A stretch of 64,000 nt of DNA, from contig JBLWGC010000051.1 of NCBI GenBank assembly GCA_048772705.1, forward strand, positions 304,268 to 368,267, in the 5' to 3' direction. The notes beneath the pieces are model-generated. The model did not search any database and was not told the origin of the DNA. It saw nothing but the letters and a program-made list of their open reading frames with translations. This stretch comes from Leidyana gryllorum EB-2025a (lineage: Eukaryota > Protista > Apicomplexa). How positions within the stretch are numbered: position 1 is the stretch's first letter; every line of letters begins with the position of its first letter. Made by a program: the position numbers and the translations under genes. Positions 1 through 64,000 of the stretch are shown one piece after another.

Positions 1-3000
1 ACTTCGGCCACAGTAACGGGGCTATGGGAGCGGCACAACTCATCAAAGCTTTAATGACGATCCATCATCGCGTCGTGCCTGCGCTCCTCGGATTCAAGCA
101 ACCTCATCGCTTCCTGGGAGACGTCAAGAAATACTCTGTCATTCTGCCGACTGAGAACACACCACTTCGCAGCGATGGTCATCCCATTACTGTTCTTATG
201 AACTCCTTTGGAATGGGCGGCGCAAATGGAAGTGTTATCATCAGTGGGGTGAGCGATAGCAGAGTTCGCGAAGAAGACCTCAAGTACCCGAGCACCGACG
301 AGGCGTTCCTTCAATGTCCCTCTGCTCATCTGCCTTGGTCTCCTCCTGACGCCCTCGTTGCTGCCAGTGCCTTGAGCAATGACCTCGCCCATCCCACTGC
401 GGATCTTGACGAGCTGCTCAGCATCGTGGCTAAGGCACCCAACCGGGTCAACTTCCTCAGCTCTTGGCACCGGATGGTCGACAGCACTCCAGAACTGAGA
501 GACTACAATATCCTCATTGTAGCTGGAGGACCAGTCTCAGACCTCATGAAACAGCTGGTTGACCGATTGTTTGAGAGGCGCGAGTACAGTCGTATCACCG
601 TGATCTGCCAGAGGAAATACTACACACCCTTCGAGAGCGACTGGCCGTTCCCCATACGCAGTGCTGACGAGGAGTTCTCCCGTTTACAATGGGTTGCAGT
701 CGAGCCAAGTGTGGATACAAACTTGCCTGTCACCCCTGATGCTTTCGACTCTGTGTTTGTTATCCCACGAAGTCAACTGTTGGGAGTTCCCTACGCCCTG
801 TGTCGAGATGATGTTCAAATGGTCAAGTTGTGTCTGCCGCTCCTCTTGGAATCTCGCGAAATTCAAGTCCTTAGTCATGCTTACAGCGATCCTCAACTGC
901 TTTTCTTGACAGAAGGGAAGCTCAATTGCGTACCCCGACCTCTAACTGTGGAAGAGGTCAGCCGCATGGCTTCCCCTCAGCTGCACGGAGGCGTCTGGGC
1001 CCGTTTAATCATCGAGAGGATCCTCACAGAGCTGAAAGGCGGCCGTCGTATAACGATCCATCGCCACGGCCTTATCATGAACAATGAGTTGTTGTCCAAC
1101 GTCATGATGGCTATGCTCGAGACTGCTGTCCGAGCAGGACAAGTAGTAGATGGCGCTCCTCTGCTGGTGTCGAACGTTCAGTCCCTCATCGAAGGTCTGT
1201 GTGACTACAATAGCGAGTACTGGAAGGCGACCAACTTTGAAGGGGTTCTGTACACTAACTTGGTGTCTCGCACACCTTACACGCGACAACATTTGGTTTT
1301 GGATCTGACCCTGTTGGGATTGAACGTTGATGTGGTGCCGCTTGAAGCGGTCTTGCGGGAGGCCAAGAACGCCAACAGCAACTCGGGAACTCTTGTTTCG
1401 ATGACCATTCATCGCATGCTGGCTCCGCATCTCACGTCGCCGCAGACTACTCCTGTAACGTTCGGTGGATACTGTCCAACGTCTGTGGAGGCCGTGTCCG
1501 CGGTCCACCTGCGTATGCCTACAGTGACGCTGAAGCGGGGCTTCCCCTTCCGCACCCCAGTTGATGCAACGATAAGTGCGGAGAAGATCCTGGGGGCTTT
1601 GTACACGGCTGGAGCATTACCGCGTAATCGCCCGCTCAGCGCAGTGACACTGGCTGTACTCAAGGCTTTCAGCCATGCGGCCAGTGCTGCCAATCTCAGC
1701 AGCCACGGTATCGCCATGTTGAGGTTGATGCTCTGTCACTGTGTCCAGAACCTGGAAGTATGTGCCGCATTAGAAGAGGCAGGCGTACAGCCGGCGTATA
1801 ACCAAGGATCGTCTACCACTGACGCTCTGCAACCCGTTTTCGTAATTGGAATGGACCGCCTGTCGAATCTGTTGGTAGCCAATATGTTGTTGGCAGACAA
1901 GGAGCGGTTCCGGTCTCCTGGGTTTGGTCGAATGATGGCCCTGTTTGGTCCCATAGGCCATCTCAAATGGGATGAGGATGAGCCAATTTGGCCAGCAATC
2001 ACTCGAGCTTGGCAGAACTTTGACAAGGCGCAGGCCTATGTCGAAGATTCCATCCAGACACTGAAGAACATTGTTGGCACCGACTATGAGTGCTTGTTCC
2101 CTGACAAGGAGGAACAGCCATGGGAAGACACTCTGCTTCTGGAGTTCATGGGGTTGAACCAAAGTTATATGATGAAGTTCCAGATCGATGTGACGCAAGT
2201 CATGAAAGACCATATGCTGGAAGCCTACAAACTGCACAGAATGATGCTCGGACTGCAGCTACATCGCATGAAATTCAAGTGTCGGCCACTTGATGGACAG
2301 CATGTGGTTCTCACCTCGCCATACCACTTACTCGGCCTGAAAGAGCTCATGACCACCTATCCAGATTGCCGGATAGTCTACATCACTAGCTCCATAGAGT
2401 CCGCCTTGCACTTGAACATTCAAGTTTCTGAGCGATTCCAGTACAATCTGCGTCGGACCTACGACTTGGGAGAGATTGTGAGAAGCCAACGAAAAGTATT
2501 GCGAGAAGGCATCGGGGCTGCCCTCCCACAACTGAGACAACTGAGTGACAAACAGCTCTTCGTGGTGCGGCCGGAAAGCATTTTCGAGAACAGTCGTTCC
2601 TTGTTATCCTCATTGCGTGCCTGGTTGAACATTCCGAGAACTGAGCCTCTGCCAACGAGCTGTACCCGGGCGTTGTCGGAAGTGGTATTGGACCAGCTGC
2701 TCCCCCACTCGATGGATCATCGCAGTCGTGGACGAGTCGCCCTGATCAGTCAAGCTATGCAACACATGAGTGAGGCTAGTGAGGAGCAATTGGCAGAGAC
2801 GCCTTTGACCTTCGAAGCCCCGCGCGGCACTGATGAGTACTTTGCGTGCCTTCAGGTCGCTGCTTCGAAGAAACTGACCAGCGCGACTCTCCGAAAGGCA
2901 CTTCAACACCTCAGCGTCCCTGTGGCCGCACCTGGGGACGACCCAACGGAAGTCATCCGCCATTACATCACTAATCTGATCCCGACTTTGTTCCAGATTG

Positions 3001-5614
3001 AGGTGATCGAAGGGACCAAACCCAGATCGCGGATAATACTGACTGGCGCTGTTGGCTTTTTGGGAAGATACGTTCTGCACTCACTCCTTCAGAAAGACTT
3101 GGACAGCTACACAGGACACAAGAATACCAAAGTGACATGTTTGATCCGAAATAACCAGAAGATGACAGCACGCGAGCGGTTGTTCGCGGCCTTCAATGAG
3201 GCTGGGCTACCGACCGACGAGCTCAGGACCCCTCGGGTGGAAGTGATTGTCGCAGATCTGGAGAGAGACCGATTCGGGTTGTCGAACGCGATGTATACAG
3301 AGCTCGCTGAGACCACCTACTGCATCTATCACACAGCTGGAAAAGTGCATCCTCTGGCAGATTTCAAGGATCTCGCAGGACCCAATGTTCACGCAACATT
3401 CCAAGTTGCCAAGTTGCTGGTGTACTCTGGCTGTGAACGGATGAACTTTGTCTCGTCGGTGATTGTGTACCCCGAGGCTACTCAGGGAGCTCCACATCTC
3501 GACTTCTTCCCGGAGAGTCAGCAACCCACACCATTCACCCAACTCGCAGATTTCCCGTAAGTGATGCTAAGTTTTGCTATATATAGACAATGAATCATGA
3601 TGGTTGCAGAGTTGCGGGCAATGGTTACGCATGGGCAAAGCAGGCTGCCGAACTGATGATGCAAGTTCTCAGCGAGAGAATGGATCTTCCCATCGCCATC
3701 TATCGCTTCCCCCACGTGTTTGCAGCTGCCAATCCTCCTCGTTTGAATGCTGATGATCCCATCACCGACATTGTCCAGGTGGCAATCGAAACTGGGCTTC
3801 TGACTGAGCGTATCATTTCCTGGACCAATGGCGTTACAGTGGATGATGGCGCACGATTGATGGTGGAGGTGAGTTTGGTGTACAGAATTGACTGTTATTG
3901 ATCCCTTTTGCAGATCTCTATGAAGACGGCGGCCCACAGCGCTCACAACTCCGACGCCCCTAACACCAATACATATCACATCTGTCGCGGCAGCCACCCG
4001 AGTTCTTTCTCGAACGCGGAGGAAACGCTGGATCTCGCTCGCACAGTTGGCATACCGATTGACGTGGTGGAGGATGACGTCTTTGTCAAACGGGCGACTG
4101 AAATGAACCCTGGCAGTAAAGCTATGGTGTTCTATAGTTTCGCTCGCGACATGATGGACATCCGGGGTCCTCAGGTGCGCAAACGGCGGGCGCTGACGGA
4201 GAGTGAAACACTCTGCAACACGAGAGCCCTAAATGCGCATACTACATGGACTCCCAGCTCCGAGCTGTTCGCCGGTTTGATACGTCAAGTTCTGATGACT
4301 CGGCAATTGAGTATGAATTCGGCCATCTCGTCATTGGACGGGCACAAAATCATTCAACTTTGTCACCACGCTGTCCGCAATGTATTGGGTGCCGATGTGT
4401 GGAGAGAATTGGAGGAGACATTCCAGGATCGATCTAAGCGAACTCTTTTGGATGATGAGAACTTCTTGATGGAGCCCCTTGAGATCTTCCGGAGCGAAGC
4501 CTCTCAAAAAGCCAATGCTTTGGGTCGCATCTTTGCGCGAAGATTCGTACAGCAATGGTATTGCAACTTGATGCTTATGCAACTGGCGGAGAAACGGGAT
4601 CCGTCGCTGCTCACCCTACCCATCGTGGAGAAACCCGTTTTCATCGTTGGACTGAACCGAAGTGGAACTACGTACTTGTACCATGCATTAGCCCGCGATA
4701 CGTCAGTGTTCAGAGCTCCCACCCTAATGGAACTGATGATGCCCTACGGTACTGATGGGGTCTTCTTGCCGCAACCGGGCGAGACCAGTCCCGCTCCGTT
4801 ACTGCCGTGTGATCTGGAGTCATACGCAGAGGACCCACGGCGCGAAGTCTGCCAGATGCATCTCAAGTGGGCGAGCGTCCCTAACTGGGATGTAATCCAC
4901 CAGTCCCACGCGCAGCTCCCAGAGGAGGATTACCTGATCTTCGATCATTCCGGACGAACGTTCTCCTTCCCGATCGCATATGACGCAGCAGAGTATACGA
5001 GATGGTTGGAGGCGAACGACTACGCGGAGTTGAGAAGGGGATACAAAACGCACATAAGATTCCTCAGACACCTCCAACGCCAGAGAGAAACTCCCCGATG
5101 GCTGATCAAGGGACCCTTCCATATGATCACAATGGACACTCTCTTCGAGACGTACCCAGATGCCAAAATCATCTGTCTGCATCGGAGTCCGGTGGCATCA
5201 GTGGAGTCGTGGCTCAATTTGGTTCTGGCGTTCCGGAAAACTCTGTCGGACAGCGAGGACCACACTTTGTGGGCCCACGAGGAAGTGCAGCGCGAAGCGT
5301 TGATGATGGAGAGGTTCCAGAAATGGCGCGACGCGAATCCCGAGTTGGCGAGTGAAAGAGTCCTTGACGTCCACTTCAACCGGATGATAAAGAGTCCGGG
5401 CGATACCGTCAAAGAAGTTTATGACTTCGTGGGAGAAAAGTACGACGACACGGTGGCCAGCCTGCTGGAGGGATTTGAATGCGAGGATGGAAACTGGCGT
5501 CTTCAGAAAGGCACTTTGAATCGAAAAGAGCCTCTGTTATACTTTGGCTTAACAGAAGAGGAAGTGAATAAGGCTTTCGCAAAGTGCCGCTTGCACAGCT
5601 CCTCCACCAACTAG
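1..5614 (+). CDS. Type I PKS/FAS-like multidomain protein, 5'-truncated: ketosynthase C-terminus, degenerate reductase, degenerate sulfotransferase, thioester reductase (NAD_binding_4), sulfotransferase
   Basis: KS motifs FGHSNGAMGAAQLIK and NSFGMGGANG; reductase ILTGAVGFLG (3036) and GYAWAK (Tyr codon 3626); sulfotransferase PVFIVGLNRSGTT (4634), WLIKGPFH, HRSPVASVES. Introns 3557-3609 and 3869-3913 join three ORFs in frame (~1,840 codons in window). Confidence 0.88.
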
Positions 5615-5622
5615 TCGTCATC

Positions 5623-6028
5623 TCAAGTATTATGCTTCTTCTTTGGTTTATACCGTTTGTCCTTCTGTTTGCGAACCTTCTCAGCTTGGTACACATCCCG
5701 ATATTTATTAACGCGCAGTTTGACCCCCGTCTCCTTCTCCTTCTCCAAAGTCTTGGCCACGGCCTTGTCAGCGGCCTTACGCCGCGCAAAGACTTCCGTG
5801 AGGGGCATCTTTTGACGTTTCTCAACCTGCAGTGACAAAATGAGACTGTGAACGGAGGGCCTGCTGGCTGGCTACCTTGGCACCCAAAGCTTTCAGTTTG
5901 GTCAACTCGTAGTCTTTCCGCAGATGTTTGCTCAAATGGGGCATCGCGAGGTCTCGAACTTCCCTCACGATTTGATTAAACTGGTCCGTATATCCCACAT
6001 TGCGACGATTTGGCTTCGGCTTGGCCAT
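5623..6028 (-). CDS. Small basic protein, possibly DUF4602/C1orf131-like ribosome biogenesis factor
   Basis: MAKPKPNRRN...KLKALGAK joined to VEKRQKMP... by a 49-nt intron 5827-5875; Lys-rich. Family call is from recall only. Confidence 0.55.
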
Positions 6029-6166
6029 TGTATTTGCAATCCAAAAAAAAGATTTGGACTCTACTGAGAGGATGAGATGGCAGCAAACGTTGAGCATGAC
6101 CGAGACACCGTGGTAGGTGAAGGGAAGGGCGCTGCTCGTGGACAAAGGTAAGATTTCCGAGCCCTA

Positions 6167-7516
6167 ATGTCCATTGTGTGTAGTCTAGTGGAACTGAGAT
6201 CAAAGATAGGTGCGCTCAAACGCCAGGTCGACGACTATGAATCTCGCTCAAGTATCGGCGTGGGCATAGTCGCGCCCGAGAGTATGGATGAGAATAATAC
6301 GCAACGGCATTCGCGAGACGCCAACTCCTCCATCAACGGTGTGTGCTTAACCGGTTGCGAAAGATCGTCCCCCCCCTCCCCATCCGCATACCGCCGGCAA
6401 AGCTGGCCCGCATTAGTGTCGGCATCGCCGAGAAGGCGAGAACGTTCATCTGACCGATCCCACATCGATCTCTTGCAACAACAAGACGAGACCATACACA
6501 ACCTGCAAGAGACTATAGATTCCCAGAGTGCCAAAATACGCCAACTCGAGGAAATTGTCGCTCGACGGACCCAACAAGTCGAACAGTTAACCATGTCAAT
6601 GGCCGGGGTCCGGCAGGATCTGTTCGACGCCGACTCGGGTGCCACACTACGAAAGCTCAATAACTTACAACACCATCTGCAATCTTCGCAGAGACACGAA
6701 GCACAGTTAGAATCATTGGTAAGCGATTCCTTTTCCTCTCCCTTCCCCCTCCCTTCCCCTCCATCACCCAGTGTGCCTGTCTCTCTGCTGATCGGCCGCC
6801 CCTTTGCCTTTGTCTTTGTCTTTGCCTTTATTTATCAAATAATTGCTCCGCGACAGGTGAGCTGCTCGGAGAGCAGACTAACGGAGTTCTACGCCCTTCA
6901 ATGTGCCCTAGAAACCGCGAACGAAAAGACTCGTACCTGGCAGAAACGTGCTGCTATGTTAGCACAAGCTCGAACCCAAACTCAGAATGCCCATGAACGG
7001 GCTGTCCTACTGGTAATTGAATGATGCCAGGATTCTGAGCTCATCTTGCTTAGCTAGCTGGCTGCCCAGGATATGGCTGATTATGCCAGTGGTGTGGACC
7101 GGGCTGGTGCCGGAGCAAACCAAGTCACTAGTCCCCCAATGCGGGAGGCTGGCGCACAGACGGACCCTGAAGGTTGGGAAGCGATGCTCAACGAACAGAT
7201 CGTCTCATCTGTGATGAGTACCCGCACTCCTCATCGCGCTAATCGCCGATCACCCACACGAGGGACGCCGAGCTCGCCGCAGAGCAGCTGGAGTCCATCG
7301 TCTGTGTGGATAGGGAGTCAGGAGAATCGAGAGCGTCGTTCGCTAGTTATGATGCTTCGAAAAGAACGACGCCAACGCCAAGATGCTGAACGCAAGTTGC
7401 ACGATCTGCTGGGCTTTCACTTGATGGCTATGGAGAAGCCCCGTAAATCTGAAGGAGGAGGCGGCGGCGGCGAGATTCAGTTTGGGGGGGCTCGGGTCTT
7501 TGATTTCACGACATAA
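6167..7516 (+). CDS. Hypothetical coiled-coil protein (multi-exon)
   Basis: ORFs 6167-7024 and 7073-7516 have heptad-rich segments; a pyrimidine-rich intron starts at GTAAGC near 6719. Confidence 0.55.
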
Positions 7517-7531
7517 AATTTGAATGAAAAA

Positions 7532-8503
7532 ATGCGCCTCATATTCGTCCGGCATGGCGAGTCTTTGAACAATCTGTCCGCAAGTCAGCAGCATAGTGGC
7601 GATTCGGAGGACGCCTACAACGCACTCCGTATTCCGGATCCACCATTGGTGTCGAACGGTAAGACATTCAAGATGCCCCCCCTTACACTGTCGCAGCTGG
7701 AGAGGCCGGCCAGAAAGCAGGAAAATGGCTGTGTGAGGACGCGTTGGTTGCCAACGAGTACTATCCCCACCCCATTGAATGCCGTTTAATCTGCTCTCCA
7801 ATGCTTCGAGGGCTCCAATCAGCAGCTATTCTGCACCGAGAACTCCAACAGAGCAATTTTGATGTCAAGGTCTTTGTAGACCCTGAGATCGGTGAAGTGG
7901 GAGGCTTGTTTCACGGCACTCGCCTACCGGACGGAGGGGTACAGACGCATTCAGATTCTCCCTGGATCGGAGGGATGTCCCGCTCGCAGATTCTCAAAGG
8001 TTATCCAGGATTCGAAATACCACCCGAGATCACCGAAGAAGGTTGGTATAACAAGCCTCAAGAGCCGTACCAAGAGGCGGTGAAGCGAGCGGAACGTTTT
8101 GCAGAGTGAGTGAGATAGAGGAGGACCACCACTGTGACTCGGTGTCGTCGTTTGTTGCAGAGAGTTACGACTGGCTGCATCGACACTGGACGGTTCTCGT
8201 CCCTGGACACGAGATTGGAAACTTCCGTCGGACTCGCGAGTGGTGATAGTGGTCGCGCACGGGTTGTTCTTCAGTCTCACCGCTGGATGTCTGCTGCTGA
8301 ATGGGGTTCCAGGCTTATTGGAGGTTCGGAGGACACAGATGCTGATCAATAATTGGGCAGCAACGCAGTTTCAGCTGAAAGAAGAGGAGGACGGGAAACA
8401 CCGCCGCATCACTGGATTAGACTTTCACAATCTACAGAGCTTCTTGCCGCTGACACTGCGGCGGAGGCAGCAATGGCGAGGATTGAACGGTCCTCTCTGT
8501 TAG
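7532..8503 (+). CDS. Histidine phosphatase / phosphoglycerate mutase family protein
   Basis: MRLIFVRHGES (RHG motif), CSPMLRGLQSA, EIGEVGG, VVAHG; two short introns. Confidence 0.85.
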
Positions 8504-8521
8504 TTCACTAAACTTGTTATT

Positions 8522-10126
8522 TCATAGCTCTAGAGTCTCCAGACGCTTGAAGAGAACATCTCCTGTAGTCACATCTGCCCCCGTCACTAAGTTGTTAGTG
8601 CTCTGCAACTCCCAAAGGTATTTGCGAGGAGAGCCGAATCGACGGAAAATCTCGTCACAGGCAGTGGGTATGATGGGCCACAGGAAGTGAGCAGCCAAGT
8701 ACACCATTTCCATGCAACTCCGTATCACACGTCTCTTCTCGTCCACATCTGCGATCTTCCAAGGAGCTTTCTCGGTCAGGTATTGGTTGGCTTGACGACA
8801 AATTTGCATTCCGGCGCTGCAGAGGTCCTGCAGGGCGAAAGCTCCCATAGCCTTCTCGGCCGTATTGTAAATTGTCGGCAAATCCACTAAAACTTCACAT
8901 TCTCCGACGTCGGGCACTTTGCCATCACTAGCCTTGCCACACAGGGCAGTAACTCTGTGCACCAAGTTGCCCAAAGTGGAGGATAAGTCGCTATTGTTCA
9001 GATTAAGCAACGCTTCAGCGCTGAATTTCACATCTGCACCGTAGGTGCCCTCGTGGACCATATAGTATCTGTGGTGGGAATGGTGGCCAACGCAAACACA
9101 CTTGACGACTCACCTGAAGGTGTCTGACCCGGTAATGGATAAGCACTGCATCGGGTCAATCACATTGCCGAACGATTTGGACATCTTGCTGCCATCTACA
9201 GCTTGTACAAAACCGTGTCCAAAAACCCTGTTAGCTGTGGGAAGCTTGGCAGCCATGAGCATAGCAGGCCAGATCACACAGTGAAACCAGATGATGTCCT
9301 TTCCAATGATGTGCACATCAGCGGGCCAGTACTTGTAGTCATCGTGCTTTGGGTCATGCAGCGAGATGGCTGAGCAGTAATTGCTCAGTGCATCAAACCA
9401 GACATACATCACGTGAGTGTCTGAGCCTGGAACTGGGATTCCCCATTTTAAATTTGTTCTCGAAACACTCAAGTCTTCCAGTGGAGCCTTCTCCAGTCGC
9501 GCGACCAATTCGTTTCGTCGGGTGGCTGGCTGCACGTAATCTGTGTTCTTCAAGAGGTCCAAGACAGCGTCGTGATATTTGGACATTCTGAAAAAGTAAG
9601 ACTCTTCGTTCCGTCTCTCGAAAGGCTTCCCGGTGTCCGGGTCTTTGTAGTTGGTAGCCGCAGCGTCCCGCTCCGACAGGAAGTTCTCTTCACGAACGTT
9701 ATACCACCCCTCATATCTGTCGAGGTATATGTCTCCGTTCTCCTCGACCCGCGTCCACAGCCATTGGGCGAAGGCTTTGTGTTCGGCTTCCGTAGTTCTA
9801 ATGTATCGGTGATCACTAAGATTCAGGTTGGCGTTGAGTTGCTGAAAGAATTTCACATTCCGCTCGCACAACTCCAACGGAGTGATTCCTTGCGCTTCCG
9901 CAGTATTCGCTATCTTTTGACCGTGCTCGTCACTACCAGTGACATACTTGGTGTCGCGACCCGCAATAGTATGGTACCGGGCAATCACATCAGCAGTGGC
10001 GAACTCGTAGGCGTGGCCGACATGAGGCGGTCCATTCAGGTATGCAATAGCAGTTGTCAGGTAAAACTTTTGCTCCTTAACCTGCTCTCTCTCCTCATAG
10101 GTCAGTGTCTTGGCGCACTCCACCAT
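8522..10126 (-). CDS. MARS: Methionyl-tRNA synthetase (short MetRS1/bacterial-like type)
   Basis: YLTTAIAYLNGPPHVGHAYE (HIGH), YVWFDAL, KMSKS; anticodon-binding domain in ORF 8522-9061; one intron near 9070-9113. Confidence 0.95.
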
Positions 10127-10198
10127 CTTTCACACTGCTCCTCGAATTTCGAAATATAAATTTTAATCCCAACGGATTTTTCTACACTATAAATCAAT

Positions 10199-13100
10199 CT
10201 AAGGGTTGAGACCAAACTCGGCTGCTCTGCAAAGATTGTAGTACTCTCCATTCACAATCTTGATCAGCTCCTCATGGCTACCCACTTCCACAACAGTACT
10301 CCCAACAGGTCGACTGTACAGATCATAGCCTTTCTTCAACACCACAATCATATCAGCATTCCTGATGGTACTCAGACGATGGGCCACAATGATGATGGAC
10401 CTCTGCCGTCTTTGCACTTCTTCTTTCATGATACAATCCAGAGTGTCCTGGACCAGCTTCTCACTCATCGGATCCAACGCACTAGTTGCCTCGTCCAGTA
10501 AGAGAACATCGCTGTCACGCAGAAGCGCACGCGCAATACTAATCCGCTGACGCTGACCGCCACTCAGTTTCTCTCCTCTCACCCCAACAACAAAGTCATA
10601 GCCGCCAGGCAAGTCCATGACAAAGTCATGCGCGTTCGCTGCCTTCGAGGCCTCAAAGACTTCGTCCGGCTTAGCTTCCATTTTACCGTACCGAATATTC
10701 TCAAAGATCGTAGTATTAAATAAAATGGGCTCCTGAGATACCAAACTCATCCGACTCCGCAGTGAGCGCAAGTTCCAGTTTCGCAGCTCTATCCCGTTGA
10801 TATACACCGAGCCGTCCAGCAACTCGTAGAAACGTTCCAACAAGTGGATCAGAGTTGTCTTCCCGCATCCACTCTCACCCACAATCGCCACTGTCTTTCC
10901 GATTGGCACCTCGAAACTGACATTCGAGTACACGGGGTAAGAAGAGTTCGGGAATGCAAATCGGACTTGGCGAAAAGCAATGTGTGTTATACGACTGTTC
11001 GAACCACACGGGCTCAGCAGCGGAATAACGGCAGTTCGCCTCATTTTGTTGTTGCTAACGACAGATTGATCTCCCTCAAAGGATGACGCGGTGTTCATTC
11101 GGGGACACGGCAAGCTCACAGGCTCCCAGGATTGGCTCGTGTCAGGATTGAAAGACAGCACAGGCAGCTCCAGGGTGCGTCTCCCGCCATCGAGGGGGGT
11201 CCTGCCTCCCGTCTCGAGCCGCGTCCACGGACTGTCCAGGATTCTAACACTCAGATCTCCAGCACGTGACCGGGCTGATCGCAGAGAGATTGATCGCACA
11301 AACTGTTTGCCACCCGGAAGACGAACATCTGGATAGAACTCTTGATCGATCAAACTGAGGTAACGTCTGGCAGATTTCTTGCCACTCGCCGTGTCAATAG
11401 ACGATGTACTCGCTTGACCAACTCCCAATCCCGCAATTATAAGCGTGAAGGTTCCTTGGAGCATCTGATCCATACTTTCAATTCTTCCGTCCGCGAAAGC
11501 TCGTCCCCCGTACCACAACGCCAGAGCTTGCGCTCCGAATTGCAGAAACTGACTCAATCCGTAGAAGAATCCCGTCAGCATAGCTTTAGTGTGCCCCTTT
11601 TCTCGATCGTCGCTCAATAGTTCGTCCATTTGCCGAACCAAAATGGGCTGCAGACAGTTAGCGTCCACGGTACGCCGACAGCTCAAACTCTCAGAGAGAA
11701 TGGAAGTGTATGTGATTCCCATCGCCTTCCGGTGACGCTGAACCTCCTTCTTCCCGAACAAGGAGCGGAAGATCCGAAAGCTGCTAAACTTGTTGATCAT
11801 CACCGTAGGATCAGACATGAACCGCGATTGTATCCAGATGGCGGGAGCCATGGCGATGAAGCCCGCAACTGACACTAAAGCCAATTGATAGTGTGCGAGA
11901 CTGGCTATGACGATAGCTGCCACTACACAAGAGCCATTGCTCAGTAGAATAGACATGTTTTCAAAGGCCCATCCTTTGGCGAGTATAGTGTCGCAAGTCA
12001 GAACATCCAGTATGTAGCCGGGACGCAATTGGGGATGGTCGAAGAATGAAGCAGGAAAGTACAGAACGCGCGACAAGAGTGCTTGCCGCAGATTCCTGAC
12101 CAAAACTGCACCTCCAAAGTCCAGCAAACCATTGTGACACACGTTAACTATCATACAATAGAGAGCCACCCAAAGCAAATCGTGCGTGGGGCCGAGCAGT
12201 CCCGCTTCAATCTCGTAATGCGACGGCGCGCTGAGAACACCCACAAAGTTGGCGAAGCACCATGCGAACAGTGGAAACACAAGACTGAAGACACAAAAGC
12301 AATGATACAATGACGCTCGACGCTGGAGATAAGTTACCCATGAGCGAGAGAAGCCAGCACACTCAATAACACGGTCGGCCACCACGCGCCAAAGAATTTC
12401 AGAATGCGGAACCGGGATGGCTTGGACCCGTTCAGGAAGTCTCCATACATATTGGGCGGAAAGGACAACTTTGCTGGATCGTCTTCCACATCAATCGTGG
12501 CAGCCTCGTGAACGTATTCCTCACGCAACAGCTGATATGGTTGTGATCTCGCGATCAATTTGTCGATCGCACTTGTGGCAAGAACTGAACGCGGAGTCTG
12601 ATACATCAAACACCCCAGACTTACGCTCTGTCGGACTCTGTTTTGGCAGCCACGACGGAGGATTGGTGAGATGCGTGGGCGATTCGTCCAAATGCAGCGA
12701 TGATATCGGTGACTCCGAGCCTTGGGACACGATACTGATGTCAACTGGAGGACATTTGTACTTGTCCAAATCGAGGCGTTGTCCCCTACTATATGCCACC
12801 TCTTCTGTTCGAGCACTAACTCGTTCGTCAGTGTTAGACGAGATTGAGGTTGAAGAACTAAAGTAGTTCTCCTCGGGCACCGGCAAACCCTCTGGCACCC
12901 AAGAGTCCCCCATGAAAGCGTTCATACCATCGGGCACAGCGAAGGGCATTGAGACATGACGACGGCGGGCTTGTTGGGTCGCTTCTTCGCCAAAGGCTTC
13001 GCGGGCTGCCTCCAAAGCGATCTCGGGGACGCTGCCGCGGAGCTGTCTTCGTGACGGCTTGGGAGCCGAATGTGTCGACTCCAACTGAAGTGTTGGGGGC

Positions 13101-16100
13101 GTAGGAGACGGCAAACAACTGTCTGCCGTGGGATCGCCCTCCATGGACTCGCAGTGTTCAGGTGTGGATGCCATCTTTGTGCTGGAGGGTCTCGATTCTG
13201 TCGATCCCACCTGCGAGCGATCTTTTGAGGGGAACCCAGTGGTCGGCGTTCTTTTCGGCTGACGCCCGGCTGGAGATGGTGTTGGGGTGCGATCGTCCCA
13301 GGAAGATCGCACCAGCAGGGGACGCGGCGGATCGGGGGCACAAGAGACAGGGGTGGCCGGGGCAAGTACCCGCCGGGCGGTGACCATGGGAGCCCGACTC
13401 AAGTTCCCCAACCCTTGCACTCTGATCATTGAAGCATATAAGCCGTCCTACAGAGTATACGAGAGTGGTATTCCATCAATACTCACCCCCTCGTCGCTTA
13501 CCTGTTTCATGAGGGACTCGTGCGTTCCTGTTTCGCAGACGAAGCTTCTCACGGAACTATTGACATGGCCAATATTGGCAAAGGTCTGGAATACAACGAT
13601 TCGATCGGCTTTGCGTATGGTGGAGAGTTTATGTGCCACCATTAGGGTGGTACAGCGTCGCTCTTTGACGTATTTGAATATATTATTGAGCACAATCCTC
13701 TCGGACTCATTGTCCAAAGCGGAAGTTGCTTCGTCCAGAACCAGAATCTTGGGTCGTTTGATCAGCGCTCGTGCAATAGCGAGACGTTGCCGTTGTCCGC
13801 CACTCAATTTACTGCCATTGACCCCCACAAGGGTATTATATCCATGCGGTAGCATCTCAATGAATGAATGAGCATTGGCCAGTTTTGCTGCCTCCAGAAC
13901 TTCGGCATCACTTCCGTTCACCTTTCCATGTAATATATTGTCTTTGACACTGGCATTCAGTAATTCCGCATCCTGCCCGACGTATCCGATCTGCGAGCGC
14001 CACTGGTTGACATTGAGCTCTCGCAATGGTCTGCAAACACAGTTTGGAAGACTGATAGAGACGAGTAGGAGGCTCACACTCCATCGATGCGCAAACATCC
14101 CGAAATTGGATCCACAAAACGCATTACTAGTCTAGCTATGGTGGATTTTCCACACCCTGATGGACCAACAAAGGCTGCCACATCGCCTGATTCTATGACA
14201 ATATTCAAGTCGCTGAATACAAAGGCGCCTTGCATTGGCAGAGGAACACCACGCTGCATCGCAAATCCCCCGAGATCAATATAGATAACTCACTTCTTCA
14301 GCAGCTAATTGTGCTTTTGCACTAGCTTTCACCGAAGGACTGCTTGACGTCAATCGATTCAAACGGGTTGAGTGTTTTGCAGTCACTTCCCGTGCAAGCT
14401 TCAGATGCGTGGGTAAACCATGTCCAACTTCCTCTTTGGGTAGAGCCTCCAGATCATACGCATAGACAACATGTTCGAATGTCAGCTTCCCCCGAACCTT
14501 CATGCTTCGTAGGCGACTGCAGCTGCTGCTCGAGGCATTGGATCGATGACGCGGGGAGTGAGAGGTGGAAAGCATTCGGCCCGAATTAGTCAAACACGGG
14601 ATTTTGGAGTTTCGACCCATTACGGCCAACAATGCTTCGACCGCCCCCCGACCCTATCGCAAGATTACGACAGAGACGTGGCGTACCCACCTTCAGAACC
14701 GCATTCAGTGGGGGTGTTGCCTGCCCGAGAGCAAAAGCACCGAATGCCACGCAGAAGAACACCGATATGCCATCTCCAACCGATAAACACCCTGGTGTGT
14801 CCGGCACACACCCCTTTCGCAAGTCTGCCATTAGCATCCTGCCTTGAACCCAAAACCCGAGCGCATAGAAAGCAAATAGACTGCCCATCACCAGGCCCAT
14901 ACCAACCCCCAATATGATGGAACCGGTAGTTGCCGTCTTTAGCGCGGCGTTCGTCGCTATCCCATACTGAGTCACAAACATGCTCTCCAAGCCATAGGCT
15001 ATCATGGTCCTGACATTACTGAGAGCTTCCTCCACCACGGCAGCAGATTCGACGAATGAGCGTCGCAGGGCTTCACTGCAACTGATCAAAGCCCAGTACG
15101 TGAAGGCACCCCCAGCCAGAAGAGCGGGGATCATGCCACTAAGCACCAATGCCAACCGCCAGTTCAAGCTGAGAGCCACGATGTATCCGGCAACGAATTG
15201 CGACAGGAGGATACTCAGCTGCGAGACTGATTTGCAGCGAGGGCTTGCGAACCTACCTGCCCTAATTTGCTGCCCAGTGCAGCTCGTACACAGGTCCCCT
15301 GTTGTGTTACAAGGTCCTCCAGTTCTCCTGCGTTGTAGGAGGAGCAGAAGGCTTGATCTTGGTTGAGGATGGCATGGTAGAAAGTAGCCTGCAGTCTAGC
15401 TAGTTGATTCTCTGCACTCCATTCCAGCAGAGTAGTGCCGGCCCATGAAGCCAGAAAGCTGGCAAACTGATCTAGGATGTGAGAGTTTCGATTCCACTCA
15501 CCCCGGCTAAGGCTTGCATTTCGCACCAAAAATTGATGGAGGGTATATTCTGATCCCGAGCAGCATCCAGAAACTTGCCGGAGAAGAGAACTCCAATTGG
15601 CTGCGAATGCGTCACCGCGATACAACACACATAGACGGGGGCGGGGAGGAGCAGATCAAAGAGAAGATCGAGCACAACACAAAGAACACTCACGGAATCC
15701 CAGTCGGGATCGCGAAGCATTAGCACATAACATCTCGGTGGAACAACGGTAGTACCAGAAGGGAGCCGCTTATGACATTGATGCATATTCCAGCATACGT
15801 GTATTTGCGATCACGTGGGGTCGCGAAACAGAAAAGGGTTCGGTTGAGGTCGTCATCCGGCCGATGCGACTTGGAGGTAGCCAGAGAGGCTTCAGTTGGC
15901 GAGGCAGTGAGGGATGAAAGCGATGTTAGAGATTTCAGACGCGTTATACGTGACCTCTGTGGCTGTATCGAAGCATTAGATATAAGAGGGAGGAAAATTG
16001 TTGATATCTGCAGACGACTCTCCAGAGGGTTGGCTACCGGCTCATTGACACCAAGGAATAAGTCATTGGTCGTTTGCACAGTTCGAGTGAGAGGATGGAT

Positions 16101-16178
16101 CGGACTGGGGCGGTTCCACACCTCCGTCTTCAAATCATCCAGCTGCCTCAGACTCTTGTCACTATCCGAATGAAGCAT
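10199..16178 (-). CDS. Full-length ABCB (MDR/P-glycoprotein) transporter, TMD-NBD-TMD-NBD
   Basis: Two Walker A motifs ([18 protein letters not shown]), two LSGGQRQR signatures, two LDEATSALD motifs, two membrane domains; several short introns. Confidence 0.93.
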
Positions 16179-16201
16179 GACATAAAATTTCAGGCGATGT
16201 C

Positions 16202-19200
16202 ATGACCATATCACCTGCTCCCGATCATGATGGACGATTGAGAAGCTGCATGGAAAGCATGTCTGGGAATGATCAACAGCAAATGGAGGCTCCCCTCGTG
16301 CGTCCGCGCCGGTTGCATGCCAGATCGACCACACATCTCGCTCAACGCATCTCTGCTGCAGGTAAGCCACCCGACATAGTTCGTTATGTTATATATCTCA
16401 AGTTTTCTGGCAGGAGTCGGGAGGGATGCTCAAATGCCCTGTTGCTGCATCAAGTGCGTGAGGGGAGTTTTCGCAGGGCGTTTCTTCTACGTTAAGCAAA
16501 ATTCGGTACGTGAGACTGGCACTGGGGTCTTCAATATCTCCGCAGAGTGAAACGCTGGGCTCATCGTGGTCTGATCCTGCGGTGACACTATCTTTGGAAT
16601 CGGGAATAGGAATATCTAACGTCCATGCGAACATCGCCTGTCACAGCCAGGAGAACAATCGTCTGCCGAGCATTCAGTTGACTGATCTCTCGTCGGGCGA
16701 AGGAGCCGGAACATACGTCCGGGTCCGACATATTGCACCTCGGGTCCTGGAGGCCGGTCAAGAGATCGTCTTGGAGCTCCTGAGTCCCTCTCCAAAGTCT
16801 CATGACTTCAAGGCGAGGGAGACCGACAGATTATCACAGCCCTCTCCTCATTATTCTCGCGGGATGTTCGACTCGCCTCTGACTGGGCCACCACAGGGCG
16901 AGTCGCTCTCCGTGGAGATGGGAGAGCCGCTCACTGAGGAGGAGGCGTTTGAGGAGTTCCTCAACGCCTTTGAAATTACGGGGATCATCCGTAACTGGGT
17001 GCAGGATCACGTGCGTAAGATGGAAGGGAAGGATCTCTTTGAGAAATTCTTGAACTTCACGAGTTCAGATGCATTCAACACAGTGAGTTTGTCTCGTCTT
17101 CTGGTCATTGAGTATTCAGCGGATGAATACCCTAGCGTTAGAAACACAAGTTTTACTGCATACTGCCAGCATGGACCTCCCTTACTACACTCCCTGGGAG
17201 GAGAAGAGTCGCCCTCTGTTGCTCTACCACACTCGGACGCGCCAGTTATTGGCCCGCGTGACGTGGACGGGGACTTATTTGGTTGCATACGACGACGATC
17301 GGCCCGAATATCCCGACCCGAGGTCTCTGGTCCCCACCCTTCCCGCTGCCTGCGCTGGAGTTGAGCAGACGAATGCCAGTCATTTTGCATCCCCCCCTGA
17401 CCCCGCCGAAGGCGCCCATCTGCAAGGTGCCACCCAAGATCTCTCGGGGACTGAAGGTATTCCATGGACAACAGATGACTCCGATGCGTCAGCAGAGAAT
17501 AGCGAAGCAGACCAAGACGACTCTCCCGACTCCAACACTCCGGCGGACGACGGCAGAATACTCACTCGTAAAATTCACCCTCTGGTCTCGCAAGCCGTAA
17601 GGCCAGCTGTCAAGAGCGATGATGCAAAACAGGGACACCCGCCCCCGCAACAAGATATCGGCGTTGTAGCAGAGCCGAGTAAACATATCCATGGGAGATG
17701 CAGGGCGAGGCCTCCTCAAGCTCAGCCCCACCCCGTTGACCATTTGACACAACGCATGGTGGATTTCGGCAGCAATGCCGTTCAGGACGCCAGCGTCTCA
17801 TCTCTTCCGATATTCCCGTCCTACGCAACCGGCGAACCAGCGCCTCCGCCGGATCGGTCTCGATTGCCCATGCAGAGTGGACTCCAACACGGCAGTTGTT
17901 GTACACACCGCCAGCGAATGGAGAATAAAGCGTGTGACTTGCCCGTGGGAGCACCAGATGGGAAACCTGCCGAGGAAGGAGACATGTCGCGAGATGCCCT
18001 CAAGACAGATTTGGTCCCGAATGTCATCAGCTCTCCCGAGTCTTCCGCTTCCTCTGCGCTGCTTCCCGAAGCTGTATTGGAAGAGACGGACGAGAATGAC
18101 GTGCTAAGTGACGACGAGCAGGACTCGCCCCGTCCAAAAGCTGTTGAGTGTGAGTCAGAAGAAGAGATCCCGGATTCGGCTCAAACACTCGCTCTGAGGC
18201 CAGCCGCTGATGACGCGGTCCTCGAACCGCCCATTATTGGCGGCTCCTTCACACTTGGCAAACGTCAAGCTCCAGTCCAAGTCCCATGTACCTCGCGACC
18301 GCCAACTGGCAAGTGGTTTGCATCATCTAATGGGAATTCGACCAACACCGCCACTCAACAGCCGTTCGAAGAGTTCCGGTTCGCCACGTCTCCCTTGGCT
18401 CCGGACTATTTGCACAAATCGGCCTCTGGGACAAAGGATCATAATGCGACCCCTTCCAAGATGGTTGATGGAAAACGGCTTGTTGCTCAATACGTTGCTT
18501 CTCCTCCGTCTGTGCAGCGTAAAGCGCCCACTGCCAGCGGTGCCAGCGGCAATTGGAAACGCTGCGAATCGGGTTTTGCCGAATATACCTTGACTGCTTT
18601 GTTCAGTGCGCCTTCGCGCAGCAACGCGCGTACGGACAATCGTCAGGGATCTCACCCTGTCGTCGCACGAAACACCGTCAATGCTTCCGCACCTGCGTCT
18701 AATGCCCCGTCTCAAGGGGCCTCCCCTAGTAATGTTCAACGACAGACGTTATCTTTTCCCCTTGACAATACTGCTCCTCACTCGGTTACACGCCGAACAC
18801 TCCCTGCAGCCCCGTCCGCTCCTCCGGCGGTGGCATATGTGTCTGCAAATCAAACCACCTCAGCTTCTACGGCACCCACTAATACTCGCACCCGGATCTG
18901 GACCAATCACCATAGCCCTGAGAGAGTACATCCCCCAACGCGAGTATTCCAGGCGAGACCCGGAGAACATTGGGCCACGCCTCCCGACTCGCCAATCATC
19001 CAGCCTTCGTGGCCAGGCGTCTTGGTGGAGAATGGAGCCAACGACCAAGCGACACCCTCCCGCATCTTCAGTCCCTTCAAGATGCTCACCGGATGGCTGT
19101 CGAAGCAAGAGGGCCGATTGAGTGCTTCCTGTCCCGTACAGATCCAGCCAGGAACTCTGGACAACGAAAGTGCCAAAGCGCTACCGATTGCGGATGCTGC

Positions 19201-21276
19201 GGGAGAAGATGTGATGCACCCGAGCCGAGTGGTGTCCGACCCTTGCGTCTCCCCATCAACCCCCACGCCAGATCAGCAACAAAACTTCTCTTCCATACGT
19301 CATCTACAGCAGTGCTGTGCGATACCCACTGCCCCACTAACCGTATTCTCGCCCATTGTCAAGGAGGTCGCCAAACCGGCCCTTGGAGGAGTCGTATTTT
19401 GGATGAATGCTCATCTATCTGACTCTGAACTACAAATAGGCACGGGGAGCCACCCATCAGCTCCACCTCCTCAGAAGATTCCCGATTTGAACAAACCCTC
19501 CCCCTTCAGCTCTGAGCCCATATATAACAACCGCGGCTTGGGCTTACCTTTGCTGTACGCAATGCTGCCCCGACGGTACCAACTGACATCGGTGAGGTTC
19601 CCAGCCTGGCGGCATTTCCCGAGACAGCTTCCTCCTTTACAGTCACGGAACGGGAGTATACTGATAACGGTTGGTGAGGACGAAACTGTCGTCGACGAAT
19701 CCCTCTGGGTGAGGGTTCGCCGGTGTCGAGACTGGCTACGGAGGACACCGCAACAATGTCTCATCGAAGCCGCAATGGTAAGTCAACTTAAAAGACGACT
19801 GATGACTTTTTCTTCACTGTCGACAGCCTCGGCATCGCCACTGGGTGCGCTTGAATCCCGCGTTCGGCTCGGGTTTCCATCTCACCATCCGCTATGAACA
19901 GGGGCGGTATCGCCTCTATGAGACCTTCCCCGCATACTCGAACGACTTTGCCTTCGTTCCTCCTATCTTACGTTGCACTGAGGACTACGACGCTCAGCAT
20001 CAGCCAGCATCTTTCCCTGTGGTCAGTCAAGAAGCGACGGTGTGTCCATCGATGACAATCAATATGTATCAGATCGACGTAATTGAAGCCGTTTGGGTGA
20101 AGCTCAGGCCCCGTGTTGAGCAGCACGAACTAAGATTCGACGACGTATTCCGGATCGGCAATCTTACGTTCCAAGTGCTGCGACACAACGCAGGTTACGG
20201 AGGCCTGCAGGGATTCCGAGCATCAATGGAGGATGAAGAGGTTGCGTTTCAGGATTTGGGTATCTCGGAGAAAATTCCGGTGTCCTTTTACGCGGTGTAT
20301 GACGGGTATGTGTGGCCCGGTGTTTCTTCTTTCCCAATGTTCAATCTCTCTCACAGACATGGAGGAAAGGAGTGTGCGACATTCCTCCGCGAAGAATTAC
20401 ATTTATCGTTCCTCCATCAGCTCAAGATTCTAGGTGGAGACATTGATGAATCACCAAACGCATTAAAACTGTTGTTCGAAGCGCTCTATAGATCTTTCGT
20501 AATCAGTGATCGTTGCTTCTTGAGACAGCAACTGGATCGTGTGAGAGTTACGGGGCTTCGAAACGGACCGGGCGGAGCGGCAATAGTAGTCGCTATGGCC
20601 GGTGATGTTATCATGTGTGCGAATTCTGGCGATGCCCGAGCTGTATTATGTCGCGACGGTAAAGCTATCGCATTGTCCAACGATCACAAGCCCGTATGTC
20701 TTTGTTTGATAATTCTCACTATTCAGCTGCATTACAGGATCGGCTCGATGAACTCGATCGGATCACTCGTGCGGGCGGGTTTGTCAAGAACCGCAGAGTC
20801 TTAGGCCGCTTGGCAGTCTCCCGCGCTTTTGGTGACATTGAATATAAGGTACGGTATCATGAAAAGCGTCATCGATCTATTTTCACAGAATGTGGCTGGA
20901 AACTCCCCCTCATTGGTCATTGTGGATCCTGAGATACGGTTGATCGACGGTATCACCGCCGATGATGAGTTTCTGCTGTTGGCGTGTGATGGACTATTTG
21001 ACGTATATACGAGTCAAGATGCGGTGAATCACATCCGTGCGGCACTCGCGGCACAGCCGCCGTTCCAGCAGGTAAGGCGAAGCGAGAGGGAGGAATGTAC
21101 GACATGAGGCTTTCCAGGATGCACAACGAGTCGTATCTGGATTGGTTCAAGAAGCAATCGAAACACGACAGAGCAGGTGGGTAGTCTTGTCACCCGCCCT
21201 GATTGGAAACATTACTGATTGTAGAGACAACGTGTCGGCTATTCTGATTACTTTGAACCCTTGTATAACCCCATGA
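16202..21276 (+). CDS. PP2C/PPM phosphatase with FHA-like domain(s) and a long low-complexity insert
   Basis: QGFRASMED, VYDG|HGG, ANSGDARAV, DHKP, LAVSRAFGD, LACDGLFD, RDNVS. N-terminal ISNVHANI...LTDLSS...GTYV is FHA-like. Intron 17083-17119 joins the ORFs in frame. Confidence 0.85.
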
Positions 21277-21309
21277 AACTGTTGGAAGAAGCTTTTTGGT
21301 GTGGAAAAA

Positions 21310-22012
21310 ATGGATTCTCTTTGGACTCGTCTGTCCAATCTCATCAGCTGCTACATAGCTGTATTAGCCTGCTGTGGCCTGTTCAACTATGGTACTGGAC
21401 GACTGCTGTTCTGGGCGTCATCTTATCCCACCACCATCAAGTCCATCAATCCCATAGACTTTGGGAGCAATCGCTACTTGAAGGTGAGGGGACCAGAGTA
21501 TATATTGTATTCTATACTGTTGCCAGGCTGATCAAATATTGTTCTCTATGGACATGCATTCGGATTTGTCTCGAGCGTTCCAATGGAACACACATCAACT
21601 TTTCGTCTTTACACAGGGTGACTATTCGGTGAGAGAACTATTCTCGATCGACTCCCATCAATTAGATATTGTAGTTACCGGACGTGAGACCCCGAAACGA
21701 AGTTGTTTTCTGGGATGCTATCGCCCGCAATGCTGAAGAGGCCAACATAACCAGGTCCAATGAGTTGGCCGACTACTATTTCCGCGATTATGGCCGCCGA
21801 CACCTCCTCGATCGCACAGTCAACGTCCGCTTAAGATACCAATTCATGCCCAAAACGGGGTTCTTCCATGTAAGCACTGTGGCAGGACAAATGACGGTTG
21901 GCGATCTCATTATGTGCAGACAGTGGATGTTGCGACAAGCGAGGTGAAGATTCCAGGAGAATATCAAACAGCAGCTGACCCACGGGCTAAGCGCCATTCA
22001 TATAAGTGGTAG
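21310..22012 (+). CDS. SPCS3: Signal peptidase complex subunit SPC22/23
   Basis: N-terminal TM; DLSRAFQWNTHQLFVF, RNEVVFWD, YYFRD, MPKTG; three introns, last exon 21920-22012. Confidence 0.88.
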
Positions 22013-24659
22013 TCTGACTGACGACCCCCTTAACGGAGGTTATGAGTGCCCTTCGGTCGTCGGCTGAGGCCAAGTGGGGTGTCGTAGAGAGCGCTGTGAC
22101 AAATCTATTCTCAAGATTCTCGAAGAACCGAACGAGCTCCAGTCTCTTGGCCTCTCTGGATGCCTCTTCCACCTTCCTCCAGGCACCTATCGTCTCATTG
22201 AGACTGCTGACCAAAACTTTGATAAGTTTCTCAATAGAGGGACCAATATCAGCCGTTTTATCACCGTGGGCACAAATGTCCTCTGCAACACGTGCCACGT
22301 GGCGCAGTTGTTTCAATTTGATCTCCAGAGTGTCATTCTGGAGCTTCGCGATCTCTGTCAACAAACCCCACACACGGTACCGATCGACACAGTGCTCAAG
22401 TGGCTCGTCGTACGTTCCGCTCGATGGGAGTGGGAACGAATAGATGAGCGAATAGTCTTGAAACAAACCTAATGCTCGCTGTATCAAATGTTGGAAGCTC
22501 ATTCTCAACCCCTCCTTGGTGGTTTCCGTGACGTCTCCGCTGCACTTCTCTCTCAACTCATCAGCCTTGCCCAGTACTGACTTGACGACGTAATGCAGCA
22601 TCCAAGTGCCGATCGCATCGGCTTGTTTGAATGCCACCAACCGCTCCAGGGCGTCCAGCGTGGCAAATAGATCATCAGTCTTGATGGCGATCTTGGCGTA
22701 TGTGTCCCACATTCTCCAAGTGTTTCCACCACCCAATCCTAAAGAAGCCGTCTGTGATTGCTTCACAGCATTCTGAATGCATCGCTTCGCCGCTTCCCAA
22801 TTGTCCATCTTGGCGTGAATCGATGACATGTTAGCCCATGCTTCCGAAGCCTCATCTTCCAGATTCACTACCGTCTTGAACGCACTCAGTGCATCTGACA
22901 AGCGTCCCAGATGCATCAAGACGCATCCATACGTGAATTGAGTCTTTGGTTGGAGTGGTTGCAACTCCAAAGCCTTCTGAAACCACTCTGCAGCGCTCTT
23001 GAGGTCTCCATTCTCGAAGTACAAGCGGCCCAGGGACCTGGGCGCTCTGGCATAGTGATGCGAGCTTAGAGCCCAAGCTTTCGTGTAGAACTCCGACTCC
23101 CTCTTCAGATCACCCAGGGAGCACAAGAGAGCTGGTGTCTCTCCGACCTCAGCCATCTTCGCCTCCACAAATTCCAGTGCTTCATTCTTCCGGCCTGCTG
23201 CTGCCAAACATTGGACACACTCATCGTACATCCGCATGGCTTCGAACATCTTCTTGGCAGTCAAGACTGATCCAATCTGCACAAACTTGTGCCCGACCTC
23301 CAACTTCATCTCCCAGATATTGGGGAAGTCGAGCATCCAGGCGTACAGAAGCCTTGTAGGGCTGCTTGGAGTCGGGTCGCGATACTGGTCCTCCAAACTG
23401 AGCATCTGCAAGCAACTTCTCTCTCTCCACTTGTTGCGATTAAACTCAGCTTTGCTCCGCAGCCACAGTCCGTAGCTGAAAATCAGCCAGTTGCCGCACG
23501 ATGTCTTCTCGCCAACAACAATCTCTCCGTCTTCTCGTGTTATCTTCAGTTGCGACGAGCTGACGTCCGTTGGAGGGCGACGGAGACACTCGCGAACGAT
23601 TGTCGAAACAACGCTCCTGGCCAACTCGTCGCTGGCCGAAGATGTCTCGCACACCAAAGTACTCCAGGCCAACAGATACAGCTGTTTCTCAATACTGAGA
23701 GGGGCTCCAGTCTCTTGGTCTTGCTCAAACTTGGGTTCTTCGAGGACATCAGTTTCCGGGTCTATGTCCGTCAGTTTGACGGTGGTGGGGCCTTCACAGG
23801 CTGGAGCCACCGGGGCTGTGGTGTCACTGTCACCGAATATGTCGACAACCAGTTGAGGGAGAGCGTCTTGCTGATACTGTCGCTTGATTCCCAAACGCCC
23901 AGAGAGCTCGGCCCTATACGGGAGACTCGCGACCGCCTCTTTGAAGGCATCGGTCATCCCATATGTCGCATAGGCAGAGGCCAACTCGAGCTTCATCTGA
24001 TGCTGGAACCAACTCGGAGCCGCCTCGCACATTGGACTCTTCACCCAGTCGGCGAACTCCTCCACACCCACACGTCGTAGGGACGGGCACGGATGTCTGC
24101 GACCCCCGGAAACAGAGCGCTGGTGGCAGAGGGCATAACGGCCTCGCCACAGCGCGAGCGACTTGAGGTTGTCATCGTTGCTGAGAAGGTTGAGACAAAT
24201 ATGACGGGCGACGAGGAGCGCGGCGGGGACGTGGACAAAGTCCTGTAGGAGCTCTCCGTCGACTGATAGGGAAGTTTTGATATCTTTGACGTAGTCCGTG
24301 TCACAATCCTGGTTCGGATTGAGTTTCTTTGCACTGAAAAGTGTGGGAATATAGGGAGTCTCTGAGTCAGTTAGCGGAGGCCCTGTGGCATTGAGACGCC
24401 AAAAGAGTCGCAATCCCGTGACTGCGAGGGTGAGCGCTTCAATGGGGCTCAATTTCGCCGAATCTAAGGCTTGTTTGAGGTCTTCCACTGTGCTAAGGGT
24501 CTCTGCAGTCTTGGCCAAGGTGTTTAAGGTTCCGAATTGCGCAGAGAAAAGTGTTTGGTAGTCTTCGGAGAGAGCAGCATGGACGAGTGGTGAGGCATCA
24601 GTTACTTGTCCAGTGGCGAGTGCCAACTCGTCTATGTCCCAGGCAGGATGATCAGTCAT
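21987..24659 (-). CDS. TTC27: TPR protein, TTC27/Emw1-like
   Basis: Single 890-aa ORF; LSGRLGIKRQYQQ, LRSKAEF...ERSCLQM, YTKAWALS...ARAPRSLG followed by TPR repeats. Confidence 0.85.
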   Translation of the reverse strand: MTDHPAWDIDELALATGQVTDASPLVHAALSEDYQTLFSAQFGTLNTLAKTAETLSTVEDLKQALDSAKLSPIEALTLAVTGLRLFWRLNATGPPLTDSETPYIPTLFSAKKLNPNQDCDTDYVKDIKTSLSVDGELLQDFVHVPAALLVARHICLNLLSNDDNLKSLALWRGRYALCHQRSVSGGRRHPCPSLRRVGVEEFADWVKSPMCEAAPSWFQHQMKLELASAYATYGMTDAFKEAVASLPYRAELSGRLGIKRQYQQDALPQLVVDIFGDSDTTAPVAPACEGPTTVKLTDIDPETDVLEEPKFEQDQETGAPLSIEKQLYLLAWSTLVCETSSASDELARSVVSTIVRECLRRPPTDVSSSQLKITREDGEIVVGEKTSCGNWLIFSYGLWLRSKAEFNRNKWRERSCLQMLSLEDQYRDPTPSSPTRLLYAWMLDFPNIWEMKLEVGHKFVQIGSVLTAKKMFEAMRMYDECVQCLAAAGRKNEALEFVEAKMAEVGETPALLCSLGDLKRESEFYTKAWALSSHHYARAPRSLGRLYFENGDLKSAAEWFQKALELQPLQPKTQFTYGCVLMHLGRLSDALSAFKTVVNLEDEASEAWANMSSIHAKMDNWEAAKRCIQNAVKQSQTASLGLGGGNTWRMWDTYAKIAIKTDDLFATLDALERLVAFKQADAIGTWMLHYVVKSVLGKADELREKCSGDVTETTKEGLRMSFQHLIQRALGLFQDYSLIYSFPLPSSGTYDEPLEHCVDRYRVWGLLTEIAKLQNDTLEIKLKQLRHVARVAEDICAHGDKTADIGPSIEKLIKVLVSSLNETIGAWRKVEEASREAKRLELVRFFENLENRFVTALSTTPHLASADDRRALITSVKGVVSQTTTYMNGA

Positions 24660-25083
24660 TGTGAGTCTACAGCCGTTTTTGGAGGCAAAAAAACCGTCTC
24701 AGGCAGCAGAGAGCACTTGTTAGCAGTTTGAGTTCCATAATGACAACACCAATTTATGTAGAGAACGTACACTTGGGTCAGCTCCATCAGTGATGGTTAA
24801 TAGGAAGCCTGTGCAGCTTATGGGTTTGTGAAAAGGGAGAATGAGTGAGTACTGGATGTGAGCTAGGGTTTGAGAGTTGTTTGTGGTGGAAAAGAGTTGT
24901 GGATTCTGTCGGTTTTTTGGTTGTCTCACTGGCGGCTTCGGCATCTAGCCTTGACTTGGTGCTCTCCGCTTAGCTAGTTAGAATCTTGCGGAGTTGACGG
25001 TTGGTCTTGACCAGAAGAAAAATTTGTTGGAGGGCGTAGATGGCAGTATTACTACGGGTGAAATCCGTTGGCCGTATGTGAAG

Positions 25084-28000
25084 ATGGAGATTGTTTCTCG
25101 GGAACGGCCGCCGCCTCCGCCGCCCACACGGGGTCCACCTATGAGTATATCGGTGGCGCGATTGCCTCCTCCACCCACGATGTTAAAAATGCCCCCACCT
25201 CAACCACCAATTAGGTTATTATCCACTACCAATACACCTGGCTCAAGTGATTCAGCAGCGATAACAAGATGCGATTTGATGTGGGCTGCAAGCAACAATG
25301 CGGCTGGTGAATCGTTCACGCCAGTTCAAGGTTGCGAAATCCACCCTTTCGTTATTCTCAGGGACAAAGAGAACCACGGCCACGATGATGACGACTTGGA
25401 CGCCCTACGCAGCACCGGAATTAGGATGCACTACAGATGGAAACGTGGACCTGCTCGCGCAGTGTGCTTCTTCCATCCCCACCGCGTCGCTACCACACAG
25501 TGCACTATCACACTGAGATGTTTTTGCTCCTACCACTGTTTCGACAGAGGACACAAACAACTTCGACGCTTTTACGCATCGGGTGGCAAGTGGAGCCTCC
25601 CCCGTCAACCCAATGAGTTCACGTATGGTGTTCCCTGCAAAGCCATGTCCTCCGGGGACATCGATAGTATGCGGGAGCCAGACGAAACCCATTACCGCCT
25701 CCTTCGGCAAGCTGGTCTCGTCGTTGACCCAGAACAAGAGGTCTGGCAAGTCGTCAGCTACAATCGGAACTTCAGTCCGCGGAAAGAAGACGTGGGACAC
25801 CAACTGAAGTTCGAGTGTTGCCTCGTTTACGATCCTTCCGCCCTTCCCTCCGAGCCTCCCCTACCCGTGAAAGCATCCGCTGCTGCCACTGGACTGGTCA
25901 GAGTAGTCACCAGCGCTCACGATCAACCCTCGCTAGCCCCCAGCATATCACATTCCGAACAACCCACCAGGCCCCTACATGTCACCGGACCGCGAAGCAG
26001 TCCCGTTGTATCAACTTCTGGTGGCGATCCACGCAAGCAGTGTTTCGCTGCAACAAATGATGTCAATGAACAACGGTTCTGGGCAGAATTCGACAGCAAA
26101 CGCTCCACCGAAAACTCGGATTCATACCGAGTGGTGGCGACGAGTTGTGTGGTACCTCAAGCACCCTTTTCCGAAGCTCGCGAAGTGGTCCCTGTGGGCC
26201 TCTTGGCACTATTCTCTACCCTCCCAAGTGCCCAAACCCCTCAACGAGTTATCCCCGCTGGGTCGCCACTAGCTCGAGCTCTCGGTATTGGCCTCAGCAA
26301 TAAGCGCTTACGCATTCAGCATCAGCAGAGTGCCTTTATATATCACAACGATCCTGGAGCACGACTTTCAGCTCATTATGCCCATCAGAAATCCGCTCAA
26401 GTCCCCTCCATAGTAGAGCGACGCGAAACCCTCCTTACTGATAACGCTTTCGCCACATGGAGTCGCAGTTCTGCAGGCGGCTCCGCTGCTGCCAAGGCGG
26501 TAGCTGCGACTGCAAAAGCTAAGCACGCCGCGGGACGCGCTGGGAAAGCAGTATTGACGGTTCTCCCACGTGACCCTTCGGCAGCCGAACAGGGAAGAAT
26601 GCGAGGTGGAATTCCAGGAAAGATGAGTATCCAAGACTCCGGAAGTCACGCCGAATCTTTCACCGTGATGACCTGGAACGTGCTTGCCGATATATACGCG
26701 AGCGTTGAAGCCTATCCTTATTGCGACCCGTATGTATTGGCCTGGAATTATCGACGGGAGCGGCTCTTACACGAAATGCTGGCATATTCGCCTGACGTTA
26801 TTTGCTTACAGGTGGGTTTCTATATTCACCAGCAGTTTATATTCCTGTTCTCGCCCTCCCCCAGGAAGTCCAAGCGGACCACTTCGAAGAATTCTTTGCA
26901 CCGGCTTTGCTGCGGAAGGGATACGAAGGGCTCTACAAGCACAAAACCTCCAGAGTCTTCCGAGGCTCAGGCAAACACCGTGGAGGAAAGTTCGTTTGCG
27001 ATGGATGTGCTACCTTCTACAAGATACCAAAGTAAGTCAACTCCCTGAAGCGCAATGACGCATACGCCGGTTGTCTCAGGTTCAGGCTGGTTGACCACTT
27101 TGGGATAGAGTTCGCCCGTGTGATCCCGCCAAATGCTCGCGCATTTGACAACAAGTCCGATAAGAGGCTGAACAAGGATAATGTTGCGCTGGTCATGTGT
27201 TTGGAGCAAATGATTGTCGCTCCCAACAACGGGCGTGCAAGTGGTGGCAAGATGAAGAACGCCGCTGGGCCGCCCTCTATTGACCCAGCAACCGGTGTAC
27301 CCACTGGATTGTCAAACGTGACAACCAGCACTCGGCGGTTGGTTGTTGCGAACACTCATATTTTGGCCAACCCAGAAGCTCCTGATGTGAAAATATGGCA
27401 GGCCAATACGCTGACCACGTGAGTACTGAGGCTGCGCGATAATTCACAGTTCTTTCTATAGGGTGCTCACGGACTATATGGAGAAGTCTCTCACATTTCA
27501 TAGAGTTGAGGGAGCTTCGCGCGTGCCTGGGCTCGTTATCTGCGGTGATTTCAACTCCACCCCCGACGGTGCGGTGTATCAGTTGGTGACAGCTGGTGCG
27601 TGCGATGCCAGCCACGAGGAATTACAATCAAGCGATGTATATAAGTGGCTTCACGACATCAATCTTGGCCACGGTCTGAATTTGCGGTCGAGCTATGGCG
27701 CGGTAAGTGGATGCAGCGAGTATGAGGCGTCATTTCGCGATGTCCAGGCAAACTACATGCGAATAGAAGCCGAAAAGGCTCTTGCGCACAATGGCAATGC
27801 CGCACAGTCGACTGCTCAGCAACCATACGTGTTGTCACACGCCGCGTATGAGCCGGAATTTACCAATTATACGCACCAATACGTCGGTTGCCTGGATTAC
27901 ATCTTCTTTGATGACCGGTACTTGAAGCTGACTGGAACGTTGGAGTTAGTGAAAGAGCTCACACTGCTTGAGGTAAGATAAGGACTGGTTCTCGGTTGAC

Positions 28001-28115
28001 ATGTGTCTATTTGCAGGAAGCGCAAGCGCTTCAACTCAGTGACTGGGCTTTACCCTCCCCTCAACGGCCATCTGATCACTTGCCGCTACTGTCACGGTTC
28101 GAATGGATGCGGTAG
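25084..28115 (+). CDS. CCR4: CCR4-type deadenylase (EEP fold) with an N-terminal Cys/His zinc-finger-like region
   Basis: MTWNVLAD, DVICLQ|E, DGCATFY, ANTHI, GDFNSTP, FTNYT, LDYIF, PSDHLPL; N-terminal CFFHP...QC...CFCSYHCF. Confidence 0.9.
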
Positions 28116-28420
28116 CCAAGCCGACTATTGCTGACCAATGAGAAAGACCACCAATGTACAAGACATCCTGTTTGTTTGCGAGCAATGGCGAGCCACGTGG
28201 GAGCACGCCAAGCCGTCATACCACCCTGGCCCTGGACGACTCCTCTCGCCTGCTCTCTCAGCACATCACATTTCCCAAGTCAGAATAGAGAGAGTTTGCC
28301 GATACCGAACTACACTTATTCCTTAGCTGCCATATTTTCCCCTCACCTCCCCTCCCCCAATAACAGAGCCACATAAGCACGTCTCCGCCTACTTGTTATT
28401 CTACTCTTTCCTGGACCTTC

Positions 28421-29130
28421 ATGTCCCGTTGGCAACGGTGGGGACTAAGACGGAAGCTTAGAGACGGGGAGGATCAACGATTTTCAGCAGAAGAGAGCCC
28501 CCCCTTGTTGAATTCCACGACCGCTAAATCCTCGTCCTTGCCGGACTGCCAAGGAAAGCCCCCACTACCGCCGAGCTCTCCCATCCACCGGAGGGCGTCG
28601 AGCATTTTGTCTCGCCGCACGTCTTTGGACGACGCCGCTCGTAGGAAGCGACAAGCCTACATCCGCGCTCAAAGTCTGGAGCACGTGGATGCAGAAAGTC
28701 TGCAGGGTCCGTTTCGTGTGCGACTGCCACAGTTGCAGTGGCAGGACGGGTAAGTGAGATTGAGGCTGTTGACTGACTTTGAACGGGGGGACAGATACGT
28801 CGAACTGGCTGGCATGACATTGAAAATCTACGACTCTCCATCTCCGCTGTTGCGACGTGTCGTATATGGACTGGATTTAACCAACCAAGAGGTACAACTG
28901 GTGCGAGTGGATGCTGGCGAGAGAATCATTGTGTGAGTTTGGGGGGCGCTGTGATTTCTTTGGTATTCATCATCTCTCGTTGCAGGCTCGAGAACGGAGT
29001 AAATGGAATAATCTTCTTGCAGGGTGGCGCACTGCCTCCGTACTTTGGTGAATGGGTGGACTTGTTGAAACGGAAGTTGATGTTCCAACGAGAAGTTGGT
29101 CCAGGAAGAGGGCTGTCACAAATAGGATAA
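28421..29130 (+). CDS. Small PH-domain-like protein
   Basis: Three exons; WQD|RYVELAGMTLKIY...LDL...GEWVDLLK resembles PH strands plus the C-terminal Trp helix. Confidence 0.55.
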
Positions 29131-30801
29131 TCTGCATCGCTGCACAGAATTCAAGCCGCAGAAGTGGTGCATTCGATGCAGGAAGCTTGTGATCGGGAAT
29201 CTGCTCATATTCAAGATTATTCGACTGTCTGTGAGTTCCAGCTACTCACGTGAAGATGGCCAAAATCAAGAGCAATCCGTTCATTGCCACAAATGAGCCC
29301 GATTCAATGGAGAGATCGTACATGGGCGTGAGCAAGGTATTGAAGATTCCCGCACACAATAGTGCGAGTCCCGCTAACTTTCCAATGTGCCGTTGGGCAA
29401 AGGTTGCCGTTATGAAGGAGTACCTGCGTGGTGAATTGGTGCTATGACACAAACGAAGGACGACCTCAACAACTGACCACTGGCTCTCTGCATAACTCTG
29501 AATGGCCAGGAATAAGCCTATCTGAATGTACGAGGCATCCCACCAGCGGCCGGGAAGTATCCGGAAGAAGCACAAAATAATGGAACACAAGGACATGATG
29601 TACATCATAATGAAAGGACCGAAACCATCAGTGATCAAACCTAATATGGGAGAAGTAACAAAAGACCATGGTAACATGAGCGAGAACCATTTCGAAGTTG
29701 CAGAGTCTAGCTGCTCCTCATGACTATGCTTGTACCTATAGAGATAATAATTATCGAATTTTCGTGTCCCTCCTGCTGCTACTCACCAGTCCATGACTAA
29801 TATCATCACTACGTAGTATCCCAAAAAGGGGGCGAAACAGTGCGATGTCGCGATCTCGGCGAACCCACTCCATTTCGGTACAGATCTGCTGCCGTTGCTC
29901 CCTGGTCTCGATGGTGATGGGGCCGCCGATGACTGCGATAACAGAGGCAGGTGAAGCGATGAATGCAATGTTTGAATGAAGAACGTCCCGCGACGCACAC
30001 GTTCTGTAAATCTTCTATGCGGGATCAACCAAGCAGTCAGGAGCAAAAGCGACAAGATTGTGGAACTCATAAAGCCGAAAACTGCCCGAGGAGACAGCAA
30101 TCTGTCCCGAACCGCCCAGTCCATAATCAACGGACTGAACAGAGAGAGACTACGGCAAGCTCCCAGAACACCGATGACCGAAGCTTCGCGGCCCGGAAAA
30201 AGATTCGCCACATCCAGAAAGCCGTAAAAGCTCACCAGAGCTCCACTTCCACATAGGCCCAGAGCCAAATGGAGAATTAGCAGACTATTGGCATAGGAGA
30301 GGGTGCTCAACATCATCCATCCCACAAAATGCATCGAGAATCCTAATACAGCGGTTCGCTTCGGACCATAACTGCATTGTGCATTTATATATGTTGGTTC
30401 ACGCCACTTCTTGAAGAGAGTACATACTTATCGAGAAACAAGCCACCCAATGCTGCTGATATGTATGTGGTGGTGGTCACTGCGTTATCCAACAACTCAA
30501 AAGCAGTTATACGTTCTCGGCACATCGGGTTCTCTTCTTGACTCGGCGTTGTGGTGGAACACATCCCCGCAAACGTCCCAGCCTCAGCCAGCACATTCTG
30601 AAACGGAGTCCAATTCCCGAAACAGGGAGCCGTCATCATGGACAAGGCGCATGCCACCAGCAGCAGCGTCACGGGGTGTCTCGGCAACGCTGATGGAGCC
30701 GCCGATGTCTCGGGAAAGGCCACATCTGACTCGCTGCTCGGCATAGACCGCCCCTCCAGGAGCGACTCCTCCGAGTCGCGAGAATGTGGAATGCGCATCA
30801 T
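29116..30801 (-). CDS. MFS amino-acid transporter, LAT3/SLC43-ApiAT-like
   Basis: FGNWTPFQNVLAEAGTFAGMC...C, GLFLDK|YGPK, ANLFP, GLITDGFG, TFAQRHIGKLAG; about 12 hydrophobic segments. Confidence 0.82.
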
Positions 30802-30849
30802 GCCTAGAGGTCCGGCTCGCTCTTTGGGACACCGACCTTCGTCTCGATT

Positions 30850-32860
30850 CTACACATCGACACCCATCAACCGACCATTGGCCGAGTTATTGGTGAGAAA
30901 AGCCAACCTGGAGCTCCCCACTATGCGTTCCATCTCGCAAAGATGGAGATCAGTGTCCCAATATATGACGACAGATCGGGTTTTGCTGGCGGCACCTGCC
31001 TCATTTTCAAAACCAACGACAAAATCGAGTAGTATGTCGGGATTGCTGGGAGGTGAGAGGCAGATGATGTGAGATGCGCCTGTGAGACGATGACGTCGAT
31101 GGAAGAGAAAACGTTCGGTCGTCACGAGCAACGTGCACTCCCCTTTCTTAAACTCTTGTTGTGTCCTGACAACTGAACTGGCCTTGGTGTACTCACCAAT
31201 CTTCTTGTAAACACCTGTAGTGTTCCCATCCTTCAGAATCTTGCAGCATTGCAACATTTCCAAATAGCTGGGCACAATCAACAGGACTGACTGGCTGCTC
31301 AACTTGGCATGGAGGTTATTGCAAAAGTGTGATTTGAAAAGATCCCAGAACCGCTCATGAGCAACCTTCGGGTCGAACTGGGCCCCTGTGGACTTGGTGC
31401 CAACAACGAGAAAGTGGTTGGCCGTCACCGTGTTCAGCTGGCGAGCGATCGTGGGCGTCGAAGCCTTCCACATGGAAGAAGCGCCCCTGAAATTATAGCA
31501 GTGCCTGTTCATGAGGCTGGACCGAAACAGAGACTTCCCATTGCCGAGAAAGATGGTCTGTCTGTAGTATTTTGACAGGTTCTCGTTCAGAGACTCGATG
31601 TAGAAAGACCGCAACCTCGTGATATCTGTTCCCTTGGGGGTCTTCTGCGGGTCCAGGTTCATCACCTCCAGAAGCGAGCGCAGATGCTCCTTGTTCTGCA
31701 TCTCCAACGCGTTCCACCGATCAAAGACGCACAACTCGATACTGCTCAGGAAGTCGTATTCCCTCGTCTCACTCGTTGACCCGATCAGAGTCCTGAGACC
31801 CAAGGGGGAGGCAACGATGACATTGGCATGGTACAAGTCCACCATATACTTGGAGGCTTTACGGGGGTTGACGGCCGAAAAGTTGACACCAACACGGAAG
31901 TTATCGTCGTTGTCCCCTCGAAAAGTCTCAACAAAGTCGAGAGGTTTGGGATTACCCTTCGTCTCGACCATTTGCAGTCCCACCTCGGCGTCGAGATCCA
32001 ACTCGCCACTTTCGTCAAAGGCGCACAACTCGACCATCATCTTTTCTTCGTCCTCAGTCTGCGAAAAGATTGAGATATAGGTGCAGCTCAAACACTCTCA
32101 TCATTACCTTAGCGCCTTCTGGCAACAGATCTTTAAGATCTTCGAGCCATTGTTTGGCTGTGAACTTAGTTGGAGTAACGATGAGGATACGTGCTTTTGT
32201 CCATCCCTCTGTACGAAACGATTTTTCCTTGCCATCATTACTCGATGCCTCATCCCCCGCCTGATCGTTGCTCAGTTGCCTCAAATGGTCCACCAGCCCC
32301 TGAGTTGCCATTAGATGCCGCATGAGATGCAGAGCTACAAGCCTGCGGACATGATCCACAGATATGATGTTCGAGAGACTAAAGTCCACATCGCGGTATT
32401 GTGTCAGATGATCCCACAACAACGGGAAGTTTACATAATCCGACGCTTGGGGGAGAGCAGAGGGGCTCGAGGTCAGACCGCTCAGGCTGGTAAAGGCGTA
32501 CTGCAGGTGACGTTCTTCCAACAGCTTCCCATCTAAGACATCCAGCTCGTTTAAGAGCTGCAGAAAAGAGGATTTTGACCAGAGAGCCTCGAAACGGCTT
32601 TTGAGACCCTCTTCCACATCGACTCTGCTCGATATATCGAGAGTAGCGAACTCTTGTGAACACTCTTCCCCATCACCATCAACCAATTCCTCCCGAATGG
32701 CTCGAAAGTTCGATGGGAGCGAGTTTTGATACGTCCAGAAAGCTGGGAATGCGGTCGAGTCAAGCCAAGTTGCGGTCTTGTGCTGCTTCTTCTTCTTCTT
32801 GCTGACCGAAGTGGCAGCAGCCCGCTCCAGCCGACGCTTCCCTTTCCCCGCCGAGCTCAT
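30850..32860 (-). CDS. UTP25: U3 snoRNA-associated protein Utp25/DIEXF
   Basis: YRDV, GWTKARILIVTP, FRGDNDDNFRVG, IVASPLGLR, DFLSSIE, YYRQTI, TERFLFHRR; one intron. Confidence 0.92.
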
Positions 32861-32884
32861 CTTTTTTAAAAGACTTTTTTGGCG
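32861..32884. promoter_or_regulatory. 24-bp spacer between divergent start codons with T-tracts and an E2F-like TTTTGGCG
   Basis: CTTTTTTAAAAGACTTTTTTGGCG lies between two ATGs; the same TTTTGGCG occurs at 60187 in another divergent spacer. Confidence 0.4.
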
Positions 32885-34876
32885 ATGCTGGCACCTGACG
32901 ATGACGAGTCCGGGCCTCTGCCTCGCAGAGTTTGCCTACCTCCCCAGAGCAAACCGCCCGTTCGTGTACCGCCCCTGAAGTTGCACTCGTCGTCCTCGAC
33001 ACGTTCCACGAAGAGCAACAATACTACGATAATTCAGGCCGCCACACTTTTCACTACTGATGATGTAATACCCACGAAAGGCAACGCATGCAGCCCGGCA
33101 GCACCTGTCAAAGTGGACATCACTAAAGGTAATAATGTTATCCACCCGCAAGTGTGCTCTCCCTCACTATTCCCCTGTTTGCTTACTCTCAGGTAGATCG
33201 TACCTCGACCTCAGATTGTACAACTACAAACAAGGTCCAACCGCAAACGTCCCTCTTCAAGTTCCATCGCACCCTCACAATCCCTCCGCCATCAAGCCAT
33301 ATCCCCATGAACGCAAACCAAAAAAATGGGGCTTCTCCTACTGGTGCTGTGGGGCTGCATAACCAGCAAGCGAAGCTCCCACCTCGCGGTGGAGATGCAG
33401 GTAAGAGTGCCACCGGGCAAGACGTTCAGATTCGTAATCCACAGGAGAATGCCAACTGCTGGTCAACAATCTGATCAATCACATTCGAATCAAGTCGAAG
33501 CCAGAGGTCATAGTGGACGAGCTGCGCACGCTCGGAGACGCGCTCAACGTGGCTCTAATGCGCTTCAGAGAGATGGCCCAATCCGAGTATGTCTGTAGAT
33601 TGGAACTGGAGAACTGTACGCGTACTGTGGTGGAACAACATTCCAAGCTACAAGATGAGGCAGTACGACTCAGCTTGCTGCGCGAGGAGAATGTAACGTT
33701 GACGAACCGCTTGAATGAGTCGCTGGCGAGCAATCTGTATCTGACCAAGAGGCTGGAGGATGTGAACTCAGCTGCCTCCGCTGCCTCGGCCTCTGAACTG
33801 GCTTCACTCGAGCGAGATCTCGTGCACACAAAAATGCGGCTGGCAGAACAAACAGTAAGTTAAAGCCCGGCAAACTGCTCATGACTCGATTGCTACAGAC
33901 CCAGACTGAGTTGGCTCAAAAGTTGGTACGGTACTACGAGAAACATCTGGAGACGTGTGATCCAAACTACATCATCCCTTTGGGCGACAAGAATCAAATA
34001 CAAGACTTGCAGCTTGGAGAAGTACCTACGTACGTTCATGAAACACTTGCGCACAAACCTCGACACAAACACCGCACAACCGATTCCCCTCCTCGCGCCC
34101 GGAGAAACGTGGTGGCACCTTCCCTCTTCAGTCAGTCAGGTGCTTGGAATGTCCCCACCCGGTCTGAACAGGACTTGAGGTCCCCGACGATGCTGAGTGC
34201 CAATGACGGCATGAGCGTTCGATCACCCTCTGGTCTCAGTCTAGCTGGGACTCGTTCACCGCCTACTGCGCGGCATAGTCGAAACGGCCAGACTGGGTAT
34301 TGGAAGGGTTTGAAGCGCCGGATTGTCGGGGCCGCAGCACCGACTGGCAAATCCCACCCTTCACGGCCGTTAGGTCAAAGCTTATCCGAGGAGTTGGTGG
34401 GCCCGTAACATTCGCTGTTCTTCAGACCCGGTGGAAGCATTGAGGTGTTTGAACCTGGTCACCGAATGCTGGCGCCGATCGGTGAATGCGACTCACGGAT
34501 TGGAGGGGATCCGTATGTGACATCCAGCGCCAAGACGTCGCATCAGGACGGTTCTAAGGGGTTAAACCGTTTGCTGAAGAGGGTCACGTCACCATTTGGT
34601 GGGGGCAGCGGTCATTTCAAGACGAAATCCAGCGGAAAGATTTGCACACTCATGTCGGACAATCCGTCGCCCTCGATGCGGTCTGAGTCCCCGTTGAACC
34701 TCGAAGAACGACGAATTAGTATGTCTACGCCGGGGTACATCCACGTGACGGCTGACGAGGCGTCATACGCGAATCGTCGAGGGTCTAATTTGCGGATCTC
34801 TGGGTTTTACTTGGATAGCTTTACTGATACCTCTTCTAACTTATTCAGTCCCCCTCCTGCCAAACTCGTAGCATAG
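32885..34876 (+). CDS. Hypothetical multi-exon protein with a central coiled coil
   Basis: Chain of ORFs separated by GT-AG introns; coiled coil at 33513-33950. Exon structure is approximate. Confidence 0.5.
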
Positions 34877-34884
34877 CATGCAGC

Positions 34885-35838
34885 ATGTGTGGGAAGGAAG
34901 GAATGGAGGAATCAAATCCCGTCCCCATGGAGGTACCCCGTGACCTGCGTGCGCTCGAGGCTTACGGAGGCCATATCGACACGGCCTTGGCTGCACGTGA
35001 GATACTTCTGCGCAAAGCAAAATCGCAAGTCAAAGCAACGAGTGGTCCAGCCCCCAATAGGTCCGAAACTCGTTTGTTGGAGCTAGTAGATGAGATCGAG
35101 ATGCTCGAATGCATGATAAGTGACTTGAAGGCCACCGCCGAAGACCCCGATGGCAACCCCGACGACCAAGCACTCACCTCCATGGGTTGTGTCAGCGACG
35201 TCATTCGCCGAAACTTCCGCGAGGATCCGCGCGGTATGATTAAAAGGTTGGAGCAACGACTGTGTCGGATGAAGAGTGCAGCAGTGAAACTGGCCCTCGA
35301 TGCCGACATGTTGGATCGATCCGAGATGGAACCTGAGGAGTTGGATGAGATCTTGCCGCAAGTGTCGTCGGCAAAAATGGTGACCCCACCCACCCCTGCA
35401 CCTGAGCCCAAGGTGAACTTGGAGGAACGGCTGCAGGAGTCCCTCAGGTATAGTGAAAGTCGCAAACAGAGTCAGAGCAAAACTCCGACTGGGTACACCC
35501 CACCTGCATTGGCTCCTCTCAGCCGCGGACTGCGTAAGCCGCCGGTTCCCCGCTTCAGAAGAGGCTGGGAAGGTCCCTCCCCACCGAACCTCGGAGAATG
35601 CACCCAAATTAGTGAACGCATGGCCCCGCGCTCATCTCAGACTAGGAGCCTGAAAGACAGCATTGACAACTGCAAATCTTTCTTCGACCCCAAAACAATT
35701 CCCACCAGAGACGCAAACTCGTGGCTAGCGCGTGATCGGCAGACAGATGAGATCTCTTGGATCAGCGGACTGCGGAGCTACGAGCCGTCAGTGGACTGCA
35801 CGACTAAGAAAAAGTCTCATTTTGTTACCTCAGTCTGA
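34885..35838 (+). CDS. Hypothetical protein
   Basis: 317-aa ATG-initiated ORF that fills the space between its neighbours. Confidence 0.6.
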   Translation: MCGKEGMEESNPVPMEVPRDLRALEAYGGHIDTALAAREILLRKAKSQVKATSGPAPNRSETRLLELVDEIEMLECMISDLKATAEDPDGNPDDQALTSMGCVSDVIRRNFREDPRGMIKRLEQRLCRMKSAAVKLALDADMLDRSEMEPEELDEILPQVSSAKMVTPPTPAPEPKVNLEERLQESLRYSESRKQSQSKTPTGYTPPALAPLSRGLRKPPVPRFRRGWEGPSPPNLGECTQISERMAPRSSQTRSLKDSIDNCKSFFDPKTIPTRDANSWLARDRQTDEISWISGLRSYEPSVDCTTKKKSHFVTSV

Positions 35839-35845
35839 TTCAATA

Positions 35846-36328
35846 TCACAGCCACACGAAAGGCAAAAGCTGGATCGAATGAATCGCTCCACCCTTTTCA
35901 CCCACGATTGTCACATAGACATCGCCAAACTTCACTTGTGTGTCGATTGCCATTGGGGGCTCCCCAGTTTCGCCCGACCCGCTGTGCAAGAACAATGTTC
36001 CAAGACCCTCATTCATTCTTCTGAATCCGACTCCCAAACATGTTTGATACTCAACACCATCTTGCTCGAATAAAACCGAACCTTTTGTCTCTCGCCCTCG
36101 GTGTTGTTCCTCGGAAATTGCACCAGCTGCTTCTGCCAGCAGTGGCATATATGTTGGAAGAGGAATACGCGGGGCATGTGGTGTCTCCTGGGTGTGCAAT
36201 AAAAGGCGATCCTCCTCATTCACCACCACCCATCGCCCTGGCACCACCGTTTTAAACGTGGCTGTCTCGAGTGGCCCCCTCGTCAAAGAGATTCCCGAAC
36301 TATTGATTTCTAGGCCGTCCATCACCAA
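35846..36328 (-). CDS. Hypothetical protein
   Basis: 160-aa ORF with globular, beta-rich composition. Confidence 0.45.
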   Translation of the reverse strand: MVMDGLEINSSGISLTRGPLETATFKTVVPGRWVVVNEEDRLLLHTQETPHAPRIPLPTYMPLLAEAAGAISEEQHRGRETKGSVLFEQDGVEYQTCLGVGFRRMNEGLGTLFLHSGSGETGEPPMAIDTQVKFGDVYVTIVGEKGGAIHSIQLLPFVWL

Positions 36329-36344
36329 AAACTTATGACATAAC

Positions 36345-37500
36345 TCAACGAGACGTTGGCAACCAGGTAGCTTTATAGAAGAGTCCTTGCGGGGCGTAAC
36401 ACTCCTCGGCGTACAGGGGCAAACCCACCCCGACCAAGAGTGGATGGTTTCCCGCCACTCCTTGCGCCCAACCAGCTGCGTTCAGTACGGACTCTGGTAC
36501 TTCACAAGCGATCCCGTGGCAAACAATCATAAGTGGGGGACGGAGGTGAGGGGTAGCTGGGCCTGTGTCAGTTTCAACGGGGTAACTCTGCACAAACTTG
36601 AGGAAACTGTGACCAGTCCTCGAATCTATTGCATCGTGTTGGCTGGAAGGTGTCCCTGTCACCGGAAAATCATCATCAGTGAGCAGACGTGTACTCCGAA
36701 CTTCAGGAACATTTGTGGGCGTGAAGGTTGCCTCCCGACTCTCCGAGACACTCTCGCTGCCTTCTGCTATGTTAGTGAAGGTGTCAGTGCTCCGCAAAAG
36801 TCCAAGACGTTCATCGCCATGTCGGCACGGACTGATCGCGGATTGGAAGGAATCTTCGGTGCTCATGGGAGTACGCGTCTCCTCTGTGGGAGCACTGCGA
36901 GGAGAGGACTTAGTCGACTGTCGGCTCAACGGCTTTTGGCGCAACTCATGCTCGCCGTGCGCATGTCGGCACTGCACTCCAGCTCTGCAGCATATATCTG
37001 CTAATCAAGAGGCAGACAACAACGCACCGACAATATCCGGAGGCCCAAAATGAGCAGATCTCGGTTTTAAAGAAGGTGTCGGTTGCCTTGAGTTCTGATA
37101 GTGAATGGGCAAAGGGGCACCTTTCAGCCGTCTCATTACAGAAGCCGACTCTGTACAAAGAACACATTCGGGTTTTAGTGAGGTCTGGGGGAGGTCGCAG
37201 TTCCTCCTGGGAATGGGCGAATTGGCAAGCGTCGCCTTTCCAGCATGTCCCTTGCTGTTACACAGACATGTTATCCAGATATATTCGTAGTCGCACCTGA
37301 ACATAATATCTGCAGAACCTGGTCTTGTAGAATGCAGCCACGTGCCCAATTGATCCTTCAACAGCATCAGCTGCATCAACTTTGCGGGATGAGCGCTTTT
37401 TCGGATGTTCAGCCTTCCCTCTCGCCGACGATGGTGAGCCACGCCAACGGCGGGGAGTGGCTGTGTCAAATGGAGCACTCAAAGTTGCAGGATCGTACAT
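36345..37500 (-). CDS. Tandem CCCH zinc-finger RNA-binding protein (three fingers)
   Basis: YKTRFCRYYVQ|GTCWKGDACQFAH, KTRMCSLYRVGFC...CPFAH, FKTEICSFWASGYCR|AGVQCRHAH. Confidence 0.88.
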
Positions 37501-37742
37501 TGCAACTATCTGACAGTACCAAAAAGCGGCCAGCTAGGCTCGCCTGCTAGCGATTTTGATCTGATGCTCCCCATGTACTTGCGTGTCTCCTCAAAGTAAC
37601 GTGTGCGCGTGTACGTCTGTGGAGCACAAGCATCTTTGAGGTGAATGTAACGGTTCAATCAGTACCCTTCACAAATTTGGCGTGCTTTTTTCCTCCCGGA
37701 AACGGCTGACAACTATGGACAAAGGTCTTGGCTGACCGGAGA

Positions 37743-38314
37743 ATGCCAGTGCTCAACCCCACTACTCCTATCGAATCGGGCTCCTTGCGATTCCTCATAA
37801 TGGACGCACCTTCAGACGACGTGCTTGATCAGTATGTTCAGGTGAGTATACACTTCCGGATCAAGCGAAACCCTCAATGTAGGACATGAAGAAACACGGT
37901 GTTAAGGATTTAGTTCGCACTTGTGAATTGTCTTACGATGAAGGTCCAGTGAAAACAAGCGGCATACGATGCCACGAGCTTTCTTTCCCAGATGGAGAGG
38001 CCCCCCCATCCGCTATCATCGACGAATGGCTAGTAAGACTTTCTTTAGTTCGGTGTACATTGACTAATTCGCAGGATCTAGTTGATCATGCGAGCTCATG
38101 TGGTTCCTGCATAGCGATCCATTGTGTGGCTGGCTTAGGACGAGCTCCTGTTTTGGTCGCCGTAGCTTTGATCGAGCGGCAAGGAATGGATAATTTGGAC
38201 GCCATTGAGCTGATCCGCGGGAAGAGGAAAGGAGCCATAAATCGAAAGCAGTTGGAGTACCTACGCAATTACAGAAGAATCAAGAAGAAGGAGGGGTGCT
38301 GCTCGTTTATCTGA
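37743..38314 (+). CDS. PRL: PRL/PTP4A prenylated protein tyrosine phosphatase
   Basis: RFLIMDAP, FPDG, HCVAGLGRAP, polybasic tail and CaaX box CSFI; two introns. Confidence 0.93.
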
Positions 38315-38409
38315 AAGAACACATGCTGGTTTGCTTAATTGCCCACCCACAATCCGTCAGACTCGCAGCTCCATAGGTAGTGCGCTGAAATTGGACAAAG
38401 AAACATTGC

Positions 38410-41260
38410 ATGACCATTCCGCAACCATGGACTCCCGACTGGGTAACCGAGTACATAAAAGCCAAGAACGCAGATGAGCCTCACGCATGGACCTGTCTCG
38501 TGGACCAAGCGATCCAATCTGGAGAGAAGCATACCCTGGAGCAATGCCTGTCAGCCATGGCATCGGTGCTGGACGCCAAGCGGGACGAGTTTCGTCAGGC
38601 GCGTAAGCGACCCCAGACTGATGGTGGGGGAGCTAGCAACCGTGCGGCACAGACCAAAAAGCGCAAATTGGTGACTCGAAGGACTGCTGCGAGTGCGACG
38701 AAAGGAGTCCCGGACTTTGTTGCCAGTGGGCCTGGCAGATTCAAGGCAGCTCAGGTGTCAAAAGTGGAGTTGGCTTCGCTGGTAACACCCGAGGAATGCC
38801 CGTCGGCTGCTGTGAGTACCACTGAAGGGACACTGCTGGGCGACCACGCTGAGCCTTGCGGTTTGGCGGATCGGGACGGGCGGGAATTGGCTGCGCAAAC
38901 TCTGGTGCGACTAGTCAAATGGGTACTTTGGGCAGTGGAAGCTATCCGAATGGATCTTACCAACAAGTTAGTATCGCCCACCTCGTTTGCCGTGGTGGAG
39001 TTCAGCGAAATGGATATGAGCAAAGTCTCGTATGATGTACGTCAACGAATTGTGTATATGTACTTGTGCTGCGTAATGGGGCCTGGCATTGATGAGGCTG
39101 TATGCTCCCAAGTGGAAGCATTCGCAGCGAGGAATCGCGATCTGTTCATATTGCTGCGCGACCATATTCCTTCCATAGATAGCCCATATTGGGCACGGTC
39201 GGCCGCAATGACCATAACAATGTCGTCGGAAATTGCTGAGCGTTGGGCGTGCGTACACGAAGCGATCAGACGTTTGTTGGGAAGTGACAACTACAATGAG
39301 GAATTGAGTGCGATCCGTGGCAAGATCAACCAGATATTCCGTGCGTACATGAATGAATATTCACGGCGAGTCGCCGTGCTGAGTGGAGAGTATAAGGATC
39401 CGAAAGCCTTCATTGAAGCTGCGACAGCCGCTTTACAATGCGATTCCAAACCTCAGGCCCTAACGCTTGCCATCGAAAAAGTGTGCATAGGAGCTGTGTC
39501 GGTAACCGCTGATGACATCGCCCGATATTCCGTATATGAAATGCTCGGTTTCTTTCTGGCGTTCAGTCGTAAGATTGCGCCCAAAGAGGTGTTTGAAAAG
39601 CTGGCGGTTATCCGCGACAATTATACAAAGCACGTGGAGGCTGTACAGCTGCAAGACCAGAGAATCAGAGAAGAGGTGCAGAAGAAAAGGGAAACCATAT
39701 TGCGAGAAGTGGGACCGTTGGTCACTTGGGCGGAGACGGTTCGTAACGCGACTGCTGCGCCCGGGCGCTTTTTGGATGACAAGGAAGTCCACTGGCATCT
39801 GTTGGGGATGAATTCTATAGTGGTGGAGAGTCGGAAGCTCGGTCGTCTAAAAAAGTACATCAATCCGCTGATCCATGATGACAAACTGGCCACACGGCTG
39901 GAAATTGGTGCAATCAATCGCCTGTGCCATCCCACTGATGAAGATGAGAGGAAAGAGATGGAGATGCGATCATGGGTCGAGAGAGGTTCCACTGCGATCA
40001 AACAGGTGAGCAATTTGGTGAGGTGATTTTCAATTAAGATTCGTTAGTATAACTGCGCCATTGCGGCGATCGAAGCCCACAACAAGGCATACGCGGCATT
40101 GAAGACGTGCGATCCAAATGAACGCGATCATTGGCTGCCAAGTGTGTGGCATGCTCCACTTCACGTGCGATGGGTATGTAATAGGAGTATTTAGGGTCTC
40201 CGGTAATGTTGTTGGTTGCATAGTTTCCCTGGGGCGAGCCGAGTTTTTTGAAGTTTATGCCTGGCGACCAGATGGCGTCAAGCCGAGGTCCAGGACCTCT
40301 CGATCGCAATACCGCATATAACGTCATCGATAGATCTCGGCCGCCGGCCCCCGAACCCGCCACAACGACAGCGGCAACAGCGCCAACAAAAGCACCAACT
40401 CCAACAGCAACAGTGCCGCCTCCAACGGACGCTGGGAGAGCAAAGCCATCAGGAACGAGCAGATCTTCGGACAAGCAGGGCGAGCGTGTTGGAGCAGGTG
40501 TAGGCGCCCTCGGAGAACCGATTTATTTACCCAGCTGGAGAGGGGAGCAGCTGCAGCGCGCTCCCAGGCTGATCCTCTCCTCGATGAATAATCCTTCTCC
40601 TGCACAATCAATCTCTGCTGAGATGTACACACCGAAAAGTGAACTTCGTTTGACTTATCGGCTGCTGGATAATATGAGTGACAAGCTTCCCTGGACAGCG
40701 TATATTTGGCTTTGCTATCCCATCTATGGCCATGTGGCAGACTCAAATTTACAGTTCTTCCGCTCGTTCAACTCTGAGCAGTTGAAAAACCTGGTGATGC
40801 GGCGGTGTATATATCGGGCGAATTTCAACGGGTGCAAAGCGCGTACATTCACCCTCTATGTAGACAAGGTGGCTCTGGGGCCTGGACGGGGTAGTTCGCG
40901 CGACCCCCATCTGCGATGGCTGACGTATCCATTGGCACTGACTGTCCGTGACGGGGACGACTCGCTCGCCACAATGGTAAGTCTCGCACTTGTTCTGAAC
41001 CGCTGAATCTCCTCTAAAAGTGTCACTTTGTGAGTGTCCGTGTGGACACGACTGAATTGTGTAAAGCGAGCGTCGAAGTTCTTCGCAAGTCTTTGACTTT
41101 CAGTAAGGTGGACGGGGTCAAGTGCGCGCCGGAGTTCTTGCCACTCCACCGAGTCACCAAAGATGTGATGGCTAGCCTGCCGAAAGAGGTGTTGGTTGCT
41201 GACGCGAAGACGCTCGTCTCACATACCCCGGGAGACCTCACACAATACTATATTAGTTAG
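38410..41260 (+). CDS. Large hypothetical protein (3' end uncertain)
   Basis: ORFs join in frame through introns 40006-40047, 40174-40223 and 40977-41020. The gene may continue to about 41556. Confidence 0.6.
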
Positions 41261-41468
41261 CATTTTATTGAACTAGAAATTCCATCACACCAATGGTTGG
41301 AAGCGCTCCCGTCTGGCCCGCTGCACTCAACAAACCAGTCCAATCTACGCTGGAGAAACCCTCTGTCTATATTCCACAAGGCGCCCACAAAGTCAGTGTA
41401 CTGAGCTTCCCGGTAAAGATTACCTATCCCACCCACCAAGTCGCCCTTTGCGAGAGCCCAATAGCGTT

Positions 41469-43206
41469 TCACATGGACCACGCCACCAGCCGGACCACCT
41501 GGGCCTCACAAGTAGCTGAAGCGCAACAAGCACTGCTCAGAGCGAGCATGATGTAAAGTATTTGTGCTGAAGACATTGGGAAGCACTCGGGCGTTCTAGC
41601 AAGATATACCGAGTGAAAGCCTGCTTGCCTCTCATCATGTGTCAGTGGGGGTGCCAATTGATTTTGGAAGAACCTCACCTCGTCTTCGTTTTCGGCCGTG
41701 GTCGCTTCCAACCGACACAAAAGTTCCTCAATGCTTTCCAGCGTGGCCTCTGAGTTCAAAAGTGTTGGCACCACAGTCCGCCTGTTCGTCTCACTGGTCA
41801 GCCCTTCGTAGTCTGTCCTAATCACTTGTGGTTTAATGGGGGGCCGTCCCATCAACACTTCGTACGCAACACACCCAGCCGACCACATGTCGTACTATGA
41901 GCAACATTCGGGTCGTCGTGGGAGGGAGTGAATGTGTGTAAGCCTTACTGCCTCTGTTACAATGTACTGTTGCGACCGACTGAGACACGCTCTCAAATGC
42001 TCTGGAGGTTGGTACAGAAGAGAACCACACCAGTTGGTGGGATCTGACATGTCCATTGGCGACCCCATGTAGCCTGTCCCCATGTGGGCCAGTTCTCTAT
42101 GCAAGCCGAAATCGGCGAGCAATATCTCATTAATGTCTTCCGCCGACACCAGAATATTGTGAGGTTTGAGATCCATATGCAGAACTCGCCGTTCCTCGTG
42201 GATGTACTTGAGTGCCCTGCGCGACAGTGGTCAATGTCTCTATAGTAGGTAGCCGAGACTCTCCTCACTCAAACAGCCGTTTCAGCCATCCCTTGCGTAC
42301 CGATAATGAAGTCGCTGTACGACTCACGTCGTTCGGGATGCGGCGTTTCGTCCCTCACCAGGTTCTTGCTCCAAATATGTGCTCAAGTCAGTTCGGCACA
42401 GAGAGGTCACAATGGCAACGCCTTGGACGACAGCCGCCTCATTGCGCCAATGGAAGTGGTCGTGGATGGGAAGCAGCTAGCGCAAACTCATCAGAGATCT
42501 CCGCCAGCTTACATAAGGTTTTTCCTCGTCTCGGAGTAGATTGATTTCCCTCACCAAAGCCTGTACCTGCCAACGAGCACGCTTTGTAGAGAGAGATTCC
42601 TCCCCCGAGCAAGACTTCGGGGCGGTGCTCGACAGCGACACCAGCTTCACTGCAACGAACCGCCACCCTCGGAAGTCCCAGGCTTCCCATACAGTGCTGA
42701 AACCTCCAAGGCCGATCATTCTGATCAAAACATACGGCATGTCGTTCCGACATATGATAATTGAGGAGCTGGGAATACCACTATTGCGTTCGTCACTAAA
42801 CTCTTCGAGCTCACGCAGGCAGTATACCCTCCAATACCCCTCCCAGTAAGGGATCGGATCGACCCTTCGGCTGAGATCGAACCAGAATGTGGTGATGTAC
42901 TGCTGATCGCACAAAGCGCGTTAGATTCTGGTAAAGCGCACCTTGTGAGACCGCCACAATCGCGCGCCGCTGTACGGCTTCCACTTCATTCGCGAGACAG
43001 TCTATCTCGGACTGGAGCTCTTCCCGCAATCTTAGGAGGTCCTCGATTCCTGGTGTCCCCTCGTCGTTAGAATCGTCCTCGATCGGTGGGAGAGCAACCA
43101 CTTTGGGTTCTTCTGTGAAGCCACAGTCCATGGATAGTGGATACCCATCGTCTCTGGACGGAGCCGAGAAGCGGCCCAGCAGCGCGTTTTCCTTTGCAGG
43201 TTGCAT
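41469..43206 (-). CDS. Ser/Thr kinase, divergent Tousled-like
   Basis: YVLIRMIGLGGFSTVWEAWD...VAVK, HMDLKPHNIL, DFG, YQPPE, DMWSAG; N-terminal coiled coil. 3' end uncertain. Confidence 0.8.
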
Positions 43207-43224
43207 AATTATGCTACGCCTTGA

Positions 43225-44200
43225 CTACCACTGTCCCTTCAAATCTGCTAGTACGGGGTTCTGACATTGAGGCGGCTCGGTACAACCCCGTGGGTTCGGC
43301 ACACAGAGGTCGTCCAGGCCATTGGAGGCGGCACAGTCACACACAATGCAGTCTTTTGTCCATACCGCACAGTCCTGTGGACAAACACCTAAAGGGAGAC
43401 ATGTGTGGATCGATGGGTGTGCTGAGCTCACTAGCTTTGTATCTAATGCAGAGATCTATCTTTCTGGGTGGCTGCTGACATGTGGCATTGGTGATGCATT
43501 TCAGCGCATCTCCATCCCGAACGCAAGTTGTACACGTATCTTTCAGCCAGACATCACAGTATGCTAAAGCTCCATTCCCTCCCTCGATCATTGTTCCGTC
43601 ATCAAGACGGGGTCTGATCAGAACCGGGACCTGTCCTCCCGTGTATGCTGCAGCAGTACCCATAGTCTCTGCACTGGGGCAAATCCAGGGCTGAGCCAAC
43701 ATCTCCCCCACAGTGGAAAAAACAGGAGTCGGTGGAGTGGGAGGGGCACGAGGTTCGGGCTTTATGAGAGGCGGCAGTGCAGGCGCTGCAGAAGCTGCTG
43801 GTTGAGTGAGAGCGATCATTTTGTTCACATTGTCCATTGTCGGGAACGAAAAAGTGGGAGGTTGAACGGGCTGGGTGTCAAAAGGGATATCAGGTGGTGG
43901 CGGGGTTGGTATGGGCGGCTCTGATTGCAGCAGCACGCCATCCGGCGGTTGGCTGGGAGTTTGGGCGGCTACGAGTGCGAGGAAATTCTGCGGTAAAGTC
44001 AGGGCCACTTCAGCGTTGACCGACGGGGATGATCGCACGGTTGGCCTTTCCACAAGGGTGGGTACCGGGACCCCGATCGATTCCCGGTTCCAATAAGTGC
44101 CAATAGTTGGTGGGCGGGGGAGGCCTCGTTGTAGCATCGTGAAGGGCTGAGCAGGGAGTGAGCTTGGTTGAAAGGGTAGAAAAAGTGCTAATTGAGCCAT
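43225..44200 (-). CDS. Pro-rich protein with two C-terminal Cys-rich repeats, possibly secreted
   Basis: ORF 43337-44203 is spliced (GTGAGC...CTTTAG) to a final exon; repeats CDVWLKDTCTTC and CAVWTKDCIVCDC. Confidence 0.6.
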
Positions 44201-44238
44201 CAAGTAGCAATTTTGGGGTGGTGCAGGAAGGAGCGATT

Positions 44239-46389
44239 ATGCAACCAAATGACTATCCGGACTCCTTCTCATCATCTCAGTATGATCCGCCATCGGGAAC
44301 GGTAGCCGCCAGTATCCGCCCGCCTCAGAGGCAAGGCTTGCAGTATGCGCCACCAGGGAGCTCATCGAATTCCATGAATCCTGCAAGCACGGTCGCTTTC
44401 ATGATGAACATGGGTTATCCACCCCCTCGTGTGAGCCAGGAGCCCTTGCGAAGAACGTTGGAGCGTCTCACCGATGGACCAGGACGTAAGTATACTGATA
44501 CTCCTGTAAACCTCAATAACTGCCGCAGCGGTATTAAACCTGCAACAAGCGTTGGCTATAACCGACGAAATCAGCCGGGCACCTTCCAGAACCGCGCCAG
44601 TAGTACTGTTCGTCGTTCAACAAAGACTGCATTCGTCAAGACCAGTCAGAGTGACGCTGGCACTGGAGCTGCTGGACATGTGCGTTAAGAACTGCGGATT
44701 AGATTTCGTCAAGCATATCAACAAAGACTTCATGAAGTCTATGGTACAAGTTGTAAAGACCGTAAGTCCTCAAACAGTTTGCTGCTAACCCACAATCCTC
44801 GCTTCTCCCAGAATTCATTCAAAGAAAGGACCTTCACAGGCCAAATGAAGAAACTGGAGAAGTATATTCTGGGATCGCCCACCACCTCTGGGGTGGCTAC
44901 TGACCCTGTGGTCCATGTAAGTGCGCCGACCTTCGAGTTTTCATTTTGTCTTCGCAGAAATTGCGTCGCCAAACGCTGGCGATGATCCAAAACTGGGCAG
45001 ACGCTTTCATGATGCACAGCATGCAAGTTCAACCCATATTGGAGTGCTACCGTGATCTCCGTCGGAAAGGAACTCAGTTCCCGCCTCGCGACAACTCGCA
45101 GAAATTCTTGGTCAAACATGCTGAGTCCAGCCCCGCGTTTAATGAGGCGTCTGGATCCTCGGGTCCGAATGTCTCGGAAGTGCTCCAAGAGGGATCCGAT
45201 CTGGCTCGAGGCCCCGACACCGACTTCAAGGACGGTGAACTACCCTTCTCGGACAAACAGTTCGCCCAGCTTCTCAAACTAATTGATCTACTCAAGACCT
45301 CTGATGACAATGAGACTGTCCTACGCGCTCTGACTATTTGTGAGCGATTGCGACCTCAGTTGGAGCAAACAATGAGACTCTTACGAGCTCGGATCGAACA
45401 AGGGTCCAGCAAGAAACTCAAGGCCGGAGATCAACGTGTCGTTCAAATGAATGCAATATTGGCTCTCGACGCAGAGGTCAAACGGCGCCGAGGGAGTCGA
45501 TTGCTATATAGTACGCCCCCGCATACTTCCCGGGCCGGGATGGTATTACCCCCCCCTCCCCCTCCGCCGCCTCCGCCAGCACAAGCTGCAGCGGCTCCGG
45601 TGGCGAAGACTTCGGTCAATTTATTGGACGATCTGCTCGCCAGCGATGACACTCAGGCCCCCCCCGTTACTTCGGCACGCAAAATCCAGATTGCAGCCCC
45701 TCCACCCCAAGCAATCCCCCAGGATCTTTTTTTCGTACCGACCTCCGATCCCTTCGCTGCTGCTCCCCAGGCGGCCTCGGCATCCAAAGCAGCGGCAGAA
45801 GACCCCTTCGTGTTCTCAAGTGATCCGTTCGCCGCTGTCGGTAAGGCACCAGCGAAAAACGTTGACGGTGATGCTGGTGCGGGAGAAGTACAACCCGCAG
45901 CTGAGGACTGTCCGGACGCCTCTTTCGTTGAAGTGCCCGCGGACGTAGATTTCTTCGAAGGATTGCAGAAGCATCAAGATGGTGAAGGGTCCGTTGACGT
46001 ATTCAAATCTGTGGAGAGTACGGACCGACATTCTGAGGAGCAAGAAACCAACGTGACAGCTCCACTGTCTCATGCTGCTGCGTCATGGGCTGTGGAAGAT
46101 CCAGATGGATTTGCGGGGGCTTCGGACAGCAATGATGGCAGAGGAAGCGTAGAGGAAAGTCATCCTGCGGCCGAGCCGGCTAAGGCGCCCACCAATACTT
46201 TCGAACAAGCACCCCAATTATGGGGAAACTTTGAGGGATCTGTGGACGTGGAGAGTTGGATGGTGTCCGCTCAGCCAGGTGAGTGCAACTAAGAAGTCTC
46301 AATGTACTCATTACGATGCAGCCGAAGCATTGTTTGTCATCCCGGACGGCGATTTGAAGACTGCGAGTGGACCGATGTGGGATGAATGA
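44239..46389 (+). CDS. VHS-domain trafficking adaptor (TOM1/GGA-like)
   Basis: LALELLDMCVKNCG..F, IQNWADAF, YRDLRRKGTQFP; disordered tail with three DPF motifs. Confidence 0.85.
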
Positions 46390-46421
46390 AGTGTGTGGCG
46401 TAGCGCACCACACGGAGGAAG

Positions 46422-47924
46422 ATGCCATCGTTAGGTGCCCTACTTTACGCTGGTCTCCTGTGTATCGCGTTCACCCAAAACGCACGGGCAAATCGGGATG
46501 ATTTCGGTGACAGGACTGTGGATAAGTATCGGGCACAAATTTGGGGACCCGCGCCTCGCGCTTATGTGGAGGAACTCAACAACCGCATGGTACAACAAAT
46601 CAGAACGTCCATCGCCATGGAACTCCGAGCAAGAGCCCTCAAAGCTCCCAAAGGATTATGGTCGGTGGTTGCCGAATTGCCTCCATACAGGGTGGATGGA
46701 TATGGTTCCGTTGTCGCGACTCCGGTTCTGAAGCGATCACAACCCTTCGCCTTTTCCCTCAGGTTACCAGCTTCGACTCGCCAGAATCCGATCTCCGTGA
46801 TGAATTGGCAAGAAAAGATAAAAGATTTGCGAGTCAATTACGGCGAGGCTGGCCCGCCGTTTGCAGATTACGCTGATGTTCAGAAGTATATTCCAAGACT
46901 CCTAGCTAGCGTATGCGAACAGTATGCTATAAAGAAAGTGCAAATCAAGGCTCGCAAGTCCCAACCATTGGCCGAGAGTGCTGTGGCTCGTAGCCTGCGG
47001 AACGGAATGGAGGGAGTTTTACACTTAGAACGAGCGTTGGTGTGTTTGCAGTCAAAGACCGAATATGTTCCGTTGGACTCGAAAGTGATTGCAACTGAAC
47101 ACTATAGTACCATAGTCAAAATGGGTTTGTTTGCGAGAGTGGACCTCATCAACCCAGATGTCGCCAACAAAGATTGGACTCGAGCGATGCAAGAGAACGC
47201 CAATCTCGATATAATCGCGATGCAAGGAAAACGGACATTCCTGGGATTGGAGTCAATGAGCGGCAAAGAGCCACGTATCGACGATCTGGCCGAGCTCGGC
47301 TTCAACCCCGCTGCAGACTTCCCGGACCCGCTCGCCGGACTTCGACGATATGAGAATAAACTGGCTAGGTTGCAAGGCGCAGACTTTCCAGGTGTATCAG
47401 ATCACCACCACCACGACGACGACGAGGACAAGAGATCTCCGACTGCCCGACAAGGGATAAACATTGCTGGAATCTACGAAAGCGCACTGCAGCAGGCTCC
47501 GGATTTCGTTTGTCCGCAAGAAACCATACTGCGACAACAAGGCTTCTCCGACTTCTGTGTTGATCTTGGATATCGAGCACCGAAAGGAGGCCAATCCAAT
47601 CCGCCTGTCACTCGAGCGGAGATGTTTGCTCTGCAGTGTGCCGCTATGTACCCTGTGGGGACAGTTGCAGTCGCTCAAAGGCACAGACAACAGTGGGTGT
47701 CGAAGACCGATACATCCAAGGGACACAGAGTCAAGTCTGAGTGGATCTTATACGAGTGCGGGGAGACTGGCTGGCTGCCTCCGAGGGTACTGGACGAGGA
47801 TGCAGGGGAGCGAACTTGGGAAGTCTGTCACAAAAGTAGAGACGATCTCCACGTTGGGGCTCGCGAGATGCTGAAAGCCGCCGGCTTACTCAAAGGACGA
47901 CGACGCATACCAGACGAGGAGTAG
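46422..47924 (+). CDS. Hypothetical secreted protein, 500 aa
   Basis: Single exon; signal-peptide-like MPSLGALLYAGLLCIAFTQNARA. Confidence 0.7.
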   Translation: MPSLGALLYAGLLCIAFTQNARANRDDFGDRTVDKYRAQIWGPAPRAYVEELNNRMVQQIRTSIAMELRARALKAPKGLWSVVAELPPYRVDGYGSVVATPVLKRSQPFAFSLRLPASTRQNPISVMNWQEKIKDLRVNYGEAGPPFADYADVQKYIPRLLASVCEQYAIKKVQIKARKSQPLAESAVARSLRNGMEGVLHLERALVCLQSKTEYVPLDSKVIATEHYSTIVKMGLFARVDLINPDVANKDWTRAMQENANLDIIAMQGKRTFLGLESMSGKEPRIDDLAELGFNPAADFPDPLAGLRRYENKLARLQGADFPGVSDHHHHDDDEDKRSPTARQGINIAGIYESALQQAPDFVCPQETILRQQGFSDFCVDLGYRAPKGGQSNPPVTRAEMFALQCAAMYPVGTVAVAQRHRQQWVSKTDTSKGHRVKSEWILYECGETGWLPPRVLDEDAGERTWEVCHKSRDDLHVGAREMLKAAGLLKGRRRIPDEE

Positions 47925-47929
47925 CCCGA

Positions 47930-48260
47930 ATGTGGATCAGTCCCAAGCGGAGCGAATCCGCTCCGTCACCCACCGATAGGAACATCGGTGGAGGTCAACG
48001 CGACCACCACCCCGGACAACTCCAGCACGTCAACGCTACAGGTTGCATTGGGAGGTCAACGCTTTATTGCATGATTTTCTGCTCCAATAACACATCAACA
48101 GAAACCTTGTGCAAGTCGACCATGGAGCAGCATCTTCACTCCTGCTGTGTCGTGTGTAGTACACTTGACCTCAGCTATACACACTGCTTGGGGCTCGCCG
48201 AGACTTTTCAATGTCTCGACGCCAACAATCGTGTGACCTGTCCGGTTGAGTGGTAAGAGC
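47930..48260 (+). ncRNA. Candidate structured ncRNA, unassigned
   Basis: At least seven helices of 6-10 bp, G-U pairs favouring the + strand, and three GTCAACGC copies, in an unusually large intergenic gap. Confidence 0.45.
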
Positions 48261-48276
48261 TTCGAGAGTAAGTAGG

Positions 48277-49224
48277 TCAAAAGAGGCACCACCATCGCCT
48301 GAAGAGTAGATTCCATAAGCACTTCACGGAGCAGTAGCCGAGAACGAAAGCGATTATCCACATGGAACTCCAGCCAGCGTCTTTCAGGGACGCACACGAG
48401 TTCAAACGCCCGTAGGCAGCAGTACAGACACTTTTATGAACACCGCAGAGTCCGCTCTTATTGACAACTGCCGCTTCCACCCATTGCCATTCAGGAATCC
48501 ACACCGGAGGTAATATTACCTCTTTGGTTTGGGACCAGTCGCAATATGCACATCCTCGAGCTACACATTGATCGCAGCTGGTGGCTGTTTTGCAAAACTC
48601 AGAAGTTCTGTAACGGGCTGTCTCCCTAACACTAACGCGGAAACCTCCTGCTCGGGGTTGTAGTTGACATCTGGAAGCGAGCTCGAACCACAGCTTGAGA
48701 GGCTGATCGGCGGGGTAGATTAGATAGCGTAACATGTCCAGCGCTGGGACAGTGACGACATGGTCAGTATAGGTCAGAACACCACTTTCTGTCAACTCAT
48801 GTCCAGCGATACTTCCTCCCATCTCAATCGGCGTACCACCACAGCCTTGTGGGGGAGCTGTGAGAAGATCTATGAGCACCGAGCCGGCTCTCATTGTTGC
48901 CCAGTTGAGATAGCCCCCCGATAGGTCAAGCTCCCAATCGATTCGTTGAGTTCCATTCTCGATCTTGACAGATAGTTGGTCGGTCATATGCGTTTCGACC
49001 TGGTCTCGGTGGAATGAACAGCATATCATGGCTGCGTGACTCAAGCACGACTCCTCGTCGGCCTGAGCCGCAGAATCGGTACCGTTCCGTACGATCAACT
49101 TTCCGTCATGGCCACATAATTCATTGCACATAAATTCACACAGTTGTGGAGAGTGTGGCATGTCGCATTTGGAGTCGAATTCTCCAGAGGCACAAATAAG
49201 CTTGGCTGTGACATTTCGATCCAT
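48277..49224 (-). CDS. Cys-rich membrane protein with a PSI-like domain
   Basis: CKTATSCDQCVARGCAYC and a C-terminal TM segment WIIAFVLGYCSV. Confidence 0.6.
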   Translation of the reverse strand: MDRNVTAKLICASGEFDSKCDMPHSPQLCEFMCNELCGHDGKLIVRNGTDSAAQADEESCLSHAAMICCSFHRDQVETHMTDQLSVKIENGTQRIDWELDLSGGYLNWATMRAGSVLIDLLTAPPQGCGGTPIEMGGSIAGHELTESGVLTYTDHVVTVPALDMLRYLIYPADQPLKLWFELASRCQLQPRAGGFRVSVRETARYRTSEFCKTATSCDQCVARGCAYCDWSQTKEVILPPVWIPEWQWVEAAVVNKSGLCGVHKSVCTAAYGRLNSCASLKDAGWSSMWIIAFVLGYCSVKCLWNLLFRRWWCLF

Positions 49225-49239
49225 CCTGCTAAAATTCCA

Positions 49240-51359
49240 ATGGACGTTCCTAATTATGTTGCCAGTGCCATCTCACAAGTTGGTTATCGCGCATGCTTTG
49301 CCATCCCTGGTGTACCCATCACTGAGACCCTAACGGCCTTGAGGCTCAACACCAACACCCGCGTTATCATTAGTCGAAACGAGCCGCATGCAGTGAATGC
49401 AGCCGCGGCCTATGGTTATCAATCGGGTGGACTGCAGTATACTTCGCTCACCGCTCAGGTGGCGAAGGCGCTGGAGAGCTGTGGACTGAATCCTGCGGAG
49501 TACACTCGAATGGTTGAAGGCGTTGAGCAGAATGGAACTCCTGGTCTGGCCTTCGTGACTTCGGGACCTGCTTTTGTCAACGCTCTGGCCGGCGTGGCTA
49601 CAGCACAAGTGAACCACTGGCCTCTTGTACTACTCTGCAGCTCAACAGGCAGCGACGACAATGGATACTATGGTACTTTCATGGGATACAAGCAGAAAGA
49701 AATTGCCGAAGCTCTGTCAAACATCAATACTTTCTTCAAATCTTGCCATCGGGTTGAGACCTTGGAGTCATTGCCGGCGATACTCAAGGAGGCGTCTGAA
49801 ATGGCCTTGTCGGGTGTCCCTGGGCCCGTGTATATTGAGCTACCGCGCGCACTGCTTCGATCCCCCATGACACTGGAGGCGTCCAAATTCCCTTCACTAG
49901 CCCGAACACCTCGGCCTGAGTGTCGGGAGGTCGTGAGCGATGTCGCTAAAGCACTAATGGGTGCCCAACGTCCCCTACTCATCGTCGGCAAAGGACTGGC
50001 GTACAGTGGCGGAACGCCGTTGACCTACGTGATGCACAAGACGCAGGATGCTTTACCTGTACCCATACTGTCATCGCCCATGGGCAAGGGTATTCTCCCC
50101 GAGAAGGACAGGAGGAACGCAGCGGCTGCCCGCGGACAGGTGCTCAGAAATAGTGACGTGGTGCTCACCCTCGGAGTGCGCTTGAACTGGATGTTCGACA
50201 ACTCCTCCGGGTGGCTGGATAATAAAACGAAAGTTTACCATGTCGCGATCGACAATGCAATTCCGACCAATTTGCAGGGAAAGGTATCGCTCGAGTATAC
50301 ATATTTGTCGCAATAAACACTCCTTCAGGTTGATCCAATTGCGAGTGATGCTGCAACCTTCCTTTATCAATTGTTGGAAGAGTGTGGCAAGATCAAAGAT
50401 CAGTGGAACGACACTCATCGTGGCTGGCTAGACGAAATAAGTGGAGTCTGCTCAACTAGAGCCGCCAAGGCTGCTAGTGATAGGCAAGCTGAAGAACACG
50501 ACGCCCCGCGGTACGTGGAGGGTGAGAGACGCTGGCGTGGCGGTATGCGGTACGCACAAGCGTACGGAGAGCTTGAGCAATACACTAGCGCTACTGGCTC
50601 TAACACTGAGTTCTCCGACCTGTGGTTCGGCCCTGGTCAGACTGCCATGTTGATGTACGTAGTTGAAGGAGCCGTAAGTATGGATTACAGTCGTGTCCAT
50701 GTGGCCGGACACGTCGCGCGGTCACGAATGGACGCAGCTACCTTTGCCGGCATGGGAGTGGGGGCTGCCTTTGCTATCGGGAGCTCAATTTGGAGTAAGT
50801 GATTTGGTGGGAATTATTGCTACTTTGCGATAGTGCTTGAGTATACCGATGCAATCATTGAGGGAGGCAAGGCACTGGGAATAGCGATCGATGCTGAGGG
50901 CGTACGCGAGCGCAGCAAAGTTATTCTGGTTCAAGGTGATAGCGCTTTTGGCTTCAGCGGGTTGGAATTCGAAACCATTTTCCGCTATCGATTGCCTATT
51001 CTGATGATTGTGATGGATAATGGCGGGATGTACGCAATGACGGACAATGAAGAACTTTCCAAAACCTCTCGCAACACGCACGGAACTTTTGACGATCCGC
51101 GTGAACGATTGAAGTATACAAGCGTAACCGACTTGATGGCCGGATTTGATTTTGCAAGTTTGGCCGTCGCGTGTGGGGCACCGAAGCTGCGCTGTGAGCG
51201 CAGGAGTGAATTACGAGTGAGCAAACAATACTTGGGATGTGATAGAATGGATATTGACAGAATAATCTGCAATCGTGCAAGAAAGTGCCTAATTTCTTGC
51301 ACATCATCATCGATCCCATGGATGGGTCTGGAAGTGGATTTGTTCATAGTGCAATCTAA
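49240..51359 (+). CDS. ThDP-dependent oxalyl-CoA decarboxylase / 2-hydroxyacyl-CoA lyase family enzyme
   Basis: [62 protein letters not shown]...NGG; last intron 51217-51260, protein ends ...FVHSAI. Confidence 0.9.
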
Positions 51360-51393
51360 ATTTTTTCTCCCATTTTTTGTCTCTAGTGGTGAG

Positions 51394-52024
51394 ATGGTCA
51401 ACCCTTGGCATGACGTCGAAATTGGCCTTGCTGCCCCTCATGAATTCAACGTAATCATAGAAATTCCAAAAGGATCGAAAGTCAAGTATGAGTTGGACAA
51501 GGCGTCAGGATTAATCAAGGTTGATCGAGTTCTGTACAGTTCTGTGGTCTATCCGGCCAATTATGGATTCATTCCGCGTACTTTGGGCGAGGATAAAGAC
51601 CCTCTTGATGTTTTGGTCCTTATGCAGGAGCCCGTTTATCCGGGAGTCATCATGAAGGTAAGATGAGCTGCTTAAAGCAATCATCGCAATAATAAAATTA
51701 TAGGTCAAACCTATCGGAGTGATGGGAATGATCGATCAGGGTGACCCAGATGAGAAGATCATCTGCGTTCATCTAGATGATCCTGCATATGCCCACTACA
51801 CATGCGTGAACGAACTGCCACCACATACCTTGCGGGAAATTGAGCGATTTTTCCGGGACTACAAGAAACTGGAATGCAAAGTTGTGGTCACTCAGGGAAT
51901 GGAGGGTGCCGAACAAGCTAAGGAGGTCATTTTGGACGGTATTGAGCGCTACAAGAAGATGATGGCTGAACGAGCCAAGGAGAACGAGCGCAGATCGGAC
52001 CTGACCAGTGCGCCGCAGTGCTAG
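51394..52024 (+). CDS. ppa: Family I soluble inorganic pyrophosphatase, prokaryotic/plant-cytosolic type
   Basis: [50 protein letters not shown]; one intron. Confidence 0.95.
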
Positions 52025-52045
52025 ACTTGTACGGTTTCTGTGTAC

Positions 52046-52319
52046 TTTGAGGGGGTTCAACCCCTTAAGGCAAGTGTCCCCGTGTGAACTAACCTATGGA
52101 TATTGTGCAAACATATTCGGCTAGTATTCCAAACATCGATATGACGGGGTCGGGTAATCGAACCTGCGAATTGAATGGCACATGAATACCTATGCCCCCC
52201 TCTCCGACTATACGGAGCTATATGTGCTGGAAATTATCGTCAGGATCTCTGGCAGCCACCTCGTCCTTTGCAGAGTTGGCAGCCAGAGAGGCTAGGGGAC
52301 CTTATGGGCCCCCCTCAAA
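52046..52319 (+). ncRNA. Candidate ~270-nt structured ncRNA (telomerase-RNA-like or RNase P/MRP-like; unassigned)
   Basis: Terminal stem TTTGAGGGGG/CCCCCTCAAA; GTCCCC/GGGGAC helix; GCAA-tetraloop hairpin 52098-52118; long hairpin 52246-52289. Confidence 0.5.
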
Positions 52320-52351
52320 AATCCCACTAGCATGCATCCGGTGGAAGACTA

Positions 52352-54890
52352 ATGGCGTTATTCACTCCTGTGTCAGAACAACAGGGAGGATTTCTGGGTG
52401 ATCAGAACGATGTATTGTGTACTTCTTTCTCACTGAAATCGCCCCCACCATCAGTGCATCTTAAAAGAATCCTCACCACGTACCCCGAGGGAAGTCAGAT
52501 ATTCAAAGAGGCCCTGCAGAATGCAGATGACGCCCGAGCACGGCGCTTCGCTATCATTTGCGATGAGCGCAGGCACCCAACCACCGAAAGTCCGCTGGAT
52601 CGGCTATTAGTAAGACACTGCACGAGACGTGATAGGATGGTCAACCGTAGGGGCCCTCAGTCATTCTCTATAACGATGGGGTATTTGCGGAGAAAGATTG
52701 GGTCTCCCTCCAAAACATGTTTGAGAGCGAGAAAGCTGATGATATGAACTCAATCGGACGGTTCGGAATGGGAAGTCGTAGTTTCTTTCACATGACAGGT
52801 TGGTGCTCATACTGATGAGCTTTCATTCTCAATCGATCTATTCAGACGTGGTGACTGTGATCTCGGGCAGATCGCTGGCTTTCATCGATCCGGATCACGT
52901 TCTCAGTTCACAAGGAGGTGAACGGTATGATTTTGTGGATCTCCGCCAAGTCTTGAGCTCTCGGAAGCAGAAACCTGATCAGGAACGCTTGCGAATATTG
53001 AATGCACATCTGGCAGCTTTTGAAGGAATACCCGGATTTTCGTCGTATTCTCCCTACAACGGGACAGCCTTCCGACTGCCTCTACGATCGAGCAAATTTG
53101 CTCGCCAATCCAGATTTGCACCTTACGAATACAGCGTGCCGAAGGTCAAATCTATCATTACTGCCTTTGAGAGGGAACTTTCCGATTGTCTGCTGTTCTT
53201 ACAGAATGTCGACACTGTGGAGCTGTACACAATTGCCGAAGGCGATAACACTCTGCAGCTAAATTTAAAAGCCGAGGCTCGTGTGGAGAGTTCAGGAAGT
53301 CAACCGCTCAAAAGATCGGATTTTGTACATCCAATAAGCTCCTTTTTGGCAGCATGCACGGGTCCGAACGATCTTCAGGCTCAATTGAGGGCCAAGTTGG
53401 CAGCAGGTCCCACAGGCAAGCTGGCTTCCAGACGCCAACTCCGAATCGCTATTGAGAAGCGAGAAGAGGACGAGCGTCAAACAGCCACCAGTCTATGGCT
53501 GATACATGAGGAGTTGTGCATGAACGAGGAGCTCATTGAGGCTGTGGGAAGTACCAAGATGGCTCCTGTTGTCGGGATAGCCGCCCGATTGCAGCCAGGA
53601 CCCCCGTCAAAGAATGCAGATCTGTCGTTCAGCGACGAAGACGGGACTTCAGCGACCCCAGAATTGTGGCCCCGACACTCCTTTGCTGGGCGCATATTCA
53701 CGCACCTTCCGGTCCCCGATACGACCAGTGGACTGCCAGTGCACATTCATGGGAACTTCTGCCTTACAGAAAACCGACGGGATATCTGGTTGAATGCCGC
53801 TGATCTCGAAGGCCGAGCCCGTATCTGGGCTCATTGGAATAGATCTCTTCTCTTCTCCTTTGTGCCCAGCATATACGTCTCGATTCTTAGTGAAGCACCC
53901 GATGAGCTCACTTTGTATTCGTGGTGGCCTGATCCCGGTCGACTGACCTCCTCCTTCCGAGACCTCATTACACCTTTCTCAGAAAGCCTAAAGGTGAGCA
54001 GCAGCAGCAGCGAGTTGACCCACAATGTGAGATAGGGGGTGTCACTGTTCTTCTTGGGCAATGGTAGTCGTGTCTCGTCTGACCACTGTACTATCGTCCG
54101 CTTCTCTCAAGTCGCAATGGCTGCCATCTGGGACGTGTCACAAATGCTTCCTGAGGGAGCGGTACCGATGCTTCATTCCCTCTGTCAGCTTGCCCAACGA
54201 ACAGGATGTCAGGCGATTGCTCCACCGAACTTTGTTCGCGAACAGCTACCTCAAGCCAATGCTGCCCTGGGACGGGCTCAATCCCTGTCATTCCTGGCCC
54301 TCATGCATACCATCATTTTGCCAGGGTGGAACAGTCTCAGTCCTAAAGCATTGAGGGGCATCAATTATTACCTCCACTGGGTTTTAGGTATGTTCGCAAA
54401 TCAACGGGACTGTGTGCAGAATATGACCAATATTGCAGCGCTCTGTAAGACCCTCAGTCAGTCAAGGCCCGAGGAGATATACCGCTTTCGGGTGTTATGT
54501 GAACATTTGCCGTGCATCCCAGTGGAACGGGAGCTCGACGCAGGGCTGACTTTGGTAGAACGGGATTTGAGAAAATGCCCGGTGAGATTTGCAGACGATG
54601 ATGCGGTGGACCCAAACTCTACTCGACACACCATTCTGAAGTGGCCTACTGTGAACGAGGCGGAAACCGACGAGTGCGAGTTGACACTTCTTTCCCCCTC
54701 TCAGTGCTATGATGTGGGTTTGAAGGGTTTCAGGGTAGCTGCAAGAGCTTTGCCGTGCGGCGAGTTCGCGAGCCCCGCAACACTGCGAGTGCTCCGGCAA
54801 TGGGGGCTGAAACAGACACTGAGTTGGACTGATATGACTCAAGAGGTTGTTTTCAGACTCTGCAATGGCGTCCCCGAGTCTGTTAGCTAA
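52352..54890 (+). CDS. Sacsin-like protein with a single HSP90-like repeat region
   Basis: YPEGSQIFKEALQNADDARA, IGRFGMGSRSFFHMT|D, GTAFRLPLR, LLFLQNV, GLPVHIHGNFCLTENRRDIW. Confidence 0.85.
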
Positions 54891-54896
54891 TATTTT

Positions 54897-55393
54897 ATGG
54901 TGAAAAGGCCGGTTACGTCACTACCCGCTGGTGTTGCTCCACCCGAAGCCCCCAAAGCGCCTGCAGCAAATGACCTTTTCATAGATAGATTGCTACTGGA
55001 TGTTGGAGGCTTGGTGCGGGACCAAGGATGTGATAGCTGCACAGCAAAAGCATTATTGCTTTTGGCTGAGTCCTACCGTCGGGAGGCTTTGAAAATACTG
55101 GAGCAGGCCCGACGCCAAGCTCTGTATGCCGGCCGCCAGGTGGTGACGGAGCGAGACGCTTCGCGTGCAGTGCTCGAAATTCTAGAAGACTATACGCCAT
55201 CGAGTACCGCCACACTGCAGGTAGGATAGTGCACAGGACATTCGTCGTCAAATATCTGTGTCAGAATAATGAACAAGTCCTCAGTAAAGATGTCAATCAG
55301 TTCCCGTTGGGAACGTACCCCGTCGAAACTCAGGGTTTACCACTCCCAGCACACCTTGAAACGAACACAGCTCAACACTGGCGACTAAAGTGA
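54897..55393 (+). CDS. TAF9: TFIID subunit TAF9-like histone-fold protein
   Basis: Histone fold LLLLAESYRREALKILEQARRQALYAGR...D; second exon (intron 55221-55264) has VNQFPL...GLPLP...WRL. Confidence 0.72.
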
Positions 55394-55405
55394 TCGAAAA
55401 CGACT

Positions 55406-56861
55406 ATGTCCATTTTGGTGGCCGAAACGTCAGAAAGCATTGTCGTAGCCGACGCTCTAGAGGGACTCAATCGTCATGGGCGGTACGTCTATCTAGTAAC
55501 GTGGCTGTCCTCAGTGCGCGTACCGCAAGATGGACTCACGCCCTCCCGACTGAATGGGTTCATGGAGCAACTCGTCATCAATCCGTTGTACGACTTTCAC
55601 ACAACTGGCAATTTGATAGCGTCCAAAAGGGTGGAAAATCATCTACCCCCTCTTCCGCAACTACGAGATATAAGCCCCGTGGGTATCGTTTGATCGAATC
55701 AATGAGTAACGAGCGCTCCCCAGGAGTGCCATGAGGCGACCACACCCCACCTGTCGAAACGCTTTGCTGCTGGGCAATATCGAGTACGTACCTTCCAATG
55801 CACACAGGCCTACATCACCACCACTCGGATAGGCCACCACAGAAGTTATCGACGATCGTCAACAGTCTGAAGTGGAGCTGCTAGCTCTCGGAGCGGAAAA
55901 ATGGAATCGGTCACACCCTGATCACGAGGTTGCCCTACCCCGATATCATGCCGAAACATGTGCCCGAGAAAAGTTCGCCGTGGTCAAAGCTCTGATGCGC
56001 AGCGGGGACTTGCTGGAGATTGTCAATGCTGTCAATGAACTGGCAGAGAAGTGTCGACGCTTGGGAGCAAGTTGCGCGAAACCGATCGGGGGTCAGAGAG
56101 AAAATGGTGATGGCGTGAAGAAGAGTCATCAACAGGGCTGTACAGCTTTCTGGACCTATACAATCGATTCATGGGGTGACACATACGTAAGTTGGGACAC
56201 GTGAAACCACTGAGTCCGACCGTCTCCGCAGGCCGGGACTTTGTATGACGTTGTGCTGTGGATTACTATCGCACACATCCTGAGTAGCCATTGTCAGCAA
56301 GGTCAAGGATGGGTAAGCAGTGTTTCTGTGGACGTCAGCACCTGAGCTTCAAATTTGTATATCAAGCTGGCACCGGGTGATCCCGTGGGAGAGTTGCTCA
56401 GGGCTTTGCCAAAGTGGCGGCGCTTCGTCGAAAGGTGGCCGTACCAAGTGCGGGAGGATGTTTCAACGCTCTTGCGCGCGGTTCGGATGGATCCCATCCT
56501 TCAAGGTTTGAGTCCCATGCTCGAGGAACGAGCAGCGTGGGCACATTACAACTTCGTAGCTAACTATGTGGACCGAATGCCCATCGGAGAAGTTGAGAAT
56601 ACCTTTCCTATTGGCGGACCAATGGTAGCCCGGCCCCCGAGTCATGAGATTTCCAACGCTCGTTTGGTTCGAATCGCGAACAGTACGTTGGGAAATCTTG
56701 TCCACGACGTGGTACAAGAAGTGAGCGAGGTGAGGTTCCACCATTCATCATGGACACATGTAAATATCACCGTGAAGAAACGGGCAGTTTTGACCGACAG
56801 GACGCACATTAACGAGCTATTATATGCCATCACAGGTGGCCAGATCCTTGAGGAGCCGTAG
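55406..56861 (+). CDS. Hypothetical multi-exon protein
   Basis: Consecutive + strand ORFs with plausible splice sites; no recognisable motif. Confidence 0.45.
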
Positions 56862-57294
56862 GGCATGTGCAGACTCGATGTGCTGAAATCGCCAAACGCG
56901 ATCGATTAGTGGGCGGAGAATTTATGGAAGGGATAGAGAAACCACATAGCTCCATCGCTTGCCCAATGAGGTGAATTGGAGTGGCGACCAGTGTACTCAC
57001 TGCCACTAGCATCGGACATAGATGATCAAAAAAAGTGCTACAGCGACCCTCGCTTCCTTGTCGCATTAGATGTCTTGGCTGTGGGCTTCTCACCACAGAG
57101 CTTGTCATGCTCGCCTGGGGGGGCGCAACATTGTATCGATCAGCCTTTGTCCCACTTATGTAGATGAGTTGGCCCGTGGGAGTGATTGCTGGTGTCACCG
57201 TCGGAACGTGGTGTCGTGGGTCGCGGTTTGTGCAGTCACAACGACACTGACATGGGCCTCCATACTCGTATGGGGGACACTCCAAGTTGACCAT
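56830..57294 (-). CDS. Hypothetical small protein
   Basis: 154-aa ATG ORF with one hydrophobic stretch, preceded by an A/T-tract spacer like other gene starts. Confidence 0.4.
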   Translation of the reverse strand: MVNLECPPYEYGGPCQCRCDCTNRDPRHHVPTVTPAITPTGQLIYISGTKADRYNVAPPQASMTSSVVRSPQPRHLMRQGSEGRCSTFFDHLCPMLVAVSTLVATPIHLIGQAMELCGFSIPSINSPPTNRSRLAISAHRVCTCPTAPQGSGHL

Positions 57295-57339
57295 CTCCTA
57301 AACTAAATTTTCCCGAACGATGTGAGCCGCCTCTACTGT

Positions 57340-60175
57340 TCAAAGGATGCGGGCCAAGGGGACTTCTACGAATAAATGCAAAATTGCACCAATACACAAT
57401 CCGAGTACTGTTTGGGCAATGGCTATAATATACCCTACTGCCTCTGTGAGTCCCGTGCTCTGTCTTGATGAGCCGTAGTATGCCATTTGAATCAATGGGT
57501 GCACCAGATACGTTCCGTACACTCCAAGGCTTGCCAACGCCAACAACTTTCCAGACAAGGCTCTCTTCAACCCGGCGCTGACACTATCCTGCATGGCCAC
57601 TTTGCTGCTTGATATCTGGGCCGCCTTCAACGGGACACACGCGAGTGATAGGGTAAACCATCCGACGCATACCGCCCAAACGCAACTGAGTGAGAGTGGG
57701 ACTCGGTCATCTTCAATCTTACCGTTGACAAGCCATGTACATTATCTCCAATCCCCTATTCCACTCCACAGCACCGTGCTTGTTGGCCTGGTAGGGTAAT
57801 ATGTACACCAAAAGGGCCATGATTGTCGCAAAGAATAAATGCCCAAGTACTACAAGAATAGTGTCTGGCTTGATAGGCTCTTCCACTTTGTGCGGCATAA
57901 GGTGCTCATCGTCTACACCGCGCGGTTGACATTCTTCTTTCTGAACCCATCTTTGGTACACTCCGTTGTCGTGAGCAGCAGCGGCGAGAAGTCCGACCAA
58001 GTAAGGAGGGATTCTGGTCCACGGTTTCACGTAGAATAGGTGCCATGAACGCATTGCGCCCTCTTGTAGACTGCGGGTGTCAGCATTCGCATCAATCGAT
58101 ATCGCTCCGAACGGGAACCTAAGATCGTTTGCGGCCACAACATAAACACACATTGACAGTGCTGCCAGCAGCAGTGCCGAGACAACCGAGGCGAAGATTC
58201 TTGGGGAGCAGTTGGCCCCCAGGAATAGCAGAGCGGTGCCCAGGACGGCGAATTGGAAGTCGCAAGCGAGATACCATCCATGTGGGAAACATTCGGAGAA
58301 GCCGCCCACTGTCCACTCCAAGTTGTTGACGTATAACAAATTGGTCCACCACCACTTGCTACATCCTCCGTAGTGGCCTGACAGGAATGTACAATTCAAT
58401 CGTCGTTCTTACCGGTACGCAGCATGGTCAGTACGGCCGGCCATTGTGGGCCGTAGTTGAGATACTGTATGCCGTAGTAACTGATGATGAGTACGAAGGC
58501 CAGCAATCCGCTCAGACGCCACCATCGCTGGAAGACAATGCGGCAAAAGGTCAGCAGACCATTTGTTTTGCTTCGCCGGATCCGGTCAATGCCGCTTACA
58601 TACAACATGAACCCAGACAGGAAGAAGAAAGTGTCAACAGCCAATTGACCACTCAGAATCCCTTGAAAAGTCCAACTTGACAGCATCTCCACAAATCCAC
58701 CGCTGTTGTGAACAACGCTCAAGCCGGCAAAAGCGAAGGCATGTCCGCTGACAACCCAGATCATTGAGGCGACTCTCAAGCCGCAGGTGTGGCTCCAGGT
58801 GCCCTCGGCATAGCGATCGCGAGTGGCCAGCATCTTGCTCACGTTCTCATTCACACGGAAAGGAGTCGAAAGACGGCCCAGGATTGGTGGGCACCGACGC
58901 CCGCAGTGCTTTTGAATGACATATGCGGCAATGGGGAGGATAAAGAACACCCCAAGACAAGTTCCAACCCAAATGTACCAATCTATTTTTGCGTGAGATA
59001 CCGGTTCAAATGAACAATTAGTTTCAGAAGAGATGTCCGTGATCTGAGGTAGAGATCGGCGAGCTGCTTGGTGGGGCACGTAATAGGGACGCATCAGCCT
59101 GCCGAGGTTACCCTCGAAATCTGCATTCAGATTACTGGGCAAGGCAGCAGGGTCCACACGGCGAATGGCCTCAATAGTGCGATTGCTGATGTGCTCCAAG
59201 AAGTTTGCGAGGCTCTTCGGATCGACTTCAGCGAACCATTGTAAATCTTTGTGTGGGGCCGAAGTGTTTGGTGTTGCTGGTGAAATGCTCAGGGCGTCCG
59301 TGAGAGACATTCGCTCCAGAATAGCGAAAGAAGCCGCAGCGCCGCATCCCAAGAAGCGACTGGTGACACAAAAGTCCAATGGGATAACATTGGTATGTTC
59401 AAGACATGAAAAATGTGGTGCGCATATCTCCTTCAGCAGTAGATTCAAACGCCGCTGATCGCACTGAGAAGGGAGACAACGACCAGCCGTCAAGGACTGG
59501 TAGTATTTCACTGTGCAATACGTGCTTTTTCCGAACGAGTCCGAACTAGCTTGACAAGCATCGAAATCGCCCAGATCCTATCGAAATCAACCTTCGAAGA
59601 TCATTGCATCATGTTACCTGTAGTCCCCCACTCATCATTAAATACTTCAAATTAGATAAAGTCTCACTTCCACATGCTATCAAACTCGGTATAACTTCTT
59701 CGTCGTAAGCACTGTCAGTATTACATCTCAGTCTTCCTGAAAGTTCATCCACAATAGCCTCCGACTTGGCCCCGAATCGATCCCGGGGATCACATTCAAT
59801 GGACTGTATCAGCATGCACAAACTTTGCTCTTCCACTAGCGGGAAGTCAGAACACCGTGGTACAGCACACATGGAATTGTAGAACAGTTTCAATGCCATA
59901 TCGTCACATTCATCCTCCATCAAACAGAGTGACTGCTGCAGAGCTATTCTTGGCAGTCCATTCGCCACTGTGTGGGTATCTGTCAGCGGGAGAGACTTCT
60001 GCACGAAGCAGAACCGACCAGGGCATTCCGCCAATGCTGCATACTGGGGCAGAGTGAAGGACCGAACGCCTGACCTGGCAACTTGCGCCCTGAGACTTTT
60101 GGCGCAAGTGAGATCAAATACGCTGGTCGACAGTGCTCCTGCCACCCCAAATGCTGTGTATACCACAGTTCTCAT
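57340..60175 (-). CDS. NRF-6-like O-acyltransferase (Acyl_transf_3) with a Cys-rich luminal N-terminus
   Basis: GLRVASMIWVVSGH, AVDTFFFLSG, RWWRL, WWTNLLYVNN, HGWYLACDFQ, YVKPWTRIPPY; signal-like MRTVVYTAFGVAGALS. Confidence 0.88.
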
Positions 60176-60221
60176 CGATCTCAATCTTTTGGCGAAAAAG
60201 GAGCGAACATGCACTCTGAAG

Positions 60222-61548
60222 ATGCAACCTCCCAGAACGCCTCGTGGTTCTCCTTTCCGGAACGTCTTCCCCATTGCAAACAAGGACAGCTACAATGAAG
60301 TCCCGATCGCTACCGAACTGGAAAGTGGACGTCAGATCAGTGTTTCAACTAATCATATGATATTGTCGAGTGTCCCCAAAGGTACTATCGGGGGAGTGCC
60401 ACTGAAGAACTTGGGATTGAAGAATGCTGGATTTTCGCGTCTTATGCTTGGCAGAGCGAACGTCACCGATATTGAACACAACCCTTTCCATCCATTCGTG
60501 CTCGCAGCGGCAACAGACGAGGGCGAGGTACACATTTGCGAGTGTGCGGTTGAGCCTAAAGATGAGAATGAAGACACTATCCAACTGTCATCGAAGTCAA
60601 AGGACAATGTAAGCTCTCAAGTACCTTCTACTAATCTCCTCACTTCTCCAACAGACTTCAAAGAAACGGGTATCGAGCGTCAGTTGGAACCCCGTTGCGG
60701 AGAGTATTGTCGCCAGTGCCTCTGCCGAAGGGTATGTTGCTGTTACCAACGTCGATACGCAGCAACGAGTGTCGTCCATCGAGCCTGTTATAGCCCCATA
60801 TATGGCTGAATGGAATCCTGCGGGCAATGTTTTAGGTGTTTTGGACCGAGATCGGACCTTAAAGTTGTATGATGCCCGCTCATGTCAGGTGGCCAGTCAG
60901 ATGGCTGACGTGTTCACCACCAATAAGCCGTCTCGGATGGTCTTCCTGCACCGCTATGGCAGCGCTGATCCCGACGTGATCGCGACGGTTGGATTCGACG
61001 GTGAGTTTGTGCATTGACTGCCCGAGTCTCATCTACGTTCAGGTATGGGAGTGAAGAGACTGAAAGTTGTGGACCCTCGCAACATGGACAAACCTGTCTT
61101 CAATGACAAGATACCAGGCGGGACTGGCAACCCCACTCTCCACTTTGATCCCTCAACCGGGTTGTTGTTCGTTACTGGGCGAGGCGAGATCGGCTGCTCT
61201 GTTTACGAGTGGGCTCAAGGGCAGCTCATTATGCTCTCGGAACAGAGGTTTGCAAAGCAAGCCAGTGCTACCGGATATCTCCCGAAGAGGTGTGTGGATG
61301 TCTCCCGGAACGAAATCGTTAGAGCTTTCCGTCCCGAGCCGGACAGCAAAAAAGTGGGTGTCGCTTCGTTCCTTGTGCAACGACGAGACGAGACCTTCGC
61401 TCCTGAGCTGTATGGAGAGTGTGCGTCGGGACGACCCGCTCTCTCTGGCAAAGACTGGGCCAAAGGCGGCAACTCGAAGGCTGTTGGGGGGAAGTGCCCC
61501 ACTTTTGCAATGACGGGAGATCAAGAGGCCAACATGTCACAGCATTGA
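60222..61548 (+). CDS. Coronin (WD40 actin-binding protein)
   Basis: FRNVF, HNPFHPFVLAAATDEG, LHFDPSTGLLFVTGRGE, LPKRCVDVSRNEI, FAPELY, LSGKDWAKG. Confidence 0.88.
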
Positions 61549-61561
61549 TATGTTACTAAAA

Positions 61562-63166
61562 CTACCATTTAAGGGAACTAGGGGCAATACCGGTCTTTTG
61601 AGCTTCGGTGCTGAGATCGGAATTGCCCGTGGCTAAATGATCTACTGCTTTGAACTCATAGCGGAAAAACGATAAGCTCTCAGATCCCACTTCTGCTCCT
61701 GGAGCCGTAAGAGAGTTTGCCAACATCTCAGTGGCTCTGCCCACCGCCTCTGTTGCTTCAAGAGACAAGAATCGTCTGACAATTGCTACCGTGGAACTCA
61801 GTCGGCGAGCTTTTGAACTGCGTAAATCGTATATTTGTTGTTCTCTCATTCTCTCAAATAGGAGTCCTCGATCCTCTGCGTCTCCAAAGTCTCGCAAGCT
61901 TTGCGCACCCCCGTTCAAACAGCCTTTGGGACAAGCTAAGAGTTCTGCTGCAATCCACGATTTCGGGGCAGAGTTTGTCATGTTCTTGAGGTTCCGGAGT
62001 CCTGACGCAACTTCAACTGTGGCACCTCCGCCTCCCACTTTCGCCCTCCAGTGATCGGAATTCAACCCCCGCTGCAAGGTGGGCTCCGTTCCATCGACTG
62101 CAAAAGCGACAGCCGTCACGAACCCTCCACAGTCGCGGCCCGACTCCACCTCGGCAACGTGTCCATCTTTCGAATATGGAGACGCCAAGAAGGCCAGGTC
62201 GTCAAAAGGATTGGGAGAGTGTGGAGAAAAGGGCGGATTGAGACGGATCTGGTCCAAATATGTGAGGAAACCGTAATCCTCCAGGAAGGTTTGGAATTGA
62301 TTCGTGCCCAGCACTAGATCTATGAGCGGCCCACATTCATCATTCCGTTCCATATGGAACTCCGGCCTCAAAGCCTCGAGCTTCTTGTCGTAGCACGGCT
62401 GTACACTCACACTATAGACGACCAGCGGTTGCGTCAGGTGTTCCGGGTTTGCTCTTCTGACCTTCGAGGCTTGTTGGCGCAGTCCGGTCCCATATATGTT
62501 AAACTCCTTCCAGATTGACGGAGAGGATGACGATTTGAGTCGAATTCGATGTAGGTGTGGTAATAGTGTCTTTACAACCAAACCCTGCCACATTTGTGCG
62601 CTCGGCACCGTCGACAACTTGGGCAATACATGCGGTGCTGTCTTCTCAGCATAGCACACCCATCCGGGACAGTGAGAACCCATCACTTCACCTTCTCTCT
62701 CTTCGGTTGTCCTTGCCACCTCTGTCAAATACAACCCTTCGCCCACCCAACTGTCCAGAACATAGTGTATGCCATGTGGGGCCAGGAACGAGGTGAGGGT
62801 ACGATATAGTTCGGGTGTTGGCAGATTGTATGCACAACTCAGAGCTGCGGCGCTCTGAGTGCTCAGACTTATGACCACTAATCGACCTTCTTCATTCGCA
62901 CTCAGAATCTTCGTGAGTTCCTCATGACAGTGCTGAGTGACGAGAAGGGTCTCGGCGGTGGTGACGCAGCCGTTGCACGCCAAACAGTCCGCTAAGTTAA
63001 CTTTGCCGGCTTCGGCCGTGGCATTCTTTTTTATGAGATCTGGTCTCTCCTCAACCACATTCTGTGGGCTGAGCGAAGCCCCGCCAGCCAGGATTGGGAC
63101 GACGCAGTCCTGTGCAGGTGCTAGGAAGTCATCCAAATCGGCCAACTTGACGGCAAGAGAGAACAT
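61562..63166 (-). CDS. NAR1: Cytosolic Fe-S assembly factor Nar1/CIAO3
   Basis: DLDDFLAPAQDC, DCLACNGCVT, SHCPGWVCYAEK, QPCYDKKLEA, ACPKGCLNGGAQ, C-terminal LKW. Confidence 0.95.
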   Translation of the reverse strand: MFSLAVKLADLDDFLAPAQDCVVPILAGGASLSPQNVVEERPDLIKKNATAEAGKVNLADCLACNGCVTTAETLLVTQHCHEELTKILSANEEGRLVVISLSTQSAAALSCAYNLPTPELYRTLTSFLAPHGIHYVLDSWVGEGLYLTEVARTTEEREGEVMGSHCPGWVCYAEKTAPHVLPKLSTVPSAQMWQGLVVKTLLPHLHRIRLKSSSSPSIWKEFNIYGTGLRQQASKVRRANPEHLTQPLVVYSVSVQPCYDKKLEALRPEFHMERNDECGPLIDLVLGTNQFQTFLEDYGFLTYLDQIRLNPPFSPHSPNPFDDLAFLASPYSKDGHVAEVESGRDCGGFVTAVAFAVDGTEPTLQRGLNSDHWRAKVGGGGATVEVASGLRNLKNMTNSAPKSWIAAELLACPKGCLNGGAQSLRDFGDAEDRGLLFERMREQQIYDLRSSKARRLSSTVAIVRRFLSLEATEAVGRATEMLANSLTAPGAEVGSESLSFFRYEFKAVDHLATGNSDLSTEAQKTGIAPSSLKW

Positions 63167-63190
63167 ATGAGTTTTTTTTTGCATTAGCGA

Positions 63191-64000
63191 ATGCAAGCAT
63201 TGGGAGAGACTCGTCGGCGGGGAGCATCCTCCCGAACCGAGGAGTCATGGTCGGTAATACCCGATCAATCTCCCCACCGCAGAAGACCCTTACTGACACT
63301 CGTAATCGGAACAGGTTTGGTAGCGTTCTTGGTCGGCAGTCTGCTCAGCAGGGGTATTGTTGCGGCTTTGATCTTCGCCATCTGGGGTTCTCTGTATATT
63401 GTCTATGTCTTGCGATCTCGTCAAGGTCGTATGCTGGCGATCGAACATTCCTATTTGACCGCAATCATGTTTTTGTTGTTCACTACGGCAACTGCGTTGT
63501 TCTTCCGACGTCTTAATGACCCGCGTCTGGATATTGTACCCGTATTTCGAATTCCTTCCTTACCACAGGATATTAGATTGTGTGAGTTTCAAATGTGGTG
63601 TGTCTGAATGAGTCTTATATAGCTTTTGGCTATCAGAATCTGACTGCTACCGCTATGGGGGTCGGTCAGACGACTAATGACTTCTCAATTGTCATTGCGG
63701 CTCGTGATGAAGACGATTATATTGCCGAAACTGTCAAATACACGATTGAAGTGACACCGGCCAGTGTCATCAGAGAGATCATCGTAGTAGATGACGCCAG
63801 TAGGAATCCCCAGGCAAACATACTCAATGCTCGGCTGACCAGCCGAGAGAAGCGATTCGTCAAAGTCATCAGATTTGATGAACCTCAAGGTGATCACTTT
63901 CAAAGTAGAAATACCGCAACTCGTTCCCTCTCAGGCCTCATTCGGGCACGTATTGTTGGGGCCGATAGCGCCTTGAGTGACAACCTAGTAAGATGTGCTG
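63191..64000 (+). CDS. Polypeptide N-acetylgalactosaminyltransferase (GT27), 3'-truncated
   Basis: N-terminal TM segments, then SIVIAARDE, EIIVVDDAS and GLIRARIVGA read across short introns. Confidence 0.85.

Follow-up and report, generated by a model that had tools for sequence, protein, structure and literature searches.

Terminal sulfotransferase (ST) domains of polyketide synthases are familiar from CurM of the curacin A pathway and from the cyanobacterial olefin synthase OLS, where the order ACP-ST-TE serves sulfation of a beta-hydroxyl followed by decarboxylative elimination. The Cryptosporidium megasynthases CpFAS1 and CpPKS1 follow the plan AL-ACP-(modules)-R and release their products reductively; to our knowledge no ST has been reported after their reductase (R), and by this description they are set apart from the gene reported here. 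A reductase and an ST within one protein are found in the didomain SwfB of the swf clusters of sponge symbionts, for which an alkyl sulphate is proposed, not proven, as product, and no new metabolite appeared on heterologous expression of the cluster (Della Sala et al. 2013, PMC3908369). The same paper describes R and ST as contiguous at the C-terminus of a coccidian type I FAS (species unnamed), and PKS1 of Toxoplasma and Eimeria has been drawn as FAAL...ST, with a terminal ST, and is abundant in oocysts (PMC3760245, Fig. 2 legend). In Toxoplasma TgPKS2 the thioester reductase (TR) performs a four-electron reduction of acyl thioesters to the alcohol, drawing its substrate from the ACP that precedes a KS found inactive in vitro; for more than 20 years the apicomplexan PKSs have yielded no identified product (Keeler et al. 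2023, bioRxiv 10.1101/2023.05.23.541938).

Architecture of the gene and its terminal domains

Positions 1-5614 (+ strand) of the window, the whole stretch of 64,000 nucleotides under analysis, hold the 3' end of one type I PKS/FAS gene, at least 7,930 codons long and one of only two such megasynthases in this gregarine-like apicomplexan genome. The gene starts 18.3 kb (18,285 bases) upstream of the window on the same contig, the upstream part and the rest of the fourth ketosynthase (KS4, or KS*) being located at C51:285982-304267. Its exon 1 is an uninterrupted frame of 7281 codons (C51:285982 to window position ~3556), in which Pfam recognises AMP-binding, four PP-binding, four KS, two AT, two DH, one ER and two KR domains. 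The complete order (Pfam) is AL-ACP-KS-DH-KR-ACP-KS-AT-DH-ER-KR-ACP-KS-AT-ACP-KS*-psiR-psiST-R-ST. The original prediction proposed to look upstream for loading, AT and ACP domains; all were recovered there, with four ACPs that each bear the GxDS(L/M) serine motif, and the locus is indeed where a multimodular PKS/FAS terminates. With an AL-ACP loading part, three elongating modules and then KS4 in one polypeptide, the gene has the KS/AT/ACP modules and acyl-AMP ligase loading of apicomplexan type I modular PKS/FAS, and it shares the AL-ACP-(modules)-R plan and, as predicted, reductive release with CpFAS1/CpPKS1. The final module is KS-AT-ACP without KR (Pfam), so that the chain arriving at R would be a beta-keto thioester. 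The features of the 3' end are as follows (all on the + strand).

1..280, +, C-terminal end of KS4 and post-KS linker (Ketoacyl-synt_C profile 89-118 at aa 2-31; KAsynt_C_assoc at aa 43-92)
495..1388, +, psiR, dead thioester reductase copy (hhalign against an 18-sequence R profile)
1389..1829, +, dead-copy counterpart of the R C-terminal subdomain and the helical ST lead-in (inside the whole-region hhalign match)
1830..2705, +, psiST, degenerate sulfotransferase without PAPS-binding residues (BLASTP, Pfam, motif loss)
2706..3032, +, linker before R, without PP-binding match
3033..3556, +, N-terminal half of R, NAD(P)H-binding Rossmann part, end of exon 1 (NAD_binding_4 1-145, E 5.3e-27; TIGR01746 E 2.7e-34)
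3557..3609, +, predicted intron 1, 53 nt, GTAAGT...CAG, phase 2 (splice signals; P0001 alignment)
3610..3868, +, exon 2, catalytic segment of R (NAD_binding_4 174-252, E 2e-07)
3869..3913, +, predicted intron 2, 45 nt, GTGAGT...CAG, phase 0 (splice signals; P0001 alignment)
3914..4633, +, start of exon 3: C-terminal subdomain of R, then helical N-terminal extension of ST (colinear with P0001 from exon 3 residue 19)
4634..5449, +, catalytic core of ST, PAPS-dependent Sulfotransfer_3 (PF13469, full profile 1-216, E 3.7e-30)
5450..5614, +, C-terminal tail of ST and stop codon at 5612-5614 (translation; P0001 alignment to residue 556 of 566)

The predicted intact thioester reductase is indeed there, with TGAVGFLG at 3042-3065 and YAWAK at 3626-3640, and two introns that the original prediction did not mention lie inside it. 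Both the TGxxGxxG and Ser/Thr-Tyr-Lys motifs and the PF07993/TIGR01746 matches are those of a thioester reductase; TGAVGFLGR, CLIR, YHTAG, FVSS and GYAWAK match the family alignment (18 homologs), and the GD that follows the Rossmann part in most homologs is replaced by AD here. The unspliced frame runs into a stop at 3558-3560. Both predicted introns are GT-AG, and their removal restores the frame and places R and ST in one. This splice model rests on homology and splice signals, and is validated by the ortholog P0001 (labelled Gregarina sp. Poly1), which is colinear over both junctions: it matches exon 1 with E 2e-165 over 1,223 aa, exon 2 with 44% identity over 86 aa (ungapped) and exon 3 with 44% identity. 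Exactly one residue separates the aligned blocks flanking intron 1, as the model predicts, and the alignment resumes at most one residue from the predicted intron 2 junction.

R and ST share the single exon 3, of which P0001 covers residues 17-556 in addition to the colinear exons 1-2; homology therefore extends over both domains, R then ST, in one predicted polypeptide. The ST scores 106.2 bits for Sulfotransfer_3 (Pfam gathering threshold 27), and its motifs GLNRSGTT (4649-4672), PEED (4919-4930) and HRSPVAS (5180-5200) are conserved over 19 R-ST homologs. Among them are the 5'-phosphosulfate-binding (5'-PSB) loop and the 3'-phosphate-binding (3'-PB) Arg/Ser motif, shared with all active homologs. 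Pfam and motifs agree with the claim, made earlier from RSGTT and HRSP..S, of an intact PAPS-dependent sulfotransferase fused to R, the two forming one predicted polypeptide after splicing. The closest solved structures are PDB 2zq5 (E 1e-15) and 2z6v (E 1.3e-14), which we take to be mycobacterial Stf1/Stf9 (the PDB file names both uncharacterized proteins). These align from exon 3 residue ~189 along the full length of ST, 5'-PSB and 3'-PB motifs included, but are free-standing bacterial proteins of ~400 aa without fusion to a reductase or PKS. CurM/OLS likewise have a PAPS-dependent ST domain at a PKS end; however, their order is ACP-ST-TE against R-ST without TE here, and the similarity to the OLS sulfotransferase 4gox is marginal (E 0.012). 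No Thioesterase match follows the ST, the protein ending 55 residues past its core, and the last module has no KR, so that two hallmarks of the CurM/OLS type are absent.

Distribution of the R-ST ending

In 18 of the 19 long homologs scanned, NAD_binding_4 followed by Sulfotransfer_3 terminates the protein (a Vitrella cluster was also among the matches, but was left out of this architecture scan). Homologs with this ending occur in gregarines, Rhytidocystis, Cardiosporidium, Chromera and bacteria, and several bear TSA-style transcript ORF names; public proteins of this kind are annotated only as 'type I fatty acid synthase'. In a tree of the ST the myzozoan group contains none of the bacterial proteins, the deep split being weakly supported (44/67). 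The rarity implied by the original prediction is contradicted both by the 18 of 19 homologs and by two publications of 2013 (PMC3908369, PMC3760245), whereas its statement that no enzyme with an R-ST termination has been characterised agrees with the searchable literature, in which we found none.

Proteins of SwfB length (836-842 aa) are also among the matches to the ST of the window. The gene shares with SwfB the immediate succession of a reductase and a Sulfotransfer_3-type ST within one polypeptide that works together with a type I PKS/FAS (PMC3908369). SwfB, however, is a free-standing bacterial protein next to the single-module SwfA, whereas the R-ST reported here is part of a eukaryotic megasynthase with four KSs and comes after a dead duplicate. 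The coccidian FAS/PKS1 proteins are closer in being apicomplexan megasynthases with acyl-AMP ligase loading and a terminal ST (R before ST according to PMC3908369 only). They differ, as far as published descriptions allow comparison, in that the KS*-psiR-psiST insertion appears in neither PMC3908369 nor PMC3760245.

The second megasynthase of the genome (on contig C2) ends KR-ACP-R-ST in one uninterrupted frame of 9,878 codons. Given this ending of the C2 paralog, the presence of only two KS-bearing genes in the genome and the 18 of 19 long homologs ending in R-ST, the R-ST fusion is a selected unit. A KR-containing last module is found in the C2 paralog and most homologs. The sulfate donor is provided for as well: the genome check for PAPS synthase suggested earlier led to a fused ATP sulfurylase/APS kinase at C2:117259-118448.

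KS4 and the degenerate R-ST copy

The window begins inside KS4, with FGHS at 3-14 (Ketoacyl-synt_C positions 89-118 of 119). The FGHS histidine noted earlier is confirmed, but rather than a C-terminal half only the last quarter of KS-C lies in the window. KS4 has kept its Cys (DTGCSS) and second His (FGHS), while in EAQANGI a Gln replaces the decarboxylation His of HGTGT, and the Lys of KxNxGH before the second His is lost. DTACSS, HGTGT and NIGH are all present in KS1-3, and KS4 alone among the four KSs lacks the Cys-His-His condensing triad; with Cys-Gln-His it is predicted to be unable to decarboxylate. The resulting order ACP4-KS4(C-Q-H)-...-R, a non-condensing KS between the last ACP and R, resembles TgPKS2, in which the last ACP is followed by a condensation-inactive KS and then the reductase. 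TgPKS2 is described as ending at TR without ST, whereas in the present gene ~870 aa of psiR-psiST separate KS from R, and R is followed by an ST (bioRxiv 10.1101/2023.05.23.541938).

These ~870 aa after KS4 seem empty at first sight. The earlier observation that no recognisable AT, KR or ACP follows the KS holds for Pfam models, none of which matches between KS4 and R, but the stretch is a degenerate, catalytically dead tandem copy of R-ST. Aligned to an R-ST profile (hhalign), the whole middle region gives one colinear match (query 71-840, template 2-771) with a probability of 99.5% and E 5.4e-23 over 693 columns. Undetected by BLASTP alone, the similarity of psiR to R is found with the 18-sequence R profile (hhalign probability 89%, E 2.3e-6, 269 colinear columns; reversed-sequence control E 0.27). 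psiR lacks the glycine-rich NAD(P)H motif (VAGGPVSD at 519-542), and GGVWAR (987-1004) stands in place of the catalytic GYxWxK. BLASTP does find psiST, with E 1e-9 both to the terminal ST and to the ST of the C2 paralog, whereas its Sulfotransfer_3 score of 24.4 bits stays under the cut-off of 27. Its 5'-PSB loop has changed from GLNRSGTT to GMDRLSN (1848-1868) and its 3'-PB motif from HRSP to YITS (2379-2402), and the same motif losses are seen in the Gregarina sp. Poly1 ortholog.

No carrier protein stands directly before R in this gene, whereas the C2 paralog and most homologs have one there. The closest ACP lies ~1,350 aa upstream of R, before KS*, and in a search for a cryptic ACP in the 170 aa before R (hhalign against an ACP-linker-R profile from ACP-R-ST homologs) only the first 14 R residues aligned. 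The dead copy is ~28% identical to the ortholog, against 44% (R exon 2 and exon 3; BLASTP) and 56% (ST; tree alignment) for the live domains. Its frame of ~870 codons has stayed open in two gregarine lineages that share only 44-56% identity in their active domains. The R-ST ending itself being already known, the new part of the find is this dead, conserved second copy upstream.

Release chemistry and product

Taken jointly, the data are best read as the release end of a megasynthase, and we consider it probable that R makes a primary alcohol, ST an alkyl sulfate, and that the dead copy acts as a scaffold. R would take the chain on the last ACP, upstream of KS*, through two NAD(P)H-dependent steps to the primary alcohol, onto which the fused ST would then move sulfate from PAPS, yielding a long-chain alkyl sulfate; psiR-psiST would be retained as a scaffold or docking element and not as a catalyst. 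Reductive release to an alcohol followed by sulfation, as originally proposed, seems the most economical reading given the R-ST fusion and the PAPS synthase, the product itself being predicted from sequence. Chemical precedents are the alcohol-forming TR of TgPKS2, likewise situated after an inactive KS, and the alkyl sulphate proposed for SwfB. Less easily accommodated are the lack of an ACP beside R and the beta-keto thioester expected from the KR-less last module, and the sequence of R does not discriminate between a four- and a two-electron reduction.

In many cases an R domain goes no further than the aldehyde, and it might be argued that R only releases an aldehyde or alcohol and that ST modifies a secondary hydroxyl (beta or mid-chain) instead, while the chain is on the ACP, as in CurM/OLS, or once it is free; the sulfate would then not be on C1. 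Besides such aldehyde-forming domains, the weak similarity to 4gox and the KR in the last module of the C2 paralog and most homologs, a source of the hydroxyl, speak for this. We nonetheless judge it unlikely: ST is far nearer to the Stf-like free-standing enzymes than to the OLS ST, no TE follows, and the fixed order of the two domains, R before ST, in 18 of the 19 homologs suits sequential action on the released end. Moreover, the final module here is without KR, therefore no beta-hydroxyl would be made there.

Still less probable is a transient sulfation, in which the alkyl sulfate is an activated intermediate and loss of the sulfate leads to a terminal alkene, ether/alkyl transfer or cyclisation, with no sulfolipid formed. 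CurM/OLS do employ sulfate as a leaving group, and reports of widespread alkyl sulfates are lacking where swf clusters are found; on the other hand, alkyl sulphates would escape the standard (saponification-based) lipid work-up (PMC3908369), and all 18 of 18 R-ST proteins end at ST, without a partner domain for elimination or transfer. That the terminal R-ST of this gene is unused, either silent or skipped by termination at the stop at 3558, with release by another route, appears very improbable. Unspliced RNA would stop at 3558-3560 and R carries AD instead of GD, but every catalytic and cofactor motif is intact, and the higher ortholog identity of R-ST than of the dead copy is what purifying selection on functional domains would produce.

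For the preferred reading, sulfation of a reductively released alcohol, the genome offers a compact test case with a PAPS synthase and just two megasynthases, both ending in R-ST, and expression of the C2 paralog's uninterrupted ACP-R-ST should be straightforward. Tandem pseudoenzyme pairs such as the conserved dead duplicate are unusual within an assembly line, and this one may explain the organisation of KS-TR-type release modules such as TgPKS2. Tentatively, and with more doubt than confidence, psiR-psiST might be a selected pseudoenzyme that together with the non-decarboxylating KS docks or gates the chain on its passage between the remote ACP and the active R-ST, with apicomplexan PKS products that could be alkyl sulfates, maybe in cyst or oocyst walls. 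Such products are conceivable since R-ST terminates both megasynthases of the genome and is met again in gregarines, chromerids and (according to the literature) coccidia. R-ST termination predicts a specific and easily overlooked chemotype, sulfate esters with a diagnostic m/z 97 fragment.

The reductase and sulfotransferase ending

On the forward strand, positions 1-5614 of the window contain three open pieces (3-3557, 3590-3901 and 3908-5614). Together they carry the following features, all on the + strand:

Start of the first open piece, +: last 30 residues of the ketosynthase (KS) C-terminal domain and the post-KS linker (Pfam/NCBIfam)
Split across the first two open pieces, +: thioester reductase (R); NAD_binding_4 profile positions 1-145 at E 5.3e-27 and 174-252 at E 2e-07; TIGR01746 at E 2.7e-34
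3557-3609, +: predicted intron 1, 53 nt, phase 2, GTAAGT..CAG
3869-3913, +: predicted intron 2, 45 nt, phase 0, GTGAGT..CAG
Third open piece, +: complete Sulfotransfer_3 domain, the PAPS sulfotransferase (ST); E 3.7e-30, 106 bits against a cut-off of 27

The original prediction of a PKS-like protein ending in R and ST agrees with the Pfam and NCBIfam domains, and all motifs quoted for it are present. The KS C-terminal half that it placed at the start of the window is indeed from the KS C-terminal domain, but amounts to its last 30 residues. Without splicing the frame hits a stop at 3558, and both predicted introns, which are short and canonical, fall within R. The fusion of R to ST is nevertheless independent of any splice, because exon 3 encodes all of ST together with the C-terminal portion of R. 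A CurM-like ST-TE reading is rejected on four points: the domains stand in a different order, no TE is present, the last module has no KR and the similarity is weak.

The exons were searched and compared one by one, and exon pieces entered the alignments as separate fragments. The ortholog P0001 (3,634 aa, EukProt label Gregarina sp. Poly1) is colinear with exon 1 over 1,223 positions (E 2e-165, 31% identity), matches exon 2 gap-free at 44% identity and exon 3 at 44% identity across 550 positions. At the first junction exactly one residue lies between the aligned blocks, matching the predicted split codon; at the second there is a slack of one residue.

The upstream part of the gene and the stretch after the last ketosynthase

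The DNA upstream forms a single open frame of 7,281 codons beginning 18,285 bases before the window, which gives a product of at least 7,930 residues once exons 2 and 3 are counted. The AMP-binding N-terminus is absent from this frame, so an additional exon upstream is likely. A Pfam scan of overlapping pieces yields the order AL-ACP; KS1-DH-KR-ACP; KS2-AT-DH-ER-KR-ACP; KS3-AT-ACP; KS4; about 870 aa without any model above threshold; and finally R-ST. The loading domain, ATs and further ACPs that had been suggested for a search upstream are thus recovered on the same contig. Module 1 (KS-DH-KR-ACP) is without an AT, with about 90 residues between the post-KS linker and DH (around 1300-1450 of the 7,281-codon frame), unlike modules 2 and 3, which each have their own.

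The Cys-His-His residues are intact in KS1-3. In KS4 the Cys is kept, the His of HGTGT is replaced by Gln and the Lys before the second His is missing; because of these two losses KS4 should not be able to decarboxylate an extender. The last KS of P0001 (residues ~1700-1822) differs in retaining the HGTG His; like KS4, it lacks the Lys ahead of the second His and has an unusual LTAFHTP motif.

As predicted, no AT, KR or ACP is recognised above threshold after this KS, but the stretch is not empty: judged from its sequence, it is a dead copy of R-ST (psiR-psiST). By BLASTP, its C-terminal third is similar to the terminal ST and to that of a paralog, in both cases at E 1e-9. In hhalign, a profile of the whole stretch built from two species and an 18-sequence R-ST profile are colinear across 693 columns (probability 99.5%, E 5.4e-23), and the psiR part alone matches the R profile at E 2.3e-6, against E 0.27 for the reversed control. 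BLASTP of the middle region against R gives no match, and psiR is detected by profile comparison only. The glycine-rich cofactor motif of psiR is lost and GYxWxK has become GGVWAR; psiST has other residues in place of the PAPS 5'-phosphosulfate loop and of the 3'-phosphate Arg. Both sets of losses are repeated in P0001. Identity between the two species is 28-31% in the dead copy against 44-56% in the live domains. About 870 codons have been kept open in both, and this speaks for a non-catalytic role that has been retained.

An AlphaFold2 model of psiR from the two-sequence alignment is unusable (mean pLDDT 34.5), and an ESM Atlas feature search returns weak Rossmann-type leads only (TrkA_N / Castor_Poll_mid, score 0.80), which we regard as a lead and not as evidence. 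A cryptic or serine-less ACP before R was also considered and rejected by a negative profile test; neither this test nor the Pfam scan finds an ACP or ACP remnant ahead of R. The dead copy is absent from Gregarina niphandrodes XP_011134163.1, a protein of KR-ACP-R-ST type annotated as type I fatty acid synthase.

Occurrence in the genome and in other lineages

KS domains are confined to two genes in the 15.5 Mb L. gryllorum genome. The second megasynthase (contig C2, 46931-76564) is an uninterrupted frame of 9,878 codons with four KS domains and a terminal DH-KR-ACP-R-ST. The PAPS synthase that the original prediction proposed to look for is encoded as a fused ATP sulfurylase/APS kinase about 41 kb downstream of it (C2:117259-118448, -). 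A third R...ST pair, free of any PKS and with a WD40 gene upstream, lies on contig C202 (215051-218870, -); its domains are matched in part only, over several short frames, so the pair either has multiple exons or is in decay. The sole ACPS-family match in the genome is a weak PPTase match at C202:255091-255324, 37 kb from this pair. In the window itself, 4.6 kb beyond the PKS stop codon, lies a convergent gene for an ABCB-type transporter (ABC_membrane and two ABC_tran pieces; 10199-14098, -), which could be an anionic-lipid exporter or a coincidence. A Met-tRNA synthetase is found at 9110-10123 (-).

An exhaustive profile-free search of representatives with exon 3 returned 1,821 proteins at E up to 1e-10. 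Domain order was taken from a Pfam scan of 19 long matches, 18 of which end in NAD_binding_4 followed by Sulfotransfer_3, in most cases with an ACP directly ahead. Sources of the scanned R-ST proteins include G. niphandrodes, Gregarina sp. Poly1, Selenidium, Digyalum, Rhytidocystis, Cardiosporidium (KAF8821063.1) and Chromera (Cvel_19857, Cvel_3734). The remaining protein (P0146, MFK8186311.1, from a Phormidesmis sp. MAG) is a cyanobacterial PKS ending in DH-ACP-TE-ST, the reverse of the ST-TE order in CurM/OLS. By ST similarity, matches also occur in Polyplicarium, Vitrella (CEM36688.1) and bacterial proteins of 836-842 aa (one from Candidatus Palauibacter), the size of the R+ST protein SwfB. 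A bacterial metagenome contig (L024:8001-17540) encodes a single-module KS-AT-DH-ER..ACP-R-ST PKS with an adjoining PPTase gene and T9SS-type, Bacteroidota-like neighbours (Por_Secre_tail, Omp28).

Several eukaryotic matches have TSA/TransDecoder-style names, and from these names R and ST would be co-transcribed in relatives. In the ST tree the window ST and P0001 form a pair (100/100) at the end of a long stem. The nearest neighbours of the C2 paralog are, in order, a second Gregarina sp. Poly1 protein, a Logan protein and G. niphandrodes. The two R-ST lineages are therefore older than the split of these gregarines.

Proposed chain release and its alternatives

In Toxoplasma and Eimeria, PKS1, which is highly abundant in oocysts, has been drawn with an ST at its end (Bushkin et al. 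2013, PMC3760245), and SwfB was described as an R+ST fusion, though without demonstrated function (Della Sala et al. 2013, PMC3908369). We found neither a characterised R-ST enzyme nor a paper on gregarine PKS termination in the full-text literature. On this literature, the original prediction was right that no such enzyme is characterised; the ending itself, however, is widespread and was noted in 2013. The reductase of Toxoplasma TgPKS2, likewise located after a KS that is inactive in vitro, yields a primary alcohol and draws its substrate from the ACP preceding that KS (Keeler et al. 2023, bioRxiv 10.1101/2023.05.23.541938).

What is established here for the window gene is its order of domains, the integrity of their motifs, the presence of a donor pathway in the genome and the conservation of the fusion. 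In the proposed mechanism, the last ACP would hand the chain to R across KS4-psiR-psiST, R would perform a four-electron reduction to the alcohol, and ST would then sulfate the C1 oxygen with PAPS. As the last module is without a KR, the chain reaching R would be a beta-keto thioester. ST might instead sulfate a secondary hydroxyl. Alternatively, the sulfate may serve as a leaving group, or the R-ST tail of this gene may be unused. Among these readings, reduction to an alcohol followed by sulfation, as originally predicted, is the best available. R-ST termination is a known if uncharacterised kind, widespread in myzozoans and also found in bacteria; the new feature, present in the window gene and in its single ortholog, is the insertion of KS4-psiR-psiST before a live R-ST.
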